A stretch of 32,000 nt of DNA. Source: Pseudodesulfovibrio piezophilus C1TLV30 (GTDB lineage: Bacteria > Desulfobacterota > Desulfovibrionia > Desulfovibrionales > Desulfovibrionaceae). The stretch spans positions 1,500,001-1,532,000 of the forward strand of contig NC_020409.1 of the NCBI RefSeq assembly GCF_000341895.1, given 5' to 3'. The position numbers and the translations under genes are program-made. The notes beneath the pieces were generated by a model. The model was not told the origin of the DNA, did no database searches, and saw only the letters and a program-made list of their open reading frames with translations. Positions 1-32,000 of the stretch are shown here, in pieces (the first letter of the stretch is position 1; every line of letters begins with the position of its first letter).

Positions 1-491
1 TGGATACTATTTCCATGCTGAAAAAAGGCCAGGGAATGCTCATCGGCAACTCCTCGGCCTTTTCTTTTTTGGTTCATGCCGAAACCGAATCCAACCCCTA
101 TGTGGCGGCACGCCCGTTTCGGGTCAACGCCGGGGCAGTCCACGCTTACGCGCAGATGCCGGGTGACAAGACCACATATCTCGAAGAACTCGCGGCAGGG
201 ACTGATGTTCTCATTGTCGGCGCAGATGGAGCCACCTCATTGGCTACAGTTGGCCGTGTCAAGGTCGAAGTTCGCCCCATGCTGCTGATCAAGGCGGAAG
301 TCAAAACCGAAAACGGTATCAAGGAAGGCCAGGTCTTTTTGCAAAACGCCGAAACAATTCGGGTTGTCAGCGACAAGGGTGCCCCTGTCTCTGTAGTCAC
401 TCTTTCCGTTGGTGACAAAATCATGGTCAAGACTGACGAAGCCGGTCGTCACTTCGGTATGCGGATCAAGGAAGAAATCGTCGAGGGATAA
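1..491 (+). CDS. 3-dehydroquinate synthase II (archaeal-type), 5'-truncated at window edge
   Basis: The frame is open from nt 3 to TAA 489-491. The translation contains SNPYVAARPFRVNAGAVHAY, which I recognise as the conserved core of the type II DHQ synthase family. It is first in an aro/trp gene string. Confidence 0.75.
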   Translation, partial: DTISMLKKGQGMLIGNSSAFSFLVHAETESNPYVAARPFRVNAGAVHAYAQMPGDKTTYLEELAAGTDVLIVGADGATSLATVGRVKVEVRPMLLIKAEVKTENGIKEGQVFLQNAETIRVVSDKGAPVSVVTLSVGDKIMVKTDEAGRHFGMRIKEEIVEG

Positions 492-502
492 ATCTCTCAT
501 GG

Positions 503-531
503 TCCCGGTCCCTGAACCCCAGGGACCGGGA
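503..531 (+). promoter_or_regulatory. Perfect 12-bp stem / 5-nt loop hairpin in the DHQS-II/pheA spacer
   Basis: TCCCGGTCCCTG-aaccc-CAGGGACCGGGA read directly. A T6 run lies about 16 nt downstream, so it is not a canonical terminator. Confidence 0.45.
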
Positions 532-615
532 AACTCTCACAAACACTTTTTTGCAGTGCTTTCATCAAAAAATCTGACGCTGAAATCAGAACAGGAAAGC
601 GGACTGGAGAAACTC

Positions 616-1716
616 ATGGGCGACATGGATAAGAGCGATATCCCGGATTTGACAGACCTCAGAGTCAAAATTGACAGCCTGGATAAACAGATCGTGGACC
701 TTCTCAACCAACGAGCCAGGGTAAGCCTCGGCGTGGGCCGTTACAAAGCCGCCCACAATGAGCCTATCTACAAGCCGTTTCGGGAACAGGAGGTCATGGA
801 CAAAATTGCAGACTCAAGCCCTGGCCCGCTTCCCGATAAGCACCTCCGTACCATTTATCGGGAAATCATGTCTTCATCCCGTCATTTGCAACGCCCGGAA
901 CGAGTCGTTTACCTCGGCCCCGAAGGAACCTTTTCCTATTTTGCCGCCATTGAGCACATGGGCAGTTCCGCAGCCCTGACCCCCAAAGGGGACTTCGAAG
1001 AAATATTTCGTGCTGTTGCGGAGGAGGGAGCCGAACTTGGCGTCATCCCGCTGGAAAATTCCATTGAAGGCACTGTCGGACAAGTCGTCGACCTGTTCAT
1101 GAAATACAAAGTCTCTATCCAGGCCGAGGTTTTCAGTCGCATCAGCCACTGCCTGATGTCCAATGCCGACCGCATAGAGGATGTGGAAGTGGTTTACTCC
1201 CATCCGCAACCTCTGGGTCAATGCAGGGACTGGCTCCGCACGCACCTGCGTGATGTGCCGACTATTCCCATGGAATCCTCGGCAGAAGCCGCAGAGGTGG
1301 TCGCGGGCAAAAAAGCCGCAGCCGTGGTGGGCCATGCCAAGCTCGCCGACATGCACGGCATGAATATCCTGGCGCAGTCCATTGAAGACCTGCCGGACAA
1401 CTGGACCCGGTTCCTTATTATCGGATCGTCGCCTTCCCAGGAAGACAAACGGGACAAAACGACCATCCTGTTCACCCTGCCGGACAAGGCAGGTGCCCTG
1501 GCACGCGTTCTGACAACCATGGCACACCAGAGCATCAATATCACCAAACTGGAATCACGCCCGTTTCGTGGAGAAAAATGGAAATATGTTTTCTTCGCTG
1601 ATCTCGAATGTGACCTTGGCGCAGAACGATACGAAGACGTTCTCGAAGATATCCGACAACAGTGCCACACACTTCGTGTGCTTGGAACCTACCCCACCCA
1701 GGAGGAAAGACAATGA
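616..1716 (+). CDS. pheA: Bifunctional chorismate mutase / prephenate dehydratase (P-protein)
   Basis: The N-terminal chorismate mutase helix is LRVKIDSLDKQIVDLLNQRA. The PDT core is YLGPEGTFSY ... IPLENSIEGTV and the C-terminal ACT region has LESRP. Start ATG 616 has GGAGA 5 nt upstream. The longer ORF from 409 would overlap the previous gene and read through the 503-531 hairpin. Confidence 0.9.
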   Translation: MGDMDKSDIPDLTDLRVKIDSLDKQIVDLLNQRARVSLGVGRYKAAHNEPIYKPFREQEVMDKIADSSPGPLPDKHLRTIYREIMSSSRHLQRPERVVYLGPEGTFSYFAAIEHMGSSAALTPKGDFEEIFRAVAEEGAELGVIPLENSIEGTVGQVVDLFMKYKVSIQAEVFSRISHCLMSNADRIEDVEVVYSHPQPLGQCRDWLRTHLRDVPTIPMESSAEAAEVVAGKKAAAVVGHAKLADMHGMNILAQSIEDLPDNWTRFLIIGSSPSQEDKRDKTTILFTLPDKAGALARVLTTMAHQSINITKLESRPFRGEKWKYVFFADLECDLGAERYEDVLEDIRQQCHTLRVLGTYPTQEERQ

Positions 1717-3053
1717 CCCAGGAACCGATCGTCATCAATGCGCCGCCCAGCAAGTCTCTGTCACACCGCACCCTCATTGCGGCGGCCCTGGCCAAGGGCA
1801 CTTCCGAAATATCATCAATCCTCGTCTCCGATGATATTACACGCACGCGCAATTGTCTCACTGCCTGCGGGGCTGCCATCGAGGAAAAAAACGGCAACCT
1901 CATTGTGACCGGCATGGAAGACGGGCCCAAAGGAGGCAATGCCGACGGCAAGCACAAAGGGGAAAAGCCCCATGAACTTTTCATGCACGAATCCGGTACT
2001 ACCTGCCGTCTGATGACCGCCGTGGCCGCCGCCGGGCATGGGACTTTCCATGTCCACGGAGCACCCCGCATGCATGAACGTCCCATGGGAGAGCTGACCA
2101 CAGCCCTTGTGCGGTTGGGGACCAAATTTGACTATGAAGAGCAGGAAGGATTCCTCCCCTTCGTCATGAAATGCAAAGGGTACACGAAAAAAAATGTCGA
2201 TATAACACTTGAGGAAAGTAGCCAGTACCTCTCGGGCCTCCTCATGGGTGCTCCCATGGCAGACCACGACGTGACTATCACCATAACCGGAAACAAAGCC
2301 GTCTCTTGGCCTTATGTGGCCCTGACCCTGCGAATCATGGAAGATTTCAAGGTCAGCTTCACCGTTGAACAAAAACGTGAAGGGACATGGCAGGAAACCC
2401 CTTGGCGCTGCGTCAAGGGAATCACTCCTGGCACCATTCGATTCGTGGTTAAGCCCACAGGATATGACTGCTCTGATTATCGGGTCGAAGGCGATTGGTC
2501 CAATGCCAGCTATTTTCTCGCCGCAGGAGCTGTGGGGAAACGTCCAGTATTGATCAAAGGACTGGCTGCGGATTCGTTGCAGGGAGATCGTGCGATTCTG
2601 GATATCCTCAGCCAGATGGGAGCATCCATCAAAGTCAATTTTGATGGTATCCTGATAGAGCCGAGTTCCTTGCGCGGCATTCAGGTCGATATGGGACGTT
2701 GCCCGGATCTGGTCCCGACTGTGGCTGTGGCAGCCGCATACGCTTCTTCACCAACGACCATAGAAAACGTGGCCCACCTGCGGATCAAGGAAACCGATCG
2801 TCTCGCAGCCTGCGCCAAGGAAGTGGCTCGTACCGGAACCTCCACTGAAATACGTGAAGATTCTCTGATTATTCGCCCTGGAAGACTGCCCAAGGGGCAC
2901 ACCATCGACTTTACCACATACGGAGACCACCGCATGGCTATGTCCATGTCCATCTTCCAACTGGCGGGAATTGATGTATCACTTGACAATCCGACCTGTG
3001 TCGGCAAATCATTTCCCGGATTCTTCGATGAATGGAACAAGATCATCGGATAA
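1713..3053 (+). CDS. aroA: 3-phosphoshikimate 1-carboxyvinyltransferase (EPSP synthase)
   Basis: N-terminus is PPSKSLSHRTLIAAALA and the length is typical. The ATG overlaps the pheA stop (ATGA at 1713-1716), preceded by AGGAGGAA. Confidence 0.92.
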   Translation: MTQEPIVINAPPSKSLSHRTLIAAALAKGTSEISSILVSDDITRTRNCLTACGAAIEEKNGNLIVTGMEDGPKGGNADGKHKGEKPHELFMHESGTTCRLMTAVAAAGHGTFHVHGAPRMHERPMGELTTALVRLGTKFDYEEQEGFLPFVMKCKGYTKKNVDITLEESSQYLSGLLMGAPMADHDVTITITGNKAVSWPYVALTLRIMEDFKVSFTVEQKREGTWQETPWRCVKGITPGTIRFVVKPTGYDCSDYRVEGDWSNASYFLAAGAVGKRPVLIKGLAADSLQGDRAILDILSQMGASIKVNFDGILIEPSSLRGIQVDMGRCPDLVPTVAVAAAYASSPTTIENVAHLRIKETDRLAACAKEVARTGTSTEIREDSLIIRPGRLPKGHTIDFTTYGDHRMAMSMSIFQLAGIDVSLDNPTCVGKSFPGFFDEWNKIIG

Positions 3054-3087
3054 TGCACATTCCAATGAGAAGGCACTGGACACATCA

Positions 3088-3861
3088 ATGAATATCGTGG
3101 ATTGCAAAAAAATCGCCATAGTGGGCGAAAGCGGCCAGATGGGAAGCGTTTTCAGGAGCGCCTTCACCCGATTGGGCTGCGATGTCGTTCCGTTGAACCG
3201 CCCGTTTTCGGATGCGGAAATCCGCACGGCACTGGATGGATGCGACCTGCTTATCCTGAGTGTTCCAGTCACTGCCATGGCAGGAGTGCTGAAACAGGTC
3301 AAACCGTACCTGACCCCTCCCACCATTCTCTGTGATGTCGGATCGGTCAAGATCCTGCCCATCAAGTCCATGCTCGATGCATACGATGGCCCCATAGTCG
3401 GGACACACCCGCTCTTCGGCCCGGTGATTCCCCAGGGGTTCACTCCCAGAATCGCCGTTGTTCCGGGAAGAAAGAGTGACACCGATGCAGCCACAAGGGT
3501 CTCGGCCCTGATGGAATCATGCGGTTACTCCTGTTTCGATTCCACGGCTGAAGATCACGACCGCGCCATGGCATTTATCCAGGGGCTGAATTACACGTCC
3601 ACTGTCGCTTTTCTTGCTGCGGCCCGAGATGTGAACGGCATAGAAAATTTCATCACGCCATCCTTCAACCGCAGGCTTGACTCAGCCCGGAAGATGCTGA
3701 CCCAGGACACCGAGCTTTTTGAGATCATTTCTGAGGCAAATCCGTTTTTGCAGGAAGTGAACCGCTCATTCATGTCTTACCTCAGCCTTGCCGCTGGTGG
3801 AGATCTCGACCTTTTGGCCAACCGCGCACAGTGGTGGTGGCGTCACGAACAAACATATTAG
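3088..3861 (+). CDS. tyrA: Prephenate dehydrogenase
   Basis: A Rossmann motif KKIAIVGESGQMGS follows ATG 3088 directly, and HPLFGP is typical of PDH. The ORF ends QWWWRHEQTY-TAG (stop 3859-3861). An alternative upstream ATG at 3028 is less likely. Confidence 0.85.
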   Translation: MNIVDCKKIAIVGESGQMGSVFRSAFTRLGCDVVPLNRPFSDAEIRTALDGCDLLILSVPVTAMAGVLKQVKPYLTPPTILCDVGSVKILPIKSMLDAYDGPIVGTHPLFGPVIPQGFTPRIAVVPGRKSDTDAATRVSALMESCGYSCFDSTAEDHDRAMAFIQGLNYTSTVAFLAAARDVNGIENFITPSFNRRLDSARKMLTQDTELFEIISEANPFLQEVNRSFMSYLSLAAGGDLDLLANRAQWWWRHEQTY

Positions 3862-3941
3862 GGGTGCGGTCAAAAGCCGGACGCATTGATTACGACGTAA
3901 CCGAAGCCGCACCCATCCAAAGGGTGTGGCTTCATTTTTTT
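3832..3941 (+). promoter_or_regulatory. Candidate Trp-sensing transcription attenuator (WWW codons, antiterminator/terminator alternative)
   Basis: There are three TGG codons at 3832-3840. GGGTGCGG (3862-3869) is perfectly complementary to CCGCACCC (3907-3914). That segment is also part of the terminator left arm. See findings. Confidence 0.6.
3904..3941 (+). terminator. Rho-independent terminator between tyrA and trpE
   Basis: AAGCCGCACCC (3904-3914), 7-nt loop, GGGTGTGGCTT (3922-3932). The stem is 11 bp with one G:U, followed by CA and T7 (3935-3941). Confidence 0.7.
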
Positions 3942-4068
3942 AGGGAGAACAGTCATGAACGGAACGTGAAAGAAAGCGGAAAATCGGAAAAAAGTAAAAG
4001 GGTGGCAGGTCATACCTCGCCCCTACCATTAAAAAAGCATCAAACATATTTTTGCAAGGATACATTCA

Positions 4069-5526
4069 ATGGAAAAGATTTCACTGAAACAGCATGGGAA
4101 ATGGCTCCCTGCTGATGTGCAAACCACCATCAGTCTCTATATGGGATTGGTTGGCGATCAGCCTGGGATACTGCTCGAATCAGCAGAAGTTGACGGGCGC
4201 CTGGGACGGTACAGTCTTATTGCCTGGGATTATCGGCTGGTGCTTCACCCCGTGGATGGCAAACTTGTCGTTGAAACCACTGACGACCGCCTGGCTCCTC
4301 TCAAGAAACTGGAAGGAATGGAATACCTCTCCGGCGTCAAAAAAGCTATCGAGACCATCTCCATGGAGCAAACCGCCGAAGGGGGCAATAACCGGGATCG
4401 TCTTCCGGGACTCACCCGAGGGCTATACGGTTATTTCGGCTACGGCGTGGCAGGAATGTTCGAACGCAAACTCACGAAATTCTGCAAACCGGCCGATGCC
4501 GAGGCATGCCTCGTTCTCCCCGGCCAACTGGTTCTTTTTGATCACCTGCGCCACTCCTGCTGCTATCTGAGCCTTGATGAAGGGGCCACACCGACTCCTG
4601 CACCGGTCCAGTGGGGTGCGGACCTGACTGCACCCGAGGTCGGGGCACCCACTATCCATCCCGGCAAGGAAGAATACATGGCGGGCGTGGAACGATGCAA
4701 GGAACTCATCGCTGAAGGCGAATGCATTCAGGTGGTCCTTTCCACCCGCTTCACCGTGCCTGTGCCGGACGAACCATTCAAGATATACCGCCGCCTCAGG
4801 CAGGCCAACCCCTCGCCATTCATGTTCTACATGAAATTCCCGGACTGTGCGTCCAAAGGCACAAGTTGCGGAACCACCCTCCTCGGTTCATCCCCTGAAA
4901 TGATGGTCCGCAGTGTGGCAGGCGAACTGGAAGTCCGCCCCATTGCAGGAACTCGCTGGAGGGGGGAGACCGAAGAAGAGGACCGCCGTCTGGCAGAAGA
5001 ACTGCTCGCCGATCCCAAGGAATGCGCCGAGCACGTCATGCTCGTCGATCTGGGACGCAACGATCTTGGCCGCATCTCCAAGCCGGGAACGGTCTCGGTT
5101 GAGCAGTTCATGAACGTCGAACGTTTCTCACACGTGATGCACCTGACCTCCTATGTGGAGGGCACGCTCAAGGAGGAACTCAACGGAATTGACGTTCTTC
5201 AGGCAACCTTCCCGGCCGGAACCCTGTCAGGCGCTCCCAAAATCCGCGCCATGGAGATTATCGCCGAACTGGAACCGCAGGAACGCGGTCCTTACGGAGG
5301 CTGCATCGGATGGATGGGGCTGGATGACGGAGAGGTCAGTTTGGATACAGGTATCACTATCCGCTCCATGTGGATTCGTGATGGTCTGTGCCATTGGCAG
5401 GCTGGAGCCGGAATCGTGTATGATTCCAACGCCGAATCAGAGTGGAACGAGTGCCAAAACAAGGCGCGCGTGCTTTTGGAAGTCATTTCCGGCAAGGGAG
5501 GCACTGATGTTTTTGCTGATCGATAA
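4069..5526 (+). CDS. trpE: Anthranilate synthase component I
   Basis: LLESAE feedback-site motif near the N-terminus, and chorismate-binding core GTRWRGE ... LSGAPKIRAMEII ... RGPYGG. AAGGA lies 7 nt upstream of the ATG. Confidence 0.95.
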   Translation: MEKISLKQHGKWLPADVQTTISLYMGLVGDQPGILLESAEVDGRLGRYSLIAWDYRLVLHPVDGKLVVETTDDRLAPLKKLEGMEYLSGVKKAIETISMEQTAEGGNNRDRLPGLTRGLYGYFGYGVAGMFERKLTKFCKPADAEACLVLPGQLVLFDHLRHSCCYLSLDEGATPTPAPVQWGADLTAPEVGAPTIHPGKEEYMAGVERCKELIAEGECIQVVLSTRFTVPVPDEPFKIYRRLRQANPSPFMFYMKFPDCASKGTSCGTTLLGSSPEMMVRSVAGELEVRPIAGTRWRGETEEEDRRLAEELLADPKECAEHVMLVDLGRNDLGRISKPGTVSVEQFMNVERFSHVMHLTSYVEGTLKEELNGIDVLQATFPAGTLSGAPKIRAMEIIAELEPQERGPYGGCIGWMGLDDGEVSLDTGITIRSMWIRDGLCHWQAGAGIVYDSNAESEWNECQNKARVLLEVISGKGGTDVFADR

Positions 5527-6097
5527 TTTCGATTCCTTCACTTTCAATCTGGTGCAGGCATTCCAACAACTCGGGTCTGATCCGACTGTCGTTCGCAATG
5601 ACAGGGAAGAGCTGCTGGCTCTGGCAACCTCGGGCACACTCGAACGGGTCTGTCTCTCCCCTGGGCCGAGCAACCCAGCGAATGCAGGCTTCTGCCTGGA
5701 ATTTCTGGCTCGATTGCCCAAGGAAACCCCTGTCCTCGGCGTCTGCCTCGGGCACCAAACCCTGGGACATTTTGCGGGAGCACCGGTCAAAAGGGCAGAA
5801 AGGATCATGCATGGAAAGACATCCCGCGTATTTCATGAAGGGAAAAGTGTCTTTGCCGGAGTGGAATCCCCGTTCACCGTCTGCCGCTACCATTCACTGG
5901 TCGTTCCGGCAGAGGATGCAGCGGAGATGCTTGAAGTGACAGCCACCACTGAGCGGGGCGAAATCATGGGTATTCAATATAAAGACCGCCCCTGGCACGG
6001 CGTGCAGTTCCACCCGGAATCCATTCTGACGCCCCAAGGCCCTGCCCTGCTTCGCAACTTCTTGAACATGAAAGGATATGATCATGACAATTCCTGA
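5507..6097 (+). CDS. trpG: Anthranilate synthase component II (glutamine amidotransferase)
   Basis: MFLLIDNFDSFTFNLVQ start, catalytic GVCLGHQ, and HGVQFHPES. SD AAGGGAGG is at 5494-5501. It overlaps the trpE end by 20 nt. Confidence 0.93.
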   Translation: MFLLIDNFDSFTFNLVQAFQQLGSDPTVVRNDREELLALATSGTLERVCLSPGPSNPANAGFCLEFLARLPKETPVLGVCLGHQTLGHFAGAPVKRAERIMHGKTSRVFHEGKSVFAGVESPFTVCRYHSLVVPAEDAAEMLEVTATTERGEIMGIQYKDRPWHGVQFHPESILTPQGPALLRNFLNMKGYDHDNS

Positions 6098-7091
6098 AAT
6101 ACTTGAAATTCTTGCCACGCGACATTCCCTGACCGACGAACAGGCTGACTTCATGTTCACCGAGCTTATGGACGGCAACATGACCGAAGCACAGACAGGC
6201 GCTTTCCTTATGGGGCTGCGGGCCAAGGGAGAGGACTCCACAGACCTGGCCGCAGGAGTGCGCGCAGGCGTCGCCCATGCCAACAAGATTCCGGGCTTCG
6301 ATGGCTCCCGTAAGGAACCGGTTGTAGATACCTGTGGCACAGGCGGTGACGGACAATGCAGTTTCAACAACTCCACTGCCGTCTCCCTGTTTCTCGCTGA
6401 CATGGGCTTTACCGTCGCCAAACATGGTAACCGGGCCTTGTCCTCTTCCTGCGGATCTGCCGATGCTCTGGAAGCTCTCGGCATCCCACTGGACCTGTCT
6501 CCCGAGCAGGCAGCCAAAGGACTTGAGAAGCACCACTTCGCCTTCCTCTTCGCCCCAGCGTATCACCCCTCTTTCAAGTACGTCATGCCCGTGCGTCAGC
6601 AACTCGGCATCCGCACCCTTTTCAACTTCATGGGGCCGCTGCTCAACCCAGCCAGACCATCCCATCAGTTGCTCGGGGTAGGCGACCCGGACAAACTTCA
6701 CCTCATGGGTGAAACCTTACTCCTGACAGGAGTAAGACGCGCGCTGATATTCTCCGGCGCAGGCGGCTTTGACGAACTCACGACCTGGGGCATGAACCGA
6801 GGCTATATCGTCAACGACGGTGTCATGGAAAAAACTGTCCTTGACCCTGCCAAACTCGGCTTTGCCGCGTACGATCCAAAGGATGTCCGGGTAGAAGGAA
6901 AAGCCGATGCAGTCGCACGACTGCGTACTATTCTGGAAGGCAAAGGCCCCCAGGCCATGATGGACATGGTGGCCCTGAATCTGGCAGGGTGCCTGCATCT
7001 TCTGGACAAGGGCACTATGGCTGAATGCGCCGATATCGCCCGTGATGTCGTCAATCAAGGACTGCAAAAAGGAATTCCGTATGTTGGATAA
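6084..7091 (+). CDS. trpD: Anthranilate phosphoribosyltransferase
   Basis: Motifs DTCGTGGDG and KHGNRA. ATG 6084 has AAGGA 7 nt upstream. ATG 6078 in the same frame is the alternative start. Confidence 0.92.
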   Translation: MTIPEILEILATRHSLTDEQADFMFTELMDGNMTEAQTGAFLMGLRAKGEDSTDLAAGVRAGVAHANKIPGFDGSRKEPVVDTCGTGGDGQCSFNNSTAVSLFLADMGFTVAKHGNRALSSSCGSADALEALGIPLDLSPEQAAKGLEKHHFAFLFAPAYHPSFKYVMPVRQQLGIRTLFNFMGPLLNPARPSHQLLGVGDPDKLHLMGETLLLTGVRRALIFSGAGGFDELTTWGMNRGYIVNDGVMEKTVLDPAKLGFAAYDPKDVRVEGKADAVARLRTILEGKGPQAMMDMVALNLAGCLHLLDKGTMAECADIARDVVNQGLQKGIPYVG

Positions 7092-7851
7092 ATTCAGGGA
7101 AGCAAAGCAACTGGAAATCGACTCTCTCCGAAAAGACTTCATGGAGGGTCGCGTTCCTGCCGCCTATCAGGGTGAACGCCCATCATTTGTCGAGGCCATC
7201 AGGGCAAAAGGGCCGGGAGCGGTCATTGCCGAATTCAAGCCCGCCAGCCCGAGCAAGGGCATCCTGCGGGAGAACCTCAATCCTCTCGATTATGCAGATA
7301 TGTATGCCGATAACGGCGCAGCCGCCATCTCGGTGCTTACTGAGCACAAATACTTCAAGGGAACCCCGGATTTTCTGTTCATGATGAACCAGCCCGGTAT
7401 CCCCCTGTTACGCAAGGACTTCATTTTCGACCCGCTCCAGGTCGCCATGACGGCATCCAGCCCGGCTTCGGCCGTACTCCTCATTGCACGCATGTGTGAT
7501 AATGCGACCCACCTCAGCCAACTCATCGAGATCGCCCGGATGCCCGGTCTCGCTCCGGTCGTCGAAATATTTGACCAGGCAGACCTCGACATGGCCAGAG
7601 AAGCTGGAGCCGACATCATCCAGGTCAACAACAGAAATCTCGACACCCTTGAGATATCATTGGACCAGGCTCGCAACTTCATCGCCCAAAAGCGGGAAGA
7701 CGAACTTTGGATCTGCGCCAGCGGAATTTCCGAACGGAAACAGGTCACCGAAATGGCTCAGCTCGGATACGATGCCGTGCTTATCGGCACCTGCCTGATG
7801 GAAACAGATGATCCGGCCGCAAAATTGGCTGAACTGACGGGAGCGAAATAA
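7081..7851 (+). CDS. trpC: Indole-3-glycerol phosphate synthase
   Basis: Motifs IAEFKPASPSKG, SVLTE..YF.G and LLRKDFI. ATG 7081 is preceded by AAAGGAA and overlaps the trpD end by 11 nt. Confidence 0.92.
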   Translation: MLDKFREAKQLEIDSLRKDFMEGRVPAAYQGERPSFVEAIRAKGPGAVIAEFKPASPSKGILRENLNPLDYADMYADNGAAAISVLTEHKYFKGTPDFLFMMNQPGIPLLRKDFIFDPLQVAMTASSPASAVLLIARMCDNATHLSQLIEIARMPGLAPVVEIFDQADLDMAREAGADIIQVNNRNLDTLEISLDQARNFIAQKREDELWICASGISERKQVTEMAQLGYDAVLIGTCLMETDDPAAKLAELTGAK

Positions 7852-7852
7852 C

Positions 7853-8476
7853 ATGGCACGCCCTGTGGTCAAGGTGTGCGGCATGACCCGCATGCAGGAT
7901 GTCGAACTCTGTGTCGAACTCGGCGCGGATCTGCTCGGCTTCATCTTCCACCCCAAAAGTCCACGCAACGTCGACCCGGACTTTGTGGCCTCGGTCAAAA
8001 CCGGTGTCACTAAAGTGGGTGTCTTCGTGAACCAATCCGCCACCGAGATCAACGAGATCATGGAACGGTGCGGACTCCATGCCGCCCAATTGCACGGCGG
8101 ACAGGATGTGGACTTCTGCGAAAGCATCGGCCCGGATCGAGTTATCCGGGTCTTCTGGCCGAGTACGTACACCTCGACTCACGCACTGATACGTGACCTG
8201 GACAATTATGCCGAGGTCTGCGGACACTTCCTGCTCGACGCAGGGTCGACCGGACAGGGAGGAACAGGGCAAACCATTGATTTTAGCGTTCTCCAACATA
8301 TTGAAATACAGACACCTTGGTTCCTTGCAGGAGGTCTGAATCCCCAAAATCTGGATTCAGCTCTTGCTCTCAACCCTCCTGGACTGGACATCAATTCCGG
8401 AGTGGAGTCGGGACCAGGCATCAAAGACGAAACCAGACTGCGGGCCATTTTCGATCGCCTCGCACAACTGGATTAA
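7853..8476 (+). CDS. trpF: Phosphoribosylanthranilate isomerase
   Basis: The VKVCGMT start motif, the length, and its position between trpC and trpB. Confidence 0.9.
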   Translation: MARPVVKVCGMTRMQDVELCVELGADLLGFIFHPKSPRNVDPDFVASVKTGVTKVGVFVNQSATEINEIMERCGLHAAQLHGGQDVDFCESIGPDRVIRVFWPSTYTSTHALIRDLDNYAEVCGHFLLDAGSTGQGGTGQTIDFSVLQHIEIQTPWFLAGGLNPQNLDSALALNPPGLDINSGVESGPGIKDETRLRAIFDRLAQLD

Positions 8477-8487
8477 GGATATTGACC

Positions 8488-9651
8488 ATGAAGAAAGGTT
8501 ACTTCGGCGATTTCGGCGGCCAGTTCATCCCGGAACTGCTCATGCCCCCGCTTATCGAACTGGAAAAAGCCATGGAAACCATCCTCCCTTCCGAGGAGTT
8601 CCAGACACGCTTTATCGATATGCTCAAGGAAAATGTAGGCCGTCCTTCGGCTATGACCCATTGCGCTAATCTTTCCAAAGATCTCGGGCTTGACCTCTGG
8701 CTCAAACGGGAAGACCTCAATCATTCCGGCGCACATAAGATTAACAACACCCTCGGACAAGGCCTTCTAGCCAAGATGATGGGAAAAAATGTACTGCTGG
8801 CCGAGACCGGTGCAGGCATGCATGGCGTGGCCACGGCTGTCGCGGCCGCCATGCTCGATATGAAGGCCATTATTTACATGGGGGCCACGGATGTGGTCCG
8901 TCAAGCCCCCAATGTCAACCGGATGCGACTCATGGGTGCGGAGATAGTGGCTGTCGAATCCGGCACCAAGACCCTCAAGGACGCCATCAATGAGGCGTTG
9001 CGCCGTTGGTTGTCCGATCAGGAAACCACGCACTACTGCTTTGGCACCGCTGCCGGACCACACCCCTTTCCGACACTGGTTCGCCAATTCCAGCAGATCA
9101 TTTCCCAAGAAGCCCGCCAGCAATTCATGGATCGCAACAATGGTTCTCTGCCCGATGCCGTGGTCGCGTGTGTCGGAGGTGGCTCCAATGCCATCGGCAT
9201 GTTCCACCACTTCATCCCCGATGCATCCGTCCGAATCATAGGTGTGGAGGCAGCAGGAACAGGAGAACCGGGGTGTGACAATTCCGCTCCCTTGAGCATT
9301 GGCTCGGACGGTATCCTGCATGGAATGAAGACCAAGCTGCTACAGACAGAAACAGGACAGATTTTGCCGTCCCACTCCATCGCGCCAGGTCTGGATTATC
9401 CTGGAGTCGGACCGGAACACGCGCACTTGCACGATTCCGGCCGTGGTGAATATGTCACCATCAATGACGCACAGGCCATCAATGCCTTCAAAGTACTTTC
9501 CCAGCGTGAAGGCATCATCCCGGCTTTGGAATCTTCTCACGCCGTGGCCTACGCCATTGAAAACAAGAAGATGCTTCAAGGCAAGTCCGTGCTTGTGTGC
9601 CTGTCCGGTCGCGGAGACAAGGATCTCGGGATACTGGACGAGATTCTGTAG
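8488..9651 (+). CDS. trpB: Tryptophan synthase beta chain (TrpB1-like length)
   Basis: Motifs GYFGDFGGQFIPE, HSGAHKINN (PLP lysine) and GGGSNAIG. TAAGGA SD is at 8474-8479. Confidence 0.95.
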   Translation: MKKGYFGDFGGQFIPELLMPPLIELEKAMETILPSEEFQTRFIDMLKENVGRPSAMTHCANLSKDLGLDLWLKREDLNHSGAHKINNTLGQGLLAKMMGKNVLLAETGAGMHGVATAVAAAMLDMKAIIYMGATDVVRQAPNVNRMRLMGAEIVAVESGTKTLKDAINEALRRWLSDQETTHYCFGTAAGPHPFPTLVRQFQQIISQEARQQFMDRNNGSLPDAVVACVGGGSNAIGMFHHFIPDASVRIIGVEAAGTGEPGCDNSAPLSIGSDGILHGMKTKLLQTETGQILPSHSIAPGLDYPGVGPEHAHLHDSGRGEYVTINDAQAINAFKVLSQREGIIPALESSHAVAYAIENKKMLQGKSVLVCLSGRGDKDLGILDEIL

Positions 9652-9773
9652 AGCCGGAGAACTCAGACAGCCCCAACAGGCATCTGTGCACTCCATCCCC
9701 GTGAGGGAACTCGACACATCACCACAACACATTGGCGCACTCGAAGACGCCAGTGGTAAAGAAGGGGTAAAAT

Positions 9774-10535
9774 ATGAATCCCATGCAAATAAAAATAGAC
9801 GAGGCTGTGACCAAAGGGTCCGTGGGCCTCATCCCATTTCTTCCGGCTGGTTTCCCCAACAGGGAACAGTTCTGGAAGGAACTTGAAGAATTGGACGCAG
9901 CAGGCGCATCCATCATTGAAATAGGCATGCCCTTTTCCGACCCGGTAGCCGATGGCCCAGTGGTGGAAAAAGCATCCCTCCAATGCCTGGAGGACGGCAT
10001 CGACCTAACTTGGATATTCGAAGGCCTCAAGAAGCGCAAAGGCTCATTCAATGCGGCATTGCTGCTCATGGGGTATCTCAACCCGGTCTACCAATACGGA
10101 GTGGAGCAATTCGGCGCGGACTGTGAGGCCGCTGGGGTATCAGGACTGATTATCGCTGACTTACCCTACGAAGAAGCCGATTTTGTCAAGCAAGCCATCG
10201 AATCCCACGGAGTGGCTCTGGTCCCGCTTATCGGATTGAATACAAGCCGGGAACGCATGAAACTCTATGCCAAGGGTGCTACTGGATTTTGCTATTTTGT
10301 CTCGGTCCTCGGCACCACTGGTCAACGGGAATCCCTGCCTGCCCGTATTAAGGAAAAACTGACCGAAGCCCGCGAAATATTCACGGTCCCCATTGCCTTG
10401 GGTTTTGGGATCAAACACCCTGATCAACTCTCCCAATTTGAAGGGCTTCTGGACGCGGCGGTTTTCGGTTCAGCGCTTATCAGCCACATAGAAAGCGGCA
10501 AATCGAGTCAGGAGTTCATGGCTCCCTGGACTTGA
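9774..10535 (+). CDS. trpA: Tryptophan synthase alpha chain
   Basis: Motifs IPFLPAGFP, IEIGMPFSDPVADGPV and GFGI. AAGGGG SD is upstream. Confidence 0.95.
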   Translation: MNPMQIKIDEAVTKGSVGLIPFLPAGFPNREQFWKELEELDAAGASIIEIGMPFSDPVADGPVVEKASLQCLEDGIDLTWIFEGLKKRKGSFNAALLLMGYLNPVYQYGVEQFGADCEAAGVSGLIIADLPYEEADFVKQAIESHGVALVPLIGLNTSRERMKLYAKGATGFCYFVSVLGTTGQRESLPARIKEKLTEAREIFTVPIALGFGIKHPDQLSQFEGLLDAAVFGSALISHIESGKSSQEFMAPWT

Positions 10536-10548
10536 ATCAAACATGAAA

Positions 10549-10584
10549 GCATAAAAAAGCCCGGTTTTCCGGGCTTTTTTATGC
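10549..10584. terminator. Bidirectional rho-independent terminator closing the aro/trp operon
   Basis: Perfect palindrome GCATAAAAAAGCCCGG-tttt-CCGGGCTTTTTTATGC, with a GC core flanked by A6/T6. Confidence 0.88.
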
Positions 10585-10703
10585 TTATTCACTGAGAATA
10601 TCCTGTGCGGTAGAGGAATAAAATACCCACGTGGTCAGCATAGGCACTCTCTGTCTGTGCCAAGGACATTGCTTGTACACGCAAATTCATCTAGTTTTAC
10701 CGG

Positions 10704-11090
10704 ATGATTCTATTCGTCCTTATGAGAGATCTTCTCATATTCATAACAGGAGTGTTGTACTTCGAGTTTTATCTCGACTTCAAATTGCCGAACGAAAGCA
10801 ATTTACTTTTATTTTTTGTTGCGATTCCGATAGTATGGGCAACCATGATGCAGATGTGGACCGCTATCAGTTATCGAGAGCAAAAAAATCGAGTGATGTA
10901 TTGGGCATGCCATATGATGGGTGTCCTTTTATTAACCTGTTCCGTCTTCCTCATCAGTGCCGTCTTGAATTCTATCGAATCTTCATTGAGCACAACAGGC
11001 AACATACTCTTTCATGTCGTGGGATGGTCTGCCATCTTGAGTATCATCTTCTACGATATGGTCGATATCGCTCGGGATGATGACCGCTGA
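10704..11090 (+). CDS. Hypothetical small integral membrane protein (about 4 TM segments)
   Basis: The 128-aa ORF has four hydrophobic stretches and a charged tail. The overlapping ORF 10631-11080 has an implausible Cys/His/Arg-rich composition. No family was recognised. Confidence 0.5.
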   Translation: MILFVLMRDLLIFITGVLYFEFYLDFKLPNESNLLLFFVAIPIVWATMMQMWTAISYREQKNRVMYWACHMMGVLLLTCSVFLISAVLNSIESSLSTTGNILFHVVGWSAILSIIFYDMVDIARDDDR

Positions 11091-11108
11091 AAAATTGTCC
11101 CCAGTTTA

Positions 11109-11837
11109 TCACATGTTTTTTTCGCAATATCTCAAAAACTTTTGCGCTTCCATGAACTGAGGATTGATATTCAAAGCGTCTTTCAGACTCGCCATGCACG
11201 GCTCGTTCATTCCTTTTTCAAAATAGACTCGCGCAAGATTGAAATGGACATTCTCGTCGTCATTCACGATTTCCAGGGATTTCTTGTAGTACCGAATCGA
11301 TTCATCATAGTGGCCGTTCTTTCGCAAACTGATGCCGAACTTATTGAATTTCTGACGATGCTCGTAGGTGAATGCCTCGGAGATGCCGAGCAGAGTATTC
11401 AAGACCCGCTTGAGCTTGTTGAATTCCTTGGTGTGTGAGTAGACCTCGCCCAATCCGTAGTTGGCATCAATACTCTTCTCATCAATCATCAACGCCTTGA
11501 TGAACTGCCCTTCGGCTTCATCCATATTTCCAGCGGAAAAGGCCTGCTCGCCCTGTTCGATCTTTCGAGCCAAAGTCTCAAGAGCAGGGACAGTATGAAT
11601 CTGATAATAAGAAGGTTCCGGGGTGTATTGCTTGAGAAAATCAAGCTCGCCAAGAACGGTTCGGACGCCGGAAGGGACATGATGCGCATTGAGCGGTTGC
11701 ACCTCAAATTCCTTTTGTGAGATCTGCCGAGCATACCAATATGTTATATTCGAACGCTTCTCTGCCGTGCCGCCGGTTCCTATTTCCGCTTCCAATTGAA
11801 GCGAATAGACACCGAGTATTTGTGGATAATCACTCAA
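11109..11837 (-). CDS. TPR-repeat protein with an unrecognised ~100-aa N-terminal domain
   Basis: The C-terminal half has TPR-like repeats (AEGQFIKALMIDEKSIDANYGLGEVY; SIRYYKKSLEIVNDDENVHFNLARVYFEKG; ASLKDALNINPQF). It is a clean 242-aa ORF. Confidence 0.7.
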   Translation of the reverse strand: MSDYPQILGVYSLQLEAEIGTGGTAEKRSNITYWYARQISQKEFEVQPLNAHHVPSGVRTVLGELDFLKQYTPEPSYYQIHTVPALETLARKIEQGEQAFSAGNMDEAEGQFIKALMIDEKSIDANYGLGEVYSHTKEFNKLKRVLNTLLGISEAFTYEHRQKFNKFGISLRKNGHYDESIRYYKKSLEIVNDDENVHFNLARVYFEKGMNEPCMASLKDALNINPQFMEAQKFLRYCEKNM

Positions 11838-11976
11838 AGTCGAGTCTCCATTCCGTCATGTCCATTATGATTGTACGTGCCGTGGATATATCAATACTCA
11901 CAGTCAAGGATGTACAGCACAGCCTTAGTAAAATCAATAATTCTTATCATAACCACAAGCTGTTGCGAATAAAAAT

Positions 11977-12024
11977 AAAAGGCCCGACCCGGTACACGTA
12001 AAGAGTATACCGAGCCGGGCCTTT
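11977..12024 (-). terminator. Terminator of the minus-strand pseudopilin operon
   Basis: Arms are AAAAGGCCCG...CGGGCCTTTT, with an inner CGGTA/TACCG pairing. On the minus strand the stem is followed by TTTTATTTTTATT. It lies 84 nt past the stop at 12108. Confidence 0.6.
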
Positions 12025-12107
12025 TATTAAAATAAATTTATAAGGAAATATTTATCCGTTCGAAAAAAGACCGATGGGAATCTGCCAAATAAATTGGGAA
12101 AAGGACA

Positions 12108-12578
12108 CTATTCGCCACAAGGCTTCCACGGCTCATTAAGCTTTCGTTCATGGCCTTCCAGATTGATCACCTCCGGGAAGACATCCCCAACCAAAGGAGT
12201 AAAGGGATGATAATGATATATAACGGAGACCTGGACCAATTCGCACGGCCCACCGGGATCATTCTCCACACCATCACCAGTGGCACTGGCTGTGGGCCAG
12301 GAAGAGACAGTGATTTCCTTTGCTCCGTTATCCAGTGCCGTCAGCCATTTCTCGGTCTCGGCAACGATTTGCGACAAGCGATTTCCCTCTTCATCTCCCA
12401 CTCCGGTCGCGGCAAAGCGTGCTCCGACCTGGGCGGCTTTCTGAATACTCAGCCACGAATAAAAGATCGATCCGAATTCGACCATGCCGAGAACCAAAAC
12501 AAAAATGAATGGAATGATAAGGGCGAACTCAATGGTGGTGACGCCTCTGCGACGGGCAATATTGCTACGCTGTTTCAT
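12108..12578 (-). CDS. TadE/TadF-like pseudopilin
   Basis: N-terminus is MKQRSNIARRRG/VTTIEFALIIPFIFVLVLG. This gives a prepilin-peptidase-type G/xxxxEF site plus a hydrophobic helix typical of the TadE-like family. Confidence 0.8.
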   Translation of the reverse strand: MKQRSNIARRRGVTTIEFALIIPFIFVLVLGMVEFGSIFYSWLSIQKAAQVGARFAATGVGDEEGNRLSQIVAETEKWLTALDNGAKEITVSSWPTASATGDGVENDPGGPCELVQVSVIYHYHPFTPLVGDVFPEVINLEGHERKLNEPWKPCGE

Positions 12579-12589
12579 ACTTGTTCTCC

Positions 12590-13921
12590 CTAGTTCAAGA
12601 GCCGCCAGCCCAACTGCTTCCCGATTTCCTTGAAGACATCCGGGATATCGTAGACTGATGGTGCATCAAAGTAATGGTCATCCGTTCCTGTTTTGCTGGA
12701 GGCAATTTCCTTCATCAAACTGACATCGGTATTATCTGAAGACCCAAAGCGGATGGAAAAAATCTCAACTCCCGCATCCTTAGCCAATTCGGCCTCAGCG
12801 AGCATTTCCTCATTCAGGACACCGCCATTTTCACAATGGGCCGTATCGACGCCCATACCAAAGTAGGCGTTGGTCCAATAATTATTCGGTCGATACGAGG
12901 CCCTGTAGGAGCCTCCGCATTCGCCATCTTCCGTATCCCCATCAGTCAGGACAATCATGATCTTGCGCATATCTTCCTTGTCACCACCCTGGGTGTACGG
13001 TTCCTCCGGCGTCAGGACATTTCGCCCCCATTTGATTCCTTCGGAGATAAGCGTGCCAGAGGCATTTCCGGTGGCAGTCTGTTGATTGATGGCCGAAATG
13101 ATCTCGTCCTTGTCCTGGGAGAGAGGCATGATTTCGGGAATATCCGAACACGTATCCAAATCAATGGAACGACGGTATCGAGAGGAAAGCGCGTAATAGT
13201 CATCCATGAACTCATCATTGATGCCGTTATTAACGCTTCCGTCCGCATTGCGGCAGCCACCATCCAGACCATCGACATCATCTCCCACTTTCACCTTGCC
13301 GCGAAAGGGAACCAGACCGACCTTGGTGTCCGGGTCTGCCCCATCCGGCATGAGCAACTCTGTTAACTCAATGGACGCCTCCTTGACCAAATTGATGGGC
13401 GTGCCTTTCATGGAGCCGGAATTATCGACCACAAAAACTACTTCGAGCTTATTGAAACCTGCGGCGGCTGACGCCGAGACCCAATGATCGGCGATACCGG
13501 TAAAGCCCATGATCAGAAGCTTGACCTCAGCCTTGGCCTTGACCACGACACTGCGAACTTCCGTGCCGGGAGAAACCTGCTGGACTACGGCAGCAGGCAT
13601 GTTGGTATGGATCATGTCAGTAACAGCCTGCTTGACCAGCCCTTTGTCTATGTCAGGATCATATGGCAATTCCAGACTTCCTGCCAAAGCACCTGCATCA
13701 ACAGCGGCCTGAAGGCGCGTATGCGTAACATACATATTCCCCATGTCCACAGCCAACCCCACCATTCCGAGAATGACGGGAACCAGCAGAGCCAGCAGGA
13801 TGCTCGTGGCACCACAACGGGAATTATCAGGGAAGCGGCATGGTTGTTTGCGCTGCAAGAGTGAGCGAGTCCTCGCCAGTGAGCATTTCGATGGCATACT
13901 CGCCAAACGGTTGGTAATCAT
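12590..13921 (-). CDS. TadG-like pilus protein with von Willebrand factor A domain
   Basis: A TadG-like N-terminal helix GATSILLALLVPVILGMVGLAVDMGNMYV is followed by a vWA MIDAS motif VVFVVDNSGSM. ATG 13921 has GAGG 6 nt upstream and overlaps the preceding gene by 95 nt; ATG 13897 is the alternative. Confidence 0.8.
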   Translation of the reverse strand: MITNRLASMPSKCSLARTRSLLQRKQPCRFPDNSRCGATSILLALLVPVILGMVGLAVDMGNMYVTHTRLQAAVDAGALAGSLELPYDPDIDKGLVKQAVTDMIHTNMPAAVVQQVSPGTEVRSVVVKAKAEVKLLIMGFTGIADHWVSASAAAGFNKLEVVFVVDNSGSMKGTPINLVKEASIELTELLMPDGADPDTKVGLVPFRGKVKVGDDVDGLDGGCRNADGSVNNGINDEFMDDYYALSSRYRRSIDLDTCSDIPEIMPLSQDKDEIISAINQQTATGNASGTLISEGIKWGRNVLTPEEPYTQGGDKEDMRKIMIVLTDGDTEDGECGGSYRASYRPNNYWTNAYFGMGVDTAHCENGGVLNEEMLAEAELAKDAGVEIFSIRFGSSDNTDVSLMKEIASSKTGTDDHYFDAPSVYDIPDVFKEIGKQLGWRLLN

Positions 13922-14213
13922 AGGAAACCTCGACAGTCACGGTGTTGGAGGCCGTATCGGTCGTCACGGACGTCCGCAGAGCCTCGGAGTTCAGGTCATC
14001 TGTGATTGCCCGAACCAGTGTTTCAATTTCAGATGTTTCACCATCCATCAGTGCCAAACGTGCCCCCTCGCGGCTCGCTTCGACCAAACTTGAATATGTA
14101 TGCATGGCATTGGCACCTTCAATAATCAGGAAGAGCAGCAAGGCAAAGCCCGGAAGCAGCAAGGCGAATTCCACCGCAGCCAGCCCCTGGCGTGAAAAGT
14201 TTCTCTTTCTCAT
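13827..14213 (-). CDS. TadE-like pseudopilin
   Basis: N-terminus is MRKRNFSRQG/LAAVEFALLLPGFALLL. AAGGAGA SD lies 7 nt upstream of the ATG. Confidence 0.8.
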   Translation of the reverse strand: MRKRNFSRQGLAAVEFALLLPGFALLLFLIIEGANAMHTYSSLVEASREGARLALMDGETSEIETLVRAITDDLNSEALRTSVTTDTASNTVTVEVSYDYQPFGEYAIEMLTGEDSLTLAAQTTMPLP

Positions 14214-14271
14214 TGCCCAATCTCCTTGTCAGCGATTCTTCCAGCCCGAAACGAGCTGTGTATTCGGCATT

Positions 14272-14287
14272 AGCAATGGATATGCCA
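14272..14287 (-). promoter_or_regulatory. Sigma-54 (-24/-12) promoter for the pseudopilin operon
   Basis: The minus strand reads TGGCATATCCATTGCT, with GG and GC at the canonical spacing (TGGCAC-N5-TTGCW). It lies about 60 nt upstream of ATG 14213. Confidence 0.6.
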
Positions 14288-14466
14288 TTGACGATAAATA
14301 TCTTTATTTAAATAGGCAATTACCTGATATAAAACATTTTTTTGCAAGAAACAAAAAAAATGAAACATTGGAATTGCCACCACACCTGGCCTGCCCATCT
14401 ATTTTTTGTGGATTTAATGGAATAAACTCTGTATTATACAGGGCAGGGGACAAAGGAGGAGAGGGT

Positions 14467-15849
14467 ATGGCTGAAAAAATACTGATTGTTGATGACGATC
14501 GCGCTTTTCAAGGAATGCTGGTCGAAGCATTGACAGACAAGGGATATGAGATCGACACGGCACCGACTGCCGAAGACGGCATTACCAAGGCTGGAGCTGG
14601 AGACTACGACCTCATACTGCATGACATCAAACTCCCAGGCATGTCCGGGCTGGAGGCGCTGCCCCACCTCGCCGACGCCGCCCCCGGAGTGGATGTCATT
14701 GTCATGACCGGCTATGCCTCCAAGGATTCCGGCGTTCAAGCCATGCAACATGGAGCCTATGACTACTTCACCAAACCATTCTCTCTGAGTGAAATGGAGG
14801 TTGTTGTCCGCCGCGCCATGGAAAAACGCCGTATGCAGTTGGAGCTGGCAGAATTGAAAAAGCGCGGTTCAACCAGCCCCCTTCATGATATCATCGGCCA
14901 ATCAGCTCCCATGCAGGCCATCAAGAAAAGGATTGCCCGTGTCGCGGAACTCAATGCCGATGTTCTGATCATGGGAGAAACCGGAACCGGCAAGGAACTG
15001 GTTTCAGATACCATTCACGCCATGAGCACCCGGGGGAAGGGACCATTTGTCAAGCTCAACTGTGCCGCCATCCCGGAAAATCTCATTGAAAGTGAATTGT
15101 TTGGACACGAGAAAGGAGCCTTCACCGGCGCGACATCTGTCAAGCACGGTAAATTCGAGATGGCCAAAGGAGGCAGCATTCTGCTGGATGAGCTCGGCGA
15201 AATGCCCATGCACCTTCAGCCTAAAATCCTCCGTGCCGTTGAACAGAAACAGGCTGAAAGATTGGGAGGAGCCAAACCGGTCAAATACGATGTTCGCATC
15301 ATTGCAGCCACCAACCTTGATCTTGAAGAGCGCATCGCTCAAGGCCACTTCCGAAGCGATCTTTACTATCGACTGAATGTCGCGACCCTGATCCTGCCCC
15401 CGCTGCGGGAACGCAAGACTGATCTGCCCGAATTGGCAGATTTTTTTCTGGATCGAGCTAACCGCCGCCTTGGCACTGATATAAGCGCGATATCTGCCGA
15501 TGCCATGGAAATTTTCTTCAACTACGACTGGCCTGGCAATATCCGACAATTTGCCAACGCAGTGGAACGCGCCGCCATCTTCTGCACTTCATCCGTCATT
15601 ACTCCATCTGAAGTGGACCAGGCTTTTTCCAACAAACAACCGCAGAAGGATGCCGGACTCTCACTGCCTGAAACCTCCCTCCCACTCAAACAGGCACTTA
15701 TTCAATATGAAAGATCTCTCATCGAGAACGCCCTGCGTCTCACCGGGGGGACACAGACTGACGCAGCCGAATCGCTCGGCATTTCAGCAAAAAATCTCTG
15801 GAACAAACTCAAGAAACACGGCATGGATCCTGCACAATTCAAGGCATAA
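14467..15849 (+). CDS. Sigma-54-dependent response regulator (REC + AAA+ + Fis-type HTH; NtrC family)
   Basis: REC domain: ILIVDDD ... LILHDIKLPGMSG. AAA+ domain: Walker A GETGTGKE plus the GAFTGA sigma-54 contact loop. C-terminal HTH: TQTDAAESLGISAKNLWNKLKKHG. SD is AAAGGAGGAGAGGG. Confidence 0.92.
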   Translation: MAEKILIVDDDRAFQGMLVEALTDKGYEIDTAPTAEDGITKAGAGDYDLILHDIKLPGMSGLEALPHLADAAPGVDVIVMTGYASKDSGVQAMQHGAYDYFTKPFSLSEMEVVVRRAMEKRRMQLELAELKKRGSTSPLHDIIGQSAPMQAIKKRIARVAELNADVLIMGETGTGKELVSDTIHAMSTRGKGPFVKLNCAAIPENLIESELFGHEKGAFTGATSVKHGKFEMAKGGSILLDELGEMPMHLQPKILRAVEQKQAERLGGAKPVKYDVRIIAATNLDLEERIAQGHFRSDLYYRLNVATLILPPLRERKTDLPELADFFLDRANRRLGTDISAISADAMEIFFNYDWPGNIRQFANAVERAAIFCTSSVITPSEVDQAFSNKQPQKDAGLSLPETSLPLKQALIQYERSLIENALRLTGGTQTDAAESLGISAKNLWNKLKKHGMDPAQFKA

Positions 15850-15950
15850 TGGCCCATAGCCAGGAAGAATCCATTTTTTTTGGAGTCTTTCTTGACGCAT
15901 GAGAAGTTCGTGCGCGCCCATGTTCCCTGAACCCATCTGGCAGGTTTCCC

Positions 15951-17051
15951 ATGCTCCAAACCTTGCAGGCAACAACTCACCGATCGGCAGTCTCTACGCT
16001 GAAATTTGGTGGGCGCGCCTTCTCCATTCTTCTTGCAAACATTCATGCTCACATCATCCCCATAGCTGTTGTTAGCCTGTATACCCTGGCCCTCTTCATA
16101 TATATAGAGATATTCCACCTGGAATCACTTGCCCATTTCGCCCTGTACAACGGGACAGCAGCTTTTCTGTTTGCCCTGACCCTAGGATTCTTTTTTATTA
16201 TCTATTGTTTCAAAGCCGAAATCCATGACATGCCGGAGAAACTGTTTCCCCATGTCATGCGAAAATTAAAAGACGAATTCTTCACTCTTGATCGCCTCTT
16301 CGGAGCGACTCTGGCCATTGCTCTTTTCATTCTCATGCTCATAACCTTTGCCAACTTCAAACGAATGATTCCCGCCGTCATCCCCTTCCATCTTGATACG
16401 AATTTGAGCGAGTTGGACCGCTGGCTGCATCTCGGCACTGATCCATGGCAATGGTTGCAGCCTTTCATCGGCTTCCCGATCATGACCTTTGCCATCAACA
16501 TCATGTACAATCTCTGGCTCTTTCTGATCATTGTGGTCTTCTACTGGCAGGCGTTTTCCGTCACGAACAAGGAGCTCAGAAAACAGTATCTGCTGGCGTT
16601 TTTCCTCTGCTGGATACTCATCGGAACCCTTGCTGCGACATTCCTCTCCTCTGCCGGACCATGCTATTACCACCGCTTCGGGGACGTCCCCAATGTCTAT
16701 GCTCCCCTCATGACCTATCTACACCACGCCGATGCCATATACCCAATATGGGCGCTTGACATGCAGGACATCCTGCTGAAGAGCTACGACCTCAAATCAA
16801 CCACCATGGCTTCCGGCATAACCGCCATGCCCAGCATGCATGTTTCCATTGCATGGCTCATGGTGCTGCTTGGATGGCGCATCAACCCATTCGCCGGATG
16901 GGTATTTTCCCTCTACTGCGGAGTTATTCTGATCGGTTCAGTCCATCTTGGTTGGCATTATGCAGTGGATGGGTATGTTTCCATCATGCTGACAACTCTC
17001 ATCTGGCATCTCTCAGGCAAAGTTCTCACCAGAAAATCCCTGTCGTGGTAA
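15951..17051 (+). CDS. Polytopic membrane protein, PAP2 superfamily (PAP2_3 / Aur1-Ipt1-like)
   Basis: There are multiple TM segments. The C-terminal motifs PSMHVS and SVHLGWHYAVDG resemble PAP2 acid-phosphatase motifs C2/C3. The start is not certain. Confidence 0.65.
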   Translation: MLQTLQATTHRSAVSTLKFGGRAFSILLANIHAHIIPIAVVSLYTLALFIYIEIFHLESLAHFALYNGTAAFLFALTLGFFFIIYCFKAEIHDMPEKLFPHVMRKLKDEFFTLDRLFGATLAIALFILMLITFANFKRMIPAVIPFHLDTNLSELDRWLHLGTDPWQWLQPFIGFPIMTFAINIMYNLWLFLIIVVFYWQAFSVTNKELRKQYLLAFFLCWILIGTLAATFLSSAGPCYYHRFGDVPNVYAPLMTYLHHADAIYPIWALDMQDILLKSYDLKSTTMASGITAMPSMHVSIAWLMVLLGWRINPFAGWVFSLYCGVILIGSVHLGWHYAVDGYVSIMLTTLIWHLSGKVLTRKSLSW

Positions 17052-17085
17052 AAAACTGACGAAGAAGAAAAGCACCTCTCATTGA

Positions 17086-17122
17086 GAAAGTCCCTCTTAC
17101 CATCCAGATAAGGGGGACTTTC
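17086..17122 (+). other. 14-bp stem-loop downstream of the PAP2-like gene
   Basis: GAAAGTCCCTCTTA-9 nt-TAAGGGGGACTTTC (one G:U). There is no U-tract, so the terminator call is tentative. Confidence 0.4.
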
Positions 17123-17213
17123 TGGACACGCTTCCCATCAAGTCTTCATCTCCCTTCGATTTCCCCCCTCTACCAACGTGGCGTCCCCTTGCTTGAGACT
17201 CGCAACCAATGCG

Positions 17214-17250
17214 CCTCAAGTACCGTTGCACCTCAAGTACCGTTGCACCT
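17214..17250. repeat. Perfect tandem duplication of a 17-bp unit (2.2 copies)
   Basis: CCTCAAGTACCGTTGCA occurs at 17214-17230 and again at 17231-17247, followed by CCT. An inverted CTTGAG lies at 17192-17197. Confidence 0.9.
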
Positions 17251-17499
17251 TCGAGAAGTCCTCCCCACACGTTTCCATTTAATATTTCATGAATCTATTT
17301 TTTATAGACTGCCTTAACCTTTTGTTTTTAAAAGATTTTTGCACTTTGATTTCTTCAAGAAGCTCTTTTAAAGAATACACAAATGATGGATTCCCCTTTT
17401 CAAAAAGACAATTGGAGACTCCATTCTCAATCCCAGTTTTTTAAAAAAAAATCAACAATACAAGTATATTATATTATAAATACCACAAACAGACACCTT

Positions 17500-17515
17500 T
17501 GGCACGGCCGTTGCT
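17500..17515 (+). promoter_or_regulatory. Sigma-54 (-24/-12) promoter of flp
   Basis: TGGCACGGCCGTTGCT matches the TGGCAC-N5-TTGCW consensus at every conserved position. It lies 84 nt upstream of the flp ATG. Confidence 0.8.
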
Positions 17516-17598
17516 TAATTGGGTTCGTGGCTAGTGAAACATCACATAAACAAAATTTTCGGCTCATCCATGAGCCAAGTCAAACAAGGAGAAACACA

Positions 17599-17775
17599 AT
17601 GTCTATCATCAAAAATCTGATCATGAACGAAGAAGGCGCAACTGCCCTGGAATACGGCCTTCTCGCTGCACTCATCGCCCTGGGCATCATCACCGCCGTG
17701 ACCCAGCTTGGCGACGCTGTTACCAAGACTTTCAGCACCATCGCTACCGAGATGGAGACTGCAACGGCATCATAA
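17599..17775 (+). CDS. flp: Flp-family pilin precursor (58 aa)
   Basis: Sequence is MSIIKNLIMNEEG/ATALEYGLLAALIALGIITAV. The Flp motif G/xxxxEY is followed by a hydrophobic helix. SD AAGGAGA is at 17586-17592. Confidence 0.9.
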   Translation: MSIIKNLIMNEEGATALEYGLLAALIALGIITAVTQLGDAVTKTFSTIATEMETATAS

Positions 17776-17827
17776 GCCGGAGCATGGAGCATAATTTTAC
17801 CGTTTAACGGAAGCAGCCAGAGCAGCC

Positions 17828-17868
17828 GGACCGGGGCTTGCGGGAAAGCAGCCCGCTCGTCCCGGTCC
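17828..17868 (+). other. Two-tier GC-rich stem-loop between flp and tadV
   Basis: Outer stem is GGACCGGG/CCCGGTCC and inner stem is GCGGG/CCCGC. No U-tract follows. Confidence 0.5.
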
Positions 17869-17889
17869 TGTCGTCCGAGGGGAAAACGG

Positions 17890-18471
17890 ATGACGCACGG
17901 AACCTTGGCTCATATCGGGGGAACCATGGATATCATCATCAGCAGCGTCCTTGCAGCGGCACTTGCCATCGCCACTGTCACCGACCTGAAACGCCAGCGC
18001 ATATACAACTGGCTCACTTTTCCTCTCATCACCACCGGATTGGGCGCACATACCATCCACGCAGGGTGGGACGGACTAATCCTCAGCAGTTCCGGCTTTG
18101 CACTGGGACTATTCGTCATGTTCATCCCGTTCCTCCTCGGCATGATGGGGGCAGGAGATGTTAAACTCATGGCCGGAATCGGCGCATGGCTCGGCGTCAA
18201 CACCACCTTCACCGCATTTTTGTTAACCAGCATTATCGGCGGCATATATGCCCTGCTGGTCATGATACGGCACAGAGAGTACATGAAGGCCATTTTCATG
18301 AACATCTGGGGCACCTTTCTGCGAACCCTGTCCACCAGAACCTTCGACTATTCCCCCATTGAGGCGAAGAAGACTCTCCCCCGCCTGTGCTACGGCGTCG
18401 CCATTACCATAGGTACTCTGGGAGCCATGATTTTCAACTATACACAGACCGGCACAGTGCTGGCTCTGTAA
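17890..18471 (+). CDS. tadV: Flp prepilin peptidase (A24 family, TadV/CpaA)
   Basis: It is polytopic. The first catalytic Asp context is TDLKRQRIYNW and the second is GAGDVKLMAGIG. ATG 17890 has GAGGGGA 6 nt upstream; ATG 17926 is the alternative. Confidence 0.85.
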   Translation: MTHGTLAHIGGTMDIIISSVLAAALAIATVTDLKRQRIYNWLTFPLITTGLGAHTIHAGWDGLILSSSGFALGLFVMFIPFLLGMMGAGDVKLMAGIGAWLGVNTTFTAFLLTSIIGGIYALLVMIRHREYMKAIFMNIWGTFLRTLSTRTFDYSPIEAKKTLPRLCYGVAITIGTLGAMIFNYTQTGTVLAL

Positions 18472-18486
18472 GGCAGGGGAAACACC

Positions 18487-19308
18487 ATGAGCAAATCAAC
18501 ACGAGCACTCCTCCAGATAGGTATAGCCCTGATGCTGGCCATTGCCGCTGGCGGCCTCATTTTCATGTGGTCGGTCAAACTGACCAAACAACCCGCCCCC
18601 AGAACGGAAGCTTCCACTGTGGGCGTGGTTGTGGCACGAGAGGACATCCATCGCGGGAGCAAGCTCGTCTCCGACATGCTCACGGTCAAACAGTTCACCC
18701 CAGACTCCAAACCGACCGGGTCCTTCGCTTCGATCAAGGAGATAGAAGGCCGTGTGCTGAATACGAATATTTCCGGCAATGAAGCGGTCACCAAGTCCAA
18801 ATTGGCAGACCCCTCCATCATGGGAGGCGGTGTCTCCGCCCTCATTGAACCGGGGAAACGCGCCATGTCGGTCAAGGGAAACTCAGTCATGGGACTGGCC
18901 GGATTCGTCCGGCCTGGTGATCGTGTGGATGTGATTGTCACCCTGCCCGAAGGGTATGACGAGAAGCCTGTCACCAAGCTGGTTCTCGAACGAATCAAAA
19001 TCATCGCCACTGGAACAGAACTTTCCCCGCCCAACGCCGAAGGCAAGACCGCATCCGTGGATGTCTATACCCTGGAACTTTCACCAGCGGAAAGTGAACG
19101 GTTGGCCCTGGCCGCGACCCAGGGGACCTTGAATTTCGCCCTGCGCAACGAACAGGATACCGCAAAGGTTCTGACAACCGGAGTCACGGCCCGCAAGGCG
19201 CTCGCGGCATTGCGCCCCAAGCCAAAGCCCCGTCAGAGGCGAACCAGCCGTTCTCGGGTCAAGGTCGAAGTCATCACCGGCGGCGATTCCCGGACCCTGA
19301 AGTTCTAG
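18487..19308 (+). CDS. cpaB: Flp pilus assembly protein CpaB/RcpC
   Basis: An N-terminal TM anchor is followed by a SAF-like segment VVVAREDIHRGSKL. It sits between the peptidase and the secretin. Confidence 0.85.
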   Translation: MSKSTRALLQIGIALMLAIAAGGLIFMWSVKLTKQPAPRTEASTVGVVVAREDIHRGSKLVSDMLTVKQFTPDSKPTGSFASIKEIEGRVLNTNISGNEAVTKSKLADPSIMGGGVSALIEPGKRAMSVKGNSVMGLAGFVRPGDRVDVIVTLPEGYDEKPVTKLVLERIKIIATGTELSPPNAEGKTASVDVYTLELSPAESERLALAATQGTLNFALRNEQDTAKVLTTGVTARKALAALRPKPKPRQRRTSRSRVKVEVITGGDSRTLKF

Positions 19309-19316
19309 GAGCAGCC

Positions 19317-20741
19317 ATGAAGACACCCAATACCATATATCTTTTCCTGCTTCTGGCAGTGATACTCCCCGGAACAGCCATGGCTGACGTGCAGATCATG
19401 AACACGGAAGCACCAGGCGTGATCCGCATAGTGCTCGACAAATCCACCATACTGAACACGGACAAACCAGTCAGTCGAGTCTCCATAGCCCAACCTGGAT
19501 CAGCATCCATCGTGGTGCTTTCTCCCACACAGATATACATTACCGGGCAAACACTGGGAACCACGACTCTGACCCTATGGGAAGGCTCGACGGTCTCCGC
19601 TGTGTACGATCTGGTCATTACTCCGGATGTAACGCGACTCAAGCGCATGATTCATGAAATTCTGCCGGAGGAGAAGGGGATCCAAGTCCTCTCATCCGGG
19701 GAATCCATCACCCTGTCCGGCTACGTGACCAGCACCGGCAACCTCACCAGCGTTCTTGCCCTGGCCGAAGCCGAAGCCCCGGAAAAAGTCGTCAACCTTC
19801 TGCGTGTGGACGGAGTTCAACAAGTCATGCTTGAAGTCAGGGTCGCGGAAATGAGCCGGACCGTCCTCAAACGTATGGGCGTCAACCTCGCAGCGACATT
19901 CAGCAATTTTACGTTATACTCATTCCTGAACAACCTCACGAGTCTTTCTTCGGATGGGGACGGGGTGATCAATCTGACAGACCACATCACTGGCGTGGCC
20001 AGTTACACCAGCGGCAACACATCCATCACCGGATTCATTGACGCCCTCAAAACTCAGGGATTGGCCAAATTGCTGGCCGAACCAAACCTGACATGCGTTT
20101 CCGGTGAGTCGGCAAATTTCCTCGTGGGCGGTGAAATCCCCATCCCAATGCCAGGTTCGCTTGGCACGGTTTCGGTCGAATTCAAGCCATTCGGAGTGGG
20201 GCTCGGGTTCACCCCCACGGTTCTCAGCTCCGGGGCCATCAACCTTCAAGTCAGCCCGGAGGTCTCCGAACTCGATTACACCCAGGCTCTGCCCTATGAC
20301 GGCTATGAAATCCCGGCCATCAAGACTCGTCGCGCATCCACTGTCATTGACCTTGCAGATGGCCAATCCTTTGCCATCGCCGGTCTGATCAGCGAGTCCC
20401 TCAAGGAAAACAATACCCGCTTTCCGGTACTGGGAGACGTTCCGATACTTGGAACTCTCTTCCGCAGCACTGACTTTTCCAAGGACAAGACGGAACTTGT
20501 GATCATCGTCACCGCGCATTTGGTCAAGCCCATCGACATGGCCAGCCAGACTTTGCCCACAGATGGATTCAAAGAACCAAGCGACTATGAGTTCTACATG
20601 CTCGGCCTCCTGGAGGGGGAAAACACACCCACGGAAGAAGCGACTTCGGCCAAAGCGGAAGGCAAATCATCCGGAACTGCAACCGTGGTCCGCCCCGAAA
20701 ACGGTTTTGACGGTCAATTCGGCCATTCTTGGTCCCAATAG
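19317..20741 (+). CDS. cpaC: Tad secretin CpaC/RcpA
   Basis: It has a signal peptide ending TAMA/D and an N-terminal pilus-CpaC/BON-like region. The secretin core is LAEPNLTCVSGESANFLVGGEIPIP ... PVLGDVPILGTLFRS. Confidence 0.9.
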   Translation: MKTPNTIYLFLLLAVILPGTAMADVQIMNTEAPGVIRIVLDKSTILNTDKPVSRVSIAQPGSASIVVLSPTQIYITGQTLGTTTLTLWEGSTVSAVYDLVITPDVTRLKRMIHEILPEEKGIQVLSSGESITLSGYVTSTGNLTSVLALAEAEAPEKVVNLLRVDGVQQVMLEVRVAEMSRTVLKRMGVNLAATFSNFTLYSFLNNLTSLSSDGDGVINLTDHITGVASYTSGNTSITGFIDALKTQGLAKLLAEPNLTCVSGESANFLVGGEIPIPMPGSLGTVSVEFKPFGVGLGFTPTVLSSGAINLQVSPEVSELDYTQALPYDGYEIPAIKTRRASTVIDLADGQSFAIAGLISESLKENNTRFPVLGDVPILGTLFRSTDFSKDKTELVIIVTAHLVKPIDMASQTLPTDGFKEPSDYEFYMLGLLEGENTPTEEATSAKAEGKSSGTATVVRPENGFDGQFGHSWSQ

Positions 20742-20763
20742 GGAAGAGAACGAGGAACGACTC

Positions 20764-21045
20764 ATGAAAAAGAGACTTGTTTCGATAGTGGCTATCGGCA
20801 TCCTGCTTCAGGCCGGATGCAGCCTGACACAGGTAGAGCACAAGGAATCAACCATTCCTTTTGGCAGTTCCGTCCGCATGGCGGTCAAACAACAAATATT
20901 CAATCCCGAGGCAGGTGGCGATGCTCCTGTTGTCGGGCTGAATGGGCGCTATGCCGCTTCCGTTGCAAAAAAATATGATGCGGGACCAAAGACAGAAGCC
21001 GCAAGCGGGCCATCCGTGTCCGAAACGATTATCGGGACCAAGTAA
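20764..21045 (+). CDS. Small lipoprotein in the RcpB/CpaD position
   Basis: MKKRLVSIVAIGILLQAGC contains a lipobox (LQAG/C). GAGGAA SD lies 7 nt upstream. No family was recognised with confidence. Confidence 0.6.
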   Translation: MKKRLVSIVAIGILLQAGCSLTQVEHKESTIPFGSSVRMAVKQQIFNPEAGGDAPVVGLNGRYAASVAKKYDAGPKTEAASGPSVSETIIGTK

Positions 21046-21046
21046 C

Positions 21047-21199
21047 ATGTGGTCCAGATATTCATATTACTGGCGAGAATTGTTGTTCATGGCGTTCATG
21101 ATAACGATTCTGCTGCTTGACCTGACACTTTTTGACGTTCTGTCCCCTTTTGGAGATGAGGGGGCCGGAACCGCCAAGGCTGTAAGGATCATCCATTAG
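21047..21199 (+). CDS. Possible 50-aa single-TM protein
   Basis: The ATG starts 1 nt after the lipoprotein TAA. It has one hydrophobic helix, LLFMAFMITILLLDLTLF. It is short and unsupported by homology. Confidence 0.35.
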   Translation: MWSRYSYYWRELLFMAFMITILLLDLTLFDVLSPFGDEGAGTAKAVRIIH

Positions 21200-21226
21200 G
21201 CATGATCCGCGATAAAGGGGGAACCG

Positions 21227-22414
21227 ATGAACAACAGAATAATACCTGTCACACTGGCGCTTATTGACAGCGAAGAACGAAAGAAGCTGGAGCGGATAAT
21301 CGCATCAAACTACATGGTGCGTCTGGCTGATGAAGAAAATGACGAGATGGGGGTGTTGATATACGAACCTGGCGACTCCGTGAACGAGGACCTTCCGCAT
21401 ATCATTCACGCCCTGGAGTCCGGTCAGGCCGAAGATGTCTATCTTGCTGGCAGTCATGCTGATTCGGACATCCTTATCCGAGGCATGAGAAACGGTATCC
21501 GTGAATTTTTGCACTTCCCCATAGAGGAAAATGATTTTCGCGCGGCAATCATGCGCACGGCCATGCGCTCCAGTCTGGACAGTGATACTGGAGAGAAAGG
21601 ACGGATTATCAGCCTGATGAGTGGCAAGGCCGGACTCGGCAACACGACCGTAGCCGTGAACCTTGCCTGGGAATTGAACAGGCGAGCGCCTGGACGCACG
21701 CTTCTGCTCGATCTGCGTCGCCCGAACGGGGAGGTCCAGTACTTCCTCGACCTCAAGCCCGAATACACATGGGGTGACTTGATGCAGGACGTCTCGCGCC
21801 TGGACGCGACCTACCTGCATTCACTCGTGACAGAGCACCCCTCCGGCCTGCATATTATGCCCGGTCCCGCCGAAGGAGACCGGCCCGATGCACAGACTCT
21901 CTACCTCATTCTCGAACAACTCCGCCAAAGTTACGACTTTGTCATCATCGACACGAATTTCCCGGAGAGCGGCAAATTGACCAAGGAAGTGGAAATGGCC
22001 GACTCCATCCTGCTCCCCCTGCATCTGACACTCCCGAGTCTGGCTCGGACTTCCCGACTGATAGAGTCCATACGCAGTCAGGACCCGGATGCCGAAAGAC
22101 GCATGACCCTGATAGCGAACAGAGTCACCAAGGATACCACCATTGGCGTGGCTGAAGCGGCGGATGTACTCTCCCGTCGGATTCCCTGGGTTATCCCGGA
22201 AGATACCTCATCAGTCCAATCCGCCTTGAATCAGGGCACTCCCCTGGTCAAGTCCTACCCAAAATCACCCGCTGCCAAGACCATCATCGCCATGGCCAGG
22301 GGGCTGGACCACCGCAAGCAACCCAAGTCCCGCTCCTTTTCCTTTCCGTTCGCCTCTCTCTTTTCACGCAAAAAGGACATGATTGATGCCAAATTAGCGG
22401 GGGCTGTCTCATGA
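21227..22414 (+). CDS. tadZ: TadZ/CpaE pilus-localisation ATPase (atypical receiver + MinD/ParA-like domain)
   Basis: A receiver-like N-domain is followed by a deviant Walker [27 protein letters not shown] is upstream. Confidence 0.85.
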
Positions 22415-23799
22415 ATCTTGCAGCACGATTGAATAAGAAGACACCCAAGGCAGGCAAGCCCACAGCTTCAAGGAAAACGTCCTCGTCCAGAAGCACCGAA
22501 CTTGCGGACCACTACTTTGACATCAAGACTCGTATCCATGATCGGTTGATCGACATCATCGACTTGTCTCTCCTCGATAGCCTCAGTGAAGCCGAGATGC
22601 GTGGAGAAATAGCCAAGGTCACGGAAGGCTTGCTCTGGGAGGAATTCCAGAGCGCGCCTCTCAATCTGGCAGAACGAAAACGTATGCTCTCGGAAATCCA
22701 GGATGAAGTCATTGGTTTGGGACCGCTGGAGCCGTACATCAAGGACCCGACAGTCAACGACATACTGGTCAATGGATACAAGCAGATATATGTGGAGCGC
22801 GCAGGCAAATTGGAGCCGACCCCAGCCAGATTCAAGGATGACGATCATCTGCGCAAAATCATCGACCGTATCGTCTCTCAGGTCGGCCGCCGTATCGATG
22901 AATCCCAACCCCTGTGCGATGCCCGACTCATGGACGGTTCCCGTGTCAACGCCGTGATTCCGCCTCTGGCCATCGATGGTCCTTCGCTCTCCATACGCAA
23001 ATTTTCCAAAGACCCCCTCGAAATAAGCCATCTTATCAGTTTCAATTCGCTGACCGAACCCATGGCCAGACTCATGGACGGCATTGTCAAGGCTCGCTTG
23101 AACGTCCTCATATCGGGCGGAACCGGCTCAGGGAAGACAACGCTGCTCAACTGCCTGTCGCGCAATATCCCCGAAGACGAACGTATCGTCACCATTGAGG
23201 ACGCGGCCGAACTGCAACTCAAGCAGGACCACGTTGTTCGACTGGAAACACGTCCGGCCAATATCGAAGGCAAAGGGGAGATAGATCAACGCGAGCTGGT
23301 CAAGAACTGCCTGCGCATGCGCCCTGACCGGATCATCGTCGGAGAGTGCCGCGCTTCAGAAGCACTGGATATGCTCCAGGCCATGAATACGGGCCACGAT
23401 GGATCTCTGACCACGATTCATGCCAACACACCGCGTGATGCCTTGATGCGACTGGAAACCATGGTCTCCATGGCCGGATTGAACCTCTCTCCCATGTCCA
23501 TGAAACGATACATCTCCTCGGCAATTGATGTCATTATCCAGGCCACCCGCATGGTGGACGGGACAAGAAAAGTTATCTCCATTCAGGAAGTCAGTGGTAT
23601 GGAGGGAGAGATGATCACCATGCAGGAAATCTTTTCATTCGAACAGACCAACGTCAGCAAACAAGGTAAGGTGGAAGGATATTTCACAGCTCGCGGTATT
23701 CGCCCTAAATTTGCCGAAAAACTCGAACGGATGGGCTTTACCTTTCCGGGGGACATGTTCAAAGCCTCACCAAGACCACAAGTGGGAGAGCTGTCATGA
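22411..23799 (+). CDS. tadA: Tad secretion ATPase CpaF/TadA
   Basis: Walker [13 protein letters not shown], Asp box VTIEDAAEL, and Walker B/His boxes [11 protein letters not shown] ... [16 protein letters not shown] overlaps the tadZ stop. Confidence 0.95.
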
Positions 23800-24770
23800 C
23801 CATAACAATCCTCATCGCCCTGGGAAGTGCGGCGGTCCTTTTCCTGCTCTTCATGGGCATCGGGGCGCTCCTGCGCTCCCGTCGAGACGAAGCAGAAGGA
23901 CGGGTCAAGCAGCGCCTTCGCCAATTTGCCCTGACCGAAGTGGAATCGGATTCCATTGACCTGATTCTCAAACAGACCGCCATGAGCACCATGCCGTGGT
24001 TCAATCGGGCACTCAAAAAACTCCGCTTTGCCGCCAATCTGGAAGAGACGATCAAGCAGGCCAATGCCAAAGGATCAGCCGGAGTTTATCTCCTGGTATG
24101 TGCCCTGCTCGGGCTGATCGGGATATATATCGGCATCATCTTTGCCCAAAATCTAATGGTTGCCGTGGCTCTTGCAGGCGTCTGCGGTATCATGCCCATC
24201 CTGTATCTTCAAAAGCTCAGAACAAGCCGCATGGATCGTTTTCAGACACAGCTCCCCGAAGCTCTCGATCTCATGAGCCGGGCGCTCAAGGCCGGCCATA
24301 CTTTTGGCGGAGCCATGCGAATGGTCGCGGATGAATTCGAAGACCCCATAGGGAGCGAATTCCGCACCACCATTGATGAAATCAATTTCGGCATGGACGT
24401 GGACCGCGCCATGGCAAACCTGCAAAATCGCGTGGATGTGACAGACCTCAAATTCTTTATCGTCTCAATCAACATCCAGCGCGAAACCGGTGGCAACCTG
24501 GCGGAGATCATTTCCAACATCGCCAGCCTCGTCCGCGAACGGTTCGTCTTGTTCGGCAAGATCAAGGTGCTGTCCGCCGAAGGTCGCATCTCAGCCATAT
24601 TGCTTGCCTCACTCCCCTTTTTCATTTCCGGCGCGCTCTATATGCTCAACCCGGAATATATGTCTCGACTCTGGACCACTGAACTGGGCCGGACCATGAC
24701 CTGGGGTGCAATCATCGCCATGAGCGTCGGCATCGTAGTGATGCGAAAAATGGTCAAGATCAAAGTGTAA
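23796..24770 (+). CDS. tadB: Tad inner-membrane platform protein TadB
   Basis: It has T2SSF-like topology and the segment [20 protein letters not shown] overlaps the tadA stop. Confidence 0.88.
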
Positions 24771-24782
24771 AGAGGGAGAAAC

Positions 24783-25727
24783 ATGACAAATCTCATCCCT
24801 TATTTCGCCGCTGCCGTTGGCTTTACCTCGGTCCTCCTGGCCGGGTACGGTATTGCGAGCTACTTCGGCAGTGCAAGCGATTCCGCCCGCCTGCGAGAAC
24901 GCGTATCCGGAGTTCCGGCCGCCACCACGTCATCCGCCGCCTTCAGTGACCTGTGGTCGAAATTCAGCTCCCTTTTCGAACGAATGGGTGCCAGGATCAG
25001 TCCCAAAGAATCCGAAGAGACCGGCAAGACTCGTATCGCCCTGATCCAGGCAGGATTACGGGCACACGGTATGGCCACCCGATTTCAGGGAGCCAAAGCG
25101 GTCATGGCTTTTGTTCTCGGTGGAGGATTCCTGGCCTTCCGATTCCTCTTCTCCCCGGATATGGATTTAACCTACACGAGCTTCGGGACCCTCGGATTTG
25201 CAGCGGCAGGTATCTATGGTCCGGAATTCTGGTTGAAGAAACGCATTGCGAACCGCCAACTGGCCGTTGCAAATGAACTTCCTGATGCCCTCGACCTTCT
25301 GGTGGTTTGCGTGGAATCGGGTATGGGCCTTGACCAAGCCATTGAACGCGTCCAACGGGAACTCAGGAATTCAGGTCCGATCATCAGTCTCGAACTCAAG
25401 ATTCTAACCCTTGAATTACGAGCCGGTAAAGGCCGGGCAGATGCCCTTCGTTCCCTCTCCGAAAGAGTGGGGCAGGAGGATCTGAGCAGCCTGACCTCAT
25501 TACTCGTACAAGCTGATATTTTCGGTATCAGCGTCGGCCGCACCTTGCGTGTCTATTCCGATGCCATGCGGACCAAACGCTCTCAACGGGCGGAGGAAAA
25601 GGCGGCAAAGCTCCCGGTCCTGCTCCTTTTACCCCTGATCACTTTTATTCTTCCCGCGCTGTTCATCGCTATCATGGGGCCTGCCGTGATTGTGCTCATA
25701 GATGTTTTTTCGCAGCTCAACGGCTGA
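24783..25727 (+). CDS. tadC: Tad inner-membrane platform protein TadC
   Basis: It is a T2SSF-like paralog of the previous gene, with LPDALDLLVVCVESGMGLDQA. Confidence 0.88.
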   Translation: MTNLIPYFAAAVGFTSVLLAGYGIASYFGSASDSARLRERVSGVPAATTSSAAFSDLWSKFSSLFERMGARISPKESEETGKTRIALIQAGLRAHGMATRFQGAKAVMAFVLGGGFLAFRFLFSPDMDLTYTSFGTLGFAAAGIYGPEFWLKKRIANRQLAVANELPDALDLLVVCVESGMGLDQAIERVQRELRNSGPIISLELKILTLELRAGKGRADALRSLSERVGQEDLSSLTSLLVQADIFGISVGRTLRVYSDAMRTKRSQRAEEKAAKLPVLLLLPLITFILPALFIAIMGPAVIVLIDVFSQLNG

Positions 25728-25753
25728 CGCGACTGGAACAAGGAGACAAAGAC

Positions 25754-27094
25754 ATGAGAAAGTCAATCCACATCATTCTTGCCATTATAGCCCTGATAAC
25801 CCTCACCGGCTGTGCGGGGAAGGCGAAAAGTGATCCTTCATTCAAGGAGTTTGCGTATGGAAAGAAAAAACAGGTCAATCTGACTGCCGAACAACATGAG
25901 AAGATAGCCGACGGCCTGATACGCCGCAAAAACTATGAGATGGCTTTCGTGCATTACAATACCGCCTTGGCCATCAGCCCCGACAATCTCGATATCAGGG
26001 TCAAGAAGGGAAATCTTCTTGTTCTCAAAGGATTGGACGAACAAGCCTTGAGTGAATTCATGAAGGTTCTTGGAAAAGACCCGGATCATGCCATCGCCAA
26101 TGCCAGTGCCGGTGCAGTGTATTTCCGTGCTGGATTATACAAGGAAGCCAGAGTCCATCTTGAAAAGGCTATCCGCCTCAACCCGCTGCTCTGGAAAGCG
26201 CATAATTATCTTGGCATCCTTGATGACCGGGACGGGAACTATGGCAGTGCCGTAGAAAATTTCACAGCGGCCCTCGATCTCAACCACACCGGAAGTTCCA
26301 CTGAAATCTACAACAATCTTGGTGTCGTACACATAGCACAGGACCAATACGAGCAAGCTGTGAACGCGTTCAGATCGGCCCTGAAGAACGGCGATGTCTC
26401 TTCCCGCACATACAACAATCTCGGCTTGGCTCTGGCTCGGATGAATCGACTGGATGAAGCATTGGAATCATTCAAGTACGCAGGGGGAGAATCCAGAGCG
26501 AACAACAATCTCGGCTATGTCCTTCTTGCTGACAACCACCCGGACAAAGCTATTCCCTATTTCAAACGGGCCATAGAACTCTCGCCCAATTTCTACGTCA
26601 AAGCTGCCGAGAATCTGAAACGCGCCCGTATGGCCACTCGGTTCAGGCTCGTTGCCAAGACCACTTCACAAAGCGGTTCCACCCCGAACCCTCTGCTCCC
26701 TGAGTCATTCCCCGACTCGGAGCAGAACACCGGCGGGCTTGCGGCATCTCCCGCAGTCGCAAGTCCGCCGCCATCCTCCATTCAGACTGTCTCGAGGATA
26801 CCGGAGGACGGGGATACTATAGAGAAGAAGAGCTATGGGCTCCATGTCAGCTCATGGCGAGATCACGAGTGGGCGTTCAACCACTGCGCCGAACTGAAAA
26901 AGCAAGGGTTCATCCCCTGGATCAACCAGGTGGACCTCGGCCCCAAGGGGCTCTGGTATCGGGTCCTCGTCGGCGATTACGACTCAATCGAGTCGGCGCA
27001 GGCCGCCCGGTCTGACGTCCTGACCGCCCTCAAACTCGACAGAGCCACAGTATACGAACGCATCATCCCTTCACAGAAGGACACCCATCTCTAA
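25754..27094 (+). CDS. TadD-like TPR lipoprotein with C-terminal SPOR domain
   Basis: Lipobox LTG/C and about 7 TPR units. A Pro/Ser-rich linker (aa ~300-355) is followed by a SPOR-like module YGLHVSSWRDHEWAFNHCAELKKQGF...GLWYRVLVGDYDSIESAQAA. Confidence 0.8.
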   Translation: MRKSIHIILAIIALITLTGCAGKAKSDPSFKEFAYGKKKQVNLTAEQHEKIADGLIRRKNYEMAFVHYNTALAISPDNLDIRVKKGNLLVLKGLDEQALSEFMKVLGKDPDHAIANASAGAVYFRAGLYKEARVHLEKAIRLNPLLWKAHNYLGILDDRDGNYGSAVENFTAALDLNHTGSSTEIYNNLGVVHIAQDQYEQAVNAFRSALKNGDVSSRTYNNLGLALARMNRLDEALESFKYAGGESRANNNLGYVLLADNHPDKAIPYFKRAIELSPNFYVKAAENLKRARMATRFRLVAKTTSQSGSTPNPLLPESFPDSEQNTGGLAASPAVASPPPSSIQTVSRIPEDGDTIEKKSYGLHVSSWRDHEWAFNHCAELKKQGFIPWINQVDLGPKGLWYRVLVGDYDSIESAQAARSDVLTALKLDRATVYERIIPSQKDTHL

Positions 27095-27142
27095 AAAAGG
27101 GACTCCTTGAAATCAGAAGAATGCGTACTGTCCCTTGAAATT

Positions 27143-27173
27143 CCGGCCGGGCACCCCTCCGCTGCCCGGCCGG
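27143..27173 (+). other. Perfect 11-bp GC-rich stem-loop after the last tad gene
   Basis: CCGGCCGGGCA-9 nt-TGCCCGGCCGG. There is no U-tract. It could be a terminator or an mRNA 3' stabiliser. Confidence 0.5.
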
Positions 27174-27280
27174 GACCGTCACAAGCCTTGTGTGACCTTC
27201 CCTTTTCACCCGGAATTCAATATGTTTGGGCGACCAACTGGGCCACGAACCGAAACTCGGCCCATCAGGAGGAACACCCT

Positions 27281-29422
27281 TTGGCCGAAGAGACCCGCCG
27301 TTTTCGCGTTCTCGCCGTGGATCACGACGAGGAAATGCTGACCCGATACCGGGATGTCCTTTGTTTCGAGGGTGAAGAGCCTGCGGAGCTGGAGGCTCTC
27401 TTCAATGATGACCTGCAACTTCCTTCACAGGAAGAAATCAGGGCGGAAGCGAACAACCCGATCTTCGAGGTTATTCCATGTCTCTCACCCGAGCAGGCCC
27501 TCTCCACCATGGCAAACTCCCTGGCGAAGAAAAACCCCTTTGCCATAGCCCTGGTGGAAGTTCATCTCGGCGGCAGGCCCACCATGGCCGGAATTGATCT
27601 GGCTGAAAAGATTCGCGCCCTGGATCACCATATCGAAATCGTGCTTCTCTCTTCCGAAGCCAGTGTACCGCTCAAGGAAATAAATAAACGGGTGTGTCCG
27701 CCCGAAAAGCTGCTCTATGTCCAAAAGCCTTTTCGCTCGGCCGAACTCAAACAGATAGCCGCATCGCTCTGCTCCAAACGGGACTTGGAAAATCGTCTCT
27801 ATGAACTCAATGAGACGCTGACCTCCAAAGTCGAAGCCCGAACAGCCGAACTGAACGCCGTCAACCGTCGCCTCAGGCTCGACATTGCCAAACGCGCCTC
27901 TGTTCTTCGCGAACTCCAGGCCAGTGAGCGTCGATACCGCATGCTTTTCGAAAAGGACATTACCGGCAATTTTGCCGCAGACGGTGACGGACTCATCCTT
28001 GATTGCAATGGAGCCTTTACCACTCTCTTCAACTTTGATTCCCCACAGGATGCGCATGGGCAAGACATTTTCACGCTGTGGGATATCATGGGAGCGTCCG
28101 AGCCACTGCATGAAATCATCGCAGGGCACCATCGCGTGACAAACCACGAAATCGTGCTCAGGCGCGGGGGCATCAACCAACACCTGCTGGCCAACTTCGA
28201 TACCGTTTTCAGCGAAGAAGGAAAGCTCGAAGAGCTTCGCGGATACATCTTCGACATGTCCGAACCGAAACGGCTTGAGGAACAGCTCCGGCAATCGCAA
28301 AAGATGGAAGCTCTGGGGACCCTGGCAGGGGGTATTGCCCATGATTTCAACAACATCCTCGGCGTCATTCTGGGCTATGCCGAGATCATCGAGAGTTCGG
28401 CCGAACCGGAATCCGGGCTTGAGCGCCGGGTCAGGGAGATTGCTCGAGCCGGAAAACGTGCCCGCGATCTCGTGAACCAGATTCTCAATTTTTCACGACA
28501 GGGACCACAGGAACGCCACCCCATGACCCTGACCCCCCTGATCAAGGAAGCCCTCAAGCTCCTGCGCTCAAGCATGCCGACCAACGTGGAAATCATCTCT
28601 CGCATGGAAACGGACCAGGACAGCGTCCTGGCCGACCCCACCCAAATGCATCAGATCATGCTCAACCTGTGCGCCAACGCATCCTATGCCATGAAGGCCA
28701 GGGGAGGCACGCTCACCGTAACGCTCACCGATGCTTCCCATGGTGATGAAATTTTCCCTTCAGAAGGATTGGGAAGTCCTGAGCGATTCGTACGTCTCTC
28801 GGTTTCAGACACGGGAAACGGCATCCCGACCGATGTTGTCGAACGAATTTTCGATCCATTTTTCACGACAAAAAAACAAGGCGAGGGGACTGGTATGGGG
28901 TTGGCCATGGTCCATGGTATCGTGAAAAGGCATGACGGCTATCTTGAACTTGAAAATCATCTGGGACAGGGAGCGACTTTCCATGTCTTCCTGCCCAAAA
29001 CAGCCATGGACGAACGCCCCGTCGCCGAAGCGACCAGCGAACTGGTCTTCCGTGAAGGCAGGATACTTTTCGTGGACGATGAAAAGCCACTTACCGATAT
29101 CGGGAGGGAAATGCTCGTCGCCTGTGGCTTTGAAGTGGTCACCCGCACCTCATCCATTGAGGCGCTCGAAGCTTTCAGGCACCGGGCCGGAGAGTACGAT
29201 CTGGTCATAACGGACCAGACCATGCCCAACATGAACGGCATGGAGTTGGCACGGGAGATATTGAAAATCCGTCCTGATATGCCGATTATTCTCTGTACTG
29301 GATTTTCCGATGCTGTCTCATATGACCGTCTCCGAGACATAGGTATTGGCGACTTCATCATGAAGCCCATACTCAAACATGATCTCATCGCCAGCATCAG
29401 CCGCCAACTGATTGGGCATTGA
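27281..29422 (+). CDS. Hybrid sensor histidine kinase (receiver-like domain, coiled coil, PAS, HisKA, HATPase, C-terminal REC)
   Basis: H-box is GGIAHDFNNILG; the ATPase domain has N and G boxes (DTGNGIP, GEGTGMGLA). C-terminal REC is ILFVDDE ... DLVITDQTMPNMNG ... KP. TTG 27281 has AGGAGG 8 nt upstream. The ORF-track start at 27107 is also TTG and would read through the 27143-27173 hairpin. Confidence 0.85.
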   Translation: MAEETRRFRVLAVDHDEEMLTRYRDVLCFEGEEPAELEALFNDDLQLPSQEEIRAEANNPIFEVIPCLSPEQALSTMANSLAKKNPFAIALVEVHLGGRPTMAGIDLAEKIRALDHHIEIVLLSSEASVPLKEINKRVCPPEKLLYVQKPFRSAELKQIAASLCSKRDLENRLYELNETLTSKVEARTAELNAVNRRLRLDIAKRASVLRELQASERRYRMLFEKDITGNFAADGDGLILDCNGAFTTLFNFDSPQDAHGQDIFTLWDIMGASEPLHEIIAGHHRVTNHEIVLRRGGINQHLLANFDTVFSEEGKLEELRGYIFDMSEPKRLEEQLRQSQKMEALGTLAGGIAHDFNNILGVILGYAEIIESSAEPESGLERRVREIARAGKRARDLVNQILNFSRQGPQERHPMTLTPLIKEALKLLRSSMPTNVEIISRMETDQDSVLADPTQMHQIMLNLCANASYAMKARGGTLTVTLTDASHGDEIFPSEGLGSPERFVRLSVSDTGNGIPTDVVERIFDPFFTTKKQGEGTGMGLAMVHGIVKRHDGYLELENHLGQGATFHVFLPKTAMDERPVAEATSELVFREGRILFVDDEKPLTDIGREMLVACGFEVVTRTSSIEALEAFRHRAGEYDLVITDQTMPNMNGMELAREILKIRPDMPIILCTGFSDAVSYDRLRDIGIGDFIMKPILKHDLIASISRQLIGH

Positions 29423-29484
29423 GCACACACTCCCACCCCATACAGCGGGAACTCCACGCCAAGAGCTGCGGGCAATGAAAGGAA

Positions 29485-31122
29485 TCAGTCCGGCAGAGAG
29501 GATATCGGTAGACTAAACGCAAAAACACTCCCCTCACCCACAACAGACTCAACCCAGATTCTCCCGTTGTGATGTTCCACTATTTCTTTACATATGGGCA
29601 ATCCCAATCCAGTTCCCTTGGGCTTATCTGTCAAGGTATTCCCCAGTTGGCGGAATTTATCAAAGATCAAAACGACTTCATCCGGCGGAACGCCGACACC
29701 GGTATCCGCGACTTCGACAACAAGGGTCTCATCTTCCACCCGAGCACCAAGTTTGACGATTCCCGCTTCAGTGAATTTGGCGGCATTGGATAACAGATTG
29801 ATGACAACCTGAATCATTCGATCCCTGTCACCCAGCACAGGCGGGAGGTCGGCCTCAATAGTACATTCCAGCTCGACACCGCTTTCCTGAAAAAGGACCT
29901 CAGTGGCAGCAATGGAATGTTCCAGTATCGCATTCATCGATATTTGAACCATATTCCATTCGAAGCCGCCCGCTTCAAGCTTGGCAAGGTCCAATACATT
30001 GTTGATCAGTTCCGTCAGGCGCTCCCCTTCGGAAATAACCACCTGGGTATTCGTATCAATCCGTTTCAGATGCGACGCAATCTCATCAGAACACCCAGTA
30101 GCATGTTCGAAGATGTCGAGAATTCTCTTCCGCGTAATCTTGGAAAATCCCAGAATAGACGTTAAGGGTGTCCTGAGTTCATGAGAAACCATTGAAATAA
30201 TACTCGACTTAAGCTGGCTGAGGCGTTCGGCTTCCAATTTGGCCTCCCGCAAGGCTGCAAGCGCCTGCCGTCTCGATGTAATATCTTCGGCCATGCCCTC
30301 TATGGAGGAAGGCACACCAAGCTCATCACGAACCAATCGGGAAGACAGGGAAAGCCAGCCAGTGGAACCATCCTTCCGGCGATATTCGATTTCAAAGGCC
30401 GAGACCTGGCCCCGAGCCGCAAGCCTGCCGAGAAATCGATCCCGATCCCCCTGGTGTACATACAGCTCATTTCCGAGGTCCGTATAGCCCTCCACAGCCT
30501 CACGGGGAGAAGAAAACCCGAGAAGACGGGCAAAAGCGGGATTGACCTCCAGCAGCACCCCGTCCATGGAAGATTGATACAACCCTTCCACGGCATTATT
30601 GAAAATGGAGCGGTATTTTTCCTCGGCAGCTTCCCGCACCAGAATCTCTCGCTGCAAACGCTGATTGGCAGTGCAGGCCAGACAAGCTCCGGCGAGTTTT
30701 CTGTTTATGGGAGCTAAAGCCTTGAGTTCGGGGAGGGAAAATCCCGGATCGCTTTTCACCAGCAGGAGCAAACCGTATCCGGGTAACTCCATGAGATAAT
30801 GCCTGAGTCCATCCCGGCATTCCTGCATTGGCAAAGAGAGCAAGAAATCGGACTTCGCTCCCGTCGAAAGCCCGCAAGGAATACTTTCGAGGCTTTCCCT
30901 GACCACGCTCTTTCGCTTCAGTCGCTTGGGAATGGAAAAGACCGATTCAAAGGAAGTGGTTTCATCACCTCCTTCTCGATTTTCGAGCACGATTCCCGCC
31001 AGACAATTGAGCTTCCTGAGATACGTTGACAACGCTTCCCTCAGCATAACCTCTAAATCCAGGCTATTGCCGATACCCATGGCTATTTCGTAAAAGATAC
31101 GTTCGCGAAGAAACGAGCTCAC
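29485..31122 (-). CDS. Cytoplasmic sensor histidine kinase (GAF-like N-domain, PAS, HisKA, HATPase)
   Basis: H-box is VSHELRTPLTSILGF. PAS segment is YRSIFNNAVEGLYQSS. G boxes are DTGVGVP and GTGLGLPICK. The GTG start overlaps the upstream stop (GTGA). Confidence 0.88.
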   Translation of the reverse strand: MSSFLRERIFYEIAMGIGNSLDLEVMLREALSTYLRKLNCLAGIVLENREGGDETTSFESVFSIPKRLKRKSVVRESLESIPCGLSTGAKSDFLLSLPMQECRDGLRHYLMELPGYGLLLLVKSDPGFSLPELKALAPINRKLAGACLACTANQRLQREILVREAAEEKYRSIFNNAVEGLYQSSMDGVLLEVNPAFARLLGFSSPREAVEGYTDLGNELYVHQGDRDRFLGRLAARGQVSAFEIEYRRKDGSTGWLSLSSRLVRDELGVPSSIEGMAEDITSRRQALAALREAKLEAERLSQLKSSIISMVSHELRTPLTSILGFSKITRKRILDIFEHATGCSDEIASHLKRIDTNTQVVISEGERLTELINNVLDLAKLEAGGFEWNMVQISMNAILEHSIAATEVLFQESGVELECTIEADLPPVLGDRDRMIQVVINLLSNAAKFTEAGIVKLGARVEDETLVVEVADTGVGVPPDEVVLIFDKFRQLGNTLTDKPKGTGLGLPICKEIVEHHNGRIWVESVVGEGSVFAFSLPISSLPD

Positions 31123-32000
31123 GCATCCTCCAGAAAGCCGACCACCGCGGTTTTATTGTAAAATTCGAGGTAATCCTTCCCGCTGTTGGCTATCTCACCA
31201 AGGCTGCATGCACCGGCAAACAGCGTCTCCTCGGGAACCATCGCAACAAGTTCATCTTCAAAGGCATCGTCCAAAAACAGCATGCGGGAAGCACAGTCCA
31301 TAATCAGCCCCAGGCCGGGCCTAACCGATTCCGGCAGGTCTCGTCTGGCCTTGGTCAGAGCCAACCCTGCGGCCTCTATGAGAGTCTTTGGCTGTCCGTG
31401 CAATATGTCCACATAGTCTCCCACCGGAACTTCACCCACGCAGATGAGGTTTCTGTCTCCGTCGAGAGTGATGGGGTCGCGGACAACCCGTTCCGTCCCC
31501 ATCTTGGCGATACCGAAAGGATAGGATTGGGCGATATCAAAAAACGGGCGCGAAATGAATTTTGTCCCGGAATGAGCTTCCACAACCTCTCTATACACCT
31601 CGAAAGCAGGCCGCCAATCCAATGTCTCAATGACATTGCCTCTGGATTCCGTCACCTTGTACGGCCCACTCACAGTAGTCCACCCATGACTAACACCAAT
31701 CCCGCTCCGTGCGGTCAATGCTGCGACCACGGCTCCATCCTGCTTGAGCCCTTCATTGGTGATGATGCAGGGCTTTTGTTGAAGGGAAAGCGATCCTGCT
31801 CCACCGCCGATATAGTTGATTTCGAGGCCGAAAACAGCATAGAGCGCATCAATGAACGCGCCAATTCGACTGGAAAGGCCATCCACCAGAATCATCAAGG
31901 TCTGCAACTGGTCGTCATCCTGAACCATCTCGTCGAGAACCTCTTCGAAATCCATATCGCTGCGACTCATGCCAGGGATAAAATCCACTCGGGCTTCCTC
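31119..32000 (-). CDS. FIST-domain sensory protein, N-terminus beyond window
   Basis: The frame stays open to the window edge. Composition and length fit FIST_N/FIST_C (GGGAGSLSLQQKP..., C-terminal GEIANSG). It is translationally coupled to the kinase downstream. Confidence 0.65.
   Translation of the reverse strand, partial: EEARVDFIPGMSRSDMDFEEVLDEMVQDDDQLQTLMILVDGLSSRIGAFIDALYAVFGLEINYIGGGAGSLSLQQKPCIITNEGLKQDGAVVAALTARSGIGVSHGWTTVSGPYKVTESRGNVIETLDWRPAFEVYREVVEAHSGTKFISRPFFDIAQSYPFGIAKMGTERVVRDPITLDGDRNLICVGEVPVGDYVDILHGQPKTLIEAAGLALTKARRDLPESVRPGLGLIMDCASRMLFLDDAFEDELVAMVPEETLFAGACSLGEIANSGKDYLEFYNKTAVVGFLEDA

What the first reader, a model, noticed from the sequence alone, without database searches (positions are those of the whole stretch)
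3829..3941. Trp attenuator that appears to use the C-terminal tail of tyrA as its leader peptide
The sequence shows several things directly. The tyrA reading frame ends QWWWRHEQTY-TAG, with three consecutive TGG codons at 3832-3840, six codons before the stop (3859-3861). Directly after the stop, GGGTGCGG (3862-3869) is a perfect complement of CCGCACCC (3907-3914). That same CCGCACCC is the core of the left arm of a terminator hairpin: AAGCCGCACCC 3904-3914, 7-nt loop, GGGTGTGGCTT 3922-3932, then T7 at 3935-3941. The two pairings are therefore mutually exclusive, and trpE starts 128 nt further on. What follows is inference from ribosome footprint geometry. A ribosome stalled on the TGG codons would end near 3852 and leave 3862-3869 free to form the antiterminator. 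A ribosome reaching the stop would cover 3862-3869 and let the terminator form. This matches the logic of the E. coli trpL attenuator, whose leader also ends WWRTS-stop. Here, however, the sensed codons belong to a full-length enzyme gene inside a supraoperon, so Trp supply could uncouple trpEGDCFBA from the upstream aro/phe/tyr genes. Three adjacent codons for a rare amino acid at exactly this place is unlikely to be chance. I cannot say from memory whether this arrangement has been described for this lineage.
Basis: partly seen in the sequence, partly recalled or inferred. Interest (0 to 1): 0.8.

Follow-up and report, generated by a model that had tools for sequence, protein, structure and literature searches.

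The report
Trp attenuator using tyrA's own tail
The last codons of the tyrosine-pathway enzyme gene tyrA (three tryptophan codons in a row) appear to act as the tryptophan-sensing "leader peptide" of a terminator/antiterminator switch in front of the tryptophan genes, an arrangement kept across the sulfate-reducing order Desulfovibrionales and one I could not find described.

Summary
The window is Pseudodesulfovibrio piezophilus, with gene order aroB'-pheA-aroA-tyrA | trpEGDCFBA. tyrA ends QWWWRHEQTY-TAG. GGGTGCGGT (3862-3870) pairs with the 5' arm of a 12-bp terminator (3903-3933, followed by T7).

Of 79 informative tyrA loci (the window plus 80 fetched, two uninformative), 58 carry a strong terminator after tyrA, and all 58 keep WWW. 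In 55 of 59 hairpin-bearing loci tested, a segment complementary to the terminator's 5' arm beats shuffled controls. The pairing is kept through many different sequences (GGGGTGCGG, GGGACGCGG, GGGAGAA, GGGAGGGGTGC and others).

That segment always starts 11-23 nt after the last TGG, while the stop codon sits anywhere from 26 nt before to 11 nt after it. The Trp codons, not the stop, are therefore the fixed reference point. The eight loci with only xWW all lack the terminator. TyrA here has no other Trp.

Caveats:
- One W is ancestral in the enzyme family.
- Some lineages keep WWW without a terminator or without trpE downstream.
- Nothing here is experimental, apart from a published RNA-seq hint.

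Verdict: a new variant of leader-peptide attenuation. A conserved small ORF with an in-frame TGA lies just downstream and is unexplained.

The parts
3088..3861 (+). tyrA (prephenate dehydrogenase, 257 aa). Here it doubles as the translated 'leader' ORF.
   Evidence: Pfam PDH_N. 100% identical to the annotated P. piezophilus prephenate dehydrogenase of 257 aa. The only three Trp residues in the protein are the C-terminal run.
3832..3840 (+). Three consecutive Trp codons (W249-W251), the proposed ribosome stall site that reports charged tRNA-Trp.
   Evidence: Read. WWW is present in 119/120 close homologues (the one exception, P0038, reads through into unrelated sequence) and in all 58 terminator-bearing loci. 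In the AlphaFold model it sits at the end of the last helix (H240-252), and the tail 255-257 has pLDDT below 50.
3859..3861 (+). tyrA stop codon (TAG). A ribosome terminating here would mask the antiterminator strand.
   Evidence: Footprint model: covStop = 1.00 for the window.
3862..3870 (+). Antiterminator 5' strand, GGGTGCGGT.
   Evidence: It pairs with 3906-3914 and is the minimum free energy structure of 3853-3921 at -20.9 kcal/mol. Covariation.
3878..3903 (+). Weak spacer hairpin enclosed by the antiterminator helix. It may nucleate the helix or pause the polymerase. Its sequence is not conserved between lineages.
   Evidence: Fold. Other clades have a different hairpin, or only 10-20 nt, at this place.
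3903..3914 (+). Terminator 5' arm, shared by the two mutually exclusive helices.
3922..3933 (+). Terminator 3' arm.
3935..3941 (+). T7 tract of the intrinsic terminator.
3955..4032 (+). Conserved 25-codon ORF with an in-frame TGA at codon 5 (3967-3969) and a Shine-Dalgarno sequence AGGGAG (3942-3947): M-N-G-T-[TGA]-KKAENRKKVKGWQVIPRPYH-TAA. Function unknown. It may be a second control layer for trpE.
   Evidence: Found in the window, in 8 Pseudodesulfovibrio genome loci and in 8 of the 9 metagenome contigs (the ninth is cut off upstream of the TGA), always between the terminator and trpE. Variable sites by codon position are 5/5/18 downstream of the TGA.
4069..5526 (+). trpE, first gene of trpEGDCFBA and the regulated target.
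   Evidence: Pfam Anth_synt_I_N plus Chorismate_bind.

Best explanation
This is a ribosome-mediated, leader-peptide-type transcription attenuator that senses tryptophan. It sits inside the aro-phe-tyr-trp supraoperon. Its 'leader peptide' is the C-terminal end of the full-length enzyme TyrA.

Proposed mechanism:
- RNA polymerase leaves tyrA and transcribes a G-rich segment (3862-3870), then a spacer, then the terminator.
- When charged tRNA-Trp is plentiful, the lead ribosome runs through TGG-TGG-TGG to the stop codon. Its footprint covers the G-rich segment while the terminator 5' arm emerges. The 5' arm can then pair only with the 3' arm, and transcription ends at the T-tract before trpE.
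- When charged tRNA-Trp is scarce, the ribosome stalls on the Trp codons. Its leading edge stops about 10 nt short of the G-rich segment. That segment pairs with the terminator 5' arm to form the antiterminator, and the polymerase reads on into trpEGDCFBA.

Shown by computation: the terminator; the mutually exclusive helix and its covariation; the constant spacing from the Trp codons; and the association between WWW and the terminator.

Inferred: the stalling, the timing of ribosome against polymerase, and the response to Trp.

A further inference: stalling also leaves TyrA chains unfinished, so Trp shortage would lower the competing tyrosine branch while raising trp expression.
For: Anatomy:
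- A 12-bp terminator plus T7, and a perfect 8-9 bp alternative helix that starts directly after the stop.
- Constrained folds switch between the two structures exactly as the model requires.

Conservation:
- 58 of 79 informative loci (the window plus 80 fetched loci spanning Desulfovibrionaceae, Desulfomicrobium and Desulfohalobiaceae, 73-44% TyrA identity) have a terminator of -16 to -30 kcal/mol after tyrA and before trpE.
- 55 of 59 hairpin-bearing loci tested have a better antiterminator duplex than 95% of shuffles.
- The real duplex averages -23.0 kcal/mol, against -12 to -15 for natural control segments, and is stronger in 56-58 of 58 loci.

Covariation:
- 98.9% of cells are paired, with double changes at two pairs.
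- L004 (GGGATGCGG/CCGCATCCC) and metagenome contigs L086, L090 and L092 (GGGTACGG/CCGTACCC/GGGTACGG) show further independent compensations.
- There are 40 distinct core helices.
- RNAalifold picks the antiterminator unprompted.

Geometry:
- The antiterminator core begins 11-23 nt after the last TGG in all 58 loci, whereas the stop is 2-14 codons after it.
- In Salidesulfovibrio, Desulfomicrobium, Desulfohalobiaceae and Halodesulfovibrio the strand lies inside the ORF and explains their Gly-rich tails (EGCVR, RGGA, KGGGT, AGGPAS).

Codon evidence:
- WWW is present in 58/58 terminator-bearing loci. All 8 xWW loci, from at least 4 lineages, lack a terminator (Fisher p = 8e-6, uncorrected for phylogeny).
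- Distant TyrA relatives have x-W-[YF] at this spot.
- TyrA in this clade has essentially no other Trp: 97% of 119 homologues have none, against about 2 per protein in distant TyrA.

Other sensors look unlikely:
- No Rfam family matches.
- There are no TRAP-type triplet repeats.
- In Maridesulfovibrio the spacer is only 10-20 nt.

Experimental hint: in 'Desulfovibrio' hydrothermalis RNA-seq, trpE, trpG and trpD fell about 6-fold at 10 vs 0.1 MPa while aroA', aroB', pheA, aroA and tyrA of the same cluster did not (PMC4162548). Expression can therefore be uncoupled exactly at this junction.
Against: - There is no direct measurement of termination, read-through or stalling in any of these organisms.
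- WWW is not exclusive to attenuator-bearing loci. Thirteen loci keep WWW without a recognisable terminator, one of them with tyrA and trpE overlapping (L018).
- In host-associated Desulfovibrionaceae, tyrA keeps WWW although trpE is no longer downstream (L082, L083). W250 is invariant in the wider enzyme family. Part of the run's conservation could therefore be structural or inherited.
- At equilibrium the terminator is the more stable fold, so the switch must be kinetic.
- No conserved pause or 'anti-antiterminator' hairpin equivalent to E. coli 1:2 was found. An untranslated transcript would therefore default to read-through, which differs from trpL.
- Three loci fit the stop-codon masking rule poorly: L056 0.15, L025 0.22 and L021 0.50 of the strand covered.
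- The sequences are related, so the counts overstate the number of independent events.
Confidence: 0.78

Rival explanations
1. A general translation-coupling attenuator that is not specific to Trp. The switch would report only how closely the ribosome translating tyrA follows the polymerase (overall translation rate, or any starvation). WWW would be an inherited structural feature of this TyrA clade.
For: - W250 is invariant and position 251 is aromatic in distant TyrA.
- WWW survives in loci with no terminator or no trpE downstream.
- A precedent exists for a full-length ORF governing a downstream attenuator through coupling: E. coli rph-pyrE (own knowledge; the pyrE attenuator in the rph-pyrE operon is mentioned in PMC3203608).
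Against: - The conserved distance is from the Trp codons (11-23 nt), not from the stop codon (-26 to +11 nt).
- All 58 terminator-bearing loci keep all three TGG, and every xWW variant lacks the terminator.
- Trp is otherwise almost absent from these TyrA proteins.
- The regulated genes are the Trp pathway.
Confidence: 0.1
2. A constitutive, partially leaky operon-internal terminator that merely sets the ratio of aro/phe/tyr to trp transcripts. The upstream complementary segment would have no regulatory role.
For: At equilibrium the terminator is the minimum free energy fold of the full region. No experimental evidence of switching exists.
Against: The complementary segment is maintained by compensatory changes through many sequence variants, at a fixed distance from the Trp codons. 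That is hard to explain without selection on the alternative helix.
Confidence: 0.05
3. The terminator/antiterminator choice is set by a trans-acting factor or ligand (a TRAP-like protein, uncharged tRNA as in a T-box, or a small-molecule aptamer) rather than by the ribosome.
For: Gram-positive bacteria control trp operons inside aro supraoperons in this way (B. subtilis TRAP; T-boxes; own knowledge). The Pseudodesulfovibrio spacer is about 35 nt and folds weakly.
Against: - No Rfam hit, even at E <= 10.
- No (G/U)AG repeat array.
- The spacer sequence is not conserved between clades and shrinks to 10-20 nt in Maridesulfovibrio.
- In several families the antiterminator strand is inside the translated ORF, where ribosomes necessarily govern its availability.
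Confidence: 0.04

Closest known systems
E. coli trpL-type leader-peptide attenuator (classical ribosome-mediated attenuation of trp, his, phe, thr, leu and ilv operons)
   Same: - Tandem codons for the cognate amino acid lie a few codons before a stop.
- An antiterminator strand starts roughly 15 nt past those codons.
- The mutually exclusive terminator hairpin plus U-tract lies just upstream of trpE.
- The terminator is the more stable structure, so control is kinetic.
- The peptide context is even similar (WWR...).
The trpL details are from own knowledge.
   Different: - There is no dedicated short leader ORF with its own start. The sensed codons are residues 249-251 of a 257-aa enzyme, inside a longer operon.
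- Three Trp codons rather than two.
- No conserved 1:2 (pause / anti-antiterminator) hairpin, so the default without a ribosome is read-through.
- No similarity to the Rfam leader models.
E. coli rph-pyrE attenuation (own knowledge; the pyrE attenuator in the rph-pyrE operon is mentioned in PMC3203608)
   Same: The ribosome translating the end of a full-length upstream enzyme gene decides whether an intercistronic terminator stops transcription into the downstream biosynthetic gene.
   Different: - In rph-pyrE the ribosome near the stop codon prevents the terminator itself, and the signal is UTP-dependent polymerase pausing. No codon-specific stalling and no antiterminator helix are involved.
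- Here the ribosome at the stop masks an antiterminator, which is the opposite sign, and the signal is Trp-codon stalling.
WWW motif of Chlamydia trachomatis YtgCR (PMC7755916)
   Same: A triple-Trp run inside a functional protein-coding gene is used as a sensor of Trp supply that changes transcription downstream and ultimately trp gene expression.
   Different: In Chlamydia, stalling promotes termination downstream of the motif, which lowers the YtgR repressor and acts indirectly on the trpBA promoter. Here stalling is proposed to prevent termination directly in front of trpE, through a defined antiterminator.
Bacillus subtilis aro supraoperon with the TRAP-controlled trp leader (own knowledge)
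   Same: An internal attenuator lets Trp supply uncouple trpEDCFBA from upstream aromatic-pathway genes transcribed from the same promoter.
   Different: The sensor there is the TRAP protein binding (G/U)AG repeats. No such repeats occur here, and the sensor is proposed to be the ribosome.

Membership tests
Leader-peptide (ribosome-mediated) transcription attenuator, trpL type | Intrinsic terminator (GC-rich hairpin plus U-tract) immediately upstream of the regulated biosynthetic genes | tested here: met
   3903-3933 plus T7 at 3935-3941, -22.4 kcal/mol. Present in 58 of 79 informative loci.
Leader-peptide (ribosome-mediated) transcription attenuator, trpL type | Mutually exclusive antiterminator helix that uses the terminator 5' arm | tested here: met
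   3862-3870:3906-3914. 98.9% of cells paired, with compensatory changes. Predicted independently by RNAalifold. Beats shuffled and natural controls.
Leader-peptide (ribosome-mediated) transcription attenuator, trpL type | Tandem codons of the cognate amino acid in a translated ORF, placed so that a stalled ribosome frees the antiterminator strand and a terminating ribosome masks it | tested here: met
   TGG x3 at 3832-3840. The strand starts 11-23 nt after the last TGG in 58/58 loci. Modelled coverage is 0% at the stall and 100% (median) at the stop.
Leader-peptide (ribosome-mediated) transcription attenuator, trpL type | A short dedicated leader ORF (about 14-30 codons) with its own ribosome-binding site and no other function | tested here: not met
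   The ORF is the 257-aa prephenate dehydrogenase. No separate short W-containing ORF ends here.
Leader-peptide (ribosome-mediated) transcription attenuator, trpL type | Upstream pause / anti-antiterminator hairpin (1:2) that synchronises ribosome and polymerase and gives termination when the leader is not translated | tested here: inconclusive
   In the window, the minimum free energy fold pairs 3836-3844 with 3894-3902, and a local hairpin can sequester the antiterminator strand. Neither is conserved in other clades.
Leader-peptide (ribosome-mediated) transcription attenuator, trpL type | Read-through increases when charged tRNA-Trp is limiting | not testable with these tools
   Only an indirect hint exists: trpEGD was regulated separately from the upstream genes in D. 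hydrothermalis RNA-seq (PMC4162548).
Rfam amino-acid leader / T-box families | Match to the curated covariance model | tested here: not met
   No hit at gathering score in the window. No relevant hit at E <= 10 in 3700-4200.
TRAP-regulated trp leader | Array of (G/U)AG triplets spaced by 2-3 nt that overlaps the antiterminator | tested here: not met
   A regex scan of 3801-4070 found none.
rph-pyrE type coupling attenuator | A ribosome at the end of the upstream full-length ORF directly prevents the terminator hairpin. There are no regulatory codons and no antiterminator. | tested here: not met
   The terminator starts 41 nt after the stop, outside a terminating ribosome's footprint. A conserved antiterminator and a W-run are present.

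The most novel reading that the evidence does not exclude
Across a whole bacterial order, one stretch of sequence would serve three purposes at once: the C-terminal helix end and tail of an enzyme, a Trp-sensing leader peptide, and (in several families) one strand of an antiterminator helix. RNA pairing would then have shaped the protein's Gly-rich tail. Stalling would both switch on trp genes and abort synthesis of the competing tyrosine-branch enzyme. In Pseudodesulfovibrio a second layer would follow: a conserved 25-codon ORF that is read across, or recoded at, an in-frame UGA just ahead of trpE.
Probability: 0.4. Interest if true: 0.85.

Novelty: new variant of a known kind. Interest (0 to 1): 0.72.

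Why it matters
Leader-peptide attenuation is a textbook mechanism, but in every classical case the sensor is a tiny dedicated ORF at the start of an operon. Here the sensor seems to be written into the end of a working enzyme gene in the middle of a supraoperon.

If the mechanism holds:
- It shows that attenuators can evolve by recruiting an existing residue (the ancestral W-[YF]) and the 3' end of a gene.
- It shows that RNA-structure constraints can dictate a protein's C-terminal tail.
- It shows that annotation pipelines which look for short leader ORFs will miss this class.
- It gives a concrete, easily testable account of how sulfate reducers uncouple Trp synthesis from Phe/Tyr synthesis. 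It could also explain published transcriptome patterns such as trpEGD-only changes in D. hydrothermalis.
- It provides a natural system for studying ribosome-polymerase coupling at the end of a long ORF.

Tried and rejected
- **Rfam.** Searched at gathering score (whole window) and at E <= 10 (3700-4200). There was no leader, T-box or riboswitch match, only chance hits.
- **TRAP-type repeats.** None found.
- **Separate promoter for trpE.** The sigma-70 scan found no promoter in 3862-4068. This is weak evidence, since Desulfovibrionales promoters may differ.
- **Plasmid collection.** A megablast of 3000-5000 found nothing and was uninformative.
- **Solved structures.** TyrA structures in the PDB align only to residue 217, so they say nothing about the WWW position. 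An AlphaFold model was used instead.
- **Literature.** Nine full-text searches found no description of this junction. Song et al. 2005 (PMC1173090) lists a predicted attenuator only in front of aroA' of the D. vulgaris supraoperon. Rodionov et al. 2004 (PMC545781) does not treat tryptophan. Two reviews I wanted (Merino/Jensen/Yanofsky 2008; Xie et al. 2003) are not held under the PMC ids I guessed from memory, so prior description cannot be excluded.
- **D. vulgaris Hildenborough.** I tried to reach it through a second protein search. That search returned mostly unnamed gut Desulfovibrionaceae instead.
- **First terminator finder.** My first version used too coarse a set of hairpin lengths and missed most terminators. 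It was replaced.
- **Small TGA-containing ORF.** I looked for a SECIS-like conserved hairpin and found none. I looked for an in-frame start after the TGA and found none. I looked for TGA/TGG interchange in relatives and found none among the 17 copies that include the codon.
- **RNAalifold pairing of the W codons with the terminator 3' arm.** I regard it as a G-U-rich artefact.
Full report
**1. What is there**

The window comes from Pseudodesulfovibrio piezophilus. The TyrA protein encoded at 3088-3861 is 100% identical to the annotated prephenate dehydrogenase of that species.

Pfam assigns the neighbours as 3-dehydroquinate synthase II (aroB'), chorismate mutase-prephenate dehydratase (pheA), EPSP synthase (aroA) and prephenate dehydrogenase (tyrA). 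Then come trpE, trpG, trpD, trpC, trpF and trpB, followed by a 253-aa ORF (9774-10535) at the position expected for trpA, which I did not scan. This is the aromatic supraoperon already noted for Desulfovibrio vulgaris by Song et al. 2005 (PMC1173090).

Every coordinate in the finding is right:
- TGG x3 at 3832-3840 and TAG at 3859-3861.
- GGGTGCGG at 3862-3869, complementary to CCGCACCC at 3907-3914.
- A 12-bp hairpin at 3903-3933 with a 7-nt loop, and T7 at 3935-3941.
- The trpE ATG at 4069.

The pattern scan ranks this hairpin among the two strong terminators in the first 12 kb. TGGTGGTGG occurs once in the 32-kb window, and the three Trp residues are the only ones in TyrA.

**2. Folding**

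- The whole region folds into the terminator plus an upstream hairpin (-43.3 kcal/mol, z = -2.95).
- I also folded the RNA that would be free when a ribosome sits on the Trp codons and the polymerase has not yet made the 3' arm (3853-3921). Its minimum free energy structure is the antiterminator 3862-3870:3906-3914 (-20.9 kcal/mol).
- With a ribosome on the stop codon (3873-3945 free), the terminator forms.
- The switch is therefore kinetic, as in E. coli trpL (own knowledge), and not a matter of equilibrium stability.

**3. Comparative test**

A genome scan with a TyrA alignment returned 80 loci across Desulfovibrionales, at 73-44% identity. They include Pseudodesulfovibrio, Salidesulfovibrio, Humidesulfovibrio, Desulfocurvus, Maridesulfovibrio, Halodesulfovibrio, Desulfobaculum, Desulfomicrobium and Desulfohalobiaceae. 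trpE follows tyrA in nearly all of them.

With the window, 79 loci are informative; two are cut by contig ends. Of these, 58 carry a hairpin of -16 to -30 kcal/mol followed by a T-run between tyrA and trpE.

I then looked for the best duplex between the terminator 5' arm (plus loop) and the stretch running from the W-run to the terminator:
- It beats 95% of shuffles in 55 of 59 hairpin-bearing loci tested.
- It averages -23.0 kcal/mol, against -12 to -15 for equally long natural control segments. It is the stronger in 57/58, 58/58 and 56/58 comparisons.

The pairing is kept while the sequence changes:
- GGGGTGCGG/CCGCACCCC in Pseudodesulfovibrio.
- GGGATGCGG/CCGCATCCC in L004.
- GGGTACGG/CCGTACCC in metagenome contigs L086, L090 and L092, with the 3' arm changed to match.
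- GGGACGCGGC/GCCGCGTCCC in Humidesulfovibrio and Desulfocurvus.
- GGGAGAA-TGC/GC-TTCTCCC in Maridesulfovibrio.
- GGGAGGGGTGC/GCATCCCTCCC in Salidesulfovibrio brasiliensis.
- Further variants elsewhere, 40 distinct core helices in all.

On a 31-sequence alignment the 9-bp antiterminator is paired in 98.9% of cells, against 37-49% when slid, with double changes at two pairs. The terminator is paired in 87%. RNAalifold, given no hint, returns the antiterminator helix as the consensus structure.

**4. Geometry**

This is the most telling result.
- The core of the antiterminator strand begins 11-23 nt (median 16) after the last TGG in all 58 loci.
- The stop codon lies anywhere from 2 to 14 codons after the W-run, so the strand starts between 26 nt before and 11 nt after the stop.
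- In the long-tailed lineages the strand lies inside the ORF. Its G-rich sequence explains their conserved Gly-rich tails (..EGCVR, ..RGGA, ..KGGGT, ..AGGPAS).

I used a simple footprint of 15 nt upstream to 12 nt downstream of the first A-site nucleotide. Under it, a ribosome stalled on any of the three Trp codons covers none of the strand (maximum 21%). A ribosome on the stop codon covers all of it in the median case. The exceptions are L056, L025 and L021.

The Trp codons, not the stop, are thus the conserved reference point. That is what a Trp-codon sensor predicts and what a pure coupling device does not.

**5. Is WWW regulatory or structural?**

Both, apparently.
- In the wider TyrA subfamily (33-45% identity) the motif is A-x-x-W-[Y/F]. 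W250 is invariant, position 251 is aromatic and position 249 is variable.
- In the AlphaFold model the run closes the last helix, and the last three residues (255-257) are modelled with very low confidence.
- The lineage therefore seems to have turned an ancestral x-W-Y into W-W-W.
- All 58 terminator-bearing loci keep WWW. The eight loci with only two W (KWW, QWW, TWW/AWW, WWL; at least four lineages) all lack a terminator. In them tyrA overlaps trpE, or the spacer is 34-36 nt, or no hairpin with a T-run was found (Fisher p = 8e-6, not corrected for relatedness).
- TyrA of this clade is almost free of other Trp. 97% of 119 homologues have none upstream of the run, against about two per protein in distant TyrA. 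The trend also holds between loci with and without the terminator (0.16 vs 0.50).

The reverse implication fails, however.
- Thirteen loci keep WWW without a recognisable terminator.
- In host-associated Desulfovibrionaceae, 108 of 119 TyrA tails keep WWW. Yet in two loci I fetched, tyrA is followed by unrelated genes rather than trpE (L082, L083).
- WWW may persist as a relic or because it has become structurally acceptable. This lowers, but does not remove, the weight of the codon argument.

**6. Other sensors**

- No Rfam family matches, even at permissive thresholds.
- There is no TRAP-like triplet array.
- The spacer between the two strands is not conserved between clades and is only 10-20 nt in Maridesulfovibrio. 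That leaves no room for an aptamer or a tRNA-binding element.
- Where the strand lies inside the ORF, ribosomes must control its availability.

**7. Experimental hint**

In 'Desulfovibrio' (now Maridesulfovibrio) hydrothermalis, a genus in which I find the element, RNA-seq showed trpE, trpG and trpD down about 6-fold at 10 vs 0.1 MPa. The upstream aro, pheA, aroA and tyrA genes of the same cluster changed only at 26 MPa (PMC4162548). Expression can therefore be uncoupled at exactly this junction. The cause was not examined in that paper.

**8. Comparison with known systems**

- The logic is that of trpL-type attenuation. The defining short dedicated leader ORF is absent, and no conserved 1:2 hairpin exists.
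- The use of a full-length upstream enzyme gene recalls rph-pyrE. There, however, the ribosome blocks the terminator itself and no codon is sensed.
- The closest precedent for a WWW run inside a working protein acting as a Trp sensor is Chlamydia YtgCR (PMC7755916), where stalling causes rather than prevents termination.
- The physiological role, uncoupling trp genes from upstream aromatic genes in one transcript, parallels the TRAP-controlled leader in the B. subtilis aro supraoperon (own knowledge).
- I found no description of the tyrA-trpE attenuator in nine full-text searches. Song et al. list only an attenuator in front of the first gene of the D. vulgaris supraoperon. Two relevant reviews are not in the library under the ids I tried, so prior mention cannot be ruled out.

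**9. Side finding**

In Pseudodesulfovibrio, a well-placed Shine-Dalgarno sequence (3942-3947) lies between the terminator and trpE. It precedes a 25-codon ORF (3955-4032): M-N-G-T-TGA-KKAENRKKVKGWQVIPRPYH-TAA.
- The same ORF, with the in-frame TGA at codon 5, occurs in eight genome loci and in eight of the nine metagenome contigs found (the ninth is cut off upstream of the TGA), always in this position.
- Downstream of the TGA, variable sites fall 5/5/18 on codon positions 1/2/3, which is the signature of translation in that frame.
- There is no in-frame start after the TGA and no conserved hairpin that could be a SECIS. The TGA is never replaced by a sense codon.
- I cannot explain it. Read-through, recoding or an arrest peptide affecting trpE translation are all possible.

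**10. Verdict**

The mechanism remains untested experimentally. It is a new variant of a known kind of regulation, and its interest is fairly high.

Noticed in passing
window 3942-4032 (+); also L003, L006-L012, L085-L093: A conserved 25-codon ORF with a good Shine-Dalgarno sequence and an in-frame TGA at codon 5 (M-x-x-T-TGA-[KR]xxEN[RQH]KKxKGW[QE]VIPRPY[HN]-TAA). It always lies between the tyrA-trpE terminator and trpE. Third-position variation (5/5/18) shows coding selection downstream of the TGA. There is no SECIS-like hairpin, no in-frame start after the TGA, and the TGA is never a sense codon. L001, L004 and L005 keep only M-x-D-T-TGA-K.
   Followed up: partly
window 3088-3861 (tyrA) and homologues P0001-P0120: TyrA has no tryptophan other than the C-terminal WWW. 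97% of 119 close homologues likewise have none upstream of the run, whereas distant TyrA proteins average about two. This is consistent with selection against premature stalling, but the sequences are related.
   Followed up: partly
L013, L049, L052, L056, L062, L064-L068, L072-L077, L080 (tyrA 3' ends): In several families the antiterminator strand lies inside the tyrA ORF. Its G-rich sequence is read as conserved Gly-rich tails (EGCVR, RGGA, KGGGT, DGGGT, AGGPAS). This looks like a case of RNA pairing shaping a protein's C-terminus.
   Followed up: partly
L082:2001-3110 and L083:2001-3100 (host-associated Desulfovibrionaceae): tyrA keeps WWW, but the next gene is not trpE (an AbrB-family gene, or an MFS transporter on the other strand). 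L082 has an ordinary terminator starting 5 nt after the stop. L084 has lost both WWW (RRWLEKH) and the trpE linkage.
   Followed up: partly
L014, L018, L031, L038, L040, L043, L058, L059, L074 (GC-rich Desulfovibrionaceae MAGs): These loci have WWW and tyrA-trpE adjacency but no hairpin with a T-run in the spacer. In L018 the two genes overlap. The attenuator was either lost or replaced by something my terminator rule does not see.
   Followed up: no
window 10547-10586: An 18-bp palindromic hairpin flanked by A-runs and T-runs on both strands lies just after the 253-aa ORF (9774-10535) that sits in the trpA position. It is a likely bidirectional terminator closing the supraoperon.
   Followed up: no
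PMC4162548, Table 1 (D. hydrothermalis): Published RNA-seq shows trpE, trpG and trpD changing at 10 vs 0.1 MPa, while the upstream aro/pheA/aroA/tyrA genes of the same cluster change only at 26 MPa. The authors did not link this to an internal attenuator.
   Followed up: partly
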